From a virus (taxonomy: Duplodnaviria; Caudoviricetes), in IMG/VR virus record IMGVR_UViG_3300021256_000066, positions 1 through 64,000 of that record: 64,000 nt of DNA; one strand, given 5' to 3'. Shown piece after piece: positions 1 through 64,000 of this stretch. The first letter of the stretch is position 1, and each line of letters starts with the position of its first letter. The notes beneath the pieces are model-generated. The model was not told the origin of the DNA. It ran no database searches and saw only the letters and a list, made by a program, of their open reading frames with translations. The translations under genes were made by a program, and so were the position numbers.

Positions 1-154
1 CGTCGGCCACGGCTCCGTCAAGGCCGAGCACCGACGGCAGCGACGGCTGGGATGATGACCCGACAGCCCCCGGCGCAGGCGAATATCTTTGGAACTACGA
101 GAAAGTTACCTATACCGACGGCTCCGTCTTCCGCTCAGAAGTCCAACTCATCGG
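1..154 (+). repeat. Intragenic direct repeat, copy 1 (copy 2 at 889..1042)
   Basis: 152/154 nt identical to 889..1042, in frame (offset 888 nt). Both mismatches are synonymous. Confidence 0.95.
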
Positions 155-2072
155 ACATGTGGGCAAGGACGGGCAGAGCATCACGAAGAAGAGCGAGTCG
201 TATCGCTATGCGACGAACAACACCGGCACAAGGCCTGCGGCATCATCGTCGGACTGGAAGACCACGAAGCCGACGCTGCAGAAAGGCTACTGGCTCTACA
301 CCGAGACTACAATCACCTGGAGCGACAACTCGACCACCGTGCTCTACACCGACGAGCGCAACCCGAACGACGGTGTGGCCGGTCAGGATATCATCGTTGA
401 TGGCTCGACAGAGATGAAGTACTACGTGGGCGACTCGAACACGTCGCACCCTGCCGAGTCGAGCTCAGACTGGAAGGACCTGTCGCAGGTTACGCAGACG
501 CAGGGCAAGTGGCTCTGGTCGAAGGCCACCACCTACTACCGCAAGGCTTCGTCAGCAGCGGGCAGCAAGGATGCCGGTCATTCGGTGAACTACAACGTGA
601 GCTACATCTCGAAGGACGGTGCCGCAGGTCGTGCCGTAACAGGAATCACGGAATACTACAAGGCCACCAACAGCAACGCCGAGATGCCTGTGCCTACGAG
701 CGACAGCGGATGGAGTACCAACCCGAACGTGTCGAACTGGGGTGCCAATGCCAAGTACTTGTGGAACTATGAGAAGGTAACATACTCAAGCGGCACCACC
801 GTGGAGCGCACCAAGCCGCAGATCGTGGCCATCTGGACGAAGGACGGCAAGGGTATCGACTCCATCACCAACTACTATAAGATCACCTCGTCGGCCACGG
901 CTCCGTCAAGGCCGAGCACCGACGGCAGCGACGGCTGGGATGATGACCCGACAGCCCCCGGCGCAGGCGAATATCTTTGGAACTACGAGAAAGTTACCTA
1001 TACCGACGGCTCCGTATTCCGCTCAGAAGTGCAACTCATCGGCTACGTCGGAAAGAATGGTGCCAGCGGGAAGGACGGACGCGACGGTGTAGATGGCAAG
1101 GACGGCAAGGACGGATCCCCAGGCCATGTAGGCCGTTGGTACTACTTCGCTGGCGACTGGAATGCCACTACAGAGTATAAGTTTGAGGCAACGAAGGCTC
1201 CCTACGTGAAGCGCGGCAGCAACTACTATATGCTCGACTGCGCCGCATGGGCGAGCACCCAGCAGTCGTCGGCGACCTATATTGCAAAGGGCTCTGATAC
1301 AGATCCCGCCAGCCACAGCAGCGGCAACCCGTGGAGCCCGATGACAGCCGTGTTCAAGTACATCATCACCGAGGCTATCTTTTCTGGTTATGCACATCTC
1401 GGCTCGTTCATCATCAACGGTGACTGGATGATTTCGCAATGCGGCATGCTGAAATACTACACGAGTAGTGCACAGACGCTTATCGTCACTTCCGATAACT
1501 GTAATACCAAAGTCGGAAGTGGTGTTCCGTATTCCTACTTCAAGAACTCAGACCCGACGGGCAAAGATACTCCAATAACAGGTGCCGAATCGTCGTGGCG
1601 ATTTATACCATCATTCGCCGTGGACGGCAAGACGGGCAAGACGTATCAGAACGATGCGTATGTGAAGGGTACTATCAATGCGACGAGCGGCGTGATATCG
1701 GGTAATGTCGATGTAGGTACTACTGGCAATAAGATGCAGATATATGCAGACGAAACTGTGGGATTTTACAAGAGATCTGGCATAAAAGGCATGAGTGGCG
1801 GAACCACGATGCTGGACCTTGGGTTTGGTGACAACAACTATCCGACACTCAGTCTGAGCGCACCGACATGGGCTGGCTCGCCTGGGACAACGCTTTATCC
1901 TGGATTTGCCAGATATTTCTACGGTAACGGTTCTACAATAGAGATAGGAGCGAACCCAAACGGGAAAATACATATTTGGGCATCACCAAGCGATTGGCCG
2001 TCGCGTGACCAGGCAAGTATCGGTGAAGTCTTTGTCGGTGACGATGAAATCCTCCGTGTGAGGCTTAGCTAA
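1..2072 (+). CDS. Tail fibre / tail-tip protein, 5'-truncated (frame open from base 3)
   Basis: The frame of ORF 159..2072 is open back to the window edge. It has repeated YLWNYEKVTYTDG-type beta modules, a short collagen-like G-x-D run (GKDGRDGVDGKDGKDG) and lies before other tail-associated genes. Confidence 0.75.
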   Translation, partial: SATAPSRPSTDGSDGWDDDPTAPGAGEYLWNYEKVTYTDGSVFRSEVQLIGHVGKDGQSITKKSESYRYATNNTGTRPAASSSDWKTTKPTLQKGYWLYTETTITWSDNSTTVLYTDERNPNDGVAGQDIIVDGSTEMKYYVGDSNTSHPAESSSDWKDLSQVTQTQGKWLWSKATTYYRKASSAAGSKDAGHSVNYNVSYISKDGAAGRAVTGITEYYKATNSNAEMPVPTSDSGWSTNPNVSNWGANAKYLWNYEKVTYSSGTTVERTKPQIVAIWTKDGKGIDSITNYYKITSSATAPSRPSTDGSDGWDDDPTAPGAGEYLWNYEKVTYTDGSVFRSEVQLIGYVGKNGASGKDGRDGVDGKDGKDGSPGHVGRWYYFAGDWNATTEYKFEATKAPYVKRGSNYYMLDCAAWASTQQSSATYIAKGSDTDPASHSSGNPWSPMTAVFKYIITEAIFSGYAHLGSFIINGDWMISQCGMLKYYTSSAQTLIVTSDNCNTKVGSGVPYSYFKNSDPTGKDTPITGAESSWRFIPSFAVDGKTGKTYQNDAYVKGTINATSGVISGNVDVGTTGNKMQIYADETVGFYKRSGIKGMSGGTTMLDLGFGDNNYPTLSLSAPTWAGSPGTTLYPGFARYFYGNGSTIEIGANPNGKIHIWASPSDWPSRDQASIGEVFVGDDEILRVRLS
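889..1042 (+). repeat. Intragenic direct repeat, copy 2
   Basis: See 1..154. Confidence 0.95.
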
Positions 2073-2081
2073 CCCGGCGGT

Positions 2082-2115
2082 TGTCCTAAATTTTTTCGGA
2101 CAGAATTTAATTTTG
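2082..2115 (+). promoter_or_regulatory. Putative phage late promoter (GTCC-N20-TAATTTTG)
   Basis: Bacteroidota -7 box TAnnTTTG preceded by the recurrent GTCCC-like box. Confidence 0.55.
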
Positions 2116-2141
2116 TAGCACAGAAAACAAGAAACAAGACT

Positions 2142-3218
2142 ATGGCAGTAACAGAACAATTCCGCGAACAGTGGCTCGAATGCCAGGAAGAGTACGGTAA
2201 GAACATCGAGGCTGGCGATATGCCGGTGATCGGCTACGGCGAGGTGGACGAGACCATCTCGCTGCCAGCCGTGAAATTCACCGCGCCCTTCAACCCCGAC
2301 GGCACCAACGTGTTCGACAGCTATGCCCACGTGCCGATGAAGACCTTTAAGAAGCGCATCGACGACCTGGCCGGCGAGGTGAGCGAGGCCACCAGCGACC
2401 TGCAGAAGGTGAAGCAGGACGCCATTGCCGCCACCGACGATGCCATCGAGGCCACAGAGAATGCCGAGGCAGCCACGACGGCGGCAACGAACGTGAATGC
2501 CGACCTGACGGGCATGACCGTGACCATCACCAACCGTCAGGGCGTCTCGAAGTCGGTGAACATCGGCTTCGAGATCCTGCAGGAGCACGTCTATCCAAGC
2601 GTCGCGGCCATGAATGCCGATGCAGCCAACGTGCGGGCAGGACAGTTCTGTATGATTGCCACCACCGACCCCACCTCGCCCGACAACGCGCAGCTCTGGA
2701 GCCGTAACTCGTCGCCCGCATCGTCGGACAAGCCGTTCACCTTCCTCTCTGACCTCGACCAGGCATCCTCAGCCGCCTTTGCCGACTGGCTCAACAACTA
2801 CAAGCCCGTGATCGAGGCCGACCACACCCGTGCCGAGAATGACCACTCGACAGCCAGCAGCGACCATACGAAGGCTTCCACCGACCACCAGACGGCCACC
2901 ACCGACCACCAGACCGCCACCACCGACCACCGCATATCGGCACAGCAGCAGGCAACATTCGAGACCAACGAGGCCGCACGACAGCAGACGTTCGACACCG
3001 ACGAGGCCAACCGCCAGACGACCTTCGACACCAACGAGAAAGCTCGGCAGGACACCTTCGTGAACAACGAGCAGGAGCGCATATCGGCCATGACAGTCAC
3101 CCGCTGCTTCGTCGATCTAAAGACCATGCACCTGATGTTCGTCCAGCCCGAGAGCGACTCCACGCAGTACAAGGTGCGCCGAGGCAGACTGAAAATTATC
3201 ACCACTTACAACACATAA
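2142..3218 (+). CDS. Tail-associated coiled-coil protein with xDHxxAx heptad and 11-residue repeats
   Basis: 358-aa ORF with AT-rich leader; repeats TDHQTAT and ARQQTFDTDEA. Confidence 0.7.
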   Translation: MAVTEQFREQWLECQEEYGKNIEAGDMPVIGYGEVDETISLPAVKFTAPFNPDGTNVFDSYAHVPMKTFKKRIDDLAGEVSEATSDLQKVKQDAIAATDDAIEATENAEAATTAATNVNADLTGMTVTITNRQGVSKSVNIGFEILQEHVYPSVAAMNADAANVRAGQFCMIATTDPTSPDNAQLWSRNSSPASSDKPFTFLSDLDQASSAAFADWLNNYKPVIEADHTRAENDHSTASSDHTKASTDHQTATTDHQTATTDHRISAQQQATFETNEAARQQTFDTDEANRQTTFDTNEKARQDTFVNNEQERISAMTVTRCFVDLKTMHLMFVQPESDSTQYKVRRGRLKIITTYNT

Positions 3219-3230
3219 AAGCAACAGACT

Positions 3231-4046
3231 ATGGCAGTACAGACAAAGATTACAGACGTAGGACCTACAGGACTCATCCCGATGGGCGACTACAATCCAT
3301 CAGCCACCTACTCGCTGCTGATGACCGTCCTCTATAACCACGACTCATGGGTGTGCATCGCCATGACCCCAGAGGGCGACGCGAAGCAGATCACGGGTAT
3401 TGCCCCCGACGACCCCACACGAGGGGCGGAGAACTGGCAGGCACTCACCGACGGAGGCCGCGCAGCAGTGGCAGTGGCAGGGCAGGTGCGATCGGAGTTC
3501 AACGACTGGTTCGGAGCTACCGCCTCAGAGGGCATCCGCAGGACAGTCAGCGACTGGTTCGCCACCGTACAGAACGCATGGAGCACCTGGTTCTCGCAGA
3601 CCAAGACCGAGTGGACAAGCTGGCTGAACAATACGAAGACGGCATGGACAGACTGGTTCAACAGCGTGAAGAGCGCCTGGACATCGTGGTTCGGCGCCGA
3701 CGCCACCAGCGGCGTGCAGAAGCAGTGGGCTACGCTGAAGGCCGACTCGACCGCCGCCACCAGCCGCGCCAACACCGCAGCCGCCACCGCAGAGGCATGG
3801 AACCAGCACCCGCCCTACATCGGCGACGGCACGACGGGCGACCTGAACTACTGGTATCTCTACGATGTCACCACGCGGCAGTACATCAAAGGCCCCTACG
3901 CCAAGGGTAACGACCTGGACTACGACGACATGACCCCCGAGGAGAAGCAGCGGCTGATAGACAACATCAAGGCCGACCTCGTTTTCGCCTCAGACGCCGA
4001 CTGCGAGGCCGCCGCCGAGGAGATTATCTTCACCCCACAGGCATAG
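3231..4046 (+). CDS. Tail-associated protein with Trp-rich 11-residue repeats
   Basis: 271-aa ORF; WSTWFSQTKTE/WTSWLNNTKTA/WTDWFNSVKSA repeats; PYIG..WY..D short fibre motif. Confidence 0.7.
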   Translation: MAVQTKITDVGPTGLIPMGDYNPSATYSLLMTVLYNHDSWVCIAMTPEGDAKQITGIAPDDPTRGAENWQALTDGGRAAVAVAGQVRSEFNDWFGATASEGIRRTVSDWFATVQNAWSTWFSQTKTEWTSWLNNTKTAWTDWFNSVKSAWTSWFGADATSGVQKQWATLKADSTAATSRANTAAATAEAWNQHPPYIGDGTTGDLNYWYLYDVTTRQYIKGPYAKGNDLDYDDMTPEEKQRLIDNIKADLVFASDADCEAAAEEIIFTPQA

Positions 4047-4048
4047 TC

Positions 4049-4083
4049 TGTCCCAAAACGAAAACAAGGTTTTTATATCTTTG
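4049..4083 (+). promoter_or_regulatory. Putative phage late promoter (TGTCCC-N21-TATCTTTG)
   Basis: Motif recurs about 13 times in the window. Confidence 0.65.
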
Positions 4084-4107
4084 AACCAACAAAACAGACA
4101 AACGAAT

Positions 4108-4410
4108 ATGGCAACAAAGCAAGACTATCCAAGCTACCTGCCCGACGACTTCAAGGGGCTCGACTCTATTCAGGAGGGCAATCAGCGCTACTACTACAAG
4201 ACCGAGGACGGTCAGCACAAGCTCATCGGCTCTATCGTAGGCAAGCGCCACCTCGTCATCCGCTTCCCAGAGGGCTCGACCATCGACGTGGTGCCGCCCA
4301 ACTCTGTCGGCACCGAACAGCTGATCGACGGGGGCGTGAAGCATGCAGACCTCGACCCCGAAATCGAAGCGGGCGACGGCGACATCGACAGCATCTTCAA
4401 CCAACAGTAA
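4108..4410 (+). CDS. Small tail-associated protein
   Basis: ATG at 4108 after an A-rich leader; NSVGTEQLIDGGVKHADL fibre-type motif; C-terminal DIDSIF shared with 4720..5610. Confidence 0.65.
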   Translation: MATKQDYPSYLPDDFKGLDSIQEGNQRYYYKTEDGQHKLIGSIVGKRHLVIRFPEGSTIDVVPPNSVGTEQLIDGGVKHADLDPEIEAGDGDIDSIFNQQ

Positions 4411-4422
4411 GGCGATATATAT

Positions 4423-4665
4423 ATGAAACAGAAGGAAATCGAACTCTACCGACGCGACGACGGCTTCTATGCCGCCCGACAACTGAAGGATGGGTCATTG
4501 AGTGCCGATGCCCACAAGGTGACAGCCGAGGAAATCATGACGATGTTCACCGAGTTCTTCGGCGACTACTGCCGCGAGACGGGCGACCAGAAGCTGCTGA
4601 TGCAGGACGCCGAGGGCAGGCTGTTCGTCACCATGCGCGTAGAGCCCAAACCAACACAGAAATGA
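4423..4665 (+). CDS. Hypothetical protein
   Basis: 80-aa ORF in operon context. Confidence 0.6.
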   Translation: MKQKEIELYRRDDGFYAARQLKDGSLSADAHKVTAEEIMTMFTEFFGDYCRETGDQKLLMQDAEGRLFVTMRVEPKPTQK

Positions 4666-4719
4666 GACTGAATCTCAGCATAGTTCACTGATTTATTAAC
4701 ACAAAAATTTGTTTGCATC

Positions 4720-5610
4720 ATGGCAATTACAAATCCAACAAAGTACGTTAGCGTACAAAGACTGAGCCGCTTCGAGGTTAAGCTCGCTCAGAAGTATCAG
4801 ACCCAGGCCATCGCAGCCATCACAGGTCTTAGTGCAGAAACCGTAGAGGCAGCGCTCGCCGAGTTGCTCGGTAAGATTCAGGCCCTGCCAAGCGCCGTCG
4901 TCCCCAAGGGAACGAAGGCGTTCGCAGGACTGACACCAGCCACCGACCTCGCAGCCGCCAACGTCGGCTTCATGTGGAACATCAGCGACGCTTTCACCAC
5001 CACGGCTGACTTCGCCGAGGGCGCAGGCCATAGCATCCCCGCAGGAGCCAACGTCTATGTAGCCAACGTCGGCACCGCCGAGACACCTGACTACAAGTAC
5101 GACATCTTCCAGGGTATGTACGACCTCTCCGGCTATGCCCTGAAGAGCGAGATGAGCATCACCGACGGTACGGGTGCAGATGCCGACAAGACCACCATCC
5201 AGCTGAAGAGCGGTCTGTCGAAGCAGGTGCTCATCGCCCACCAGGACATCAGCGGCAAGGCCGACAAGGTGGACGGCGCTGTGGCTGGCAACTTCGCAGG
5301 TCTCGACGCCAACGGCAACCTCGTTGACTCTGGCAAGAAGGCCGCCGACTTCCAGGAGGCCGGTGACTACAAGACCACGCAGGCTCCTGTCAGCGATCCG
5401 ACAGCCGACGGCACTGGCATCGAGTTCATCGACAGCATTTCCCAGAATGCCAACGGTGAGATTACTCCTCACAAGAAGTCCGTGCAGACGGTCAGCGCAT
5501 CTACCGCTGGCGTGGGCGGTCAGGCCGGTCTGATGGCTGCTGCCGACAAGGAGAAGCTCGACCTGCTGCTGGAGTGCTCCGACGATGACATCGACAGCAT
5601 CTTCGCTTAA
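4720..5610 (+). CDS. Fibre/decoration-like virion protein
   Basis: 296 aa; HQDISGKADK, GNFAGLDANGNLVDSG and AGLMAAADKEKLD motifs typical of phage fibre proteins. Confidence 0.7.
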   Translation: MAITNPTKYVSVQRLSRFEVKLAQKYQTQAIAAITGLSAETVEAALAELLGKIQALPSAVVPKGTKAFAGLTPATDLAAANVGFMWNISDAFTTTADFAEGAGHSIPAGANVYVANVGTAETPDYKYDIFQGMYDLSGYALKSEMSITDGTGADADKTTIQLKSGLSKQVLIAHQDISGKADKVDGAVAGNFAGLDANGNLVDSGKKAADFQEAGDYKTTQAPVSDPTADGTGIEFIDSISQNANGEITPHKKSVQTVSASTAGVGGQAGLMAAADKEKLDLLLECSDDDIDSIFA

Positions 5611-5680
5611 TCTCTCTATCGGGTGCAGGGGGTTCGACTCCCCCTGCGCTTGCTAATCACCAACAAAACAAAGAAAGATT

Positions 5681-5836
5681 ATGGCAGTAACGAATCCAAA
5701 CAAGTATGTGACCGTGCGACGGCTCAATCGGTTCCGTCAGAAAATCAAGGCCGAGATGCCTTCGTCCACCGTCGCCAGCGAAGAACTCTGCGCAGCGGCA
5801 GCAGCCGAGATAGCATTCGTGCCGGAGCAAGAATAG
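5681..5836 (+). CDS. 51-aa protein missing from the ORF track (MAVTNPNKYVTVRRLNRFRQK...)
   Basis: AAAGATT-ATG leader. N-terminus is paralogous to 4720..5610 and C-terminus resembles that of 3231..4046. Confidence 0.7.
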   Translation: MAVTNPNKYVTVRRLNRFRQKIKAEMPSSTVASEELCAAAAAEIAFVPEQE

Positions 5837-5858
5837 TCAAATTTTAAAACATAAGAAT

Positions 5859-6188
5859 ATGCCACAGAACAGTATTACACCAGAACAGAAGGGACAGGCC
5901 GTCAACCTCGGCGGCATGATGGCCCACGTAGAGACGGTGATGCAGCGCTTCAACAGAGAGGTGACGCAGCCCGGACTACAAGGAAAGGTGGATGATGTCA
6001 CCTTCGACTCGTCCACTGGCGAGCTCCGCCGCACTAAGAACGGCACCAGTGCCAAGGTGTGCGACGTCGTGACCAGCGGATTCCGCATCACGCAGGACGA
6101 CGAGAACGGTATCGACGTCTTCACGGCGGTAGGCAGCGCCACCATCACCGATGACGATACGAACGGTATAGTCAATTTCAATTTCTAA
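5859..6188 (+). CDS. Hypothetical tail-associated protein
   Basis: 109-aa ORF in operon directly before the DGR target. Confidence 0.65.
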   Translation: MPQNSITPEQKGQAVNLGGMMAHVETVMQRFNREVTQPGLQGKVDDVTFDSSTGELRRTKNGTSAKVCDVVTSGFRITQDDENGIDVFTAVGSATITDDDTNGIVNFNF

Positions 6189-6203
6189 TAAACAGCAAAG
6201 ACT

Positions 6204-7271
6204 ATGGCAACAATCACAACAGACAAGAGAACCGAGCGCGTAGGAATCTCCATCAACGGCTCAACCAAAACATTAGCCGACGAGAAGGCGCGTGCAGAAA
6301 TCAACAAGATCTTCACCGACCTGGCCTATGCAGGGCAGGGCATCGGCACGTGCACGACGGCCGCCACCACGGCGGCCAAGACCGTGGCCATCTCCAACTT
6401 CCTGCTGCTTAAGAACAGCATCATCGCCGTGCGCTTCACGGCAGGCATACAGGTGGCGGCAGCCACGCTCAACGTGAACTCGCAGGGCGCCAAGCCCATC
6501 TACATCAGCGGCGAGCCCGTGCAGCCTGGCGACATCCGCGCAGGGCAGACGGCAATGATGGCCTACGACGGGTCTCACTGGAACATCACCTCCATCGTGG
6601 GCAATGAGTCGGGCGGCAGCGACCAGGACCTGTATGTTGATATGGGACTGCCCAGCGGACTGCTATGGGCGAAGAAGAACATAGACGCCACGCAGGCCGA
6701 CGGCTTCGCAGCATCGGAGTACCAGTATGAGAGCTCGTTCTTCTCATTTGGCAACGTGGAGCCGCACAACCCCACCAGCAACAGCTCGTTCGCGCCGTAC
6801 TCGTTCGGCTCGTCGAACGACGATGAGCCTTACAAGTCTTCTGCAGGCGCCAAGATAGGCTACCCAGGCAGTGCAGGTCCCAGCCACGACGCGGCACGCA
6901 CCGTGCTCGGTGGCCCCTGGCGTGATCCTGCAACGGAGGACTTCGCAGAGCTGTTCAACAGCAGCTATACAAAGTTCATTGATGCCGACGGCAACGACAT
7001 CGCATCCGACGTTACCAACAAGCTAATCACGATGAACTCCATCGTCGGTATTCGCCTGAAGTCGAAGGTGAACGGTAATATTATTTTCTTTCCTTGCTCA
7101 GGCAACGGCAATGGCTCGTCGTGGTACTATCGCGGCTCGAACGGCAACTACTGGTCTCGCTCGCTCTACTCCGCCGTATACGGTCGGTACTTGTTCTTCT
7201 ACTCTGGTGGTGTCTACCCGCAGAACAACTACAATCGGTTCCTCGGGTTCCCGGTTCGGCCGGTCCAGTAA
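6204..7271 (+). CDS. DGR target protein, putative receptor-binding adhesin with C-terminal C-type-lectin-like variable domain
   Basis: VDMGLPSGLLWAKKNI, G.YWS.S and terminal GFPVRPV motifs; VR occupies the 3' end. Confidence 0.9.
   Translation: MATITTDKRTERVGISINGSTKTLADEKARAEINKIFTDLAYAGQGIGTCTTAATTAAKTVAISNFLLLKNSIIAVRFTAGIQVAAATLNVNSQGAKPIYISGEPVQPGDIRAGQTAMMAYDGSHWNITSIVGNESGGSDQDLYVDMGLPSGLLWAKKNIDATQADGFAASEYQYESSFFSFGNVEPHNPTSNSSFAPYSFGSSNDDEPYKSSAGAKIGYPGSAGPSHDAARTVLGGPWRDPATEDFAELFNSSYTKFIDADGNDIASDVTNKLITMNSIVGIRLKSKVNGNIIFFPCSGNGNGSSWYYRGSNGNYWSRSLYSAVYGRYLFFYSGGVYPQNNYNRFLGFPVRPVQ
7084..7268 (+). repeat. DGR variable repeat (VR) ending in a GC-rich IMH-like segment
   Basis: Aligns ungapped to 8231..8415 (offset 1147) with 12 mismatches at TR adenines and 1 C>A. 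Confidence 0.95.
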
Positions 7272-7300
7272 TACTTCCGACCGAGAGAAAACCAACCAAT

Positions 7301-7371
7301 GTCATCCTGCGCGGCAGTGCTGCGCCGACGCGCCCCCAGCGCGTCACAGCGGCACTGCTGCACGGGATGAC
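7301..7371 (+). promoter_or_regulatory. Long imperfect hairpin downstream of VR (DGR cis element candidate)
   Basis: GTCATCC/GGATGAC, GCAGTGC/GCACTGC and GACGCGC/GCGCGTC pair around a CCCCA loop. Confidence 0.7.
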
Positions 7372-7406
7372 TTCCAACGGATATCATAATATATAAAGGA
7401 AAGAAT

Positions 7407-8042
7407 ATGTCACAGCAACAGCAACCAGAGGAGAAGAAAGGCTTCACCAATCCTGAGATCATGGCCATCGAGGCCGACCGTCAGGACGCTTCGTCGTGGA
7501 ACGTCATCCGCCTGCTGCGCGACGGCGACTACTGGCACGCGAATGAGTGGAGCGGCTGGCTGATGGGCGTGGTGGTGCATAACGAGATGAAGCGCCGCTA
7601 TCCCGACGTGGAGCGCGTGGCACCGAAACCCGTCAAGAAGTACGCCAAGAACATCAATGGCGAATATATCTTCGTGGGCTGTCAGGAGAAGTCGTTCGAC
7701 AAGTACATCCCCAAGGAGATACAGCTGGACTTCAAGCCCGTTGACAACCTGCGCATCGACATCCCCATCGAGCTGCCTGCCGAGATGGCCCCGCTGAGCT
7801 ACGAGCGCCTGCAGCAGATGTTCCTCGAATGGAAGCAGTCGGTGCCGCTGGCAAAGGATAAGAACGGCAGCAAGCAGAAGCCGACGGAAGACGACACACC
7901 TCCGTTTGCCATTACCGACGTTCCGCCAGGACTGATGGCCATTCTCACCAAACTGCTGTCGTTCCCGCTGGCCAGCCGCACACCGCTGCAGGCCCACGAG
8001 TTCGTCGGCGAGTTGCAGAAGGATATCCTCTCGCACCTTTAG
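7407..8042 (+). CDS. DGR accessory protein, MutS N-terminal-like (MSL-type)
   Basis: Lies between target and TR; IRLLRDGDYWHANEWSGWL resembles the MutS-I-like L..eG.Fw.AYe.SA.L signature. Confidence 0.6.
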   Translation: MSQQQQPEEKKGFTNPEIMAIEADRQDASSWNVIRLLRDGDYWHANEWSGWLMGVVVHNEMKRRYPDVERVAPKPVKKYAKNINGEYIFVGCQEKSFDKYIPKEIQLDFKPVDNLRIDIPIELPAEMAPLSYERLQQMFLEWKQSVPLAKDKNGSKQKPTEDDTPPFAITDVPPGLMAILTKLLSFPLASRTPLQAHEFVGELQKDILSHL

Positions 8043-8230
8043 TATATCCATGGCATGGTTGCCAAAACCTCAAATCTCAAACCTCAAACCATAAAGGATG
8101 GTCCGGAAGTATTTCATAGGTCGCCCGTCACTCGCCGTCAGCTCGGCGCGTGAAAAATCAAAGAGCCCGCACGGCCTTGCCCAGCGCAACTCCATGCCCG
8201 CATCGTACCAGGAGGCGACCGTATCCACGT

Positions 8231-8415
8231 TTTTCTTTCCTTGCTCAGGCAACGGCAATGGCTCGTCGTGGAACAATCGCGGCTCGAACGGCAACTACTG
8301 GTCTCGCTCGCTCAACTCCGCCGTCAACGGTCGGAACTTGAACTTCAACTCTGGTGGTGTCAACCCGCAGAACAACAACAATCGGTTCAACGGGTTCCCG
8401 GTTCGGCCGGTCCAG
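8231..8415 (+). ncRNA. DGR template repeat (TR)
   Basis: AAC-rich invariant copy of the VR directly upstream of the RT. Confidence 0.95.
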
Positions 8416-8456
8416 CAATCACTGCGACCATCCTTTCTCTTTTTAAACTCCATTCG

Positions 8457-9684
8457 ATGAAACTGACATTCAAGAATCTGCTCCGCGACCTCTATGTGGC
8501 ACTTGCCGACGCCCGCCGCCACAAGCGCAGGATGTCGTATGTCAGGAAGTTCCATCTGGCGCTGAAGACGAATATCATGCTGCTGTGCATGGCGCTATGG
8601 CTGCGCTCCTATGCGCCGCTGCCGTCGAAGTGCTTCATCGTGGACCGTCCGAAGAAGCGGGAGATCTACGCCGCGCAGTTTCCCGGACAGGATAGTGCAT
8701 CACCTCTACTACAACTACACGCACGAGCTCTACGAGGCGACGTTCATACGCGACTCGTACTCCTGCATCAAGAATCGCGGCACGCTCGACGGTGTGCTGC
8801 GCCTCTCGGAGCATATCCGCAAGGAGTCGCAGAACTGGACGCGGGAATGCTATGTGCTGAAACTCGACATACGAGGGTATTTTATGCACATCAACAGGCA
8901 GCGTCTGTTGGAGATATGTCTCGATACGCTGTCGAAGATGGCCACGCACAAGATGCCGAAGCACCTGCGGCACGGCAACGTGGTGACGTGGGAACAGGCG
9001 CTGGACATGGACTTCGTGAGGTGGCTCACGGAAGTCATCGTCATGCTCAACCCGCGCGACAACTGCATCATCTGCGGCAGCGAGGCGGACTGGATAGGAC
9101 TCGATCCGGCCAAGTCGATGCGGTGGCTGGAGGAAGGACTCGGACTGCCCATCGGCAACCTGACGAGCCAGCTGTTCTCGAACGTCTATCTCAACGTGCT
9201 CGACCAGTTCATGAAGCGGGTATTGAAATGCCGTCACTACGGCAGGTACGTGGACGACTTCTTCGTCGTGAGCTGCGACCGCGAGTGGCTGCTGTCGCTG
9301 GTGCCACGCATCAGACGGTTCCTGAAGGTGGAACTTGGTCTCGACCTGCACATGGGCAAGGTGCGCATCTGCCGTGCCAGTCAGGGCGTGGAGTTCCTAG
9401 GGGCCTACATCAAGCCATTCCGCATCTACACCTCGAACGCCACGAAGGAGCGGATACTGCAGAACCTGTCGGAGATGGACTTCACCGACCGCGAGGCGGT
9501 AGGCAGGACGGTCAACTCCTACCTGGGCATCATGTCGAAGACCGCCTCCTACAACCTGCGCCGGGAGTTGTTCTTCCGCAAGGAGTTCCTGCGCATAGGC
9601 TCGTTCGACGAGCGGATGACGAAGTTCACGCCGCACGGCCATCGTACCAGGCGGCTGCATAGACATCAACAACACCATTTATAA
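8457..9684 (+). CDS. DGR reverse transcriptase, split by a +1 frameshift at TTTCCC (8679..8684)
   Basis: N-part MKLTFKNLL..PKKREIYAAQF is in the frame of 8457. C-part PDRIVHH, LKLDIRGYF, GLPIGNLTSQLFSNVYL (DGR-type IGxxxSQ) and YVDD is in the frame of ORF 8611..9684. Confidence 0.92.
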
Positions 9685-9704
9685 ACAATTAAAACGTTTT
9701 GATT

Positions 9705-10268
9705 ATGAACAAGATTTATGGACAGAAGAGCGACTACGCGCCAGTGAAGCGCGAGGGTACGCAGATTATCGTAAGCTACGGCTACGAGGCAATCGACAAG
9801 AATGAAGGGACGTGGTATGAGGTATCGCTGCCTGCGGCAAAATACCCGCTGCTGTCTTTGCAAGACGTTAAAAATGCCATCTTAGATGACATCAATGCCA
9901 GAACCGATGAGAAGATTCTTTTCGGCTACGAGTGGACTGTGCTGCATGGAGACGATGCGGGAAAGACTGTGAAGGTATGGCTGTCGGCAGAGAATAAGGA
10001 GAACTACAAGGCCAAGTACGATACGGCCAAGGACGATCCTGAACTCATCACGTGGCCCTCTAAGTTCAAGGTGTCAGAGAACGACGACCTGACTCCCGTC
10101 TATGAGTATTTTGCCAACGTCGCCGAGCTGAAGGCATTCTACTACGGTGGTCTGAACTACATCGAGCAGACTGTGAATGCAGGTTGGGCAGAGAAGGATG
10201 CCATCGACTGGACGCCTTATGAGGCATTGTTCCCGCAGCAGGAACAGTCAAACGCTACCGAGCAATAG
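9705..10268 (+). CDS. Hypothetical protein, possibly a tail-fibre chaperone
   Basis: GATT-ATG start; follows the DGR in the tail module. Function inferred from position only. Confidence 0.65.
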   Translation: MNKIYGQKSDYAPVKREGTQIIVSYGYEAIDKNEGTWYEVSLPAAKYPLLSLQDVKNAILDDINARTDEKILFGYEWTVLHGDDAGKTVKVWLSAENKENYKAKYDTAKDDPELITWPSKFKVSENDDLTPVYEYFANVAELKAFYYGGLNYIEQTVNAGWAEKDAIDWTPYEALFPQQEQSNATEQ

Positions 10269-10271
10269 CCT

Positions 10272-10772
10272 ATGATAGCGATGACTATTCTTTCTATCCT
10301 CTTGGCGGTGGCCTTCGCGGGCGCCGCCATCTGGAGACTGAAGGCCCTGCCCGACAGCATCTCTGCGATGGTGTATGCGCTGCCCGAGGGCGGCTGGAGG
10401 TGGCTGTGGTCGGCATGGCTCGTCCTGGTGGGCATACTGACCTTTGCCCCCGTCGTGGAGATACTCGACGGGCGCGGGCTTGGCATCCTCGGCTTCCTGC
10501 CGATGGCGATGCTGATGTTCGTGGCTGTATGGCCTATCTTCGACCGTGAACACTACCGATGGCATAATATCCTCAGTACCGCGGTCGCCGTCATCAGCCA
10601 GGTAGATATATGGTTCATCTGCCCATACTGGCTCCTCTTGTGGCTGTTGATGGTGGCCGCTGTGTTCATGAAAGGCTTATGTCATACAGGAACTTACTTC
10701 GGCGGCAAGGGCATACTCATCGCCGAGGTTGTATGCTATGTCGTACTGATATTGGCAGCGTCATTCGGTTAG
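10272..10772 (+). CDS. Multi-pass membrane protein
   Basis: 166 aa with about 5 hydrophobic segments. Confidence 0.7.
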   Translation: MIAMTILSILLAVAFAGAAIWRLKALPDSISAMVYALPEGGWRWLWSAWLVLVGILTFAPVVEILDGRGLGILGFLPMAMLMFVAVWPIFDREHYRWHNILSTAVAVISQVDIWFICPYWLLLWLLMVAAVFMKGLCHTGTYFGGKGILIAEVVCYVVLILAASFG

Positions 10773-10893
10773 AAAAGAAAAAAAAGAAAGTCCCCGCCGG
10801 CCATTCATTATTTTTGGCGATTTAATGAATGTATTACCAGGCCGACGAGGGACTATAAATCCTTGTTGGTAATACATTATAATATAAATCGCC
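10773..10893 (-). ncRNA. Candidate structured small RNA
   Basis: Minus-strand TATTTTTG box at 10898..10905, nested long stems and a terminal U-rich tail. Confidence 0.4.
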
Positions 10894-10894
10894 G

Positions 10895-11176
10895 ATGCAA
10901 AAATACAACAAAAATAAAGAAAACAGTCCTCAAGATTGCGGATTAACTGTTTATTCTGCCCTAAAACTTAATATAAATCAAGTAAAAATGATGTCAGATT
11001 ATGACATCCCGCCACATTATTACAAGTACATCCCGCTTTTCGAGAATTACATTGATTTACGGGCTCACGGCTATAAGATGGCTTACATTTTAACCAAGCT
11101 CGTAGAGGACTACAACGTCAGCGAAAGTACCGTAAAGCGTGTAATAAAGGCACTTTCGCAAAGGGTCACGTTGTGA
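10895..11176 (+). CDS. Small helix-turn-helix protein (start uncertain, possibly 10988)
   Basis: C-terminal LVEDYNVSESTVKRVIK HTH pattern. Confidence 0.6.
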   Translation: MQKYNKNKENSPQDCGLTVYSALKLNINQVKMMSDYDIPPHYYKYIPLFENYIDLRAHGYKMAYILTKLVEDYNVSESTVKRVIKALSQRVTL

Positions 11177-11197
11177 ACCTTTGTTCGTGCTGAAATT

Positions 11198-11229
11198 TTT
11201 GGAGTCTAAGTTTTTTGTGGGTAAATTTG
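11198..11229 (+). promoter_or_regulatory. Host-type (sigmaA) promoter TTTG...TAAATTTG
   Basis: Matches the Bacteroidota -33/-7 consensus upstream of the 11.3-15 kb operon. Confidence 0.55.
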
Positions 11230-11299
11230 CGGTGGATATCCGAAAGGATTTCCGCTACAATTCACTTTATTTATTAACAACACAAAAAACATCAAGATT

Positions 11300-11869
11300 A
11301 TGGCATTAGAGATGAATGATTTGATGATGCTCCGTGGGATGGACTCCAAGGAAGGTCTGTCGCCCTATGAGCAGGTGAAGCTCGACCACATGACTGCACG
11401 CAACCACACCAGTGGTATCGGAGTTGCAGGACTTGTTCTCGGTACTGTTGGCACGGCAGTTGGCGTAGGCGCATGGCTGTTTGGTGGTATGTACGGCAAT
11501 GCCAAGGCCAACCAGGCCAAGGAGGTTGCTCTCGCCGCCAAGGAGATTGCAACCCTGCAGAACGGTGCAACGCAGCGCCAACTCGATCAGTTGACACAGC
11601 TGTTTGCCGCTGAGCGTCAGGAGCGCATCGCTGGCGACCAGACCATCACGCAGACTGTCACCGACACCGTAAGCGGTAGCCAGTCTGGTCAGTTGACCGC
11701 TCTCCAGCAGGCAGAGCTTGCCGCTTCGCAGGCTACGCAGCAGGTGATGACGCAAGCCTATAGCGACTTCGTCACTGGTCGCGCAAGCCTGAATCCGACT
11801 CCCGTCAGCCTGTACTCGGCTCCACAGCCTTGTGCTTGTCCTGCCAGCGGTTGCGGTTGCGGTGCGTAA
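11300..11869 (+). CDS. Hypothetical protein: Gly-rich hydrophobic segment, coiled coil, Cys-rich tail
   Basis: GIGVAGLVLGTVGTAVGVG; ends CACPASGCGCGA. Confidence 0.8.
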   Translation: MALEMNDLMMLRGMDSKEGLSPYEQVKLDHMTARNHTSGIGVAGLVLGTVGTAVGVGAWLFGGMYGNAKANQAKEVALAAKEIATLQNGATQRQLDQLTQLFAAERQERIAGDQTITQTVTDTVSGSQSGQLTALQQAELAASQATQQVMTQAYSDFVTGRASLNPTPVSLYSAPQPCACPASGCGCGA

Positions 11870-11878
11870 AGGTTTCTT

Positions 11879-11912
11879 GTAGGCGGCGGTTTTGCCGCTG
11901 CCTACTTCCTTT
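11879..11912 (+). terminator. Hairpin (terminator or processing site)
   Basis: GTAGGCGGCGG-TTTT-GCCGCTGCCTAC followed by a pyrimidine run. Confidence 0.45.
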
Positions 11913-11935
11913 CCCAAATTTCACGGCAATATGAT

Positions 11936-12301
11936 ATGTTTGGATATGGTAAACGAAAACGACGTATGCAGATGGTACAACAGGGATTAAGGGCGACGAG
12001 CAAGAGCAGTCTGAAACTGCAATGTCTCTTCTGTGCAAAGGGCGACCTGAAGGAGGCGAAGGAACTTTATGACTTCTTTGCAAGCGACATGCCCGACCTG
12101 CCCGACCAAGACCCCGTGCCGCCCACTTGGCAGCAGAACACGGCACAGACCATCAACGGTATCATGGACTGGGTGAAGGAGAACCAGGGGACGCTGGCGC
12201 AGGCTTACGACTTCATAGCGGGCATCGTCAGAAAGCGGGGCATACCGCCAACGGCTGCGCCCGAACCGCCTGCCGCACCGCTGCCGCCCATCAATCAGTA
12301 A
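11936..12301 (+). CDS. Hypothetical protein with Pro-rich C-terminus
   Basis: 121-aa ORF in operon. Confidence 0.7.
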   Translation: MFGYGKRKRRMQMVQQGLRATSKSSLKLQCLFCAKGDLKEAKELYDFFASDMPDLPDQDPVPPTWQQNTAQTINGIMDWVKENQGTLAQAYDFIAGIVRKRGIPPTAAPEPPAAPLPPINQ

Positions 12302-12319
12302 CAACTAATTCACGGCATT

Positions 12320-12562
12320 ATGAATGAACAGAATCAACAGCAGGGGCAGGAGACGCCGCTCGGCGTGTACCCCATCAGTTTTGAGATTTATGCGCACAGT
12401 CCGCAGGAGGCTGAGGACGCTCGTATGGCTATCATTGCTTTCATCGGCCTGCATGCCCGGCAGGGTCGGGCGGTCACGGGCGAGAAAATCGCCAAGGCCG
12501 TCGCCAACTGGGACAAGAACCCGATTGTAAGGTCAAAAGTTATCCGATACTTTGAAGAGTAG
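12320..12562 (+). CDS. Hypothetical protein
   Basis: 80-aa ORF, CATT-ATG start. Confidence 0.7.
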   Translation: MNEQNQQQGQETPLGVYPISFEIYAHSPQEAEDARMAIIAFIGLHARQGRAVTGEKIAKAVANWDKNPIVRSKVIRYFEE

Positions 12563-12629
12563 AAAGAATTGGAAAGTATTGGCAATATTTGCAAAGAATA
12601 GTAAGAATTATCAAGAAATAGCAAGGATT

Positions 12630-12956
12630 ATGGAACAGAATCAGAATCAGCAGAGCGGGCAGTTCAAGTGTCCAGGCAACTGTCTGCAGTGCCTGCCCGC
12701 ACAACGCCAGTATTGTGCTTCGCAGCACGCCTACTCGAACATGAAGGTGCTCGACAAAATCATGGAGACGCTGCTCGGCATGAAGAGTCAGATAGACGCG
12801 ATGCAGGGCACCGTCGGCGAACTATCGGCGAGGATCGAGGCTATCCAGAACGGCGAGGCTGCCGTGTTCGACCCCAATGGCGAGGGCGAGCTCTTCCCGA
12901 AGGAGTTTGCCGTATCGGAGCCAGCAACCGATGCACCTGCAGAGGCTGCGAAATAA
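12630..12956 (+). CDS. Hypothetical protein with CxxxCxxC...C cluster and coiled coil
   Basis: GATT-ATG at 12630; KCPGNCLQCLPAQRQYC. Confidence 0.7.
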   Translation: MEQNQNQQSGQFKCPGNCLQCLPAQRQYCASQHAYSNMKVLDKIMETLLGMKSQIDAMQGTVGELSARIEAIQNGEAAVFDPNGEGELFPKEFAVSEPATDAPAEAAK

Positions 12957-13075
12957 GCCCTGGGAAGTTGGTCTGTCAACTTACCTGGTGACGGTTTATC
13001 GACAAGATACAGCGCAATAAGGGTAGCGGCGCATCCAAAGGCTCCCAAGATAATCAACACAAAAACTAAAGTATT

Positions 13076-13549
13076 ATGGCAAACTGTAACTGCAAGAACG
13101 GACAGGACGTACTCGACTTCCTGACTTCCGTACCAGGCGGCACCGCTGCCAACGCAACGTATCAACTGGGACTGACCCACTACACCTGTGGAAACCGAAA
13201 GATGCTTGTGGCTGACCCGACGCATCCCGTCATCTCGCAGCTGACGGCCACGCCTGTAGGCTCGCCCATCGACCTGGGCAACGGGACCTTCTGCCAGGAG
13301 TGCCAGATTGCGGGCACCGTCACCTACAAGCCCTGCAACTCGTGCTCGCCTCAGACCGAGTATGTCAGCCAGCGCGTCTGCCTGCCGTGCTCGTCGGCCG
13401 TGTCGCCCACGCTCGCCATCGGCACGGTGGCCGCCTCGCCCAAGCCCATCACGTATTATCAGAACAACGGCTGCGGATGCTGCCAGGGTACTTACCCATG
13501 CACCAACCGCATCGCCATCACCACGTCGATTAACGTGACAACGGCATGA
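13076..13549 (+). CDS. Cysteine-rich beta-strand protein
   Basis: 157 aa; CNC, CQEC, CNSC, CLPC and GCGCC motifs. Confidence 0.8.
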   Translation: MANCNCKNGQDVLDFLTSVPGGTAANATYQLGLTHYTCGNRKMLVADPTHPVISQLTATPVGSPIDLGNGTFCQECQIAGTVTYKPCNSCSPQTEYVSQRVCLPCSSAVSPTLAIGTVAASPKPITYYQNNGCGCCQGTYPCTNRIAITTSINVTTA

Positions 13550-13917
13550 ACTGGCCCGACGTACTGATGATTGTCTTCTCTGCGACGGCCGCCAACCATC
13601 TCGGTCTGGTGGCTGCCGCAGAGAGCGTCGTCCGTCACCGTCTGCCAGTCCTGAACTGTCCCAAGTGCGCGGCGTTCTGGAGCGTGATAGTGTACGGAGT
13701 GGCGGTAGCAAATTTTTCACTGTTCACTCTTCACTTTTCACTCCAAATCCTCGCCGTCGCCTTTCTCTCCTCATGGTCAGCCGTCTGGCTCGACCTTCTT
13801 ATGGGAATTATCGACCAACTATACATAAAGCTCTATGACAAGATTTATCCAACAACAGATACCACCGACGCCGATGCGCTCGATACCGCAGACCCCGTGT
13901 CCGATGTGTCCGAGTAG
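13546..13917 (+). CDS. Membrane protein with CPxC..W motif (DUF1360-like)
   Basis: ATGA overlap with the upstream gene; LNCPKCAAFW followed by hydrophobic helices. Confidence 0.65.
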   Translation: MNWPDVLMIVFSATAANHLGLVAAAESVVRHRLPVLNCPKCAAFWSVIVYGVAVANFSLFTLHFSLQILAVAFLSSWSAVWLDLLMGIIDQLYIKLYDKIYPTTDTTDADALDTADPVSDVSE

Positions 13918-14008
13918 CGTCCAGTCTGCTGTGCCACAGCAGCCAAAATCCGAAACAATATCGGAAAAGGCACCGAAACCGATGCCTAAACGTCAAAATA
14001 AGAAATAA
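13835..14008 (+). CDS. Possible 57-aa Pro-rich peptide (MTRFIQQQ...CPMCP...)
   Basis: Open frame with a CxxC motif overlapping the low-complexity tail of the previous gene. Confidence 0.35.
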   Translation: MTRFIQQQIPPTPMRSIPQTPCPMCPSSVQSAVPQQPKSETISEKAPKPMPKRQNKK

Positions 14009-14044
14009 AAATCGCCGATTTTTGCTTATTTCGACGAAAACGTA

Positions 14045-14130
14045 AAAATAAGCAGGTTCTGGCGTGCTTAATGTATCACCAAATAAGAAAATAAGCAGGT
14101 TCTGGCGTGCTTAATGTATCACCAAATAAG
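14045..14130 (+). repeat. Perfect 43-bp tandem duplication
   Basis: AAAATAAGCAGGTTCTGGCGTGCTTAATGTATCACCAAATAAG twice (14045..14087, 14088..14130). Confidence 0.95.
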
Positions 14131-14138
14131 AAAATAAG

Positions 14139-14642
14139 ATGACAACACCACAAGAAATGAAGGAGCGTTATATGAGTCTGTACGACTACATGGCGCAGAG
14201 CCGCGACCCGAAGAATATGAAAGCCTTCGGTTGCGTGATGACAGAGATGATGGACTACCTCGTGGCCAACAAGCCAGACGTAGCCGAAGAGATGATCGAC
14301 AAATTGGAGGCAATCAAGTGGCACCAGTATCTCACCCCGAAGGAAGCGGAGAAGATTGTCGCCGGTATGGAACCGAAAGCACCGTGGAGTCGCGAGGTGT
14401 GGAAGAACGCTATGGAGTCGTTCGGACTGCCACTGGAGGAGATGCCAGCCTACAACCGCTGCGCCCTCTGGGTGGAGATGAACAAGATCTACTCCGACTT
14501 CGGCGAAGAGATTGCCGCCATGCTCGGCAAACCGCTGTCAGCATCCGACAAGGATATCATCTCAGCCTGCTACAAGATGGCGCTGAAGAACCTGAAGGAT
14601 AAGGACGGTATATACGACATCCGCAAGTACTTCCTTTGGTAG
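14139..14642 (+). CDS. Helical hypothetical phage protein
   Basis: 167-aa ORF with normal codon usage. Confidence 0.8.
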   Translation: MTTPQEMKERYMSLYDYMAQSRDPKNMKAFGCVMTEMMDYLVANKPDVAEEMIDKLEAIKWHQYLTPKEAEKIVAGMEPKAPWSREVWKNAMESFGLPLEEMPAYNRCALWVEMNKIYSDFGEEIAAMLGKPLSASDKDIISACYKMALKNLKDKDGIYDIRKYFLW

Positions 14643-14684
14643 GTCAAAGTAGGTCAGAGAAGGTCAAAGTAGGTTAAGTTTTGT

Positions 14685-14972
14685 ATGGACTATACCGCTG
14701 CTGCTGATGCACTGATGCGTCGTAAACTCCTGGAGGAAATGTACGACCGCATGACCGACGAGGAGAAGCGCATCTTCGCCATGATGACCATGCAGAACAA
14801 GAGCAACGACGAGATCCTGCGGGCTATTCAGCAGAACCAGCAGCATCTGCAGCGCCTCGTGGAGCACACAGACCGTGACCAGTGGTACAAAGCCTTCGGC
14901 TCCGACGTGGCCGCCAACGTGCTCACCACCTCTGCCTTCTGGCTCCTCGGCAAGCTCTTCGCCAAGCGATAA
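14685..14972 (+). CDS. Hypothetical protein with amphipathic C-terminus
   Basis: 95 aa; ends FGSDVAANVLTTSAFWLLGKLF. Confidence 0.75.
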   Translation: MDYTAAADALMRRKLLEEMYDRMTDEEKRIFAMMTMQNKSNDEILRAIQQNQQHLQRLVEHTDRDQWYKAFGSDVAANVLTTSAFWLLGKLFAKR

Positions 14973-15228
14973 AACTATCCATTCGATATCGCCGTGAATG
15001 GTCGGCGAAGACAGATGACCCGTAAAGGTTGTTTGTCTTCGCCTTTGTCGTTATAAAAACGAAAGTTAATCCGTCTCCTAAAAGAAGTTAAATATAGCGG
15101 TATTCGAAGCGCCCCTTGTGATAGCGAAAAAAATGCCCCCAAAAACAGCCTTTTTCTCATTATCTTTGCAGTGACAAAACAAGAGAATTGCTATCTTCAC
15201 ATACATTATAATATATAAGGAGCAAGAT

Positions 15229-15729
15229 ATGGAATGCAATGAAACGTTTCTCAATGAGGTGACGCACGTCGAGCTGGTTCCGGCTGCGGCGTGCGACCTG
15301 GCCGTACCTTTCAATGTCGGAGACCTGACCGAGACGGTGGGTACGAAACAAGTGAGTGGGCGCACCGTTGACCGCATCGGACAGGCGGTGATGGTGATTG
15401 ACGTGAACGAGGTGGCCGACTATGCGGGCGTGCTCGACTCGGCACCAACACTGAAGGTGACGGAGAAGCCGCAGGCGGCTGGTTATCTGCGTCAGCACGA
15501 CCTGACGATACCGACGCGCGGCGACTACGAGAAAGTGCGCCAGGCACGGGGCAGACTGGCGGGCGTGGATTTCCACGTAGTGCTGCGGACGCTGGCGGGC
15601 ACGCGGTTCCTGCTGTATTCGCTGCCGAACAGCTCTACGGTGAGCGTAGAGGATCAGTTCGGACAGGACTCGAAGCAGACGGTGAAAGTCAGTCTGCAGT
15701 CGATGTCGAGTATGATCCGTCTGACTTAA
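15229..15729 (+). CDS. Hypothetical virion-module protein
   Basis: 166 aa; preceded by TGCCCCC-N20-TATCTTTG (15134..15168). Confidence 0.7.
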   Translation: MECNETFLNEVTHVELVPAAACDLAVPFNVGDLTETVGTKQVSGRTVDRIGQAVMVIDVNEVADYAGVLDSAPTLKVTEKPQAAGYLRQHDLTIPTRGDYEKVRQARGRLAGVDFHVVLRTLAGTRFLLYSLPNSSTVSVEDQFGQDSKQTVKVSLQSMSSMIRLT

Positions 15730-15944
15730 AGAGCCGACGCAAGGGAGCTATACTAATGCGAGGGGATATTACAATTGACATACAATTCTTTTGAATAAAT
15801 CATTTTTTTGTAATTGAAACATTTCGGGTTTGGCCAGTCCGCGAGGATAGGCATCAAACAATCTTTTAAAGTCATAAGGTAATTAACAAAGTAGAATGGC
15901 AGCAGGGCTGGCGCGTGAGCGTCGGCCTTGTTTTGTTTATAGGC

Positions 15945-16039
15945 GCTCGCTTACTCGCGACTCTGACCTGCGGTCGAAATTGCTCACGCTCGGAAATGCT
16001 GATGCGAGCATCGCATTTTGCTCGCTTACTCGCAATTTT
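15945..16039 (-). repeat. GCGAG...CCGAG palindromic repeat element (copy 1 of 5)
   Basis: Same architecture at 43152, 53228, 58887 and 60806. Confidence 0.6.
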
Positions 16040-16071
16040 GCCCTAAAATCGGCTTTTGTGGGCGAAAAAGT

Positions 16072-16104
16072 TGTCCCGAAGAAAACACACGTACTATACC
16101 TTTG
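16072..16104 (+). promoter_or_regulatory. Putative phage late promoter (TGTCCC-N19-TACCTTTG)
   Basis: Recurrent motif. Confidence 0.6.
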
Positions 16105-16161
16105 CCGATGTGGACGCGACGAGCCACGACAGCAAAAATTAAAAATCGAAAAATCAGATTT

Positions 16162-17928
16162 ATGAACGGAACATTTGAAATCTTCACGAATAAGGAATGG
16201 ATGATATTGCCATTGTTTGTGCATGGCATCCTCCCTACCGTGATGAACAATGCCAACAACCACACGATGCTCGGCATCGACCGCGAGAAGAAGAACCCGA
16301 TGTGCATCAATGCCAGCGGCGATGACATCTTCCGCGAGTATGAGGTGACGGATGACGGACAGGTGCTCCCCGTTTACGATGGTTGGAACGGCATCGACTA
16401 TCTGCGCGACCTGAAGCAGCCGTTTGTGAACGTCATCCCCATCGACGGACCGATTACCCGCAATGGCGGTGCCTGCTCTTATGGTTCAAAGGATATCCGC
16501 GACTGGATGATGAAGGCCAGCGACAATCCATACTGCCAGTGTCACGTGCTGGTGATCAACACCCCTGGCGGCAGCGCTTGGGCTAAGAACGACTTCCAGC
16601 AGGCTATCGACTACGCCCACTCGAAGGGTCAGCGCGTCATCGCCTTCATCGACGGACTTTGCGCATCGGCTGGCATGTATCTCGCTTCGCTCTGCGACGA
16701 GGTGTATGTGATGAACCTGAAAGACCAGCTGGGCTGCGTAGGCGTGATGGCCTCGTTCTTCACGATGAAGAGCGGCGACAAGAACGAGTTCACGGGCGAG
16801 ACCTACCGCGAATACTACGCCACCAAGAGCATTAATAAGAATAAGGAGATACGCGACATCGCCGAGGACGACGACGCCACGCTGCTCATCGAAGAGCTCG
16901 ACCAGTTGGAGGCTGAGTTCCGTGCCGACATGAAGGCCGCGTTCCCCAATGCCAAGGACGAGCACCTTGACGGCAAGATGTTCGACGCCAAGGACGTGAT
17001 GGGCATCCTGTGCGACGGACAGATGATGCTCGGCGACGTGATTGCCCGTGGCTTCGCCCTCGCCGACGGAACGGCACAGCCCATCGCCCGCACCGCCAAT
17101 CGCAAGATAGCCAAGCGTCAGCAGACGGCAGGTCGCGGCACGACAGCAGCCAAGCAGACAATCGTCGGCAACGGTGCATCGGCTTCCGTCCGCATGACCG
17201 CCGCACAGGCCAAGGAGAATGTTTTATCACCAACAAATAACAGTATCAACATGAAAGAGAATTATCCCGCAGTGTTTGCGCTTCTCGGAGTCGAGGAGAT
17301 GCAACTTTCAGAGGAGGGCACTTTCTTCAACAAGGATCTGCTCGCCACGCTGAACAGCGCCATTGAGGCGAAGAACAAGGAGATGGCTGACGCGAAGGCT
17401 CTGGCCGATCAGCTGACCTCAGAGAAGAACGAGTTGACCGCTCAGATTGAGACGCTGAACGCCGACCACCAGAAGGCCATCGACGACCTAAAGGCTGAGC
17501 ACGCGACGGCCATCGAGGAGAAGGACAACCAGATTTCTGCCCTGGAGCAGGAGAAGGCCGACCTCGCAGCCGCCGCCACCACGAAGGACGAGGAAATCGC
17601 CACGCTGAAGGCCGACGCAGAGGGCAAGGCTTCACAGATTGAGCAGCTGACCACCGACCTGAACGGTGCGAAGGAGAGTCTGACCACCGCCGAGGGCACG
17701 ATTGCCGAGCGCGACCAGACCATCAGTGACCTGAACGCCCAGATTGCCGAACTGCAGCACGACCCAGGACAGGGCGCACAGGCAGGTGCAGCCCCGCAGA
17801 ACAACGGTGGCGGCGCGGAAGCCCCACAGGTAGTAGTGAATCGCTATGTTTATAACCGCGAGCTCTCAGCCGAAGAGAACTGGAAGCTGGAAGAGCAGTG
17901 GAACAAGGATCACGGCATTGAGAAGTAG
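16162..17928 (+). CDS. S49 (SppA/ClpP-like) prohead protease fused to a coiled-coil scaffold
   Basis: INTPGG, FIDGLCASAGMYLAS and GCVGV S49 motifs; long C-terminal coiled coil; directly upstream of the capsid gene. Confidence 0.88.
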   Translation: MNGTFEIFTNKEWMILPLFVHGILPTVMNNANNHTMLGIDREKKNPMCINASGDDIFREYEVTDDGQVLPVYDGWNGIDYLRDLKQPFVNVIPIDGPITRNGGACSYGSKDIRDWMMKASDNPYCQCHVLVINTPGGSAWAKNDFQQAIDYAHSKGQRVIAFIDGLCASAGMYLASLCDEVYVMNLKDQLGCVGVMASFFTMKSGDKNEFTGETYREYYATKSINKNKEIRDIAEDDDATLLIEELDQLEAEFRADMKAAFPNAKDEHLDGKMFDAKDVMGILCDGQMMLGDVIARGFALADGTAQPIARTANRKIAKRQQTAGRGTTAAKQTIVGNGASASVRMTAAQAKENVLSPTNNSINMKENYPAVFALLGVEEMQLSEEGTFFNKDLLATLNSAIEAKNKEMADAKALADQLTSEKNELTAQIETLNADHQKAIDDLKAEHATAIEEKDNQISALEQEKADLAAAATTKDEEIATLKADAEGKASQIEQLTTDLNGAKESLTTAEGTIAERDQTISDLNAQIAELQHDPGQGAQAGAAPQNNGGGAEAPQVVVNRYVYNRELSAEENWKLEEQWNKDHGIEK

Positions 17929-17993
17929 CAGTCCCCAGCCAACACAGAAAACTCATAAATAACATTAATTATTCACCAACACATTTAAGAACT

Positions 17994-19250
17994 ATGGCAG
18001 AATTAAAGTTCATCGGTATCGACAATGTGGTAAACATTGCCAACCAGTTGGAGCCCAACATCATCATGGGTCCCGCGTACTACAAGAAGAGTGACCTGGA
18101 GCGCTTTGGCATCAAGGTGCTGACAGGCGTACAGTTCAAGAAGACCGCTATGGTGCTCAGCCGCAAGGGTGGTACCAGCCGTCGCAAGAAGGTGGGCGTT
18201 CATCAGGAGTCCAAGCTCGGATATTTGATGGAGCGTGAGCTTGTCGCTCATCAGGTCTGGAATCGCTTCAAGCATAATGAGGACGAGTTTCAGGAGAAAC
18301 CCATCGCCATCGAGGGTAGCGCGAAGTTCCATTATCCCCTCGCCGAGGAGTTCATCACCGAAATTGGTAAGGAGTTCTCTGACGACGTTTATGCTTGCAT
18401 GTTCCACGGTGACGACGAGAGCGATGACGTGCAGCTGAACCTCTACAGCGGCTACCACACGCTTATCAACCGCGACATGGCCAAGGGTCTTATCTCAGAG
18501 GCCAACGGCAACCTGATCCCCTGCGCAGTGCTCGACGCTCCGCAGAGCGAGGGCGACAGCCAGGCTTGGGACGAGTTCGTGAAGTGGCACGACAAGTGGC
18601 CTTCAGTGCTGCAGGATGCAGACAAGGTGCTCGTGTATTGCTCCGTAGAGTACGGTAACAACATCAGCGATGCCTACGAGCAGAAGCACCGCTCGCTGAA
18701 GTCGGCAAAGTACCTCGACAACGGCAACTTCGTGATTGACCGCTACAAGAACATCGAGTTCGTTCCCTCTGCACGCTGGGGTAATGGCACCCGCATGGTG
18801 GCCACTCTGCCTCAGAACTTCGAGTTCGGCGTGAACAGCGAGGGCCAGGAGTCGTTCGTAGCAGTCCAGCATGGCAGCGACGACGATGTAAAAGATATCA
18901 TTTTCCAGATCCAGGGTATCTACGGATGCCGTATCAAGGACGTCCTGAAGCGTGCGTTTGTCACCAACGGCGGAACCATCGAGGGAACCTTCGAGCGCGG
19001 CGACTACGAGAAGGATGCCGTCATCGCCATCCCTAACGACAAGGAGCTCGGCACAGTGACCATCAAGAACGGTGAGACACCCGTAGAGAGCGGCACTGAG
19101 GTGGCCAAGGGCGTGACCCTGACGCTGACCGCTACGCCGAAGACCGGCAAGAAGTTCGTGAAGTGGAGCAACGGCTCGACCGCCAACCCGACCAGCATCG
19201 TGACCACGGGCGATCCTATCGCCATCGTCGGTATCTTCTCGGGGGAATAA
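17994..19250 (+). CDS. Major capsid protein with C-terminal small beta (InlB-B/Ig-like) domain
   Basis: Follows the protease/scaffold gene; strongly biased codons; LTATP..G..FVKWS.G tail domain. Confidence 0.75.
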   Translation: MAELKFIGIDNVVNIANQLEPNIIMGPAYYKKSDLERFGIKVLTGVQFKKTAMVLSRKGGTSRRKKVGVHQESKLGYLMERELVAHQVWNRFKHNEDEFQEKPIAIEGSAKFHYPLAEEFITEIGKEFSDDVYACMFHGDDESDDVQLNLYSGYHTLINRDMAKGLISEANGNLIPCAVLDAPQSEGDSQAWDEFVKWHDKWPSVLQDADKVLVYCSVEYGNNISDAYEQKHRSLKSAKYLDNGNFVIDRYKNIEFVPSARWGNGTRMVATLPQNFEFGVNSEGQESFVAVQHGSDDDVKDIIFQIQGIYGCRIKDVLKRAFVTNGGTIEGTFERGDYEKDAVIAIPNDKELGTVTIKNGETPVESGTEVAKGVTLTLTATPKTGKKFVKWSNGSTANPTSIVTTGDPIAIVGIFSGE

Positions 19251-19594
19251 CCGCCGGAGGCGACCCGGCTAACCAAACGCCTGCACCGGAGCCCGAGCCA
19301 CAGCAGCCCGAGCCGCAGGTTCCCGAGAAAGTAAGTTACAACTTCACTTCGTACAGCGCTGACGGCGAGACCGAGTACGGCAACGGAACGGTCGAGACGA
19401 CAGGCGAGAAGAAGACCTTCAACGGTGTCGAGTACACCGAGGCCGAGGTGAAGACGAACACTGAGCCCGAGTGGGTAGGACGCAAGTTCTACATCATCTC
19501 AACCGCGACCGCAGACGGAACGGCCAAGTACCCGCTCTACGACGCCGAGGGCCAGGAGGCCGGAGTTCTGGTAACTATCACGCCGACAGCGTAA
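19241..19594 (+). CDS. -1 frameshift extension of the capsid protein
   Basis: G GGG GAA TAA at the capsid stop, a downstream GCCGG/CCGGC hairpin, and a -1 frame encoding a PEPEP linker plus beta-rich domain with no in-frame ATG. Confidence 0.7.
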   Translation, partial: GGITAGGDPANQTPAPEPEPQQPEPQVPEKVSYNFTSYSADGETEYGNGTVETTGEKKTFNGVEYTEAEVKTNTEPEWVGRKFYIISTATADGTAKYPLYDAEGQEAGVLVTITPTA

Positions 19595-19705
19595 ATCTCT
19601 CAAAGGGGGTACGGGAGCCCCGAGGCGCTTCATATCGCCCGCCGACAGGGCTCCCTCCCTTTCTTATAAAGAAACGTAAGTAACCAACGCAAAAATTTAT
19701 AGAAT

Positions 19706-20245
19706 ATGGCAGTACAATGTCCAACTATGATGAATATTCTCAAAGCCGACGAGTGCTTGGAGAATCTGGCTGGCATCAGCGCCGACGTCTATGTCGGTAT
19801 CAAGTCTGACCTGGCCGAACCCCTGACCGCCGAGGAGAACGTCTATTCGACGCCTTCCTTCGCCAGCGGCAAGGGCCTGTATAAGATTCAGGGAAAAAAC
19901 GAGGCGCAGAAGATCCACTTCTCAAGCCTTGGTCCCCGCAAGGGCTACGACCTTGACATCACCGTCGTCATCGAGTCGCTCAACAAGACGTTCTCGAAGG
20001 CTGGCCGTGCGCTGAACAACCTCGACCTGTTCTTCATCGTGAAAGATGGTGACGATTCGCTGATTATGTACGACCCCAACCGTCGCTGCGAGGCTGACTC
20101 AGGCGGCATCGAGGGCGACACGGGCGACACAGCCGACAGCGACCGCCAGGCTAATTGTGTCTTCCACCTGAAGCCTGTAAAGTATCCTCTGCTATACGTC
20201 ACTGAGCCCGCTTCTGGCGGCTGGGACGGCCTGATGGTACAGTAA
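19706..20245 (+). CDS. Putative major tail (tube) protein
   Basis: 179 aa after the capsid gene; C.ENLAGI...Y N-terminus of the type seen in Bacteroidota phage tube proteins. Confidence 0.6.
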   Translation: MAVQCPTMMNILKADECLENLAGISADVYVGIKSDLAEPLTAEENVYSTPSFASGKGLYKIQGKNEAQKIHFSSLGPRKGYDLDITVVIESLNKTFSKAGRALNNLDLFFIVKDGDDSLIMYDPNRRCEADSGGIEGDTGDTADSDRQANCVFHLKPVKYPLLYVTEPASGGWDGLMVQ

Positions 20246-20309
20246 CTCTCTCACCAACGAATCATCGGAATGGTTTCATAAGTAAATACTTGATTGAAGG
20301 TTAGTTGCA

Positions 20310-20344
20310 CCCGCGTCACGAGTTGGCGCGGGGTTTCTTTTTTG
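20310..20344 (+). terminator. Rho-independent terminator
   Basis: CCCGCGTCA..TGGCGCGGG followed by TTTCTTTTT. Confidence 0.6.
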
Positions 20345-20369
20345 TGTCGTTCGCCCGTCGAGGGCGCAA

Positions 20370-21011
20370 TCAAGCCTCGGTGTCGGGCTGAGCGTCGGCG
20401 GTGTCAGTCGTTTCGTCGATGGGCTGTGCGTCGGCGTCAGCGTCGATGGGCTGCGCATCCGAAGCCTTCTTCCTTGCCTTGCGCTTCTGTACCCGCAGTA
20501 GGGCTCGGATGTTCTCGACCAGTGAGCCAACGTCGCCGTCGGCAGCCAGCATGCGGCTGTTGGGGCCGACCGATGCCGAGTAGGCCGTCATCACCGCCTC
20601 GGTGCGCGGCTGGAGCAGCATCTCGCCCTGAGCGACCATCGACTCGCTTTCGCCGACAACGATGAATGCCTCCAGCGAGAGTCCCTCGCGCCAGCCGTAG
20701 TCGCAGAGCGCCATCTGCTCTTCGCCCAGTTCCTCGGCCACCAGCTCGCGCTGGTCGGTGGCTGTCAGCAGGTGGAGCTGGCGGATCCACCCCCGCTGCA
20801 TCCAGTGGCGCAGGAATCGCATCAGCACCACATCGACCGCCTTCACCGCAATCCAATACTCGCCGAAGCCGCTGTTTGCCATACAGCACGCGGCCTGCAT
20901 CAGCTTCTCAATCGTCACGTCGCCGTTCGTCTGGAACAGTGCGTGGCCCTTAGAATTTCTCAACAGCTGCGGGAGTTGACTTGCCACGCAGCAAGGCTCT
21001 ATAAATGCCAT
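20370..21011 (-). CDS. Hypothetical protein
   Basis: 213 aa with its own minus-strand GTCCC-N21-TAACTTTG promoter (21043..21077). Confidence 0.75.
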   Translation of the reverse strand: MAFIEPCCVASQLPQLLRNSKGHALFQTNGDVTIEKLMQAACCMANSGFGEYWIAVKAVDVVLMRFLRHWMQRGWIRQLHLLTATDQRELVAEELGEEQMALCDYGWREGLSLEAFIVVGESESMVAQGEMLLQPRTEAVMTAYSASVGPNSRMLAADGDVGSLVENIRALLRVQKRKARKKASDAQPIDADADAQPIDETTDTADAQPDTEA

Positions 21012-21042
21012 AGTCTTAATTATTAAATGATTACTACGCCGA

Positions 21043-21119
21043 CAAAGTTACGTCCGAATACCGCAAGTTTTGGGACTGAAAAGTTGTCCCAATATATAAT
21101 TATAAAGGTAATATCTTTG
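21043..21119. promoter_or_regulatory. Divergent pair of GTCCC-N21-TAnnTTTG promoters
   Basis: Minus 21043..21077, plus 21085..21119. Confidence 0.65.
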
Positions 21120-21148
21120 CAACCAGACGAACTTATGAAACAAAGGAT

Positions 21149-21388
21149 ATGACACAGACAATCATTCTAACCATCATTGTTTGCATCACGGTCATCACCG
21201 TGTTTGCCATCTGCGTCTTTGCACCGAGCAAGGACAAACAGTCGCAGCGTCTGGAGGACATCCGCAAGATGATTGACGTATTCGAGGGAGAACACATCGT
21301 CTTCGACCACAAGGAAGGCAAGTATATCATCAACGCATCGTCGGAGCAAATCCGCACGCTGCTCAAACAAATCGTGAGGATATCATGA
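21149..21388 (+). CDS. Small protein with N-terminal TM helix
   Basis: 79 aa. Confidence 0.65.
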   Translation: MTQTIILTIIVCITVITVFAICVFAPSKDKQSQRLEDIRKMIDVFEGEHIVFDHKEGKYIINASSEQIRTLLKQIVRIS

Positions 21389-21693
21389 GCAACAAGAAAG
21401 AAACCATGCGCGAGATACCGGCGGAGCTGTATGAGCGGCTCGACAGGCTGGGGATGCTGCCAAACGACGTGCGCGACCACAACCAGGGCGCAAGCGACTA
21501 CTCGCAGCGCCTGATACAGCCGTGGACCATCTGGCTGGAATACCAGCTCAACCCGTGGGACGCCGACATCGTGAAGCGCGTGCTGCGCCACAAGGCCACC
21601 GACCCGCGACGGCTCGATTACGAGAAGATCATCCACATCTGCCAGGAGCGCATCCGGCAGATAGACCACGGCGCGGACCTGATTCAGCCGTGA
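21385..21693 (+). CDS. DUF3310-like helical protein
   Basis: G.SDY...IQPW.....LNPWDADIVKRVLR.K...DYEK pattern resembles DUF3310/SaV-like proteins. Confidence 0.55.
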   Translation: MSNKKETMREIPAELYERLDRLGMLPNDVRDHNQGASDYSQRLIQPWTIWLEYQLNPWDADIVKRVLRHKATDPRRLDYEKIIHICQERIRQIDHGADLIQP

Positions 21694-21738
21694 GGCGGTT
21701 TTTTCTTAGGCACGGATTGACACGGATTTTTTGGCGAT

Positions 21739-22754
21739 ATGGATTTACGAATAGGCTTAGTTGACGTTGACGGACACGCAAAGAAGAAAAAGTGGGGCGC
21801 GACGGTTTACCCGAACCTCGCACTGACCAAGATTGCCAGATACCACAAGGAGCATGGTGACGATGTGGAGTGGGCATGGCCGCTGAAGCACTACGACAAG
21901 GTGTATATATCGAAGGTGTTCAACTTCTCGCCAGATGACCTCATGGCCTACGATGCCGACGAGATCGTCAGGGGCGGCACGGGTTACGACATCAGTAGCC
22001 GACTGCCTGACGAGATAGACCGACTGCAGCCCGACTACTCGATTTATCCCGCACTTCCGAAAGATACGGCCTACGGATTCCTGACACGCGGCTGTCCGAA
22101 CAAGTGCCCTTGGTGCGTCGTTCCACGCAAGGAAGGCAAGATACGTCCTTATATGGATATCGACGAGATAGCCATTGAGGGCAGAAAGAACATAGTGCTG
22201 ATGGATAACAACATCCTCGCTGCGGGCGACTATGCCGTAGAGCAGCTGGAGAAGATTGTCGAGCGTGGCTATCGTGTCGATTTCAACCAAGCCCTTGATG
22301 CCCGGCTTGTCAACGACGAGTATGCACGCCTGTTGGCAAAGATAAAATTCATCGGCCATCGTGTCCGCTTCGGCTGCGACACCCCTGCGCAGATCAAGGA
22401 GGTGGAACGTGCCGTCGAACTGATGACGGGCTACGGCTTCAAAGGCGAGATATTCCTTTATACGATGATAGGCGGCAAGTCGGACTTCATGGAGTCGTAC
22501 AGCCGCGTCCACTACTGGTGGGTTCGCAATCACGAGATACGCAGTCGGCACGTCGGCTATGGCATCTATCCGTATGCACAGCCCTATCGTGATCCCGACA
22601 ACCCTAAGTTTACCCCCCCCCCCAATGGCAAAAGGATATGGCGCAATGGGTCAACAAGCACCAGCTGTTTGAAGCCATCGACTTCCCCGACTTCTCGCCT
22701 CGCAAGGGCTTCAAGTGTGGAGCATATCTGGAGCAGTACGGCATAAAGTTCTGA
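21739..22754 (+). CDS. Radical SAM protein, frameshifted at a C11 run (22613..22623)
   Basis: TRGCPNKCPWC (CxxxCxxC), DNNIL and DFNQALDAR motifs. The -1 frame continues QWQKDMAQWVNK...PRKGFKC to TGA 22754. Confidence 0.85.
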
Positions 22755-22804
22755 TTCTTCACTTCCCAACCTCCATGTCCAACCCCCCAAAAAACAAGAG
22801 CGAT

Positions 22805-23580
22805 ATGATAGAACTTGACAAGATATATAATGAGGACTGCCTCGAAGGCATGAAGCGCATCGATGACGGTGCAATGGACTGCATCATTACCGATTTGCCG
22901 TATGGCGTGCTCAACAAGCAGAGTGAGGGCGGTTCGTGGGACAGCATTATCCCGCTGGAGCCGATGTGGGAGCAGTTCAAGCGAGTGACCAAGCCCAATG
23001 CGCCCATCGCACTATTCTGCCAAGGCATGTTCACGGCAAAGCTGATGATGTCGCAGCCGAAGATGTGGCGATATAATCTGATATGGGATAAAGGCCGAAC
23101 GAGCGCGTTCCTTAATGCAAACAGGATGCCGTTACGCCGCCACGAGGACATTGCCGTGTTCTATCAAGAGCTTCCAACGTACAATCCGCAAATGGAGAAA
23201 GTTGCACCACATCGCCGTAATCACACGAGGGGCGATATGAAAGGGCAGTTGAAGAATCGTTGCTATGGTGGCTTTGTTGCAACACCGACAATCATCAGTG
23301 ACGAGAAATATCCGACCAGTATCATCTACATTCAGCGAGAGCACGATGTAAAGCAGTTCTACCACCCCACCCAGAAGCCCGTCGATCTGCTGCGCTACCT
23401 GATACTGACCTACACCAATGTGGGGGGGTAGTTCTCGATGCAACGATTGGCTCGGGCACAACGGCTGTGGCGGCGCTGATGGAGAAACGCCACTTTATCG
23501 GCTTCGAGACCAACAAAGAGTATTTCGACATCGCACAAGGTCGTATCGACAATATCAGGCGACAGCCGACGCTATTCTAA
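22805..23580 (+). CDS. Beta-class N6A/N4C DNA methyltransferase, frameshifted at G7 (23422..23428)
   Basis: TDLPYG (motif IV) and HPTQKP in frame 0. The SAM-binding motif VVLDATIGSGTT...FIGFE lies in the -1 frame, ending 23580. Confidence 0.88.
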
Positions 23581-23608
23581 AATCATCAACACTCCAAACG
23601 AAGGCGAT

Positions 23609-24351
23609 ATGATTGAACTCGACAAGATATACAATGAGGACTGCTTGCAGGGCATGAAGCGCATCGGCACGGCATCGGTGGACTGCATCATCTGTGACCC
23701 GCCTTACCTGTTGGAGAATCAGGGCGGCGGCTTTTGGTCGAAGAACGAAGACCCGACGGTGAACCACTACAATGCCCGTGGCACTCGCAAGGGTATGGAC
23801 CGACTTGGCAGTATCAAGGACGGCTTTGATGATGAAGTGCTCGACGAGATGTGCCGCGTGATGAAGCGAGTGAACATCTACCTCTTCTGCTCGCAAAAGC
23901 AGATACAGAGATATCTCGATTACTTTGTCAGCGGCAAGGGCTGCAACTGGAACCTGCTGACGTGGCACAAGGCGAACCCGATACCCGCCTGCGGCAACAA
24001 GTATCTGAACGACACGGAGTACATCATGTTCTTCCGTGAAAAGGGCGTGAAGATTTACGGCTCGTATGAGACCAAGCGGACGTTCTACACCACGCTGCGC
24101 AATCAGGAGGACAACCTGCGCTACAAGCATCCGACGGTGAAGCCACTCCAGATAGTGCGCAACCTCGTGGTGAACAGCACCGAACTGGGGGGGGGGTAGT
24201 TCTTGATCCCTTCATCGGCAGCGGCACAACGGCTGTCGCCTGCGCCAAGGAACATCGCCACTATATCGGTTTCGAGATCGACAATGGGCACTATCAGACG
24301 GCCATCGGTCGCATCCGTGACGAAATGGCTCAGCCCTCGCTCTTTGGCTGA
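23609..24351 (+). CDS. Beta-class N6A/N4C DNA methyltransferase, frameshifted at G10 (24187..24196)
   Basis: CDPPY and HPTVKP in frame 0. [12 protein letters not shown]...YIGFE lies in the -1 frame, ending 24351. Confidence 0.9.
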
Positions 24352-24398
24352 AAAGGAAATTCTGAAACGACAATATATATATTAAAAAGGAAAGGAAT

Positions 24399-25862
24399 AT
24401 GGAACAGAGACGACTTTACCCCGACATGACGGCTGAGGAGCAGCTGCAGTGGGTGACAGACTTCGAGGCGCTGATGCAGGACGGCGGCGGGCGCATCATC
24501 GACATGGCCCGCAGGCGACAGCCGCAGTGGCAGCCGCAGGACGCGCTGACCGTGAGACGGCTGGTGGGGATGCTCGCCGCCTGGCCGTTCGCACAGGACT
24601 TCGCCGAGAAGGCACAGCGCTACGGCGACTACATGGCGAGGGCGACGCGACTGCCCGTGTATGTCGATAAGGTGATGGAGCGGTTGGCCGACGGGCTGAC
24701 GATGACGGACAAGGACGGGCGGACGGTGGTCTACGTGTCGCCATCGGCACCGCTGCGCCGACGCGGCAGGCCCAGCCGTGAGGAACTGGCAGCACGCCAG
24801 CGGGGCGAACAGCCGCAGGGAGCGGAGCCCGACGATGCCGAGGCACGCAAGCGCCGCACGGTGGCAAGGATGCTGGGACTCGACGTGATAGTGAGCGGCT
24901 CTGCGCCCCGCGAGAAGAACAATGCCGAGCTGAAGGCCGAGCGCGACCGCCGCCGTGCCGAGTACGAAAGGCAGAACCCAAGCCTGTTTGGAGAGACCCC
25001 CTCTCAATCTCCCCGAGGGGAGAAGACGGAGACGGAGACAGTTAGTGAAGCCGCTAACGCACAGACACCTCCCCTCGGGGAGGACGGGAGGGGGTTGTCT
25101 TCCTGTGCCCAGCTGATGTCGGATTCCTACGAGATGCGGATGGCACAGGACAGGCTCCACCTCGACCAGCTCGCGTGGCTGCTGTCGAAGCCGTTGCAGG
25201 AGCGCGTCCGACAGGTGCAGAGCCAGCGCACGGCCTCGGAGGCAGCCAGCGAACGGGCGAAGCTGCTGGCCGAGATTGGCGGCAAGCAGGAGGAGATAGC
25301 CGAGTATGCCGAGCAGGCGAAGGTCTCCACAGAGGCTTACCTGGCGACGTATGCCGCCGTCGATGAGGAACTGGCTACCGTGTTCTATCGCTTGCAAAAC
25401 GACGAACCTTTCCGCGAGAACTTCGTGCGCCGCTTCAAGGGTGTCGATCTCATAAAGGTGGCACACATCTGCCGACCCTATTACGAGAAGGTGAAGTCGC
25501 CCGAGCTCGACCTGCGCATCAAGACCATCATCGAGCAGGAGAACCCCGAGTATGCCGCCCGCATGAAGGCCGAGGAGGCGAAGAAGGAGGAGGTGGCCGA
25601 CATACTGCGCTACCTGAAGCGCAAGGACAAGGACGCTTCGGACACACGGTTGAAGACCGCCAAGGAGGTGAAATTCCCCCGACTGGTGGAACTTATCGGC
25701 GAGAAGGAAGCCGCTGACTACCTGCCGCTCATCGCCTATATCGAGGAGGAAAACCGCAAGTGGCGGGAGGCGAAGGGCGCAAAGGGGACTGACCCTGGTG
25801 ATTCGCCCGCTCCGAAAGAGCGGAAGAAACCCGCCAAGGCACCGAAACCAAAGACCAAATGA
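24399..25862 (+). CDS. Hypothetical helical protein with AT-hook-like RRRGRP
   Basis: 487-aa ORF with good codon usage. Confidence 0.8.
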   Translation: MEQRRLYPDMTAEEQLQWVTDFEALMQDGGGRIIDMARRRQPQWQPQDALTVRRLVGMLAAWPFAQDFAEKAQRYGDYMARATRLPVYVDKVMERLADGLTMTDKDGRTVVYVSPSAPLRRRGRPSREELAARQRGEQPQGAEPDDAEARKRRTVARMLGLDVIVSGSAPREKNNAELKAERDRRRAEYERQNPSLFGETPSQSPRGEKTETETVSEAANAQTPPLGEDGRGLSSCAQLMSDSYEMRMAQDRLHLDQLAWLLSKPLQERVRQVQSQRTASEAASERAKLLAEIGGKQEEIAEYAEQAKVSTEAYLATYAAVDEELATVFYRLQNDEPFRENFVRRFKGVDLIKVAHICRPYYEKVKSPELDLRIKTIIEQENPEYAARMKAEEAKKEEVADILRYLKRKDKDASDTRLKTAKEVKFPRLVELIGEKEAADYLPLIAYIEEENRKWREAKGAKGTDPGDSPAPKERKKPAKAPKPKTK

Positions 25863-26060
25863 TAAATTGTTTTTGTGTAAAGAAAGCCTCCTGCGAAGGA
25901 CGCACACCTTGTAACTGTAATGTTTAGTCAGGCGAAAAGGTTTATGACTGCTGCCGCCCGCGAGTCTTGGCGAAGACCTCCGCAGGGCGGCTTTTCCGTG
26001 CGCCGCATCGCCGACTGACCGCCACTTTTCCGTCGCCTGCACCGCCACCCGCCGCCGCTT

Positions 26061-26094
26061 TGTCCCAATCCCACGACAAAGAGCCGTACCTTTG
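26061..26094 (+). promoter_or_regulatory. Putative phage late promoter (TGTCCC-N20-TACCTTTG)
   Basis: Recurrent motif. Confidence 0.65.
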
Positions 26095-26117
26095 TGCAAA
26101 ACAAAAACAAGACAGAC

Positions 26118-26480
26118 ATGACAACATTCATCACAGACATCCAGCCCATCATGCTGACTGCGCTCGTGGGCATCATCATCGCCTATGCCCGCTACGTGAA
26201 CGCCCTGAAAACCCGCGTGGCGGTGCTCGAACGGACTATCGAAGACCTGCTGAAGACCATCGAAAGCATGCAGAAGCGGCTCGACTCGCACTCGAAGAAG
26301 CAGGACGAGATTCACGACACGCTCAACGACGTGAAGGGCGACATGAAGGATATGAAGGTGGAAATCGTGAAGGAGATGGGGCAGATGGCCTCCAACCTCA
26401 GTTCGCTGGCTTCCGACCTGAAAGGACTCAACAACCTGCTCGCGATTTCCGACTACGGCATCCGTGCCAATAAACCCTGA
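26118..26480 (+). CDS. TM-anchored coiled-coil protein (lysis-associated candidate)
   Basis: One N-terminal TM helix followed by a heptad coiled coil. Confidence 0.65.
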   Translation: MTTFITDIQPIMLTALVGIIIAYARYVNALKTRVAVLERTIEDLLKTIESMQKRLDSHSKKQDEIHDTLNDVKGDMKDMKVEIVKEMGQMASNLSSLASDLKGLNNLLAISDYGIRANKP

Positions 26481-26487
26481 TAAGCCT

Positions 26488-26886
26488 ATGAAGACGATGA
26501 AAGATTTCTGGAAGGAACTGCGCCAGCGCTGGCAGAATGCCATGCCGCAGTTCTTCAAGCGCATGATGTGGATCTGCGGACTCGTCAGCGGTACGGCCCT
26601 CGCAGCCAACGAGGCGATGGCAGTTGCGGGGATTGAGCCCCACCAGTGGTGGATTGACATCCGGCCTTACCTTATCGCCGTACCCGCAGGAGCCATGTTC
26701 GCCTGCAAGTTCACGCAGAATTATGACCGCGACGGCAATCCCGTGTCGAAGCCGCTGCCCGAGGCCACGCAGCCACAGGCCGTGAACAACTCCGACATTG
26801 AGACCGTCAGCGCCACGCAGCACCCCGACACAACGAATGCCGGCAGACCAGCGCCCGCCGACATCGACCCCTATAACGAGGATTGA
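26488..26886 (+). CDS. Holin-like membrane protein
   Basis: Basic N-terminus, two hydrophobic helices, acidic tail. Confidence 0.5.
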   Translation: MKTMKDFWKELRQRWQNAMPQFFKRMMWICGLVSGTALAANEAMAVAGIEPHQWWIDIRPYLIAVPAGAMFACKFTQNYDRDGNPVSKPLPEATQPQAVNNSDIETVSATQHPDTTNAGRPAPADIDPYNED

Positions 26887-28884
26887 TCAGTGCCCGCCCG
26901 GCGTCACTAACAGGCTCGTGCGGAATCGGAACAGCTTCACACCGATGTAGAGCGAGTCGAAAGCGTCGGTGATATCAGTACGGGTAGCCATCGGGTTGTC
27001 CTCGGTCTCGGCCTTCTTCTCCTGCGACTTATCCTTCTTGATGGTCTTCGTCGTGCCCGTGTAGCTCACCTTGATTTCGGCTTGCTCCATTGCCAGGATA
27101 AGTGCCTCGTTGTTGATGCGGTTGATGCGGATGCCGGGATAGGCGAAGCCGCCCAGTGCCTCGTTGATGATTTTCCATTTCTCGGTGTGGAACATCGGGT
27201 GTCCCATGTCGATGCCGATCACGTCCCACTGATACTTCTGTAGCTGTCCGATGATGGTGTCCTTGAAGTCGAGGTTCTTCTCGATGGCATAGCCCTTGAA
27301 CTTGGCCGTCGAGTCGTAGTAGTAATAGACGGTGCGGTTGTGGTTCTTGTGCGGCCCGTAGTAGCGGTTCCAGTCCTCCAGCAGCGCGTAGAGCTTGCGC
27401 TCGTACTGCACGTACATCGAACCGAGCACGCAGAGGCACTCCACCCCGTCGCGGCGATACACCTGTCCCGTGACGATGCAGTTCATCTTGTCGTTGTAGT
27501 CGAAGGCGATGTGCAGCGGCAGCACGTCAACCACGTCGCCGTCCTGCGTGCAGTCATCGACGCGGGCCAGCCGGTCGAAGTCGTAAGCCTCGTACTGCTC
27601 CGTGTATTTCGCCCCGCTCTTGATCTGCGTGGCGGTCTGCAGCGTCACGCTCTTGTCGATGCACGGCGCGTCGTCGGGGATGTAGCCATGCACGTTCTCG
27701 ATGTCGAGGTTGGTGTAGAATCCGTCGTTGGCCTTGCGCTTGCGAAGATTGAGGATCGACGTGCCGAACACGCCGCTGGGCAACTCGCGATACATCTGGG
27801 CGATATACTCAAACGTCACGATGTCGGCATTATCCAAGGTGGATGCCCGCCAGCAGTAGAACGCACTCGCCCTGAGCTGCTGGATGCGCTTCAGGTAGGC
27901 GTTGTTGGGGATGTTCAGTTTCATCAGTTCAAACTGGTCCTCCTTCGTGATGAGATACTTGTGGTTGTAGAGCAGTTCGGCATCGTCCTGCGATATCAGC
28001 TTATACGACACGAGCATGTTCACGCAGCCCTTCGAGTCGGCGGCATACTGTTTCGGGATAATCCTGTAAGGCCCATCGCGCTTGCTGACCGCCTCGAAGA
28101 GCGCCTCTATCGCCTTCTTCTTCTCGGGCTTCACCTCCATCGGCTGCCGACCCTCCTTCTTGGCATAGTAGAAGAAGTCGTTCCACTTGATGACATCCCG
28201 TGCAAATGCCTCCAGCTCCGCCTGAATCTGTCGGTATGTCATGTCGGTAAACGGCCCCAGCATCGGTTTCTCTTCGAGTTTCTCTTCTTCCTGTTCGAGC
28301 CATGCGCCCTTCAGTGTCAGCGAGGCGTCGCTCATAAACGATGTGCCGCAGTAGAGCGGGTTCTCACGCGAGAAGCCTGGATCGCCGAAGGGATGCGTCT
28401 GTCCGCTGATGGCTGGCACCAGCTCCTCGTAGATTTTCTGTTTCTTGGCAAATCGGCACTCGTCGAACAGCGCGTGGTTGAAGGTGTAGGAGTTGGCACT
28501 GGCTATCTGGGCCATCGAAATCATCTGCCATATAAAACCGTTGGCAAACCAGATGGAGTCCGAGTAGTTGCGCAGTTCGGCTATCGGCTTCGGCACCCAC
28601 GACGGCGGTTTGCCAGGACCGTAGTGTACGCCCGGTGTCAGTCCGTAGAATCGGGCCATTGCCGCCAGCGCACTGGGGATGAGCTTGCACATCAGCTGTG
28701 CCCGCGAGATGCCGCCCCACGCACCCATGCCCTGCGGCATCGACTTGGCCACCACAAAAGCACGGTCGCCGATGTGCTCCGTCTTTCCGACACGGCGCGA
28801 TGCCACGCCCCGCTCGTCGTGCGCCTGGATGATGTGGCTCATCCTTTGCGGCTTGTTCATGTATATATCTACCGAATCAGCCAT
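26887..28884 (-). CDS. terL: Terminase large subunit
   Basis: Walker A ASRRVGKT, Walker B HALFDE, RNase H-like LHIAFDYN and C-terminal TDAFDSL. Confidence 0.82.
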   Translation of the reverse strand: MADSVDIYMNKPQRMSHIIQAHDERGVASRRVGKTEHIGDRAFVVAKSMPQGMGAWGGISRAQLMCKLIPSALAAMARFYGLTPGVHYGPGKPPSWVPKPIAELRNYSDSIWFANGFIWQMISMAQIASANSYTFNHALFDECRFAKKQKIYEELVPAISGQTHPFGDPGFSRENPLYCGTSFMSDASLTLKGAWLEQEEEKLEEKPMLGPFTDMTYRQIQAELEAFARDVIKWNDFFYYAKKEGRQPMEVKPEKKKAIEALFEAVSKRDGPYRIIPKQYAADSKGCVNMLVSYKLISQDDAELLYNHKYLITKEDQFELMKLNIPNNAYLKRIQQLRASAFYCWRASTLDNADIVTFEYIAQMYRELPSGVFGTSILNLRKRKANDGFYTNLDIENVHGYIPDDAPCIDKSVTLQTATQIKSGAKYTEQYEAYDFDRLARVDDCTQDGDVVDVLPLHIAFDYNDKMNCIVTGQVYRRDGVECLCVLGSMYVQYERKLYALLEDWNRYYGPHKNHNRTVYYYYDSTAKFKGYAIEKNLDFKDTIIGQLQKYQWDVIGIDMGHPMFHTEKWKIINEALGGFAYPGIRINRINNEALILAMEQAEIKVSYTGTTKTIKKDKSQEKKAETEDNPMATRTDITDAFDSLYIGVKLFRFRTSLLVTPGGH

Positions 28885-28902
28885 AGTCCAATTTTTACAT
28901 TT

Positions 28903-29238
28903 TTACATCTTTCGTCGGGCGAAGATGCACGGCTCGCCCGTGGCCATCGAACAGGCCATCTGGAAGCCCGCCATCTGCAAGTCCTCGACATAGAGCGCCA
29001 GCGGGTCGCCCAGCGAACACACGTAAGCCTTGAACACCTCGCGCAGCCTTGCGTCGTCGAACTGCTCATAGCCGTCGTCGCCCTCGCGGCACGGCGCATA
29101 GCCGTTCACGAAGGCCGTCACCTTTGCCGGCACGATAAAGTCGCGCAGACTGACCTTCGCCACCTCCACCTCGGGCATCAGTTCCTGCCCCACCGGGTCA
29201 TCGTCCCAGTCCATCGTCTGTTTCTTCCTTCTGCTCAT
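28903..29238 (-). CDS. Hypothetical protein
   Basis: 111 aa, co-oriented with terL. Confidence 0.7.
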   Translation of the reverse strand: MSRRKKQTMDWDDDPVGQELMPEVEVAKVSLRDFIVPAKVTAFVNGYAPCREGDDGYEQFDDARLREVFKAYVCSLGDPLALYVEDLQMAGFQMACSMATGEPCIFARRKM

Positions 29239-29244
29239 AGTCGT

Positions 29245-30030
29245 TTATCTTGCAAATGGGTCATACGTGTCAGGCTCGTCGGTCTGTTCGGGCTCGTAGG
29301 TCTGCTCCTGCTCTTCTTCGTTGTCGTCCTCTTCCGAGTCGGCAGGCACCATCATACCGTCCTGCCCCTCCACGAACTCCTGCACGTCCTCGAACTTCGC
29401 CCCGATCTTCTTCGCAAACTGGCGCAGCTCGTCGTCGGTATAGTTCGTGCGGTCGGGCTTGATAATCGAGATGTCGCCCGTGATATTCCGCTCTGCACCA
29501 GGTTTCAGTGCGTCGGCAGGGTTGGCATCCTCCTTGAAGTCATTGTTAAGTTTCTCCAGGTTCCTTTGCGCCTCGCGGATGGCCGACACGTTGCCCGTCT
29601 GCTGACCGAACTTCGACAGCCACCGCGTGTTAGCCTGGTACAGCAGCTTGTCCAAGTGGTTCTGACTGACGTTCAGTCTGCCTACCAGCGCGTTGACGCA
29701 ATAAATGTCGTTGGCAATCTCCGTATCTCGTCTGGCCGACACCGCCCCCGTCTGAGGGTCGCGACGGATGCCGAGCACCTGCATCAGCTCCACGTCCTCG
29801 GCGATACCCATCTCCGCGTTTGCCACGATCAGCGCATAGTCCCTCGCGGCGAGGTTCTGCACCACCTTGCGTGGCTGGGCCGTCGGGTTCTCAATCATCA
29901 GTCGGTAGGCGTTCATCACCAGCAGTGCCCTGAATCGCTGGTCGGGTCGCAGGTTCATGCGGCTCAGTTCCACGCCGCCCTGCGCCCATCTCGTAATCTT
30001 GTCGATGTAGTTCTGTGAGGGTTGACTCAT
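29245..30030 (-). CDS. Hypothetical protein, terminase small subunit candidate
   Basis: Helical protein heading the terL operon. Function inferred from position only. Confidence 0.55.
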   Translation of the reverse strand: MSQPSQNYIDKITRWAQGGVELSRMNLRPDQRFRALLVMNAYRLMIENPTAQPRKVVQNLAARDYALIVANAEMGIAEDVELMQVLGIRRDPQTGAVSARRDTEIANDIYCVNALVGRLNVSQNHLDKLLYQANTRWLSKFGQQTGNVSAIREAQRNLEKLNNDFKEDANPADALKPGAERNITGDISIIKPDRTNYTDDELRQFAKKIGAKFEDVQEFVEGQDGMMVPADSEEDDNEEEQEQTYEPEQTDEPDTYDPFAR

Positions 30031-30060
30031 ATCTTCCTTTCGTTTTCTTTGTTCTACCGA

Positions 30061-30144
30061 CAAATTTACAATACACGCTCTTGCGAAATGGGACTATATC
30101 GCCCTCTTTTATCCCATTTCGACGGTGGCGCGGACGTATCTTTG
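30061..30144. promoter_or_regulatory. Divergent pair of (G/A)TCCC-N21-TAnnTTTG promoters
   Basis: Minus 30061..30095, plus 30110..30144. Confidence 0.65.
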
Positions 30145-30168
30145 AACCAGGATTTAAAGAAACGGATT

Positions 30169-30741
30169 ATGTTTGAATTTGATAACGTACTCGAATACTG
30201 GGCGACGAAGTACAAGCGCATCAAGCACGACCCCGCCGCCAAGTCGAAGGACAAGCGCTTCTTCCGCATCCAGGAGATCGACCTGCAGTCGGAGTGGAGC
30301 CGAAATATGAACCTGATTGACAAGCCCTGCCTACTGTTCAGAATGGCAGAAGATGGGCAGGTGAACGCCGACAACGTGAACCGCCTCGACCGCTTCTGGG
30401 GCATCTACCTCGCCGTGAAGCAGAAGGGAGCGCCCAACAACGTGGTCGATGAACTCGGGGCCGCCAACTGCAAGCGCGAACTGATGAAGATGACTGCCGC
30501 CCTTATCGCCTGGCTGGTGCGCCTCCAGTCGTGGGCCAACAACGGGCGCACCGATGTCAGCAACCCCTTCTTCTCGCTCACCGACCGCGAGACTCGCGAG
30601 GGACTGCGCGGACTGCGGCTGCAGAAGACCGCCTTCTGGACCACCCCCGTCCACCTCAACGGCTGGTGGCTCATGGGCATCGAGTTCTACGGCATCGACC
30701 CCCGCCCCCTCTGCGTCAACGATGCCGACTACGACGAATAA
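30169..30741 (+). CDS. Hypothetical protein, tail terminator/completion candidate
   Basis: GATT-ATG start, 190 aa, structural-module context. Confidence 0.6.
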   Translation: MFEFDNVLEYWATKYKRIKHDPAAKSKDKRFFRIQEIDLQSEWSRNMNLIDKPCLLFRMAEDGQVNADNVNRLDRFWGIYLAVKQKGAPNNVVDELGAANCKRELMKMTAALIAWLVRLQSWANNGRTDVSNPFFSLTDRETREGLRGLRLQKTAFWTTPVHLNGWWLMGIEFYGIDPRPLCVNDADYDE

Positions 30742-30855
30742 CCACACAAGTGTATTTTTTGACATAGGCAAGTGTGCGACCGACCGCGAAGCCCGCCGCA
30801 CACGATTTTTCTGCGCCCTATATCATATATATAAAGGTATAATATATCATATATA

Positions 30856-30891
30856 AAAAGGAGAGACCCTGCGACGGAGCCTCTCCTTTTT
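30856..30891. terminator. Bidirectional terminator between convergent genes
   Basis: AAAAAGGAGAG...CTCTCCTTTTT. Confidence 0.6.
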
Positions 30892-30910
30892 CGTATATAG
30901 TAACCAATGC

Positions 30911-31441
30911 TTACATGTTTCCGAGGTCAACGTTCAAGCCATCAAACGAGTTGAGTATATCGACCGTACCTTCCGCGCCCCAGAAGTCAACGAGATAGTC
31001 GCGCAGGCGAGTCTGCAAGTGACGAAGCTCTGCCATGATGGCCGGACGGTGTGACGAACCTTGCGCACGATTCCATGAACCGATGTAGCGACTGCGGAAG
31101 CGTACATTCCTGCCACGCTCTACGCCCGATGCTTTCGTACCGCTACCTACTCCAATGTCAACGTACTGAAGATAGTCATTGAATCGGTATTCCAGAGTAA
31201 CCGCTTTCTCGCTTGCGTTGACAATAGAACCGTCGATCGAACGGAAGCCCTCGCCAGTTGAATACCACTCTTCGCGCTTCTTGCGGATTTCATTGATCTG
31301 ACGATAACCTGGATAGACTTCATACGGCCAGATTCTCTGTGTGGCAAAGTTAGCCTGAATTTGCGCGAGCGTCTGTTTGTGAAAGTCGCTGACGACCATC
31401 CGTGCCGGGAATATCGGGTTCTGGATTCTTTTTGCTGCCAT
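30911..31441 (-). CDS. Putative neck/tail-completion protein
   Basis: STG...RSI and YLQYVDIGVG.G motifs resemble HK97 gp10-like proteins. Confidence 0.55.
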   Translation of the reverse strand: MAAKRIQNPIFPARMVVSDFHKQTLAQIQANFATQRIWPYEVYPGYRQINEIRKKREEWYSTGEGFRSIDGSIVNASEKAVTLEYRFNDYLQYVDIGVGSGTKASGVERGRNVRFRSRYIGSWNRAQGSSHRPAIMAELRHLQTRLRDYLVDFWGAEGTVDILNSFDGLNVDLGNM

Positions 31442-31509
31442 AATCGTTTCTTTTTGTTGCTACAAGGACGGTGCAAGCCCGTACTCGCGATGAATTACTT
31501 TATTCATCG

Positions 31510-31592
31510 CAAAGATAGTGTCTTTTGTGCACGAATTGGGACAAGCGAATTTGCCTATGTCCCAACTTAGCACGATTGCGGTATTAACTTTG
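31510..31592. promoter_or_regulatory. Divergent pair of TGTCCC-N20/21-TAnnTTTG promoters
   Basis: Minus 31510..31543, plus 31558..31592. Confidence 0.7.
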
Positions 31593-31625
31593 ACGAAAAA
31601 TAGAAACCAACACAGGAGTTAGAAT

Positions 31626-34600
31626 ATGGCACAAGCAAGAAAAGCTCAGGTAATCATCACTGCCAACGCCTCAGTGGCCGAGAAAGTGATGCAGGAGTTG
31701 GAAGGCGCAGCTACCCGTGCGTCCAACCGCATGAAGGCACTCGCCGACGCAGGAGCGCAGATCAAAGAACGTATGCGCCAGCTGGCGGCAGCCAACAAGC
31801 AGAACACCGACGAATACAAGCAACTCGACGCCCAGTTGAAGCAGAACAACAAAGACTTCAAGGCCGCCGAGAAGGAGTTTCAGGCGTTCAACAGCCGAAT
31901 GCGTGAGAACGTGAAAGACACGAAGCGCGTGGAGCAGGTGATGAAAGACCTTGCCAACACGGCTACCCGTGATTTGCGCCGTGCCCTGCAAGCCGCCAAG
32001 CGCGAACTCGACAAGATGTCGGCCAACGACCCTCGCCGCACCAAGATGATTAGCGACATGCGCAAATTGCAGGCGCAGATTGATGCCAACACGGGCTCCC
32101 TCAAGAAACAGCAGTCTGCCTGGGGCTCTCTTGGCACTACAATGAAGAATCTGTTTGCATACGCAGGTGTCTTCGCGGGTTTCAACAAGATCAAGTCGCT
32201 CATCGAGGACGTGTTCCAGTCGAACCTCAAACTCAGCGACTCGCTCGCCGATATCCGCAAGGTCAGCGGACTGGCCATGACCGACATCAACCGACTGTAT
32301 CGTAACATCACGCAGATAGACACTCGCAACACCATCGAGGCGCTCAACCAACTGGCCTACACTGGCGCCAAGCTCGGTATCGGCCAGAACTACGGCGTGG
32401 AGGGACTGACGGGCTTCGTCAAGGCCGCAGAGCAGGTGCAGATGGCCCTCGGCGAGGATATGGGCGAGAAAGCACTGCCCGAACTGGCCAAGATGACCGA
32501 GGTGATGGGACTGATAGACAAGTACGGCGTAGAGCAGGCCATGCAGAAAGCCGCTTCGGCCATCTTCCAGCTCGGCGCAACCTCTACCGCCACAGGTACT
32601 AACATTGTGGAGTTCTCAAAGCGACTCTACGGTCTGGCCAACGTCACCCGCGTATCGACCGACGACCTGCTGGCACTCGGCTCGGCTGCCGACGCAATGG
32701 GACTGATGCCCGAAGTAGCCGCCACGGCCTTCAACAAACTGTTTACTTCGGTTCAGAAGAACCACAACATGATTGAAAAGACGTTGGGATTGCAGCAAGG
32801 TCTTATCAAGAGCTATTACGACCAGGGCCGCACGATGGAGGCTATCGTAGCCATCTTCGAGAAGATGAACCAGACTGGCAACCTCAACCTGCTCGGCGGC
32901 GTGTTCAAAGACCTCGGTAGCGACGGTGCCCGACTGGTGAACGTCATGGCAACGATGGCCGACCGCGTGGATATTCTGAAGAAACACCTCGAAACCTCGC
33001 GCACGGCATTCAAGGAGGGCGAGGCAGTCATTGGCGAGTACATGATTCAGAACCAGACCGCCGCCGCTATGGTGGAGCGTGCCTCCAACCTCTGGGCCAA
33101 GGCGTTCACCAACCCAGAGGGCGTGACGATGGTGCAGACACTGGCAAAGGAGTGGTACGACCTGTCGAAGGAGATGACCAGCAGCCAGTCAACGATGCTC
33201 TCGCTGAAGTCCGCAATCGAGGGCGTGGCTTTGGCACTGCGCACTATCATTAGCCTCGCACCGTTCCTGATCAAGGCTTTCGCCTGGGGAGGCATACTGG
33301 CCATGATCCGTGGCGTAGGCTTCGGCTTATACGGTCTGATTACGCAGTTGCGTGCCGCCACGGGAGCCGCCATGACGCTGCAGGTGGCACTGAAGAGCAA
33401 CTGGGTGCTGGCAGGCGTCAGTGCCGTGGCGGCAGCCATGACCATGCTCTACGAGAAGTCGCAGGCAGCCGCACAGGCCGCAGAAGCCGCCCGTGAGCGG
33501 CAGGCAGAACTCGACAAGGCGTTCGCGTCGTCGAAGGAGGCTGTGCAGAACGTTGTCAAGCCGTTGGAAACCTACAAGCGCGTGCTCGACGATGCCAACC
33601 TCTCCGAGAAGCAGAAGATGGACTTGGTGAAGGACTTCAACAGCACCTACAGCGAGTATCTCGACTTCCTCGGCATCGAGGTCAAGTCTGTCGATGACCT
33701 CCGCGATGCCTATGCCCGCGTGGTAGAGGTGATGCGCATCAAGAAAGCCTACGAGGAGCGGGAGTCATACCGCACGCAGGTCAACGGCACCAACCGCATG
33801 GACCGCATCGGCGCACAGGCACAGGCCGAGAGCGAGGCACGCTCGCTGGGCGTAGAGGGCATCAACAAAGAATACCTGGAGGGCACGCAGAACATCCACC
33901 GCAACGGCCACGTAGTGCGTCAGGGCTCCGACAAAGTGGTGCTCGACATCCTGAGAAAGCGGTACGGCAACAACGTCGGCATGTCGGCCAGCGGACAGGT
34001 GTACCGCATCGAGACCATCGACAAGAGCCAGCCCGTATCGGCCAACAACCAGCGGGTGGTCAATATCGACGTCGATGTGAGCGGACTGCGCTCTGCCGTC
34101 AGCAAGTACGTCAGCAGCTATCGCACAGAGAAACAGACCGACCAAGAGGTTGATCAGAAGTTCGACAGCGAGTTCTCGTGGACCGACGGCACGGGCAGGA
34201 AGCGCAGCCTCTCGGAGTTCAACATCGACGAGTACAACCAGAAGGTGATGGAGGGCCGTTACAAGCGCAAAGGCTCGCTCGACCGTGAGGCCCCCGACAA
34301 AGCCGCCATTCGTGCCGCCAAGAAGGCCGAGGCGGATCACAAGCAGGCGATTCGCAAGGAGCTGCAGGATGCAAAGCAGGAGTCGGATGCCATCATCGCG
34401 AAGATTGAGGAGTGGTACCGGCTGCAGGAGACGGTGGTGACAGGATTCGCCGCCGACGGGAAGTGGACGCAGCAGCAGGCGGAGATGGTGAACCGCGAAC
34501 TGGAGGCGGCGAAGAACGAGGCGCTGGCCAATGCCCGACTGGCCATCAGCGGGCGCGACACCCAGACGTGGGAGCAGACCAAGGAGAGCCTGCGCGTGAT

Positions 34601-36782
34601 GATGTTCGACACGGGCGAGTGGTCGCAAGAGCTCTTCAAGCAGATATTGGACGTTTCGATGTCCGCCATCAGCAACAAACTCGCAAAGATCGACGCAGCT
34701 GGCGGCAAGTACGGCATCACCACCTCGTCGCTGAAGGACGGACTCGACAAGAACGCCGCCGGCAACCGCCGCAAGGTGCAGGAACTGCGCAACAAGACCG
34801 CCAAGGAGGTGGAGAAGATGCTCAAGCAGTACGACTTCTTGCAGCAGGCGATGGACGCTTTCGACAACCGCCTCGCCCAGTTGGGGCTGCTTACTGACAG
34901 TGCCGTGGCCGCTGCCAACCGTATCCGTCAGGCTGCGGAGAACCCGGACGAGGCACTGAAGGCTGGCTATCAGGCACCGCCAACCGCAGAGCAGGTACAG
35001 CAGCAGCGCCGACAGGGACTGGAGACCGCCGCCACCAGGTTTATCGCCGGAGGCGGCAAGTCAATGGCTGTGAACTACAACGACAGCAAGGAACTCAACG
35101 ACTGGCTGCGCGAACTGACCAATGCCACCGTCAGCATGGGTGCCAACGGTATGGAGTTTAAGTTTGAATCGTGGGCAGATGCCTTCAAAGAGGATTTCGA
35201 CAAGTGGTTGCACAACACTGAGAAATACAAGTCGGAGATTCAGGCATTCTATCTCTCGCTCGTTCAGGCCAGCGACGACTACACCGAGGCCACGAAGAAA
35301 GCCTACGAGCGCGAAAAGAAACTGCAAGACCAGCGATTCCAGTTGGCTGGCTACCGTGATCAGGAAGAGCAGACCGACAAGTCGTTGGAGCGTCAAGGTA
35401 TCTTAAAGGATGCGGGTATCGGGCAGACTATTCCTGAACAACTCGGACTTGATAAGATTGCCGACGATCCTGAAATCCTGCGCATACAAAACCGCATCCA
35501 TTGGCGAAAGGTGGAATACGATGATGCCAAACGTAATCTCGAAGCACAGATGGAACTCGACCGTCTGCGCATAGAGGAAATGCAGCGCAACGGAGCCACT
35601 GAGCAGGAGATAGAAGATGCCAAGATGACGCTGAAGCAACAGCGGTCAGGACTGGAGGAACTGATGAAAGAGCGCGAGACGGCGCTTATCAACGAGACCT
35701 ACAATCTGACATCTCAGGTAGCCCAGCAGATGCAGAAGCGCGTAGATTCCATCAAGAACTTCGTCAAGCCCGTCACCGACTTCACGCAGGCCGCAGGTCG
35801 CAAGATTGGCGACATGATATTCAACATGAAGAGTGAAGAAGCCACTTGGGAAGAGTTGTGGAAGAATATGGCTCTGGCCGTTGGACAGGCCGTCATTGAG
35901 ATGGGAGCGCAGTATATGCAGAACTTTATCATGCAACAGTCTATCAACCGTGCCAGCGAGAGCGAGGCCGTCAGCGACGCAACGGTGAAGACCACGGCAG
36001 GTATCGCAGCCGGTTCGGCCAAGACCATCGGTGAACTCGGATGGTGGGGCATTCCGCTCGTAGCCGTTATCTCTGCCTTGCTGATGGGATTGTTGCAGGC
36101 TGCCCTTTCCACCAACCGCGATAGTGGCAGTAACGCCAATGCTGCCAAGCCGAAGATTAAGCTCGCACAGGGGATGCTGACGTATGATTCCGGCAACCTG
36201 CAAGAGGTTGCCGGTGAAGGACGCTCGACCTCTGGTCGCTTGCTACCAACGGGACGCAAGAACGTGCAGACCGTCGTGGGCGATGACGGACGGGTGTATC
36301 GGGCTCGCGAGCAGCAGTCGTTGCCGGATGGTGTGTCGATGGTGACGGAGCCGATTGCCACCCGCGTGAACGGTCAGCAGGCGCTCGTCGGTGAGCGCGG
36401 ACCTGAGATTGTCATCGGGCGACGCACGACAAGGGCGATCCAGATGAACCGTCCCGACCTGTTGCGCGACCTGGCGATGATCGACCGTGGCATCACGACG
36501 CGCAAAGTCAGAACCTTCGATGAAGGTAATATCAGCGACATGGCGAGTGCCTTCGCAGGGCAGCTGCCTGCCACGCAGCAGGGGCAGCAGGGTGGCGGCG
36601 ACGCCCAGCGTGAGCGCGACCAGGCGATGTTGGCGACGCTCGGTACGCTGTCGCAGACCATCGGTCAGTTGCAGCAGCAGCTTGCGGCTGGCATCCATGC
36701 CGAGATGAATATGTACGGTGACAACGGGGCTTACAAGAAGTTCCAGCAGGCTGATAAGTACTATAAAAAGTATGGCGGTTAG
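31626..36782 (+). CDS. Tail tape measure protein
   Basis: 1718 aa, Ala-rich helical; TP901-like core (LSDSLADIRKVSGL..IDTR), hydrophobic segments and C-terminal LVGERGPE. Confidence 0.9.
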   Translation: MAQARKAQVIITANASVAEKVMQELEGAATRASNRMKALADAGAQIKERMRQLAAANKQNTDEYKQLDAQLKQNNKDFKAAEKEFQAFNSRMRENVKDTKRVEQVMKDLANTATRDLRRALQAAKRELDKMSANDPRRTKMISDMRKLQAQIDANTGSLKKQQSAWGSLGTTMKNLFAYAGVFAGFNKIKSLIEDVFQSNLKLSDSLADIRKVSGLAMTDINRLYRNITQIDTRNTIEALNQLAYTGAKLGIGQNYGVEGLTGFVKAAEQVQMALGEDMGEKALPELAKMTEVMGLIDKYGVEQAMQKAASAIFQLGATSTATGTNIVEFSKRLYGLANVTRVSTDDLLALGSAADAMGLMPEVAATAFNKLFTSVQKNHNMIEKTLGLQQGLIKSYYDQGRTMEAIVAIFEKMNQTGNLNLLGGVFKDLGSDGARLVNVMATMADRVDILKKHLETSRTAFKEGEAVIGEYMIQNQTAAAMVERASNLWAKAFTNPEGVTMVQTLAKEWYDLSKEMTSSQSTMLSLKSAIEGVALALRTIISLAPFLIKAFAWGGILAMIRGVGFGLYGLITQLRAATGAAMTLQVALKSNWVLAGVSAVAAAMTMLYEKSQAAAQAAEAARERQAELDKAFASSKEAVQNVVKPLETYKRVLDDANLSEKQKMDLVKDFNSTYSEYLDFLGIEVKSVDDLRDAYARVVEVMRIKKAYEERESYRTQVNGTNRMDRIGAQAQAESEARSLGVEGINKEYLEGTQNIHRNGHVVRQGSDKVVLDILRKRYGNNVGMSASGQVYRIETIDKSQPVSANNQRVVNIDVDVSGLRSAVSKYVSSYRTEKQTDQEVDQKFDSEFSWTDGTGRKRSLSEFNIDEYNQKVMEGRYKRKGSLDREAPDKAAIRAAKKAEADHKQAIRKELQDAKQESDAIIAKIEEWYRLQETVVTGFAADGKWTQQQAEMVNRELEAAKNEALANARLAISGRDTQTWEQTKESLRVMMFDTGEWSQELFKQILDVSMSAISNKLAKIDAAGGKYGITTSSLKDGLDKNAAGNRRKVQELRNKTAKEVEKMLKQYDFLQQAMDAFDNRLAQLGLLTDSAVAAANRIRQAAENPDEALKAGYQAPPTAEQVQQQRRQGLETAATRFIAGGGKSMAVNYNDSKELNDWLRELTNATVSMGANGMEFKFESWADAFKEDFDKWLHNTEKYKSEIQAFYLSLVQASDDYTEATKKAYEREKKLQDQRFQLAGYRDQEEQTDKSLERQGILKDAGIGQTIPEQLGLDKIADDPEILRIQNRIHWRKVEYDDAKRNLEAQMELDRLRIEEMQRNGATEQEIEDAKMTLKQQRSGLEELMKERETALINETYNLTSQVAQQMQKRVDSIKNFVKPVTDFTQAAGRKIGDMIFNMKSEEATWEELWKNMALAVGQAVIEMGAQYMQNFIMQQSINRASESEAVSDATVKTTAGIAAGSAKTIGELGWWGIPLVAVISALLMGLLQAALSTNRDSGSNANAAKPKIKLAQGMLTYDSGNLQEVAGEGRSTSGRLLPTGRKNVQTVVGDDGRVYRAREQQSLPDGVSMVTEPIATRVNGQQALVGERGPEIVIGRRTTRAIQMNRPDLLRDLAMIDRGITTRKVRTFDEGNISDMASAFAGQLPATQQGQQGGGDAQRERDQAMLATLGTLSQTIGQLQQQLAAGIHAEMNMYGDNGAYKKFQQADKYYKKYGG

Positions 36783-36807
36783 CGAGATTTCCCTACCTAC
36801 CTTTTTT

Positions 36808-36825
36808 GTAGGGCGCGTGCCCTAC
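36808..36825. repeat. REP-like palindrome
   Basis: GTAGGGC-GCGT-GCCCTAC. Confidence 0.5.
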
Positions 36826-36834
36826 GGTTCCCCG

Positions 36835-36914
36835 TTCATTTTCTCGCTCGCTCCGAGAAAACGAACCAAAAGAGGGGCGCTACCCCCAAGGCCCCCTTCA
36901 AAGGGGGATGCAAC
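36835..36914 (+). repeat. TTCATT-hairpin-AACGAACCAAA repeat (inverted copies at 37178..37224 and 41509..41590)
   Basis: Conserved linkers with hairpins of different sequence in each copy. Confidence 0.6.
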
Positions 36915-37227
36915 ACGAAAAGTCGCAGAGACCGCCGACTTTTCTCCGTTTTGGTATCGCGGGACACGCGATAATCTTTTTTTGTTTTATAAATTCTCGA
37001 AAACATTCCGCACGAAGAGGTCTTTAGAGGATGTACTATTATCGGAATCTTCTTCGATTCTTGTGTCGCATAAGCGAGACAAGCAAATCGACATGAGATG
37101 CTGTCTGAGCGAAGCGAGTTCATCGAATGATTACGATAATCGGACAGCCGGCCTCTGAGACAGGACGTTTTCGCGCTCTTTCTTTTGATTCGGTTTTCTT
37201 TCTGGCGACAGAAAGAAAATGAATGCT

Positions 37228-37262
37228 TGTCCCATTTTCCAATGGTCGCGACATTAATTTTG
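37228..37262 (+). promoter_or_regulatory. Putative phage late promoter (TGTCCC-N21-TAATTTTG)
   Basis: Recurrent motif. Confidence 0.65.
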
Positions 37263-37298
37263 GAGCAATGATACAAATAAATAAAAAGGTATAACGAT

Positions 37299-39215
37299 AT
37301 GAGAAAGAAGAAAAAAGACCACCCCAACGTGACGGTGGTGACGAGCCGCGAGGAGTTTGAGCGCGAGGCGCAGCGGCTGCGCGAGAGCGGATTTACGGAA
37401 GTGCCGGGTGCGCTCGGCGGCGGCAGCGGCGGCGGCATCAGCCCCGACTATGCCGACTACCTCGAAGCGAAGTTGTCGTGCGAGGCGAAGACCGGCAGCG
37501 GCAAGACCTCTCTGCCCCTGCTCCACGTGAGCAGCGGCTGTGCCCAGCCCGTGACGGCGGCCAACGGCCACAAGGGAAGCTACATCACCTGGGGCGCGGG
37601 CAACCGCATCCCGAACGTCATCTCACTGCTCTGTTCGCTGCTGCCCTACACGGCGGCTGCGCTGAAGTTCAACATCGACCTCTGTTGCGGGATGGGGCCA
37701 CGCCCGATGTACGCCTACACGCAGTATATTGGAGGTAACGTCTCGCAGAAGTCGATACCATACGACCAGGCCGACAAGCTCATCCTCGGACAGATACGCG
37801 ACCTGCAGCTGCAACTGGTGAAGCTGGAGGCAGAACATCCGGAGTTGACTGAGGATGACGGCGCAGCAGGCATAGCGCTTGTTCAGACCACCCCACCTGT
37901 CGGCACCCCTCCTAACTCAGGAGGGGAAACAGATACCTCGAAGCCTCGCAAGTCTGCCGCCGAGGAGATGCGCGACGAACTGCGGGAGCAGATAGAGAGC
38001 CTGCGCAAGGACCTCGCCACGTGGCAGCTGACGATGAAGCAGCTCTACGGCGACCCCGACGCGACGGAGGCCGAAGACCGCATCGGATTCCTCGGGCGCA
38101 ACAACCTGCTGCAGACCTTCCAGCAGCTCTACGCCGACATGCTGCAGTACAACATCTGCTTCCCCGAGTTCGAGTTGCAGAAGTCGTACCTCGTGCCCTC
38201 GCAGCAGACCGACCCCGCGACCGGCAAGACGGTGATGAAGGACGTGCCCGCCTCGCAGTGGTCGCCCAAGGTGGTCGGACTGAAATGGCGCAACGCCAAG
38301 ACCATGCGCCTCGAAATGATGTCGAACCAAAACCGTATAGAACATGTTTACATCTCAAACCAGTGGCTTTCATCGCCCGAACAGACCATCCCAACGCAGG
38401 ATAGTGATTTCAAGATCGACGCTCTTCCGGCACTCTCCTATCAACAGCCAGCCCAAGACCTGGAACGGCTTGCGCGAGACGCCCGAACCGCTCGAACTGG
38501 CAAAGCTGCCAGACCCACTCATGTAGTGATGCCCGTCACGTACAACGAGTACGGCCACCCTTATTACCCCGTGCCGGCGTGGTACTCCGTCTTCAGCGGC
38601 GATGTCTATACCTACGCCTCGCTGCTCATCTCCGACCGCAAGAAGCGCCGCGACAATGCCAATGTGATAGGCAGGATTCTGTATGTTTCGGACGAATACA
38701 TACAACGAATGTATATCCAAAGGCATCTCGACACGCCCGAACAGCGCCGCGAGTTCTTCCAGAAGGAGATTGTGGAGCCCATCAACAACTTCCTGAAGAA
38801 CCGCGACCACATGGGAGAGCCGATGCTCGCCTACACGTTCAAGGATGCCGACGGCAAGGTGTATAAGTCGTGGGAGATCGTCGAGGTGCAGGAGAACAAC
38901 GCCCAGCAGGCCGAGGCCAACAAGGAGGAGCTGGCCGAGATTTCGAGCATCATCCTCTTTGCGTGGGGCGTCGATTCGCAACTGATCGGCAACACCCCCG
39001 GCACGACCACCCGCAGCGGTGGAACCGATTTGCGCGAGCGATACCTGCTGAAACAGGTGAACATGGCGCTGATGCAGCAGCTGGTGCTCAACACGCTCCA
39101 GGTCGTCAACGTCCGCAACCAGTGGGACCCGCACCTCCAGTGGCAGATCAAGAAAGAAGTGCTCACCACGCTCGACAACTCGAAGACCGGCATCACCGAG
39201 GCCGAGAGCGCGTAA
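37299..39215 (+). CDS. Portal protein
   Basis: WG..N.IP, YYPVP.W.S, GGTDLRE and LTTLD motifs of the Bacteroidota phage portal type; 638 aa. Confidence 0.7.
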   Translation: MRKKKKDHPNVTVVTSREEFEREAQRLRESGFTEVPGALGGGSGGGISPDYADYLEAKLSCEAKTGSGKTSLPLLHVSSGCAQPVTAANGHKGSYITWGAGNRIPNVISLLCSLLPYTAAALKFNIDLCCGMGPRPMYAYTQYIGGNVSQKSIPYDQADKLILGQIRDLQLQLVKLEAEHPELTEDDGAAGIALVQTTPPVGTPPNSGGETDTSKPRKSAAEEMRDELREQIESLRKDLATWQLTMKQLYGDPDATEAEDRIGFLGRNNLLQTFQQLYADMLQYNICFPEFELQKSYLVPSQQTDPATGKTVMKDVPASQWSPKVVGLKWRNAKTMRLEMMSNQNRIEHVYISNQWLSSPEQTIPTQDSDFKIDALPALSYQQPAQDLERLARDARTARTGKAARPTHVVMPVTYNEYGHPYYPVPAWYSVFSGDVYTYASLLISDRKKRRDNANVIGRILYVSDEYIQRMYIQRHLDTPEQRREFFQKEIVEPINNFLKNRDHMGEPMLAYTFKDADGKVYKSWEIVEVQENNAQQAEANKEELAEISSIILFAWGVDSQLIGNTPGTTTRSGGTDLRERYLLKQVNMALMQQLVLNTLQVVNVRNQWDPHLQWQIKKEVLTTLDNSKTGITEAESA

Positions 39216-39249
39216 AAGAAAAAAAGTAAAAAGGTAAAACGATACAATT

Positions 39250-40425
39250 ATGTTAATTACAACAATCGAGGAATTAAGACTGTGCTTCCCCAGCCACGCC
39301 ATCGACCACATCGACGCATTTGTCGGCTATATCGACAACTCCGAGCACGAGTTTCTGCTCCAGCCCCTCGGACAGCCGCTGTATGACAAACTCTGCGACT
39401 GGTACGACCAGAACAAACCCGTGATGACCACCATCGACGACAAGCAGGCAGGCTATTACAACAAACTCCTGCTCATCGCCCAGCGCTGCGTCGCCTTCGA
39501 CGCCATGTCGAGAGCCATCGACCAGCAGGCCATCTCGATCAACGGCTCCGGCATCAACTTTGCCAGTGCCGACGACTACAAGCCTGCCGACCGCGACGCC
39601 ATCAACGCCGCCAAGCTCTCCTATCAGAAGGAAGCCCACTCAGCCCTCAACCGCCTGCTCTACACGCTGGAGCTGTGGACTTGCCAAGGGTCTGACGACA
39701 CCGAGCGCACGGAGATCACCGCCCTCTGGCGCCAGTCGCGCTACTTCTACCTCGTCGCCCAGCTGCTCATCCCCTCAGCCGTCGTGCTGCAGGAATACCT
39801 GAATATCTACGACAGCCGCGAGAAGTATATCCAGATGCTTCCCGACCTCCACTTCATCCAGGAAGAACAGATTGCCCCCGCCATCGGTGAGGACTTCTGC
39901 GACAGGCTCGTGGCGCTGCAACTCCGTGGCGGCACCCGTCGCGACCTCACCGCAGCCACCGCCGCACAGCCGAAGACCGCCGAGGACGACACGCTGCCAG
40001 CCACCGTCCGCCGACTGCTCCACAAGCTGCGCAAGATAGAGGCCACCCTGCTCGAAGGCCGCACGAAGGTGCTCCGCGTCGAGAAAGACCGCCGCATCGC
40101 CGCCCGCGACGAGGGTATGCGACTGCTCAGCGACTGGCTCGCGTGGTGCCAGCAGCATCAGCAGGCCATCCTGCACGACCTCGACACGCTTGCCGGACTG
40201 CCCGCCACCGCCGCCGCCCTGCTCTCGCCCGACGATCAGAAGAAGCTCGACCCCGCACAGCTCGCCGCCCTGCTCGAAGCCGAGCGCCCCTTCACCGACA
40301 GCCCCATGTTCCTCGCCCCCGTCTGGGAGCAGCCGCAGTCATCGGGCACAGCCCCAGATGCCTGTCCCCACGACACCCACGACTGCGAAATCGACGGCAT
40401 GCTGGTGACAGCTCCGCTTCTCTGA
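39250..40425 (+). CDS. Putative head-tail adaptor (DUF6712-like)
   Basis: Directly follows the portal; MLITTIEELR..P and L.P.LG..LY motifs. Confidence 0.6.
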   Translation: MLITTIEELRLCFPSHAIDHIDAFVGYIDNSEHEFLLQPLGQPLYDKLCDWYDQNKPVMTTIDDKQAGYYNKLLLIAQRCVAFDAMSRAIDQQAISINGSGINFASADDYKPADRDAINAAKLSYQKEAHSALNRLLYTLELWTCQGSDDTERTEITALWRQSRYFYLVAQLLIPSAVVLQEYLNIYDSREKYIQMLPDLHFIQEEQIAPAIGEDFCDRLVALQLRGGTRRDLTAATAAQPKTAEDDTLPATVRRLLHKLRKIEATLLEGRTKVLRVEKDRRIAARDEGMRLLSDWLAWCQQHQQAILHDLDTLAGLPATAAALLSPDDQKKLDPAQLAALLEAERPFTDSPMFLAPVWEQPQSSGTAPDACPHDTHDCEIDGMLVTAPLL

Positions 40426-40446
40426 CCCCCCCAAAAAAAAGGCGAT

Positions 40447-41427
40447 ATGAAACCGACAACATTAGATTTGAAAGTGCCTCGCGGATGGCAGCAGTGCTCC
40501 ACCCGTGAGCTTGAGATGATAGCCGAGGAGATGATCCGCTCGCAGATGATAGCATCGCTCTCCCGATTCCATCCCTTCGACTGGACCGAAATCAAGACCC
40601 GCCTCTTCTTCCGCTTCTCGGGAGTGGAGGTGACGGACATGGTGGAAGACGAATACGAAAACGACGTCTTTATCTGCCGACACCCGTCGCTCGGCAAGGA
40701 GACGTTCGAGTTGCAGACCTGGCAGGTGTATTCGTTCCTCGAACAGCTGAAGTGGCTCGACGCCACCGACGCGAAAGGCCGACCCCTGCCGATGCCGAAG
40801 ATGATGTGGCCCTACCCCGAACGGCTGTGGCGACTCCGATGGAAACGCTGGAAGCCCGAGAAAGATTACTACCGACCTGGCGAACTGCTCGACGGTCTCT
40901 CGTGGGCGCAGTACCGACTGGCGAACGACTGGATGGAGGTATATACCAATGCGGCGAACGGGCTCATCGCTGAACAAGAGAAGCACGCCAAGGCCAATCC
41001 AGAGCGCATCCGCAGCCTCGCAGAGCAGCAGGAGAACGCCCGACTGGAGGTGCTGGCGCAACTGTTCTACGTGAGCGACCCCGCAGAGCCGTCGAAGGTG
41101 AAGTCAGCCCCGCGCCGACTGCTGCGCAAGATTACCGAGGTCGAATGGCAGGTCATCATGTTCTGGTGGTCGTCGATGATGCAGTACCTGAAAGAACAAT
41201 ATCCGAAGTGCTTCAAGTCGTCGGCCAAGAATCCGAGGTCGCGCTCGAAGCAACAGCCGCTGCCGATTGAGTTATATACCCGCTCGATGGCCACGCTGCA
41301 GAAGTACCTCGGCGGCCTCACGGAAGATGAAATCAACGCCCAGACCGCCCACGCCATCCTGCGCCACCTGAACGACATGGCCGTAGAAGCCGAGGAAATG
41401 GAGAAACTCCGCCGCAAGCACAAATAA
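40447..41427 (+). CDS. Hypothetical virion-module protein
   Basis: 326 aa in the portal operon. Confidence 0.75.
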   Translation: MKPTTLDLKVPRGWQQCSTRELEMIAEEMIRSQMIASLSRFHPFDWTEIKTRLFFRFSGVEVTDMVEDEYENDVFICRHPSLGKETFELQTWQVYSFLEQLKWLDATDAKGRPLPMPKMMWPYPERLWRLRWKRWKPEKDYYRPGELLDGLSWAQYRLANDWMEVYTNAANGLIAEQEKHAKANPERIRSLAEQQENARLEVLAQLFYVSDPAEPSKVKSAPRRLLRKITEVEWQVIMFWWSSMMQYLKEQYPKCFKSSAKNPRSRSKQQPLPIELYTRSMATLQKYLGGLTEDEINAQTAHAILRHLNDMAVEAEEMEKLRRKHK

Positions 41428-41623
41428 CTATGCGCCAGCCGACAAAAAACCAAGCCGACCCTTTGATGGGTCGAGCTTACCTTAATGAATGAGCGACGAG
41501 TAGGAGCGGTTGCATCCTTCCCTTGGGGGAAGGCCTTGGTTGGGGGAATGCTTTCTTTGGTTCGTTTCTTTCGCGCCGAAAGAAATGAATAAACAGAATT
41601 ATAAATTTTAAAATACATAAATT

Positions 41624-42193
41624 ATGAGTTTTCTAAGCTATTTTTCAAAACAGCGCCGCGAGCAAAGGCGCAAGTTAAAAGAGTTGAAGGCCTTCGCCGA
41701 CAAGTTCTCGACCCTCGACCGCCTCGAACAGTCGGGACTCCTCGTCTGGGACCAGAATCAACGGCGCCTGTTCATCGCCCAGTCGCTCGCCCTACTGATG
41801 ATGAAGTCGGCAGAGTCGTGGACGGCCTTCGTGCAGAACGTCTATCTCTGGCTGGCTTATCAGCAGGCGCAGGAGGCTTGGAACGCCCACTTCTTGCGCT
41901 GCGAACTCGATGCCGTGCGCCGCGCCTCGGTCGGTGAGAACCACGAGACCGTCCGGCTCTCCCGCGCCGACGTCGAGCGCATCCGTCTCGCAGCCCGTCA
42001 GCAGGTCGCTGAATCAGACATCGAACCGCCGAAGGTCGAACCCTTCGAGATGTTCATCGTCGAAGATACCGTCGATGCGAAACCGAAGATTATCGCCGTC
42101 GGCTACTTCGACCCCGAGACCAACGCCCAGGAACTCGCCCCGTGGAGCGAAATCAGCGGTTTTGTAAGATCATCATCAGACGAGAAGCCATGA
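41624..42193 (+). CDS. Hypothetical protein
   Basis: 189 aa, ATT-ATG start. Confidence 0.75.
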   Translation: MSFLSYFSKQRREQRRKLKELKAFADKFSTLDRLEQSGLLVWDQNQRRLFIAQSLALLMMKSAESWTAFVQNVYLWLAYQQAQEAWNAHFLRCELDAVRRASVGENHETVRLSRADVERIRLAARQQVAESDIEPPKVEPFEMFIVEDTVDAKPKIIAVGYFDPETNAQELAPWSEISGFVRSSSDEKP

Positions 42194-42441
42194 CCGACGA
42201 CAAGAAGACGCTCCAGATACAGCTGATGATGCTCGACATCGACGAGGTACTGACCCGCCACGGGGCCACGACCGAACAGCTGCTGACCGCCGCCCAGGCC
42301 ATCGCCACCGCCGCCATCGGCGACCTCGTGAACCGTGGCACCGACCCCGACGCACTTCACAAAGCCGCCGACGCCATCGCCGAGCAGATCCGCACCGCCC
42401 TGCATAAGCGCATAGAGGAAGGGAAGCTACCTGAATGGTAA
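42190..42441 (+). CDS. Hypothetical protein
   Basis: ATGA overlap with the upstream gene. Confidence 0.65.
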   Translation: MTDDKKTLQIQLMMLDIDEVLTRHGATTEQLLTAAQAIATAAIGDLVNRGTDPDALHKAADAIAEQIRTALHKRIEEGKLPEW

Positions 42442-42454
42442 TGTTAACAAACCT

Positions 42455-42535
42455 TCATCCGCATCAAGCGGGGTGCGTGATGCGCATCAAAGGGGGTGCG
42501 TGATGCGCATCAACCACCCCGTGCGATGCGCATCA
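42455..42535. repeat. Four TGATGCGCATCA-type palindromes at 23-bp period
   Basis: Copies start at 42455 (degenerate), 42478, 42501 and 42524. Confidence 0.85.
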
Positions 42536-42604
42536 TCCTAAAAAATGGTCATTCAGATGACACATAGTTAATATATTTATTCACCAATTAAAAGCATTAT
42601 CATT

Positions 42605-43147
42605 ATGATTAATGTAATCAAGAAAAAGGGTGCAAACCCTATCACCAAGCAGGAGCTCCACTTTATCCAGTGGACGCGAGTATCAACCGTCTTAGAGACC
42701 GCACTCGCCAAGAAGATGGCACGCGGCGGCACCTACTCAGTCGGTGAAGCCTCGGGCGTCATGCTCGACTTCCCGCAGTTTATCATCGACGAGCTGCTCA
42801 ACGGCAACGCCGTGAAGGTCTCAGGACTGGGCACGTTCAAAATCAAGGTGAGCGGCAAGGCCGACCCCGATCCAGAGAAGGTCACGACACGTGGTGCCAA
42901 GGCCAGCGTGGTGTTTGAGGTAGATGCCGAACTCGCCTCACGCATTGAGAACGAGGCTGAGTTCAAGCTCGTCACCACCCCTACACCCGAAGGACAGAAA
43001 GACGCCGACAGCGCCGAGACTCCAACGGGCAATGAGGGCGAGGGTGCCGGTGGCAACACCCAGACTGACGACTCTTCGACAGGCTCAGAGACCGCGGGCG
43101 CGGATCCGCAGAATCCCGGTGATGGGGATGGGCTTGACCAGGATTAA
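42605..43147 (+). CDS. HU/IHF-like DNA-binding protein (Bacteroidota HU-HIG type)
   Basis: ELLNGNAVKVSGLGTFKI motif; acidic Gly-rich tail. Confidence 0.8.
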   Translation: MINVIKKKGANPITKQELHFIQWTRVSTVLETALAKKMARGGTYSVGEASGVMLDFPQFIIDELLNGNAVKVSGLGTFKIKVSGKADPDPEKVTTRGAKASVVFEVDAELASRIENEAEFKLVTTPTPEGQKDADSAETPTGNEGEGAGGNTQTDDSSTGSETAGADPQNPGDGDGLDQD

Positions 43148-43151
43148 TACC

Positions 43152-43245
43152 TCAAGGCTAATGCAAGTCGAGAGCAATGCCAAATCGCATTTGAGCATTG
43201 CCGAGGCGCAGCCTAAGCTCGACGCGCAAGCGTCAAGGCTAATGC
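43152..43245 (+). repeat. GCGAG...CCGAG element flanked by 13-bp direct repeat TCAAGGCTAATGC
   Basis: Direct repeats at 43152..43164 and 43233..43245. Confidence 0.6.
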
Positions 43246-43264
43246 CCGACAGGGCAACCTAATC

Positions 43265-43307
43265 AAGAGCCCCCGATGGAAGCGATATCCACCGGGGGCT
43301 CTTCTTC
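43265..43307. terminator. Terminator between convergent genes
   Basis: AAGAGCCCCCG...CGGGGGCTCTT. Confidence 0.65.
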
Positions 43308-43354
43308 ATTAAATCGCCAAATCTAATGATTGGAAGGTAAGAGAGTTTATACTG

Positions 43355-43861
43355 TCAGTTGCTCGGCTGGAAGCCGTGCTCATAGTCCACGTCCATCCAC
43401 GCCACCTTCGGGAAATACTGCCCGATGTTGTCGCGGGTGATGATGATGGTGTCGCTCGGCGAGCGGTCCATGTAGTCGATGTAGATCTCACGAGGGAATG
43501 CCGTCAACTTCATCGGATAGATGAACGACCCCGACGCCCAGCGCCCGTACTTCTTGCCCGGCTCAAAGGGGCCTACCACGTGGAAGAAGTAGTTCTTCGT
43601 GTGCTTCACGTTCGCGTTCACCGCCCCCACGATGTCGGAGCACACCGCGTCGCCCACCTGATCGACACCGCTGTAGAGCACGTTTATCGACTTGATGGCC
43701 TTGTCGCCAGTTACCTTGAACTTAGTGTCCGTCATCTTCCGTCCCGGGCAGCAGCCGAATGGTCTGTCCTGCTTGAACACGAACTTCGAGAACACCACCT
43801 GTGCCTCTGCCGCCGTCGCCACCATCAGCGCCATTGCGGCCAATACCAATATCTTTCTCAT
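43355..43861 (-). CDS. Secreted/periplasmic protein
   Basis: Signal peptide MRKILVLAAMALMVATAAEA-Q. Confidence 0.75.
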   Translation of the reverse strand: MRKILVLAAMALMVATAAEAQVVFSKFVFKQDRPFGCCPGRKMTDTKFKVTGDKAIKSINVLYSGVDQVGDAVCSDIVGAVNANVKHTKNYFFHVVGPFEPGKKYGRWASGSFIYPMKLTAFPREIYIDYMDRSPSDTIIITRDNIGQYFPKVAWMDVDYEHGFQPSN

Positions 43862-43909
43862 ATCGCCAAAAAATTATAGGGTTAAACAATAGCCATACCT
43901 TTATATATA

Positions 43910-44332
43910 TTACTCCTCTGCAAAGAGCCTGATAGCCCTGCCGCACTGCGGACAGCGCACCAGCCCCACCAGCGTAGTGCCCTGCGGCTGCTGCTCCTGC
44001 GCTGGCTGCTTATCGAAGGGCAACTCTTCCTGCTCTGACTGCTGACCGTCGGTCTGAGCCGATGCCGCCTGCTGCTGCCCAGCCGATGCCGATTCAGCGG
44101 CAGGCTGCTGTGCGGACTGCGACGGCTTCTGGGCGGTCTTGCCCTCGTTCTCATACCAGTCGCCGAAGAACTCGGCGGGCGAACAGCCGATGACCAGAGC
44201 GATCTCGATAAGTTTCTTCACGTTGGGCGAGCCGTTGATGGTGGCGCTGAGCGAACCTTTGGTGATGCCGAGCGCGTTGGCCACATCCTCCAGCCTGAAT
44301 CCGTGCTTTTTGATAACTGCTAATATCTGCAT
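43910..44332 (-). CDS. XRE-family HTH regulator with C-terminal CPxCG zinc ribbon
   Basis: LEDVANALGITKGSLS..N.SP...L.EIA..IG HTH; CPQCG. Confidence 0.8.
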   Translation of the reverse strand: MQILAVIKKHGFRLEDVANALGITKGSLSATINGSPNVKKLIEIALVIGCSPAEFFGDWYENEGKTAQKPSQSAQQPAAESASAGQQQAASAQTDGQQSEQEELPFDKQPAQEQQPQGTTLVGLVRCPQCGRAIRLFAEE

Positions 44333-44371
44333 AGTTTTAATATTTTTACTCGTTTTGTTGTAATTCTGCTG

Positions 44372-44562
44372 CAAAATTACAACTTTTCTCCAAATATCCA
44401 AACCTTTTTCTCTAAAAAGTTTGGCTGTTTTAAGATTTTTAATACTTTTGGTTTGGAAGTTTGAAAATATACTCTTAACTTTGCCGTGTTAAACATTAAC
44501 ACTTGAATTGTTAAATATCAAATCTGCTTTAACTTAACATATTAACACATGAAATGTTAAAT
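44372..44562. promoter_or_regulatory. Divergent host-type promoters and operator-like repeats
   Basis: Minus TTTG..TAATTTTG (about 44372..44402); plus TTTG..TAACTTTG (44452..44483); ATTAACAC(T/A)TGAA(T/A)TGTTAAAT at 44495 and 44541. Confidence 0.55.
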
Positions 44563-44759
44563 CGGAGGTCTAAACCCTGTTAAAACGTCGTTTTAGTTGC
44601 GTATCTTTAATTAATGTAGTCAGATTGGCAATTTTTGGTATACCAATGATAATTGCTAATTTGCTGATAATCATATAGTCCTGTTTCTGGCGGAAAACCC
44701 GAAGCCTTCCAAACAGACGCGAGACCGCCGCCACACTGCCGCGCCTCGCCGGCACCCCA

Positions 44760-45240
44760 TTGTCTGGAATGGGGTGTAATATGCGGGTGAGGGTGCGCGG
44801 TGTGGTGATCATCTCACTTTGCGGTGTGGTGCGGGTTTCTCTCTGTGTGGGTTTCGGTGTGGTGTGGTGGTGGTGTGATCCTCTCACCTCATCAGAGAGT
44901 GAGAGAGTGAGAGAGAGAAACCCCAAACAGATTGCACCCTCATTTCTTTGTGTGTGTGTTCAGGTGGTGGTGTGTGTTCCGGTGGTGGTGTGGGTTTCTC
45001 TCTGTGTGGGTTTCGGTGTGGTGAGGGTGCAATCTGATTGCAGCCATACCACCACCACCAAACCACCACCACACCACACCACAAAATGAGGTGTGAGAGA
45101 TCACCACACCACCACACCACCAAATGAGAGAGAAAACGAAACCAAATACCACCAAAAGCAACAAACAGAGAGAAACCAAAACCCAATACCACCAGAAACC
45201 CAAACAGAGAGAAACCGCAAAAAATCGGCACACCTTATTA
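44760..45240. other. Strand-skewed non-coding region (GT-rich then CA-rich); origin or genome-end candidate
   Basis: 32-bp direct repeat at 44833 and 44992; inverted ACAGAGAGAAACC at 45165 and 45204; central palindrome at 45028..45042. Confidence 0.5.
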
Positions 45241-45329
45241 TATATATAGGGGCAAAAACGCAAAAGTTTGAATATTTTGTAACTTTTTCGGAAAAAGTTT
45301 GGTTATTTTGAAAAATTTTCGCTCAAAAG

Positions 45330-45361
45330 TTTGGAATATTCAAAACTTATTCTTACCTTTG
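45330..45361 (+). promoter_or_regulatory. Host-type early promoter TTTG...TACCTTTG
   Basis: Consensus -33/-7 boxes heading the small-gene array. Confidence 0.7.
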
Positions 45362-45395
45362 CAGCGTAAAATTAAAACTTTAAGCAAAATATTAA

Positions 45396-45434
45396 AACCG
45401 AAACCCCAATGGCATATAATAGGGGATTAAGACA
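45396..45434 (+). promoter_or_regulatory. Covarying leader hairpin AACCGAAA-CCNC-loop-GNGG-N9-ATG (also 46427, 47997, 48353, 48914, 52452; degenerate 49692)
   Basis: Compensatory CCCC/GGGG, CCAC/GTGG and CCGC/GCGG stems. Confidence 0.75.
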
Positions 45435-45851
45435 ATGACACATTTTAATTTTAATGGTACAGAGGTAAAAGTTAGTGCATCTTTCAAAGGTGAGGTTTCA
45501 AATGTTTGGGGTGATGGTATGCAGCATTTTAAGTTCATCATTACCATTACAGCCAATGACAAAAAAACATCTTTCACTTATTATGATTCATTTGCTAATT
45601 GGCAAAAGAACAAACAGAACTTAGATTCTGACGATCTCAAATCTGCATTGGACTGTTTTTTCTCTGATGCATCATGTTATGAGAGTGCAACAGATTTGGC
45701 GGATTTTCTTTGTGAGTTTGGGTACAATGAGGACACAGAATCTTTGCGCAAAGGTATGAAAGCGTTTGACGGATGCAAACGTCATTATCAAAGTGCGGTT
45801 AGAGTGTTCGGATCTGATTGGTACGACATCGCAAACGCTATTAATGAATAG
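45435..45851 (+). CDS. Hypothetical early protein
   Basis: 138 aa; first gene after the early promoter. Confidence 0.75.
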   Translation: MTHFNFNGTEVKVSASFKGEVSNVWGDGMQHFKFIITITANDKKTSFTYYDSFANWQKNKQNLDSDDLKSALDCFFSDASCYESATDLADFLCEFGYNEDTESLRKGMKAFDGCKRHYQSAVRVFGSDWYDIANAINE

Positions 45852-45920
45852 TTACTAATTAATCCCTATTACAGAGAATCAGATAAAAAGAGTACAGAAC
45901 CATATAAAAAACATTGAGTT

Positions 45921-46148
45921 ATGACTACAAAAGATAAATATTCGTATGAGGTGAGAAAACAGGTCAAAAATGGTGTGGATTTCTCAAAGAATGTATTTGA
46001 AACCCCTATTATATTACGCATTGATTTAGCAGAGATCGCACGAAAATACCATTATAAGAAAACTAATCCTAACCACTCTTTGGGTGTGTGTTTCTATCTG
46101 CTATTGCAAAGAGTATATAACCAGTTAAGAAATGAGGGTGCAATCTGA
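45921..46148 (+). CDS. Hypothetical early protein
   Basis: 75 aa. Confidence 0.65.
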   Translation: MTTKDKYSYEVRKQVKNGVDFSKNVFETPIILRIDLAEIARKYHYKKTNPNHSLGVCFYLLLQRVYNQLRNEGAI

Positions 46149-46204
46149 TTGCACCCCATACAGAGAGAGAAAAAAGAGTTATAAACAATTTAATCCGGTA
46201 AGTT

Positions 46205-46345
46205 ATGAATAAGTTATTTTTAGTGATCCTTTGTGTTGGTGGTGTGGGTATGTCGCAAATCTACTCATATAGCCCTACACAGTTACTTTGTGATTTAGTG
46301 AGAAGTGGCGAGACCATAAGCAATGTAACAATAAAGAGCGCATAA
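46205..46345 (+). CDS. 46-aa peptide missing from the ORF track (MNKLFLVILCVGG...)
   Basis: Preceded by the AAACAATTTAAT..GTAAGTT-ATG leader shared with other early genes. Confidence 0.5.
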   Translation: MNKLFLVILCVGGVGMSQIYSYSPTQLLCDLVRSGETISNVTIKSA

Positions 46346-46465
46346 AATCGGATTAGGGGCAAATATTGAACTTTGTGCGGATCGTAACCGTGTACCCCTA
46401 CAATTATAGAGTAATAGACAATTTAAAACCGAAACCCCAATGGCATATAATAGGGGATTAAGAAC

Positions 46466-46744
46466 ATGAAATATAATACATTTTATTCCCACAAACTGAA
46501 ATGTGAGGTTAGGCAAATAAATGTAAGAACCGCAAAGAAACTCTTTGAGAATGGGAAAGGTATTTTCTTTCAATCCTCAAATATGACATTTGACAATGTA
46601 TGGCACACACCATTCTTTTTTAATGCAGAGTGCGCAAATGGTCAAAGTTTCGAAACTCTTTGTAACTCATACAGATATTATAATTGCGACAATTACAGAG
46701 GGAAATATATCAATTACTTTATGAGGGTTTCGGATTTCTCATAA
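46466..46744 (+). CDS. Hypothetical early protein
   Basis: 92 aa, hairpin leader. Confidence 0.7.
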   Translation: MKYNTFYSHKLKCEVRQINVRTAKKLFENGKGIFFQSSNMTFDNVWHTPFFFNAECANGQSFETLCNSYRYYNCDNYRGKYINYFMRVSDFS

Positions 46745-46799
46745 TACCCCATACCCCTACATTATAGGCAATTTATAGAATCCCTAAAATATTGCAGAT

Positions 46800-47063
46800 A
46801 TGAAAAAAATGGCATACATCAAAGTTAATGGTACGACATTTGGCTACATTTGGCAATGTACCAAAAACAAAGAGTATTTTGTTAATTGGTGTGGGTGTAA
46901 TGGTGGTGAGTTTGCGCAATGGTGCAAACAGATTGCAGAGATACCAAACGCAATAAACTCAATCTTTGGTGTGAGGGTTTCTTTAAAACCTTTGAAATGG
47001 TGTGCAAATTCTTTCGACCAGATTGCAGCAGATCACCCCACAATTATAGAGAATATTATCTAA
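46800..47063 (+). CDS. Hypothetical early protein
   Basis: 87 aa. Confidence 0.7.
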   Translation: MKKMAYIKVNGTTFGYIWQCTKNKEYFVNWCGCNGGEFAQWCKQIAEIPNAINSIFGVRVSLKPLKWCANSFDQIAADHPTIIENII

Positions 47064-47109
47064 TCCCTACATTATAGACATATTATAGAATCACTTAAAT
47101 ATTATAGAT

Positions 47110-47559
47110 ATGGCAAAGATTGATATTTCAAAAGAGAGTTTAGAGAGTTTTAGCCACAATAAAAATGTGTGTGGTATCTCTCAAAGTGAGGTGATCACAA
47201 AGAGAATGATTGCACCCATTGATGAGAAAAACGTTACATCCGATTGGATAGAGCAAATATTTGACGGATATAATTGTACCTATACAGAGGTAAAACGCAC
47301 ACACAAATATTGCGGTTTCGTTGGTGGTGAATTGGTGATGTGTTCTTACACCTTTGGCACAAATACCCTGCAATGGTGGATTGTTATACCCTCTTATGAT
47401 AGTGAAACCGCATACCATTACAATGAGAGATTGCAGAGAGTAAACTCTATCTTATTAGAGAGATTGCAAAAATTTGAGAATGATGAGAGTGATCTGTTTT
47501 CCTACATTGATAACAAAGGTTATTTGATTTATCAGGATTTCTATTTCAAAGGTGAGTAA
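47110..47559 (+). CDS. Hypothetical early protein
   Basis: 149 aa. Confidence 0.7.
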   Translation: MAKIDISKESLESFSHNKNVCGISQSEVITKRMIAPIDEKNVTSDWIEQIFDGYNCTYTEVKRTHKYCGFVGGELVMCSYTFGTNTLQWWIVIPSYDSETAYHYNERLQRVNSILLERLQKFENDESDLFSYIDNKGYLIYQDFYFKGE

Positions 47560-47604
47560 TCCCACATTATAGGCATATTATAGAATCACTTAAAAATTAC
47601 AGAT

Positions 47605-47955
47605 ATGGCAAAGTTTACGATAGATTTAGACTATTTCGACATTAAGAGTAAATCTTTGGTTGGTGATATGTGTTTCTTCTTTGAAACCTCATTGGAAAAC
47701 TCTATTTGGTGTGAATCTGCAAAAGAGATGCAACAGAGTTTTGAGGATGGTTTCAATGGTGGTGATATTGGCAATGAGATCGAAAACCCAGAAATCCACA
47801 ATGTATGTGAGGTGGTAGATGAGTTTGGTATGATTGGGTATCCTAAAATCTCTAATATAGTTCTGCTGCAAAATCAGAGAGATTTAGAGAATCATATCCG
47901 GAAAATGGTTTCACAGAAATACCCACAATCGGAAATCAAAGTTTGGTATAAGTGA
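47605..47955 (+). CDS. Hypothetical acidic early protein
   Basis: 116 aa. Confidence 0.7.
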   Translation: MAKFTIDLDYFDIKSKSLVGDMCFFFETSLENSIWCESAKEMQQSFEDGFNGGDIGNEIENPEIHNVCEVVDEFGMIGYPKISNIVLLQNQRDLENHIRKMVSQKYPQSEIKVWYK

Positions 47956-48033
47956 TACCCATTATAGAGAGTTTATAGAATCACAGATAAATTTAGAACC
48001 GAAACCCCAATGTGATAACAGGGGATTACGACA

Positions 48034-48303
48034 ATGAGTAAAACAGAGATTTTAAAGAATGCTTACAACCGCATAAAGAATGGCGAAACATTGGTATGTA
48101 ATGGGTGTGTAATGTGGAAATATTATGATCCGTTTGCAGGGCATAATGTAATAGAATGGCGCAATTTCGGACAAAGTGCAAACCGCATGAATTTCGACAA
48201 TTTCAAATGGATTGTAGAGGTGATCGCAAAGAGTATAGATTACATCTTTGAAACCCCACAAGAGTATGCACAAAGAAAGAACATACCATTGTATTTGGTT
48301 TAA
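48034..48303 (+). CDS. Hypothetical early protein
   Basis: 89 aa, hairpin leader. Confidence 0.7.
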   Translation: MSKTEILKNAYNRIKNGETLVCNGCVMWKYYDPFAGHNVIEWRNFGQSANRMNFDNFKWIVEVIAKSIDYIFETPQEYAQRKNIPLYLV

Positions 48304-48389
48304 TATCTCTTTATAGGTATATAGAGAGTTTATAGAATCAGAGAATTATTAGAACCGAAACCACAATGTGATAATAGTGGATTACAAAG

Positions 48390-48851
48390 ATGGCAAAGAA
48401 TTTAGAGTTTATCAATGTATTAGAGGATTCTTACCCATTGTATGAGTATTGCAAAGAGAATGGTTTTACCGATTGTGAGGATTACGATGAGTGGTTTGAC
48501 AATGGTGGTGAGTTGAGTTTCTTTGAGGGTGATCCCGACATTATCAAAGTGAATGGTGAGATAGGTTATTTCTGCAAATGTGGTGATGTGGTTTTCTACT
48601 ACTTTGATGATTGTTTCACACATGATGCAGAACAGATACTCAAAGGTTTCTTTGCAGCATTCAATGTGGGTACTACCATTGGCGGTGAGAGTTGGATGAG
48701 TGGTGAGTTACCAAAGGGTGTGAGTGATGCAGCAGAGATACAGAATTGGGATGTGTGGGAAAAGATTAGATGCGGTATTGCATACAGAGGTGGTGCCGGA
48801 TATACCTACACTATACAGAGTTGGGGTAACTATTTGAGGTATGCAGCATAA
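48390..48851 (+). CDS. Hypothetical acidic early protein
   Basis: 153 aa, hairpin leader. Confidence 0.7.
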   Translation: MAKNLEFINVLEDSYPLYEYCKENGFTDCEDYDEWFDNGGELSFFEGDPDIIKVNGEIGYFCKCGDVVFYYFDDCFTHDAEQILKGFFAAFNVGTTIGGESWMSGELPKGVSDAAEIQNWDVWEKIRCGIAYRGGAGYTYTIQSWGNYLRYAA

Positions 48852-48950
48852 CCCCATATTATAGACATTATAGGAAATCAGAGATATTACAGATAAACAA
48901 TTTAATTCATAAGAACCGAAACCACAATGTGATAATAGTGGATTACAGAG

Positions 48951-49637
48951 ATGAAGAACTATAAAGTAAAGTTATTCCATTTTGATGAGTTATCAGAGGA
49001 TGCAAAAGCAAAGGTGTGCGATAAGGAGAGAGAGAGTGATTATAACTTTGGCTATCTCTCACAAGAAACAGATGCAGAGGAAAGAATCGCCACATTGGAT
49101 AAGTTCTGTGAGGTATTTGGCATTAAGTATAATATAGATTACGATCATAATCACAGATTCATCGAATGGCATTTCCTGGATGTGGATATGAATGGGTATG
49201 ATTGGTGTGATGAGGATATAGAGGGTAAGTATCTGTTGAGATTTCTCAATCGCTACTACTTTGATATTCTCTCAAAGAAATACTACTCATGCAATCAGCA
49301 TTACGATGAGAATGGCAAATTCCATTACGCACACAGATATTCACGTTTTCAGTATGAGAGAGGTAATTGTCCTTTTACCGGAATGTGTTACGATTGCGAC
49401 ATATTGGATAAGATTTTTGAGTGGTATGACAAACCTAATTGGAAAATCTCTTTGCATGATCTCTTTGAGGATGTTTTCTCTCACTATATGAGTTTGTGGG
49501 AAAGTGAGGATGATTACCGCATGAGTGATGAACACATTTCCGACATGATTTCTGCTAATTGGGGTGATAAACTCTACTTTGAGGATGGTAGAGAGTTTAA
49601 CGGCAATGAGGATGATTTAGAACCGATTGCAGCATAA
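48951..49637 (+). CDS. Acidic early protein of the F.ELS..AK...SDE.I...I.AN..F.EDG type
   Basis: Terminal motifs recalled from mobile-element proteins often labelled antitoxin-like; function unverified. Confidence 0.7.
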   Translation: MKNYKVKLFHFDELSEDAKAKVCDKERESDYNFGYLSQETDAEERIATLDKFCEVFGIKYNIDYDHNHRFIEWHFLDVDMNGYDWCDEDIEGKYLLRFLNRYYFDILSKKYYSCNQHYDENGKFHYAHRYSRFQYERGNCPFTGMCYDCDILDKIFEWYDKPNWKISLHDLFEDVFSHYMSLWESEDDYRMSDEHISDMISANWGDKLYFEDGREFNGNEDDLEPIAA

Positions 49638-49732
49638 TTATAGGGTAAGTGAGAAATTAAGCGATTACAAACGATTATAGATAGGAATTAGAACCGATCC
49701 CCGAATGTGTATATAAGAGTGGGTTTATAAAG

Positions 49733-50005
49733 ATGAAGAAAAACGATATTTACAGAGAGTTTCAAAGGATTGCAGCAGAGGTAGTGGGTGACAACCGCAA
49801 AGCTCAAAAGTATTATGTGATGCAGATGTGCGAACAGTTGGGTAAGGTGAACCACAAGAACCCATTTGTGATGTGGTGCAGCAGGAAAAGATGTATGGTG
49901 TATCAGAGTGGTATGGTAGAGAAACCTACACCAAAAAACTCACAGAATGGTGCATACTACCTTTTCCGCAATAACTCACAGAGTGCAGAGAGAGTATCTT
50001 TTTAA
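49733..50005 (+). CDS. Hypothetical early protein
   Basis: 90 aa. Confidence 0.65.
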   Translation: MKKNDIYREFQRIAAEVVGDNRKAQKYYVMQMCEQLGKVNHKNPFVMWCSRKRCMVYQSGMVEKPTPKNSQNGAYYLFRNNSQSAERVSF

Positions 50006-50063
50006 GTGAAGAGTGAATAGTGAAGAATTACATATTATAGAACCGGTAAAATATCACAGAATT

Positions 50064-50609
50064 ATGAACAATGATGTATATATGGTGGAATACAAAGGTA
50101 AGAAATTCCCCACAAGAGAGATTGAGATTGAACACTACATTAAGGGTATGGGTGTAGTAACTATTGCCGATTGGGAATTGTGGAAAACAATAGAGGATGA
50201 TTGCCGAAATGGGGATAGCAGAGCAACCGCAATCGACAATGGCATATTCTACTACTGCAATTCGGGAATGATAGCAAGCAATCCGTCTGATACAGAACTT
50301 ATCTACTCTGTATTGAGGGGTATGCACAATGAGGATGATTTTACGGATGAGTGGTGGTACAATCTAATGCGCAATGCAACCTTTGAGATTGCACAGATGC
50401 ACGAAAGAGGTGAGATCAACTGCAATGTAGAGGGTTATGAGTGTGGTGGTTATTATTCGGTGTATGGTTATAGTGATGGTGTGAATCACTCTCTTTATGA
50501 GGGTAAGAGTGCAAAGATGGCTGCAATGGCTGCAATGAGTGCAATCACCACCATCCGGCTGATGAACTATCCGTATTGGAGTATCACAGAGGGTGTAAGT
50601 ACATTATAG
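50064..50609 (+). CDS. Hypothetical early protein
   Basis: ATT-ATG at 50064. Confidence 0.7.
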   Translation: MNNDVYMVEYKGKKFPTREIEIEHYIKGMGVVTIADWELWKTIEDDCRNGDSRATAIDNGIFYYCNSGMIASNPSDTELIYSVLRGMHNEDDFTDEWWYNLMRNATFEIAQMHERGEINCNVEGYECGGYYSVYGYSDGVNHSLYEGKSAKMAAMAAMSAITTIRLMNYPYWSITEGVSTL

Positions 50610-50660
50610 AGTTTATAGGATATTAGAGATATTACAAACAATTTAATTCAGAATAAGATT

Positions 50661-51245
50661 ATGGCACAGAAATATTCGTTTAAGACAATGTGGATTGATG
50701 ATAAGGAAATGTTTTCAGTTTCATTGTTATGCAATGGTGAGGTGGTAGAAACTCACACATTCAAAGGACACCAGGATATGATGATGTGGATTTCGGACAC
50801 AATGGCAGGGTTGCAACTCTGTGGCGATGATTGGGAATTTGTATGCAAAGAGAGAACCTATATTGAGAAACCCAAAGACAATAACCTTGATGCGCTATTC
50901 AATAGTGTGGTGGAAAAGAGACAATCAGATTACGATAAGCGCAGAGCAGAGGGTAAGGCAAAGGAAAGAGAGTGGATGCAGAGAACACAAGAGTTTTTCG
51001 CAAAGATCGAGTTCTTAAATCAGTATGGTTTCGGTTTCCACATTTCAGAGGAAAAGGAAACTGGTTGCACCTCTTATCCCGATGAACATAGAATATATAT
51101 CCGTCCTTCAAAAACTCATGGGCGTATCAATGTAATGCCGAATGGTGACATACATTGCTCTTGCTATGTAGGCACTTACGACAAGACATTCAAGAGTGTA
51201 GAGGAATTTGTGAAAGCAATGGCAGAGTGTATCAGAATGAAGTAA
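50661..51245 (+). CDS. Hypothetical early protein
   Basis: 194 aa. Confidence 0.7.
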   Translation: MAQKYSFKTMWIDDKEMFSVSLLCNGEVVETHTFKGHQDMMMWISDTMAGLQLCGDDWEFVCKERTYIEKPKDNNLDALFNSVVEKRQSDYDKRRAEGKAKEREWMQRTQEFFAKIEFLNQYGFGFHISEEKETGCTSYPDEHRIYIRPSKTHGRINVMPNGDIHCSCYVGTYDKTFKSVEEFVKAMAECIRMK

Positions 51246-51275
51246 CATTATATAACCGATTAAAATTCACAGACT

Positions 51276-51476
51276 ATGGCACAGAACAATATGCAATCAG
51301 ACGAGTTGGTAATCACTATCCGCATTACATTTGAGCATGACGGAAGAATGGGTGATCGGGATGAACGTAATGAGTATGTGGCTGCAAAGGTGATTGGCGA
51401 TGCGCTATCGCACACCCACACCATTGAGAACGGCATACAGATACACGACATCGAGAATTGTGGTGAGAATTGGTAA
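51276..51476 (+). CDS. Hypothetical early protein
   Basis: 66 aa. Confidence 0.6.
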   Translation: MAQNNMQSDELVITIRITFEHDGRMGDRDERNEYVAAKVIGDALSHTHTIENGIQIHDIENCGENW

Positions 51477-51537
51477 CATTATAGACATTATAGGAAATCA
51501 GAGTAATTAACGAATTAAACAATAGGAGAATTAAGTT

Positions 51538-52410
51538 ATGGCAAAAGAGATTAGTGTTTGTAAGGTAGATATGGGTAGAAACATTGAAAAACCCACAAAG
51601 GTGAATAGGTTTAAGAATTTCTGTACCTACTGCAAAGTACCCACAATAGGTTGGGGCAAGCCATTCTATGCAATCATGCAGGGTAAGTTGAGGGCAGTAA
51701 AGTTCATTCGTATTGAATACTACACCTACAATACCTTTAACAACACAGATAGTTTGGAGTGTAAGTTTGCAGTAATCTATCTTGATGTGGCAGGAATTGG
51801 TGAGGTGAAAGTTTCAGCACACTATTGGTACGACATTCCATTCTCTATCTTTGAGAGTGTAGAGGATTTCAGAAACAATGTGGAGTACGATGTTAGTCAC
51901 GATGCAGGTGAGGTACACCTTTTAGATATGCTGCATGATGTTGCAAATGGTAGGCAGATGTTTAAGCATATTAGTGCAGGAGAGAATGATACCCTATTGC
52001 AGTTTGTGTGGGATGCAGCAAAGTGTGAGGTGAGAACCGCTTACACAGAGATACCCTCATGTATCAGTTACACAGAGAGAGAGGGTTTCTATACCAAAGA
52101 GAAATGGGTATTAGGCAATGGCAGATTTGCCACAAGAGAGGATTGTGAGAATGCCAACAATGTAGAGGTGGTGGAGTTTGAGGACGATCCTACTCACATT
52201 GAAAAGGATTTGCGCAAGCAGATTCGTACTGAAGTAATGCGTACCTTTGCTGATTGGCTAACTGCATCCGACATTGAGAATATGGCAGAGAGTATCATTG
52301 ATGATTGTGTTGAGGATGTTAAGGTATGCAGCGACTACCCACACTACAATGATGATGATGTGCGTATTGCCATTCAGAGGGTAATTCTTAACAGAGTGGT
52401 TGGTGAGTAA
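51538..52410 (+). CDS. Hypothetical early protein
   Basis: 290 aa. Confidence 0.75.
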   Translation: MAKEISVCKVDMGRNIEKPTKVNRFKNFCTYCKVPTIGWGKPFYAIMQGKLRAVKFIRIEYYTYNTFNNTDSLECKFAVIYLDVAGIGEVKVSAHYWYDIPFSIFESVEDFRNNVEYDVSHDAGEVHLLDMLHDVANGRQMFKHISAGENDTLLQFVWDAAKCEVRTAYTEIPSCISYTEREGFYTKEKWVLGNGRFATREDCENANNVEVVEFEDDPTHIEKDLRKQIRTEVMRTFADWLTASDIENMAESIIDDCVEDVKVCSDYPHYNDDDVRIAIQRVILNRVVGE

Positions 52411-52488
52411 TCTTATTATAGAGTTTATAGGATATTAGAGATACAATTCAGAACCGAAACCGCAATGCGATAATGGCGGAGTAAGACA

Positions 52489-53190
52489 ATGAAAGAGAAT
52501 ATTGCAGTATTGTTGGCAGAGAGGAACGATTTGGTGGAGAAGTTCAACAAGCGTAAGGACTATGCAGTCCAGGGTACGCAGGACAGAATGGATGAGATTT
52601 GCCGGCAGATAGACAGTCTGATGACAGAGGACAACTCCATTGAGGTGACTTTTTTAGAGTATGGTGTGGTGAGGTACACACAATCACAGATTGATGAGTT
52701 GAAAGCAAAGGGAGTGGATTTATTTCGCTATACGAAGAAAGCAGACGGGATGTACGATCATACGGAGAAGATACTCAAGCAGGGCAGGGTGATACTCTCT
52801 GATAATGACGAGAAGAATCGGTTTTTTCTCTTCTGCATTGGCTACCACAAGTATTTGGATGAGTACACTCCATTCTACCATATCCATGATCACTATCCCT
52901 GCTATCCCCACAAGATACAAAACTCTCTTGACATCTATGAGGGTACATACAAGAATCAGTTTGTGGATGATTTTGTCTATACGACTGCAAACGGAGAGTT
53001 GGCAATCAAGTATGGCAATAAGAGAGTGGATAGTTGGAATACCGCATACAACTGCGTATTGACTACCTCTATTCATGCCAACCTATTCAGCATTAGTCCT
53101 GCATTGATAAGCAAGAACCGCAAAGAGGTGCAGCGTTATGAGGGCAACCGATGGTATCACACTAACCGCATGATTGGGAGTTATCAGTAA
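52489..53190 (+). CDS. Hypothetical early protein
   Basis: 233 aa, hairpin leader. Confidence 0.75.
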   Translation: MKENIAVLLAERNDLVEKFNKRKDYAVQGTQDRMDEICRQIDSLMTEDNSIEVTFLEYGVVRYTQSQIDELKAKGVDLFRYTKKADGMYDHTEKILKQGRVILSDNDEKNRFFLFCIGYHKYLDEYTPFYHIHDHYPCYPHKIQNSLDIYEGTYKNQFVDDFVYTTANGELAIKYGNKRVDSWNTAYNCVLTTSIHANLFSISPALISKNRKEVQRYEGNRWYHTNRMIGSYQ

Positions 53191-53227
53191 ACATATTATA
53201 GACATTATAGGAAATCAGAGTAATAAC

Positions 53228-53300
53228 AACTTTTCGATTAAGCGAGTAAAATCAAATGTATTTGAATTGTCGAGCGTGAGAAAAGTCAAACGAAGTTTAA
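53228..53300 (+). repeat. GCGAG...CGAGCGTGAG element inserted in a conserved leader
   Basis: Interrupts the AACAA|TTTAATTCAG leader seen intact at 55805. Confidence 0.65.
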
Positions 53301-53319
53301 TTTAATTCAGAATAAGATT

Positions 53320-54051
53320 ATGGTACAGATTGAAAAGATAGACGGAATGTATAAGTGGGATTTGAACCGCATGGTGGATGATTGCTCAAAGAGGATTGGC
53401 GATAATGGCTACTTTGGCAGTTGGCACAAGATTCAGATAGACGGAAAGCAGACGATGGTGTATTGCGATGATAGGGATGCACTCTGCTTTACTGCAATCA
53501 ATGAGTGGTTTGACGAGGTGGTAGTGTTGGAATGGAGTGGTGACTATCGTTGGAATAGCGACAAACCCGCAATCGTAAGGAATGGCGATAAGTTCAATAT
53601 AGTGGAATGTCCCAAAGGTGGAATGTATAATAGCAGCAAGAAAATGCGCTTGCTCTGTGATGTGTGGTTTGAGTTAGTGGGTGATCCCAAATGGAAGTTT
53701 GACGATGAGCTGCATACCTACTGCATCATGGCAAAGATAGATGGCAATGTGGTGAAGATTACCAAAGAGGGTAGCATTGTAGAGGGAAACCCTCAAGAAC
53801 TGATGGCAGAGGTTAGCCATTATAGCATGGATGAGATATTAGAGAAGTGGATTCGTGCAGGCAAACGCTGCATCTATCGTGAGGGATGGGCATACAGAGG
53901 TGCAAAGTCAAAGGTTATCAGCAATGAGGATGCAGAGAGAATGTTACCTCAATACCATTTCGGCAAAGGATTCTATGAGTTGCGTTGGACGATGGATGAT
54001 GGCAAGGTAGCATTGGAGTTCAATGAACTATCAGTATTGGATATGGAGTAA
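53320..54051 (+). CDS. Hypothetical early protein
   Basis: 243 aa. Confidence 0.75.
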   Translation: MVQIEKIDGMYKWDLNRMVDDCSKRIGDNGYFGSWHKIQIDGKQTMVYCDDRDALCFTAINEWFDEVVVLEWSGDYRWNSDKPAIVRNGDKFNIVECPKGGMYNSSKKMRLLCDVWFELVGDPKWKFDDELHTYCIMAKIDGNVVKITKEGSIVEGNPQELMAEVSHYSMDEILEKWIRAGKRCIYREGWAYRGAKSKVISNEDAERMLPQYHFGKGFYELRWTMDDGKVALEFNELSVLDME

Positions 54052-54112
54052 CCCTTTATAGCGAGTGTAAGAAATCAGAGTAGAAACAATTAAAGTATAG
54101 GAGAAACAAGTT

Positions 54113-54880
54113 ATGATTATCAATATTGAGTTTACAACCGCAAGAGGTTACAAGTATGAGACGATGCGCACAGAGTTTGACCGCAACTATCGGGATGAGG
54201 AACAGGCATTGATCTTCGTGGAGAGCGAGGAGGATGATTTCAATGGCTACTTTGAGGTGAACATCCGCAAGGACAAGCAGGGCAAGGCTATCAGCGAGGG
54301 TTATGTGTGCGAGTATGCAAGCACAGAGGATAGCGACCCACAGACTATCTATGAGGATGCGAAGATTGAGGTCAAGCTGCATGACTTTGACGATGTGTTG
54401 GAGTTGGCTAATGCGGAACTGTGGCAGGATGATTTGCAGATTGTGTTGGAGTACGATGGTGAGTGTTATTGGGCTATCGGCACAGAGATTAAGGCTACAA
54501 AGGAAATTAAGTGGTATGTATCGGCAGACTTTGAGAACGAGGTGCGAGGGCATATCTATGAGTGTTGGGCACACGCAAGGGCTATGGCAAAGGAATTGGC
54601 AAAGACTGACGATAAACCGAAGATGTGGTGTGTGACTTATGTGGGTTTGTCGGATTCGGAGTACAAGGCTAATGGCTATTCAGAGGTTGCTCTGTATGCC
54701 ACAAAGGATGCAGCGAAAGCGAAACTGAAAGCATGGCGAGACAACGAGATTGCGGAACTGAAAGAGCAGGAACGTGACTATGAGATATTGGAAGATGAGG
54801 ACGATGAGTGCCGTATCAGTTGGTGCGGACATGGTGAGCAAATCCGCATTGAGGTACACGAAGTGGAGTTGAATAAGTAA
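54113..54880 (+). CDS. Highly acidic hypothetical protein
   Basis: 255 aa, D/E-rich. Confidence 0.75.
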   Translation: MIINIEFTTARGYKYETMRTEFDRNYRDEEQALIFVESEEDDFNGYFEVNIRKDKQGKAISEGYVCEYASTEDSDPQTIYEDAKIEVKLHDFDDVLELANAELWQDDLQIVLEYDGECYWAIGTEIKATKEIKWYVSADFENEVRGHIYECWAHARAMAKELAKTDDKPKMWCVTYVGLSDSEYKANGYSEVALYATKDAAKAKLKAWRDNEIAELKEQERDYEILEDEDDECRISWCGHGEQIRIEVHEVELNK

Positions 54881-54946
54881 ACCCCTACATATTATATACA
54901 TTATAGAATATTACAGAAATCAGCAACAATTTAATTCAGAAAGATT

Positions 54947-55495
54947 ATGAAGAAAGAGATTATTTTGGCAGTAGCCAATCAGATACAGAACATGATGTAT
55001 AACGACATTACTTGTGAGTATGGAGTGGAGAGTTTTGAGAGTTGGTGCAACGATGGTGAGGTGTTTGAGAACGAGGGTATGGATGCAGCCGATGTGAAAG
55101 AGTGTATGCAGTTGGTTAAGGTGGTTGCTCCATTGGTGGATAACTTGGTGATGAACAACCTCAATATCGACAATCCCGAAGTGGCGGTTGCGAAGAAAGA
55201 GTATGTGGTGCGGTCTATCTCATGGGATGATAAGTTGAATGCTATTATAGAGGCTGCGAGAAATGAGGGATTTGCCGAAGAGGTGGAGGATATAGACTTG
55301 CTCTCATATATCAAGGTGAACGACAAAGGAGAGAAAGAAACCTTTGAGGAACGTTTCGACTATATCGACACTACCACCATTCCGATATCTGTTCACTTTA
55401 TCTGTGGCACCGGCTATGAGAACTATTCCGTACCTATCGGATGGCTGACAGACGAGAGTATTGATAAACTCTATGAGTGCGTGATAAACAAGTAA
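54947..55495 (+). CDS. Acidic hypothetical protein
   Basis: 182 aa. Confidence 0.7.
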   Translation: MKKEIILAVANQIQNMMYNDITCEYGVESFESWCNDGEVFENEGMDAADVKECMQLVKVVAPLVDNLVMNNLNIDNPEVAVAKKEYVVRSISWDDKLNAIIEAARNEGFAEEVEDIDLLSYIKVNDKGEKETFEERFDYIDTTTIPISVHFICGTGYENYSVPIGWLTDESIDKLYECVINK

Positions 55496-55563
55496 TCACC
55501 TTTTATATATTATAGTGAGATTATAGGATTTAGTGAGAAATTAAAAGTATAGGAGATAAGATT

Positions 55564-55788
55564 ATGGGATGGATTAAAACACCAACGAAATCGAGCGAGG
55601 AAATCTTCAGCGAGATTGTCAAAGACAGACCGACTTGGAACGGACGGATTGGCGATAGCACAACACCATACGAATATTGGAGTGACTGGCTGCGTGATAA
55701 CTATGACCTCACAATAAAGCAAGCTGACGAGGTTTGCAGAGGACTTAAAGAGTATTACCATATAGAGCATTTCTATTATGGAGAGTGA
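55564..55788 (+). CDS. Hypothetical protein
   Basis: 74 aa. Confidence 0.65.
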   Translation: MGWIKTPTKSSEEIFSEIVKDRPTWNGRIGDSTTPYEYWSDWLRDNYDLTIKQADEVCRGLKEYYHIEHFYYGE

Positions 55789-55826
55789 GAAAAATCAGAG
55801 AAATAACAATTTAATTCAGTAAGATT

Positions 55827-56396
55827 ATGGATAAGACGAATAATACGATGTATTCAAAGGGTATGGTTGATAACATGATTGTGAGCGGTACTGCGGAGAA
55901 CCGCAAAGTGTTGAACGGCACAAACTATCAGTTTGACGAGATGGGCGAGTGCGAGATAGAGATGCGTTTCTTTGACGGATTGGCGGTGGCTACTGACGAT
56001 AGCGGAGTGGTGGTGCGCTATCCTAAGTTGAGCGAGGTGCAGGGGTCTGTAAAGATGCAGCAGGCTATCTACCGACATACGGGATTGAACTGCGCGAGTC
56101 AGTTTGATGTGGCTCTGACCTTTGGCAAGGCTGACCGCTATAAGATGGTGGCTGACTACGACATTTGGCGGTTGCAGGGCGACAACGAGGACTTGGATAT
56201 TACCGCTATACATTCTGCTGACGGAAAGTTTCTGTTTGATGTGTTGGAGGATGACTATGAGGAAATGATGAATGCTGACATCGTGGAGGATGGCTATCTG
56301 TGTGGGCAGCCTACTGACGAGCAGATCAAAGAGTGGCAGGCTAAGTATGGCATTCTGTGGACGGAGAACTTTACTAAGGAGTTGGTGGGTGCTTAA
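55827..56396 (+). CDS. Hypothetical protein
   Basis: 189 aa. Confidence 0.7.
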   Translation: MDKTNNTMYSKGMVDNMIVSGTAENRKVLNGTNYQFDEMGECEIEMRFFDGLAVATDDSGVVVRYPKLSEVQGSVKMQQAIYRHTGLNCASQFDVALTFGKADRYKMVADYDIWRLQGDNEDLDITAIHSADGKFLFDVLEDDYEEMMNADIVEDGYLCGQPTDEQIKEWQAKYGILWTENFTKELVGA

Positions 56397-56426
56397 CATT
56401 ATAAACTATATAGGAGATTAAGGACT

Positions 56427-56648
56427 ATGGTACATTTGGAGAGGAAGAATCCCGAAGTGAGGGAACATCTGACTGACGAGGGAGTGCAGATCGTGATGGA
56501 CGCTCTGTTGCACGAAATGGAGCGATACAACAAGGCAATGGACTTGGTGACGTACGGGAACGCACGTCATGCTATCGACTATGCGAAGAAAAAGGTTTAT
56601 CGGGTTTATCAAGTGATGAACAACCTTATGCCCGAAGATAAGGGGTGA
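56427..56648 (+). CDS. Hypothetical protein
   Basis: 73 aa. Confidence 0.65.
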   Translation: MVHLERKNPEVREHLTDEGVQIVMDALLHEMERYNKAMDLVTYGNARHAIDYAKKKVYRVYQVMNNLMPEDKG

Positions 56649-56705
56649 CACCACATTATAGACAATCGGAAATATCACAGAAGTTTAATTTAATTCAGTA
56701 AGATT

Positions 56706-57332
56706 ATGAGTACAAGAGCAACGATTAAGATCAAGCAGAGTTTCTATAACACAGACGAGGATTACGACAAGGGCATACTGACACCTTACGAAATCGAGTT
56801 GTATCACCATTCAGACGGATATCCCAAAGGCATTGGGGCGGACATCGTGGAGTTCCTACGCAACAGAAACGATGGCTACGACACCGACAAACCGATATGG
56901 GAAGCTGAACGCATAGCAACGGACATGGTGAGGGGTGAGGTGCTGACGAGCAAGTCGTTGAGCGAGCCAAAGGATGTGCATCGGGATATGGGCTACGATG
57001 TGGCTATCTGTCAGCATGGCGACTGCGTGTATGGCTATCTGATAGACTGCGATGAGCGCAAGGTGACGTGCTACGATATAGAGCCAGGGCAAGAGGATTG
57101 GACGGATGACTGCATTGTGGAGATACCCGACACTTGGGCGCAGTTTGGCGGTCTGCATCTCCCCGAAGAGACGGACGGACTGAAGAAGTTTAGCGAGGCT
57201 ACCGCAGTACAGAAAGCGGAGTGGCTGCTTGAGGTGGCAGAGGAGTGCAAGGTGAAACATCCCGATCTGGAGTGGGACGACATCATCAGCCGTGCCAAAG
57301 AGCGACTGGCAGAGGCAAAGGGAGAGAAATAG
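56706..57332 (+). CDS. Phage protein with MSTR...YxHxDGYPxGxG motif
   Basis: MSTRATI and LYHHSDGYPKGIG; function unknown. Confidence 0.75.
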   Translation: MSTRATIKIKQSFYNTDEDYDKGILTPYEIELYHHSDGYPKGIGADIVEFLRNRNDGYDTDKPIWEAERIATDMVRGEVLTSKSLSEPKDVHRDMGYDVAICQHGDCVYGYLIDCDERKVTCYDIEPGQEDWTDDCIVEIPDTWAQFGGLHLPEETDGLKKFSEATAVQKAEWLLEVAEECKVKHPDLEWDDIISRAKERLAEAKGEK

Positions 57333-57366
57333 GCATATTATAGGACATCGGAAATATCACAGCATT

Positions 57367-57528
57367 ATGAGACAAGTATCAGAATCAGACGAGATCAGAA
57401 TGATTGTGCCGTTCGCAGCGTGGCTTGACCGCCACCCGGCAATCGCCAACATCATCATCGGGATTATGGCACTGGCACTCGCCTATGCCGTGTTCTCCTA
57501 CGAGTTCACCATCCCCGCCTATCAGTAG
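57367..57528 (+). CDS. Small membrane protein
   Basis: 53 aa, one TM helix, CATT-ATG start. Confidence 0.55.
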   Translation: MRQVSESDEIRMIVPFAAWLDRHPAIANIIIGIMALALAYAVFSYEFTIPAYQ

Positions 57529-57603
57529 CCCCCACACCTTTATATATATTATACACGTTAGAGAACATCACAGAAATCACAAACAATTTAATTCGGAAAG
57601 ATT

Positions 57604-58128
57604 ATGAACACAAAGAACAATATCACGCTCAACACGCTTTGCACCGACAGCAAGTCCGTTAGCCAGGCAAAGGAGAATATCACGAAGAACTGGTGTGACA
57701 TCAACTTCGACGAGCGCACAGACAACTTCATGTTTGAAGAGCGCGACCTGCGCCACTACGATGACGGCGCAATAGAGTTTGATTACTGCTACGTTATACG
57801 CGGCTATGAATATTGGGACTGCGGACACGACGGCTGCGAGTTCTGCTACGAGCTGGCACTGGTGCCTGCATGGGACAGTCTGAGCCGTGACAATCAGGAG
57901 GCCGTGCGCCGAGCCATCGGCGACTCCGACGTTACCGAGGGCTACGCCTACGACATCGCGGAATATGGCATCGAAATCGTCATCGGCACGATCCGCACGC
58001 TCAACGAGTGGCCAGACATCGACATCGTGGCACTGGCTGCTACAGCCATCAACCATCAGGAGCAGACGCTGAAAAGCGATATCCCGCATGACTACTACCG
58101 TCTGTACGACTGGCTGAAGGCCGCGTAA
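57604..58128 (+). CDS. Acidic hypothetical protein
   Basis: 174 aa. Confidence 0.7.
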   Translation: MNTKNNITLNTLCTDSKSVSQAKENITKNWCDINFDERTDNFMFEERDLRHYDDGAIEFDYCYVIRGYEYWDCGHDGCEFCYELALVPAWDSLSRDNQEAVRRAIGDSDVTEGYAYDIAEYGIEIVIGTIRTLNEWPDIDIVALAATAINHQEQTLKSDIPHDYYRLYDWLKAA

Positions 58129-58183
58129 CACCATTTATATATTATACACCCATATTATAATCACTTTCTAAAATCAGAGCATT

Positions 58184-58978
58184 ATGAATACTTTACAGAA
58201 CAAAATAGACTGGAACAACGAAGTGAAGAACAACCCCACGCGCTTTGACGCTCGTTATTATGCGGAGTCGATTGTGGCCCCGTGGTATCAGGACACAGAC
58301 CCGCGACTCTTCGAGTTTGGCGACGTGGTGGTGAAGGCTTACAAGTGCTGCCCCGCCAACGGATTCACGGAGAAGACTGCGGGATGGCTTGTGGACTTCC
58401 AGCAGGACGTGGACGGACACACCCAGGCGCACACCGAGCGCATGACTACGGAGGTACTGGCTATGCGGCTGGCCGAGTTGTACCGCTTGAAGGCCGACGA
58501 GCAGACACCCCGCGAGGACATCAGCGAGGGTATGACGGTCTATCCTGACGACTGCCTGGCTGAGTGGCACGGACGCGCCGCAAAGGTTGTGCGCCGATGG
58601 CTGGCCGATTGGGGTACGTGGTGTCTGGAACTGGAGTTCAGCGACGGCACGCGCTACGAATACGCCGAGAAATACGTCCTGACACATCAGCCCTGGAGCG
58701 TGGTGGGCGCAACGTGTCACCACCGATGGGCAGACAACGACGTGGTCCTGAAGGTTACAGCCGTAGGCCAGTATTACGGCATCAAGGCCGAGAGCGAGGA
58801 CGGCAAGGTGAAGTGGACGGGACTTGCCCGCGACTTTGTGCCCTGCACACCTGACGGACGCGATCTGCTGCCGGAGCCGCCCGCAGAAGTCACGGAGCAG
58901 CGAGAGCAAAACGATGCTTGCTTCAGTTCTGCCGAGTCGCGACGTGATAAGGCCGAAGGCCAAGTCACCATCGACTAA
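58184..58978 (+). CDS. Hypothetical protein; C-terminus encoded by an inserted palindromic element
   Basis: 264 aa; element at 58887..58968 flanked by AAGTCAC direct repeats. Confidence 0.7.
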   Translation: MNTLQNKIDWNNEVKNNPTRFDARYYAESIVAPWYQDTDPRLFEFGDVVVKAYKCCPANGFTEKTAGWLVDFQQDVDGHTQAHTERMTTEVLAMRLAELYRLKADEQTPREDISEGMTVYPDDCLAEWHGRAAKVVRRWLADWGTWCLELEFSDGTRYEYAEKYVLTHQPWSVVGATCHHRWADNDVVLKVTAVGQYYGIKAESEDGKVKWTGLARDFVPCTPDGRDLLPEPPAEVTEQREQNDACFSSAESRRDKAEGQVTID

Positions 58979-59042
58979 TCACCCCCTTTACATTATACAC
59001 CCTTTATACAATCACTTTTTAATCACAGAAAGGAAACGAGTT

Positions 59043-59264
59043 ATGACAAAGAAGAGTAATTATAAGTTCTACATGTGCTACACCCACACCATTGATGGGA
59101 GAGTGGGAGAGGCAAAGATAATATCAGCCGACACCGACATCGTGGCACGTGTGAAGGCTGGCGGAGAGTTTGACCGCTGCGAGAACGCACGCATCGGAAT
59201 ACTCGTAAAGACTGAGGGACGTAGTGAAACCGTCGTAAGCTCGTTTGAGCGCAAAGTGATATAA
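59043..59264 (+). CDS. Hypothetical protein
   Basis: GTT-ATG at 59043. Confidence 0.6.
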   Translation: MTKKSNYKFYMCYTHTIDGRVGEAKIISADTDIVARVKAGGEFDRCENARIGILVKTEGRSETVVSSFERKVI

Positions 59265-59332
59265 TTTTTGAAACCAATTTTTGTATAATTTCTGCGCGAC
59301 AGCGCATCAAAAAAAAATAGGAGAAACGAATT

Positions 59333-59647
59333 ATGACATCGAACAATACGAATAGCGGCCTGGAGCCGAGAATCATCAAGGGACACAAGTTTATGTGCAA
59401 GAAGTCCGTTCAGATGTATGTTATCAGGGATAACGGAACAAGGAAAGCAACAGGCATGGAAGCCTATACCAAGGGCAAGGTGTACGAGTGTGAAGTTGAA
59501 ACGCCATATCCGGGCACAAGGTACTCCGGCGGTTGCATCACCGACAACCAGGGCGACAAAGGGCATGGATGGTCATACGACCCGGCACACCACCCATGGG
59601 CAGGCGAAAGATGGACGGACTTCTTCGAGGACTTGGGCGAGGCATGA
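59333..59647 (+). CDS. Hypothetical protein
   Basis: 104 aa. Confidence 0.7.
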   Translation: MTSNNTNSGLEPRIIKGHKFMCKKSVQMYVIRDNGTRKATGMEAYTKGKVYECEVETPYPGTRYSGGCITDNQGDKGHGWSYDPAHHPWAGERWTDFFEDLGEA

Positions 59648-59729
59648 GCCGCACGGAGAGTTGGATCTAATCACCTTTATATATATATTATACACATACG
59701 TTACAATCACTTTTAAAAATTATAAGATT

Positions 59730-60260
59730 ATGAATACAGTAAACACAAACAATATCGAGACATTGATGGGCGCGACGCTGACTTGGCAGGGCGCAAGTAA
59801 CTTGCAGAGTGAGTATCTGCTGGAGTCGTACACCAGAGCCTCCAGGGGCAAGGTGGAGGTGTGGCTGCGCGACAAGGCTAACGGGCATATCATCACAATG
59901 GACCTGAGCCGCCGCACGCTGGGCGACCTGCAGCAGAAGGGCGAACGACGCACGGACGCAGGCACCACGATAAGGGTGAGGCAGGACGCGGAACGCCCGT
60001 TGTGGATCACGATAAACAACGGCGTGGCAGGCGACATCTTCAAGAACTGGGGCATGGCCGTGAGCGACCTGCAACGCCACGTATATAACACTTTGCAGGA
60101 CTGCTGCGGGTGCGAGATACACCGCGAGAGCGCAACACGCTATCAAGCATACTTCGAGGACGATGACAAGTGGGAGGTGTCGGAGGTTGTGCCCTTCGAC
60201 CCCGCCAAGCCCGACCACCGCGAGGCTTACGAGGCGCAACGCGACCGCCTGGCTTTATAG
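59730..60260 (+). CDS. Hypothetical protein
   Basis: GATT-ATG at 59730. Confidence 0.7.
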   Translation: MNTVNTNNIETLMGATLTWQGASNLQSEYLLESYTRASRGKVEVWLRDKANGHIITMDLSRRTLGDLQQKGERRTDAGTTIRVRQDAERPLWITINNGVAGDIFKNWGMAVSDLQRHVYNTLQDCCGCEIHRESATRYQAYFEDDDKWEVSEVVPFDPAKPDHREAYEAQRDRLAL

Positions 60261-60359
60261 CGTCGTTACAGGAGGTCTGGGAGATTTGGCTCTTCTATGA
60301 GGTTCGACACCTCGCCAGGCCACAAGTTATATATCTTAAAGGATTAAATTGTTTTTTCG

Positions 60360-60398
60360 GGCTGCTGGGCTGTGAAGTTCGGCAGCTCTTTTTTGTTT
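60360..60398 (+). terminator. Terminator closing the small-gene array
   Basis: GCTGCTGGGCT-GTGA-AGTTCGGCAGC followed by a T-run. Confidence 0.65.
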
Positions 60399-60433
60399 AG
60401 TCCCAATTTTGCGGCTGACCATCGGTAATTTAG
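60399..60433 (+). promoter_or_regulatory. Putative phage late promoter (AGTCCC-N21-TAATTTAG) for the endolysin unit
   Basis: Recurrent motif with a variant -7 box. Confidence 0.55.
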
Positions 60434-60455
60434 CACCAGGAAACAAGCGATATTT

Positions 60456-60797
60456 ATGCCGAAGATGATACCGACACGGAGTTGGAATGAGGTTAGGAAC
60501 ATGACCGAGAAGTTTGAGTGGCGCGATCCTCGCACGGGGATTGTGACGCGAGGGTATAATCCCCCTGGCGGGAAGGACGGACGTGGAGTTAAGCGCGTGC
60601 CCTTCCACATCCGCTACATCACGGGTAAGGGCTGCGTGGAGGAGGGCTTTTGCATCTGTCTGAAGGTTTATCCAGAGCTGCGGCAGCGGATGATTCAGTT
60701 TGTAGGTCCTGACGGCACGGGCGGTTCGCGCCAGATTCGCCGCGTGAGGGATTATCTCATCATCGAGATCGACGGCATCCGCATCGTGACGCACTGA
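60456..60797 (+). CDS. Hypothetical basic protein
   Basis: 113 aa. Confidence 0.7.
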   Translation: MPKMIPTRSWNEVRNMTEKFEWRDPRTGIVTRGYNPPGGKDGRGVKRVPFHIRYITGKGCVEEGFCICLKVYPELRQRMIQFVGPDGTGGSRQIRRVRDYLIIEIDGIRIVTH

Positions 60798-60805
60798 TTT
60801 AAGGG

Positions 60806-60902
60806 AATAGTGAATAGTGAACTTTCCGATTAAGCGAGAGCCATGATGCTTGCATCAATGGCCGAGCGTGAGGAAAGTCAAACGAATTTAATAGTGAATA
60901 GT
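60806..60902 (+). repeat. GCGAG...CCGAGCGTGAG element flanked by AATAGTGAATAGT
   Basis: Closely similar to 53228..53300. Confidence 0.65.
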
Positions 60903-60917
60903 TAAAAAATAAAGACT

Positions 60918-61670
60918 ATGGGAATGATGACTTATCGCGAGGGATCACGCGGGCCGGTTGTGGCAATGATCCAGAAGGCCGTCGGATGTTACCCCGATTC
61001 TATATGGGGTAAACTCACGACGGAGGCTCTGAAGGCATGGCAGCGGGCTCACGGGCTGACGGCTGACGGCATCGCGGGGCCGAGGACGCTGGCGGCTATG
61101 GGTATCGAGGCAATGACTCCGAAGGGCGACGGCCTGCATATAGGTCCTGACTCGGTGGTGAGCAGCTATGGCGGCAAGGCTGTCAGGCTGAAGCGGTCGC
61201 GGCGCAGGATTGACTATATCGCGGTGCATTGCACGGCGACGCCGGAGGGCAGGGACATGACCGTGGAGCAGATCCGAAAGCAGCACAAGGCGCAGGGCTG
61301 GTCAGACGTGGGCTATCATTATTTAATATATAGGGACGGCACGGTGCATCTGGGGCGTGACGTGGATATCAGCGGGGCGCACGTCTCTGGCTACAACGCA
61401 AACTCTATCGGCATCGCGTATGTCGGCGGCTTGGAGAACCGTCCAGGCGTGGCGTATAATAAGCTGAAGGCGAAGGACACGCGGACGGAGGCACAGAAGG
61501 CCTCGCTCATGGCGCTGCTGGCAGACTTGCGCAAGCTATACCCGAAGGCCGTGATTCAGGGGCACCGCGACTTCTCGCCCGACAAAAACCACGACGGCGT
61601 AATCTCGCCCGACGAGTGGGTGAAGGACTGTCCGTCGTTCGCAGCTAAATCCGAATATCGCAATATCTGA
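60918..61670 (+). CDS. Endolysin: peptidoglycan-binding domain plus N-acetylmuramoyl-L-alanine amidase (Amidase_2, T7-lysozyme-like)
   Basis: WQRAHGLTADGIAGPRT; IAVHCTAT, GYHYLI, GAHVSGYN, GHRD and CPSF motifs. Confidence 0.92.
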   Translation: MGMMTYREGSRGPVVAMIQKAVGCYPDSIWGKLTTEALKAWQRAHGLTADGIAGPRTLAAMGIEAMTPKGDGLHIGPDSVVSSYGGKAVRLKRSRRRIDYIAVHCTATPEGRDMTVEQIRKQHKAQGWSDVGYHYLIYRDGTVHLGRDVDISGAHVSGYNANSIGIAYVGGLENRPGVAYNKLKAKDTRTEAQKASLMALLADLRKLYPKAVIQGHRDFSPDKNHDGVISPDEWVKDCPSFAAKSEYRNI

Positions 61671-61790
61671 AATATATCGCAATCTTTGAATTACATTTGA
61701 ACTTTTTCTTCATGCCGAGCGCGGCGAGATTTGTTTAGTAGTAGTTTTTTCATATTAGTTTAAAGTTTTAGTTATTGGTAATTTTTTCTC

Positions 61791-61825
61791 CGGACTGCCG
61801 CCTGTGAAGGCCGCAGTCTTTTTTG
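61791..61825 (+). terminator. Rho-independent terminator
   Basis: GACTGC..GCAGTC followed by a T-run. Confidence 0.6.
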
Positions 61826-61991
61826 TTTGTTGCTATCATTAATTGTGAATGAACGTGAAGGAATCGTGCCGTTTTGTTGCTATCACCTAAAAGATGTTAA
61901 GCGCAAGCAACTTTTCTTATTAAATGCTTGCAACAAATAGATATTTTTCGTACCTTTGCCGATGAAAATATTAATAATTAAAATTTAGTTT

Positions 61992-62468
61992 ATGGAGATT
62001 GATGTGACATACACGGCGAAGGACGGGCGGAGATTCAGCGACCCGTATGAGTGCGAGGAGTATGAGAAGCGGCTGGGTACTAAGGCGGGCACGGTTGGAC
62101 GGGCACGCATCGACCTGAAGGAACTGGGCGAGGACAGATACGTGTTCGGAATGCTGAAGGTGAGGCATGATGACTGCAACCACTACCGTACCTATGTGAC
62201 ACGGTGCGTGGACGACAAGCTGGAGGACTACGTGAACGTGAACAGTCTGGACGTGGACAAGCGGTGGATTAGGAACACTGTCGCCGACGTGCTGCGCGAC
62301 ATTGAGCAGTTCGGTGACGATGATCTCTGCGAGTATGAGTTCATCTTCTGCGATCACTGGGAGTTCGGCGGTGAGCATGCGTTCGGCTGCTGTCGCACGC
62401 ACAACCAGGAACTGTGGGACGAAATGGAGAAAGCCGCCAAGGCTGATGCTGAAAATACAAAGAAATAA
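61992..62468 (+). CDS. Hypothetical protein (Y.A.DG..F....C..YE N-terminus)
   Basis: 158 aa after a host-type TACCTTTG box at 61951. Confidence 0.75.
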   Translation: MEIDVTYTAKDGRRFSDPYECEEYEKRLGTKAGTVGRARIDLKELGEDRYVFGMLKVRHDDCNHYRTYVTRCVDDKLEDYVNVNSLDVDKRWIRNTVADVLRDIEQFGDDDLCEYEFIFCDHWEFGGEHAFGCCRTHNQELWDEMEKAAKADAENTKK

Positions 62469-62478
62469 TAGAAAGAAT

Positions 62479-62628
62479 ATGGAAGAGAAGAGAAGACGGG
62501 GGCGGCCTGTGACGCCCTACAAGGTGGGCGTGATGGTTCGCGTGACACCGGAGGCTGCGGAAATCCTGAAACGGCAGCCGAACCAGAGCGAGTTTATCGA
62601 CGAGCTGATCAAAAAGTCTGGAAAGTAA
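62479..62628 (+). CDS. Small ribbon-helix-helix-like DNA-binding protein
   Basis: RRRGRP..VMVRVTPEAAEILKRQPNQSEFIDELI. Confidence 0.55.
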   Translation: MEEKRRRGRPVTPYKVGVMVRVTPEAAEILKRQPNQSEFIDELIKKSGK

Positions 62629-62657
62629 TTCATCTGTTAATTTAAAATTTTGGCGAT

Positions 62658-63098
62658 ATGAAAAAGAATTTGTTTTTTGTGTGTATGATGGTGGCCATGA
62701 TGGCCGCAAGTGTAGGACTGGGCGGCTGCTCGAAGAGTGACAGCGACAATGTAATCCCAGGCGGATATGTGGGAACATGGACGTGTGACGAATATTGTCC
62801 ATCCGACAACATGAACCTGGAGGTGGCAATGTATGAGGAGGACGGTTGGCCCCCGACTACGGTGACAATCAACGGTGACGGATCATGCAGCGGCAGCGGA
62901 CTGGTAATCAACGGCAACGGCACGTGCTCCATCAAAACTGGGAACAAATGGGAGGACGGCTATTGGGCGATTATTACCTTCTACCAGAACGGCAAGATGG
63001 TGAGCACGGCGACGGTGAAAACCTATACAAACGACCACAGAACTGGCTATGTGGCACTGCAGGGATATCCGGACAAGTTATTCATCTTTACCAAATGA
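62658..63098 (+). CDS. Lipoprotein
   Basis: Signal peptide with LGG-C lipobox followed by SKSDSD (Bacteroidota surface-export-like signal). Confidence 0.8.
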   Translation: MKKNLFFVCMMVAMMAASVGLGGCSKSDSDNVIPGGYVGTWTCDEYCPSDNMNLEVAMYEEDGWPPTTVTINGDGSCSGSGLVINGNGTCSIKTGNKWEDGYWAIITFYQNGKMVSTATVKTYTNDHRTGYVALQGYPDKLFIFTK

Positions 63099-63112
63099 TT
63101 GTTTGCAGAATT

Positions 63113-63150
63113 AAAAGAGAGCGGGGCTATTGAGGGCCTCGCTCTTTTTT
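63113..63150. terminator. Terminator between convergent genes
   Basis: AAAAGAGAGCGGGGC...GCCTCGCTCTTTTTT. Confidence 0.6.
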
Positions 63151-63284
63151 GAGAGTCTTGCCGACGGTTGGTATCATCGTCGGAATGGTTCCATGAGTTA
63201 GCTTGCGCTGACTCAAAAGTTCACTTGATTTTATTAACACGTCGCATCACTGCGATTTGGGGTTAGTCGGATGACCATTGATAT

Positions 63285-63842
63285 TTATGGTATCATAATG
63301 ACTATTGATTTATGACAATTCGGACATTCGTACATGGGATTTTTCTCTCCACTTCTTCCGTCAGGAATCCCTTTTTCTTTATCACAATAATGTATAACCG
63401 CACCTAATTTAACAGGAAAGCGTTGACCACAATTAGGGCATGATATATTGTGAGTTCTTCCCCATACAACTCTCCCGTAATTAGCCATCTCTCCTCTAAA
63501 TATATTTTCCGTGTCTTTTCTTGAGTTTAATGTAGGATTAAGATCTTTGATAAAACGAGATTCAGACCTTCTTAAAAACTCATTGTTTGGATGATCAAGA
63601 GCATACACATCAAAACTTTTGTTCTTATTAAATGCTTCTTGAATTTTTTTAGCTTTATATTTGCCGTTTCTTAGAGCGGAAACATATTGGCTGAACCTTC
63701 TGTGTATGTTTTTTGCAGACCCGACGTATGAATCATCTCCAATCATTATCAAATAAACAATATTGAGCGACCGCGACAAAGACCATTTTATTTCTCCGTC
63801 ACGGAACTCACCAATCTTTTCGTACTTGCTGACATCTATCAT
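63285..63842 (-). CDS. GIY-YIG-family endonuclease with C-terminal zinc ribbon
   Basis: IVYLI...YVGSA..I..RF, E..FI..L.P.LN; CPNCG and CPNC motifs. Confidence 0.75.
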   Translation of the reverse strand: MIDVSKYEKIGEFRDGEIKWSLSRSLNIVYLIMIGDDSYVGSAKNIHRRFSQYVSALRNGKYKAKKIQEAFNKNKSFDVYALDHPNNEFLRRSESRFIKDLNPTLNSRKDTENIFRGEMANYGRVVWGRTHNISCPNCGQRFPVKLGAVIHYCDKEKGIPDGRSGEKNPMYECPNCHKSIVIMIP

Positions 63843-64000
63843 TGCTCTACCTTTATCTTAATGGTATTGCCACACTTATCACACTTAATAGTCAGTTCAT
63901 CCTTGGGCAGTGTTTCTTCTTGAATATAGCCAATACCTTCTGGAGCAAACAGCTGCCAGAACTCTACGTCAAGTGCTTCGGCAATACGCTCAAAAACAGC
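63839..64000 (-). CDS. XRE-family HTH protein with CxxCG ribbon, 5'-truncated
   Basis: Manual translation: AVFERIAEALDVEFWQLF...KCDKCGNTIKIKVEQ*; ATGA overlap with the GIY-YIG gene. Confidence 0.7.
   Translation of the reverse strand, partial: AVFERIAEALDVEFWQLFAPEGIGYIQEETLPKDELTIKCDKCGNTIKIKVEQ

Follow-up and report, generated by a model that had tools for sequence, protein, structure and literature searches.

The PeSL elements of T4-type phages are short repeated cassettes with a G/C stem that precede small ORFans in a hyperplastic early region of mosaic content, and they place a strong host-type promoter beside a stable terminating stem-loop (PMC2839356, PMC4122927). The leader described here shares the first set of features, whereas its promoter lies outside the cassette, its stem has 4 bp, its conserved loop has 12–14 nt, it lacks a U-tract and is separated from the AUG by 9 nt, and it also occurs at host chromosomal genes. 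We did not assign it to the PeSL class: TTTG-N20-TAnnTTTG precedes copy 1 alone, so that a promoter in each cassette is missing, and the 4-bp stem without a U-tract (z −0.3 to −1.9 relative to shuffled sequence) is not a stable terminator. The T4 RegA and gene 32/gene 43 operators and the MS2 / PP7 coat hairpins are likewise RNA signals at the translation initiation region, and they resemble the leader in that several early mRNAs share a site or that a protein reads a conserved loop on a covarying stem. A Rfam 15 cmscan (E ≤ 1) of positions 44000–57000 and 20 bacterial loci returned no match overlapping any copy, and the searchable literature (keywords, motif strings) held no description of the motif, which agrees with the preliminary description of this region as containing an undescribed element. 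Rfam otherwise matched only Flavo-1, away from the motif in three loci that overlap each other, and, below threshold, skipping-rope and rox2.

The analyzed stretch of 64,000 nt (the window) belongs to a phage genome of 129,506 bp. Across this whole 129-kb genome, the 16-mer AACCGAAACCNCAATG occurs at exactly six sites (45396, 46427, 47997, 48353, 48914, and 52452), all on the + strand; with one degenerate copy, the total is seven + strand leaders, located in the low-GC early block. Allowing up to three mismatches gave 10 matches in the window against 1.6 expected, a number reached in 0 of 100 shuffles. The layout runs from the box AACCGAAACC through a 4-bp stem enclosing a 12–14-nt loop (AATG..ATAA) to a spacer, exactly 9 nt long in all phage copies, and the ATG. 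Among the six canonical copies, the stem is CCCC/GGGG in three, CCAC/GTGG in two, and CCGC/GCGG in one, and the loop is 14 or 12 nt long. Thus, the sequences and the 9-nt spacing at six early genes given in the preliminary description are borne out by the sequence and by these counts.

Copy 1 (45396–45437; box from 45396; covariance model score, 66.4 bits) pairs CCCC at 45404–45407 with GGGG at 45422–45425 around the 14-nt loop AATGGCATATAATA and precedes a 138-aa ORFan starting at ATG 45435; here, the hairpin is the MFE structure (−6.9 kcal/mol). Copy 2 (46427–46468; 64.7 bits; CCCC 46435–46438, GGGG 46453–46456) also has a 14-nt loop and precedes a 92-aa frame (ATG 46466). Loops of 12 nt characterize copy 3 (47997–48036; 61.4 bits; CCCC 48005–48008, GGGG 48021–48024; loop AATGTGATAACA; 89 aa from ATG 48034), copy 4 (48353–48392; 63.5 bits; CCAC 48361–48364, GTGG 48377–48380; loop AATGTGATAATA; 153 aa from ATG 48390), copy 5 (48914–48953; 58.7 bits; CCAC 48922–48925, GTGG 48938–48941; 228 aa, phrog_10310, from ATG 48951), and copy 7 (52452–52491; 56.3 bits; CCGC 52460–52463, GCGG 52476–52479; loop AATGCGATAATG; 233 aa from ATG 52489). 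The degenerate copy 6 (49692–49735), with the box AACCGATCCC and only three in-register pairs (CCC 49699–49701, GGG 49721–49723), precedes a 90-aa frame (ATG 49733); its covariance model score (47.7 bits, E 4e-9) and 9-nt spacer confirm that it is a true member, as had been proposed. A genome scan with a model built from the phage copies found no copies beyond these seven. The leader targets in the phage are cytoplasmic early ORFan genes, whose proteins are without any Pfam family.

The related phages G001 and G002 carry seven leader copies each. The orthologous leaders of copy 6 read CCCAC/GTGGG in G002 and CCCG/TGGG, with a G·U pair, in G001. Comparison of this phage (G000) with G001 and G002 shows a mosaic early block, and a 97%-identical orthologue of gene 48390 has its leader replaced by another leader type. 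Both observations would suit a DNA recombination or cassette-boundary element (PeSL- or attC-like) that shuffles early ORFans through an ssDNA hairpin or homology, with a secondary effect on expression, as PeSL cassettes of T4-type phages do (PMC2839356, PMC4122927). We regard this as very improbable, since orthologous phage genes otherwise agree in having or lacking the leader, all copies lie on the sense strand at a fixed distance from the ATG, and a TATAG motif separate from the hairpin, rather than the hairpin, marks nearly every gene boundary.

Some phages beyond these close relatives also carry the leader before cytoplasmic early ORFan genes. The distant relative G003 shares the 228-aa protein at 61% identity; the motif is absent there, and the intergenic repeats differ. 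A megablast search of GenBank phages found no relative. Pattern scans mostly gave chance single matches without a stem or ATG; 46 of the 48 loci from IMG/VR, 17 of the 18 from genomes, and most of those from metagenomes were discarded as such.

The covariance model built from the phage copies alone also recovered chromosomal copies in one Bacteroidales family. The element had been read as defining a sub-regulon, and this has to be corrected in that it is neither a phage invention nor confined to phage genes: within that family, it heads approximately 4–6 exported-protein genes per genome. Model R2 identified carriers with 1–6 copies in 17 of 41 relatives of the genome G004 and in 5 of 151 genomes of an order sample, and G004 itself was the sole carrier in a phylum sample of 151 genomes. 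The bacterial consensus consists of AAAACCGAYG, a 3–5 bp stem, RATGG(G/T)ATATAAC, the stem partner, approximately 9 nt, and ATG, and the mode of the stem-to-ATG spacer is again 9 nt (24 of 49 copies). The loop pattern was found 4–5 times per genome in four of five motif-bearing genomes and 0 times in a reversed control; it is absent in G004, whose copy has a 12-nt loop. This copy (L219) adds a fourth stem type, CCTC/GAGG, and sits between a flavodiiron gene and pheS. Roughly 47 of the 50 genes behind bacterial copies encode signal-peptide or lipoprotein products. The motif family is native to one family-level lineage of Bacteroidales, and the phage probably exploits a host expression signal. 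A search for the host via prophages yielded only remote capsid-like matches in the family (26–30% identity).

RNAalifold independently predicted the identical 4-bp stem from the phage copies, with 98% of cells paired, which was reached by 0 of 500 shuffles. Compensatory changes among the phages amount to only about 2–3 independent events, and entire leaders travel as units. Thermodynamic stability was rejected as a mark of the hairpins, as the phage copies do not exceed shuffled sequence in stability (z −0.3 to −1.9; MFE −4 to −9.4 kcal/mol). It is the bacterial copies that give firm evidence for pairing. The 49 bacterial copies contain 28 distinct stems, and their mean best stem was 3.43, compared with 2.89 ± 0.12 for shuffled partners, and was reached by 0 of 3000 shuffles; with tighter offsets, the mean stem was 3.18 versus 2.26 ± 0.13. 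Watson–Crick pairs numbered 157, G·U pairs 14, and A·C pairs 2, and one orthologous copy group (loop GATGGTATATAAC) has an internal stem mismatch. Pairing above that of shuffled partners, together with the excess of G·U over A·C pairs, supports pairing on sense-strand RNA. The selected structure suggested in the preliminary description is thereby upheld for the sense strand, whereas the same 14-to-2 ratio, the upstream host promoters, and the single chromosomal copies argue against its alternative, an ssDNA hairpin. Single copies at ordinary chromosomal genes with housekeeping neighbors, like the preference for G·U pairs, also speak against the recombination element considered above.

Of 50 bacterial copies, 31 have a strict TAnnTTTG box in the 90 nt 5' of the leader, at distances from the leader box that cluster at 19–27 and 32–38 nt. 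In the phage, a regex scan of the genome found such a box only before copy 1, as TAccTTTG. It is part of a canonical Bacteroidota promoter, TTTG-N20-TAccTTTG (45330–45361, + strand), which lies 34 nt upstream and therefore places copy 1 inside a host-RNAP transcript. In the same scan, copies 2–7 had no strict TAnnTTTG box before them, so we assume that they are transcribed by read-through or from the TATAG boundary motif; all phage copies sit in a long co-oriented gene array. Assembled metatranscriptome contigs from two runs, which may include DNA, span 48332–48525 including copy 4; the RNA contig begins 21 nt 5' of this copy and continues through it, although contig ends are not transcript ends. 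Logan RNA contigs cover parts of 45.4–50.1 kb, and elsewhere only partly fitting pieces of approximately 30 nt were found; as contig ends often lie near repeats, they were not read as transcript ends, and missing cover was not counted as evidence.

These data bear on the reading of the element as a DNA promoter for an ECF-type sigma factor, with AAACCGA as −35 and GATATAAC / GATAAT as −10 and hence very short leaders, in which the bacterial copies would form an envelope-stress-type regulon and the phage would share the host sigma. Two conserved blocks approximately 14–16 nt apart, AAC-containing upstream and TATAAT-like downstream, the small set of about five envelope or exported-protein genes per genome that is typical of ECF regulons, and a separate copy for each phage gene would all accord with it. 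We nevertheless judge it quite unlikely. Double-stranded DNA gives no reason for helix covariation or for tolerating G·U over A·C, promoters do not need a fixed distance to the ATG, sigma-A-type −7 boxes are already present 19–38 nt before 31 of the 50 bacterial copies and also before phage copy 1, the assembled RNA contig runs through copy 4 from 21 nt upstream, and domain searches of the phages found no sigma-factor domain (r2, r4) or T7-type RNAP. The proposal that the hairpin marks a gene subset in a phylum without Shine-Dalgarno use is supported, with the element sitting in transcribed leaders.

Every argument for RNA structure would count equally for a leader that acts on transcript fate, as an endoribonuclease processing site or stabilizer or by loading an antitermination factor (NusG-paralogue or N/nut); in the processing variant, a polycistronic early RNA could be cut into translatable units. 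The box-then-hairpin layout resembles boxA–boxB, and processing or read-through control would be useful in a long co-oriented array. However, neither processing nor antitermination sites require the tight AUG spacing (mode, 9 nt), bacterial copies mostly head single genes right behind their own promoters, and the stem is short and weak for a stabilizer and does not lie at the extreme 5' end. Overall, we consider an action on transcript fate unlikely.

Our preferred reading, which we hold to be moderately likely, is a cis-acting 5'-leader RNA that acts at translation initiation via a host factor and has been borrowed by phages; we infer this function from the constancy of the spacing to the AUG. 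In 5'-to-3' order, the leader has a single-stranded box (phage, AACCGAAACC; bacteria, AAAACCGAYG), a weak 3–5 bp stem presenting the conserved 12–14-nt loop RAUGNGAUA(UA)AY, and approximately 9 unstructured, mostly A/U-rich nucleotides before the AUG. When the P site holds the AUG, the place taken in other bacteria by the Shine-Dalgarno helix would be filled here by a hairpin whose end lies near −10; functional Shine-Dalgarno pairing is lacking in Bacteroidetes (PMC3155529, PMC7797042). A stem this weak would not suffice by itself, and the loop sequence is conserved; we therefore propose that the loop and box are read by a partner, which could be a protein or the 30S subunit, and that this reading sets translation initiation. 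Any such trans-acting partner is most likely host-encoded, given that the motif is native to the host family and lies behind ordinary host promoters. The effect would most likely be positive. The phage, which depends on the host when infection begins, puts the leader before seven early cistrons, probably on one polycistronic transcript. Conversely, bacterial targets are nearly all exported and phage targets are not, so the common function may be condition-dependent regulation rather than simple enhancement.

In a bolder version, which we offer tentatively and think rather unlikely, the leader would be a Bacteroidales module that recruits ribosomes by itself and independently of Shine-Dalgarno pairing. 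Its loop and box would bind the 30S platform, or else a ribosome-associated protein, where other bacteria have the Shine-Dalgarno helix; the module would serve a few highly expressed secretome genes and have been captured by phages for early translation. Direct pairing with 16S rRNA received no support: in two motif-bearing genomes, neither loop nor box complemented the 16S rRNA beyond shuffled controls, and in RNAduplex runs against the 16S rRNA of G162, shuffles were as good or better in fractions of 0.04–0.84, with no pairing to the 3' tail. An upstream frame starting at the loop AUG was also rejected; its commonest geometry is a 9-codon frame with the UGA overlapping the main AUG, and the outcome was mixed across the 50 bacterial copies (14 overlapping the main AUG, 13 with an early stop, 10 in frame, 8 running on, and 5 without an AUG). 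Inspection of A1, A3, and A4 showed no conserved loop–spacer or box–loop pairing for a pseudoknot, and an unconserved 3' spacer and a 5' box without a complement of at least 4 nt in the loop for a preQ1-I-like mini-riboswitch. Flavo-1 RNA, found near some bacterial copies, has no meaningful loop complementarity as a partner sRNA.

To our knowledge, Bacteroidota have very few described leader elements that act in cis, and the wider question to which this one relates is how start codons are chosen and tuned there without Shine-Dalgarno pairing. The motif is compact (~45 nt), with good covariation, a fixed AUG distance, and a small, defined target set. Its reuse by a phage on unrelated cytoplasmic proteins is a natural transplant, which suggests that the element works independently of the downstream gene. 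It could also serve as a transferable part for gene expression in gut Bacteroidales. Additionally, the sharing of leaders between phage and host suggests a means of linking phages to host lineages.

Other known hairpins share parts of this design. Lambda nut (boxA + boxB) likewise has a conserved single-stranded box and then a short hairpin with an important loop sequence, but the loop of boxB is 5 nt long and GNRA-like, and boxB acts in transcription elongation from one or two sites per operon without relation to an AUG, whereas the leader has a 12–14-nt loop, a fixed AUG distance, and seven sites. Hairpin promoters of N4-type virion RNAPs also lie before early phage genes as small hairpins, but combine 5–7 bp stems and 3-nt loops with a giant virion RNAP; the 4-bp stem and 12–14-nt loop of the leader do not fit, bacteria carry the leader too, the largest phage ORF has only 1718 aa, and no RNAP domain was found in the phage. 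The RNAP family PF00940 was not found in the phage, in a search whose control did not respond. CsrA / RsmA sites share a short stem, a conserved loop often with GGA, a place beside the initiation region, and occurrence in several mRNAs. Many copies of the leader have other letters in place of GGA (GUGAUA, GCGAUA, GGCAUA, GGUAUA), which is missing in five of seven G000 copies and in the GGUAUA bacterial copies, and CsrA (PF02599) was absent from five motif-bearing genomes in which positive controls responded; we thus rejected a CsrA target. RegA (PF01818) was not found in G000–G002, in a search whose control genomes cannot respond to this family. Phage proteins read operators such as that of RegA, which overlap the Shine-Dalgarno sequence or the AUG, whereas the leader ends 9 nt before the AUG, outside such an overlap, and is present in uninfected host genomes. 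The element is therefore not phage-specific, and the occurrence of the same leader before a few secreted-protein genes in a Bacteroidales family is the main new result.

The leader lies in a 129,506-bp IMG/VR virus record that CheckV rated complete and whose first 64 kb form the window. The genome is mostly ~56% GC, with 35–43% GC and a strong G-over-C skew at 44–56 kb, where an early block holds about twenty small plus-strand genes, none with a Pfam family and hardly any with a PHROG one. The compositional split between 44000–56000 and the rest of the genome is sharp (GC skew up to +0.32), and the GC content of the block is nearer to that of motif-bearing bacteria (~40%) than to that of the remainder of the phage (~56%). 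A canonical Bacteroidota promoter, TTTG-N20-TAccTTTG, stands just 5' of the early block (45330–45361, plus strand). As no T7-type RNA polymerase, giant virion RNA polymerase or sigma-factor domain was recognisable in the phage, its early expression probably relies on host machinery.

Strict matches to the Bacteroidota promoter (TTTG-N19–21-TAnnTTTG) form a hub at 44402–45361 of the window (44420, 44452 and 45330 on the plus strand, 44402 on the minus strand) that flanks a CA/GT-rich repeat region at ~44.7–45.3 kb; a further strict match lies at 45779 (minus strand), within the first early gene. The early block also repeats a double TATAG box with the consensus CATTATAGA-N3-5-TTATAG(G/A)AAT(C)AGAG, which spans 46763–53197 of the window in 10 plus-strand copies, starting at 46763, 47073, 47568, 47963, 48320, 48860, 50605, 51480, 52417 and 53197. 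It follows nearly every stop codon of the early block, has only one copy elsewhere in the genome (minus strand), and stands 5' of the hairpin leader where both occur. The box loosely resembles T7/SP6-type promoter cores, and no such RNA polymerase was found in the phage. Elsewhere in the window, the N-terminus of a 401-aa ORF (8457–9662) weakly matches a reverse transcriptase PHROG (phrog_1423, E = 3.5e-6, over ~65 residues only).

The preliminary description placed a hairpin exactly 9 nt before the ATG of six genes; this was accurate, and box, stems, loop and spacing were all seen again. The six canonical copies (starting at 45396, 46427, 47997, 48353, 48914 and 52452) have 4-bp stems of three types, CCCC/GGGG (n = 3), CCAC/GTGG (n = 2) and CCGC/GCGG (n = 1), which enclose a loop of 12 or 14 nt (AATG..ATAA..); exactly 9 nt separate each stem from the ATG of its ORF. 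The 16-mer AACCGAAACCNCAATG occurs six times in the whole genome, always on the plus strand. The copy at 49692, initially called degenerate, is by its model score (47.7 bits) a genuine though weakened member of the motif. The loop AUG (14-nt loop, 4-bp stem, 9-nt spacer; e.g., 45408–45437) starts a frame of 9 codons that ends in a UGA overlapping the main AUG (AUGA), a candidate feature that we discarded, as it is present in only 10 of 27 phage and 14 of 50 bacterial copies and is not conserved overall.

G001 and G002, both closely related phages in IMG/VR, have seven copies each, confined to their early blocks and to the coding strand, and three short metagenome contigs carry more. In G001, four tandem repeats of ~100 bp containing AACCGAAAA(A/G)GGGTGCAG lie immediately 5' of the first leader copy (L074:3140–3540), and the G002 record begins right at its early block (L075:1–600), which suggests that a genome end is close by. 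A single leader copy with the stem GTGC/GCAC and the box AAACCGAAGA recurs in at least eleven IMG/VR contigs that come from different samples (the set listed being L277, L280, L282, L286, L287, L289, L290, L293, L297, L298, L302 and L303), and another phage (L276) has a single copy with the stem GCCCT/AGGGC.

For the phage copies, RNAalifold independently predicted the same stem, with 98% of cells paired; the compensatory changes originally proposed represent few independent events within the phages. Leaders are also swapped as whole units, the 97%-identical G001 orthologue of gene 48390 having a different leader type, and the phage hairpins were not more stable than shuffled sequence. For these three reasons, the pairing evidence within phages alone is thin. 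Given such whole-unit exchange, one may also ask whether the leader is a recombination cassette, which we regard as highly improbable.

When 185,579 species genomes were scanned with a stricter pattern, 18 matches came up, 17 of them by chance. The one true match (L219), on a contig of 288 kb from a Bacteroidales MAG (G004), shows the complete architecture: a stem of a fourth type (CCTC/GAGG), a spacer of 9 nt and an ATG. A promoter of host type, with TTTG followed by the −7 box TAaaTTTG, stands 5' of this copy, which heads a lipoprotein gene; the surrounding genes are housekeeping ones (flavodiiron protein, pheS, cyclophilin), and a tblastn search with the ORFs of the neighbouring 20 kb showed no similarity to the phage. 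Among 151 genomes of that family, 15 gave weaker matches to the phage-only model. The bacterial consensus is AAAACCGAYG, a variable 3–5 bp stem, RATGG(G/T)ATATAAC, N, the stem partner, ~9 nt and ATG. A covariance model from bacterial and phage copies (R2) found the motif in 17 of 41 relatives of G004 (1–6 copies each), in 5 of 151 genomes of the order sample and, in the phylum sample of 151 genomes, in G004 alone; all these counts are lower bounds, being drawn from the best 40–150 candidates scored per genome. Taken alone, the loop pattern was seen 4–5 times in each of four motif-bearing genomes out of five; the fifth, G004, whose copy carries a 12-nt loop, had none, and neither did the reversed control. 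The motif-bearing lineage is one family of Bacteroidales.

Because register shifts depress pairing in the model-fitted alignment (68%), we used the conserved loop to anchor the 49 distinct bacterial copies and sought the best closing stem of each. They contained 28 different stems (e.g., TGCC/GGCA, GCCA/TGGC, TCTC/GAGA, ACTC/GAGT, GCTT/AAGC, AGTC/GACT, GACCT/AGGTC and TACTC/GAGTA), with a mean best stem of 3.43 pairs versus 2.89 ± 0.12 when each copy was given the 3' half of another (0 of 3000 shuffles as high); under tighter offsets the values were 3.18 and 2.26 ± 0.13. With the register set on Watson–Crick pairs only, we counted 157 Watson–Crick, 14 G.U, 2 A.C and 23 other pairs, and the excess of G.U over A.C is as expected for the sense strand folding as RNA. 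In one group of orthologues (loop GATGGTATATAAC), the stem either contains a mismatch or pairs in a shifted register. The leader folds on the sense strand into a structure under selection, its loop and box are conserved, and the host lineage has it in common with its phages.

Of 50 bacterial copies, 31 are preceded by a strict TAnnTTTG −7 box at no more than 90 nt (chance expectation ~7% by our rough composition estimate), and the distance from this box to the motif box clusters at 19–27 and 32–38 nt. From these distances, transcription should start 10–30 nt before the motif box, which would put the motif inside the 5' UTR; the arrangement behind the promoter is the same for phage copy 1 (45396). 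Between stem and ATG, 9 nt is the commonest spacer (24 of 49 bacterial copies; range 7–15). Contigs of two metatranscriptome runs cover parts of 45.4–50.1 kb at 99% identity or more, one of them spanning 48332–48525 with copy 4 included, although such contigs may contain DNA and transcript ends are not readable from them. The leader stands in transcribed leaders, at a short fixed distance from the AUG. The motif might instead be a site of RNA processing, stability or antitermination, which we consider rather doubtful.

In about 47 of the 50 bacterial downstream proteins, MKK and a signal peptide form the N-terminus, and a lipobox is present in at least 29. These proteins belong to unrelated families (DUF2807 adhesin-like, fn3/GH85_C-like) or, mostly, to none, whereas all seven phage targets are cytoplasmic-looking ORFans. 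This contrast argues that the action of the leader, as far as sequence can indicate, is independent of the downstream product. Some bacterial targets are clustered, with at least four genes that encode small exported proteins behind the motif in a stretch of ~6.5 kb in the motif-bearing genome G164 (L310, G164:C40:16062–22617); two genes of this cluster, the bacterial counterpart of the phage array, have a near-identical promoter and leader in common. In two genomes, a Flavo-1 RNA (RF01705, 44–45 bits, above gathering) lies 0.5–1.4 kb from motif-led lipoprotein genes (L224:1985–2065 and L237:2857–2940), and no convincing complementarity with the motif loop was found. The envelope regulon, together with the block spacing, would agree with an ECF-type promoter, but the helix covariation, the sigma-A boxes upstream and the spacing to the ATG disagree, and we find this reading unlikely.

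We predict that translation initiation is the step at which the leader acts, by way of a host-encoded partner. Bacteroidota do not use Shine–Dalgarno pairing (PMC3155529, PMC7797042), and the spacing of the hairpin matches the place of the Shine–Dalgarno helix; the stem is too weak alone, yet the loop sequence is conserved, and seven cistrons of the early array carry the leader behind one host promoter at its head. All of these points suggest such a role. A positive role is favoured, and the leader could alternatively be an operator for a host regulator.

Rfam 15 has no family matching the leader and the literature searched holds no description of it, which bears out the earlier view that the motif is undescribed. 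By genome organisation, its nearest phage analogue is the promoter-early stem-loop (PeSL) cassette of T4-type phages (PMC2839356, PMC4122927), whose defining promoter and terminator features the leader lacks, and on the features tested it does not belong with CsrA-, N4- or nut-type elements; as it ends 9 nt before the AUG, it is probably not a RegA-type operator either. By mode of action, the nearest systems are translational operators and loop-specific protein-binding hairpins. We therefore class the leader as a new family within a known kind, the cis-regulatory leader hairpins, the notable point being that it is common to host and phage.
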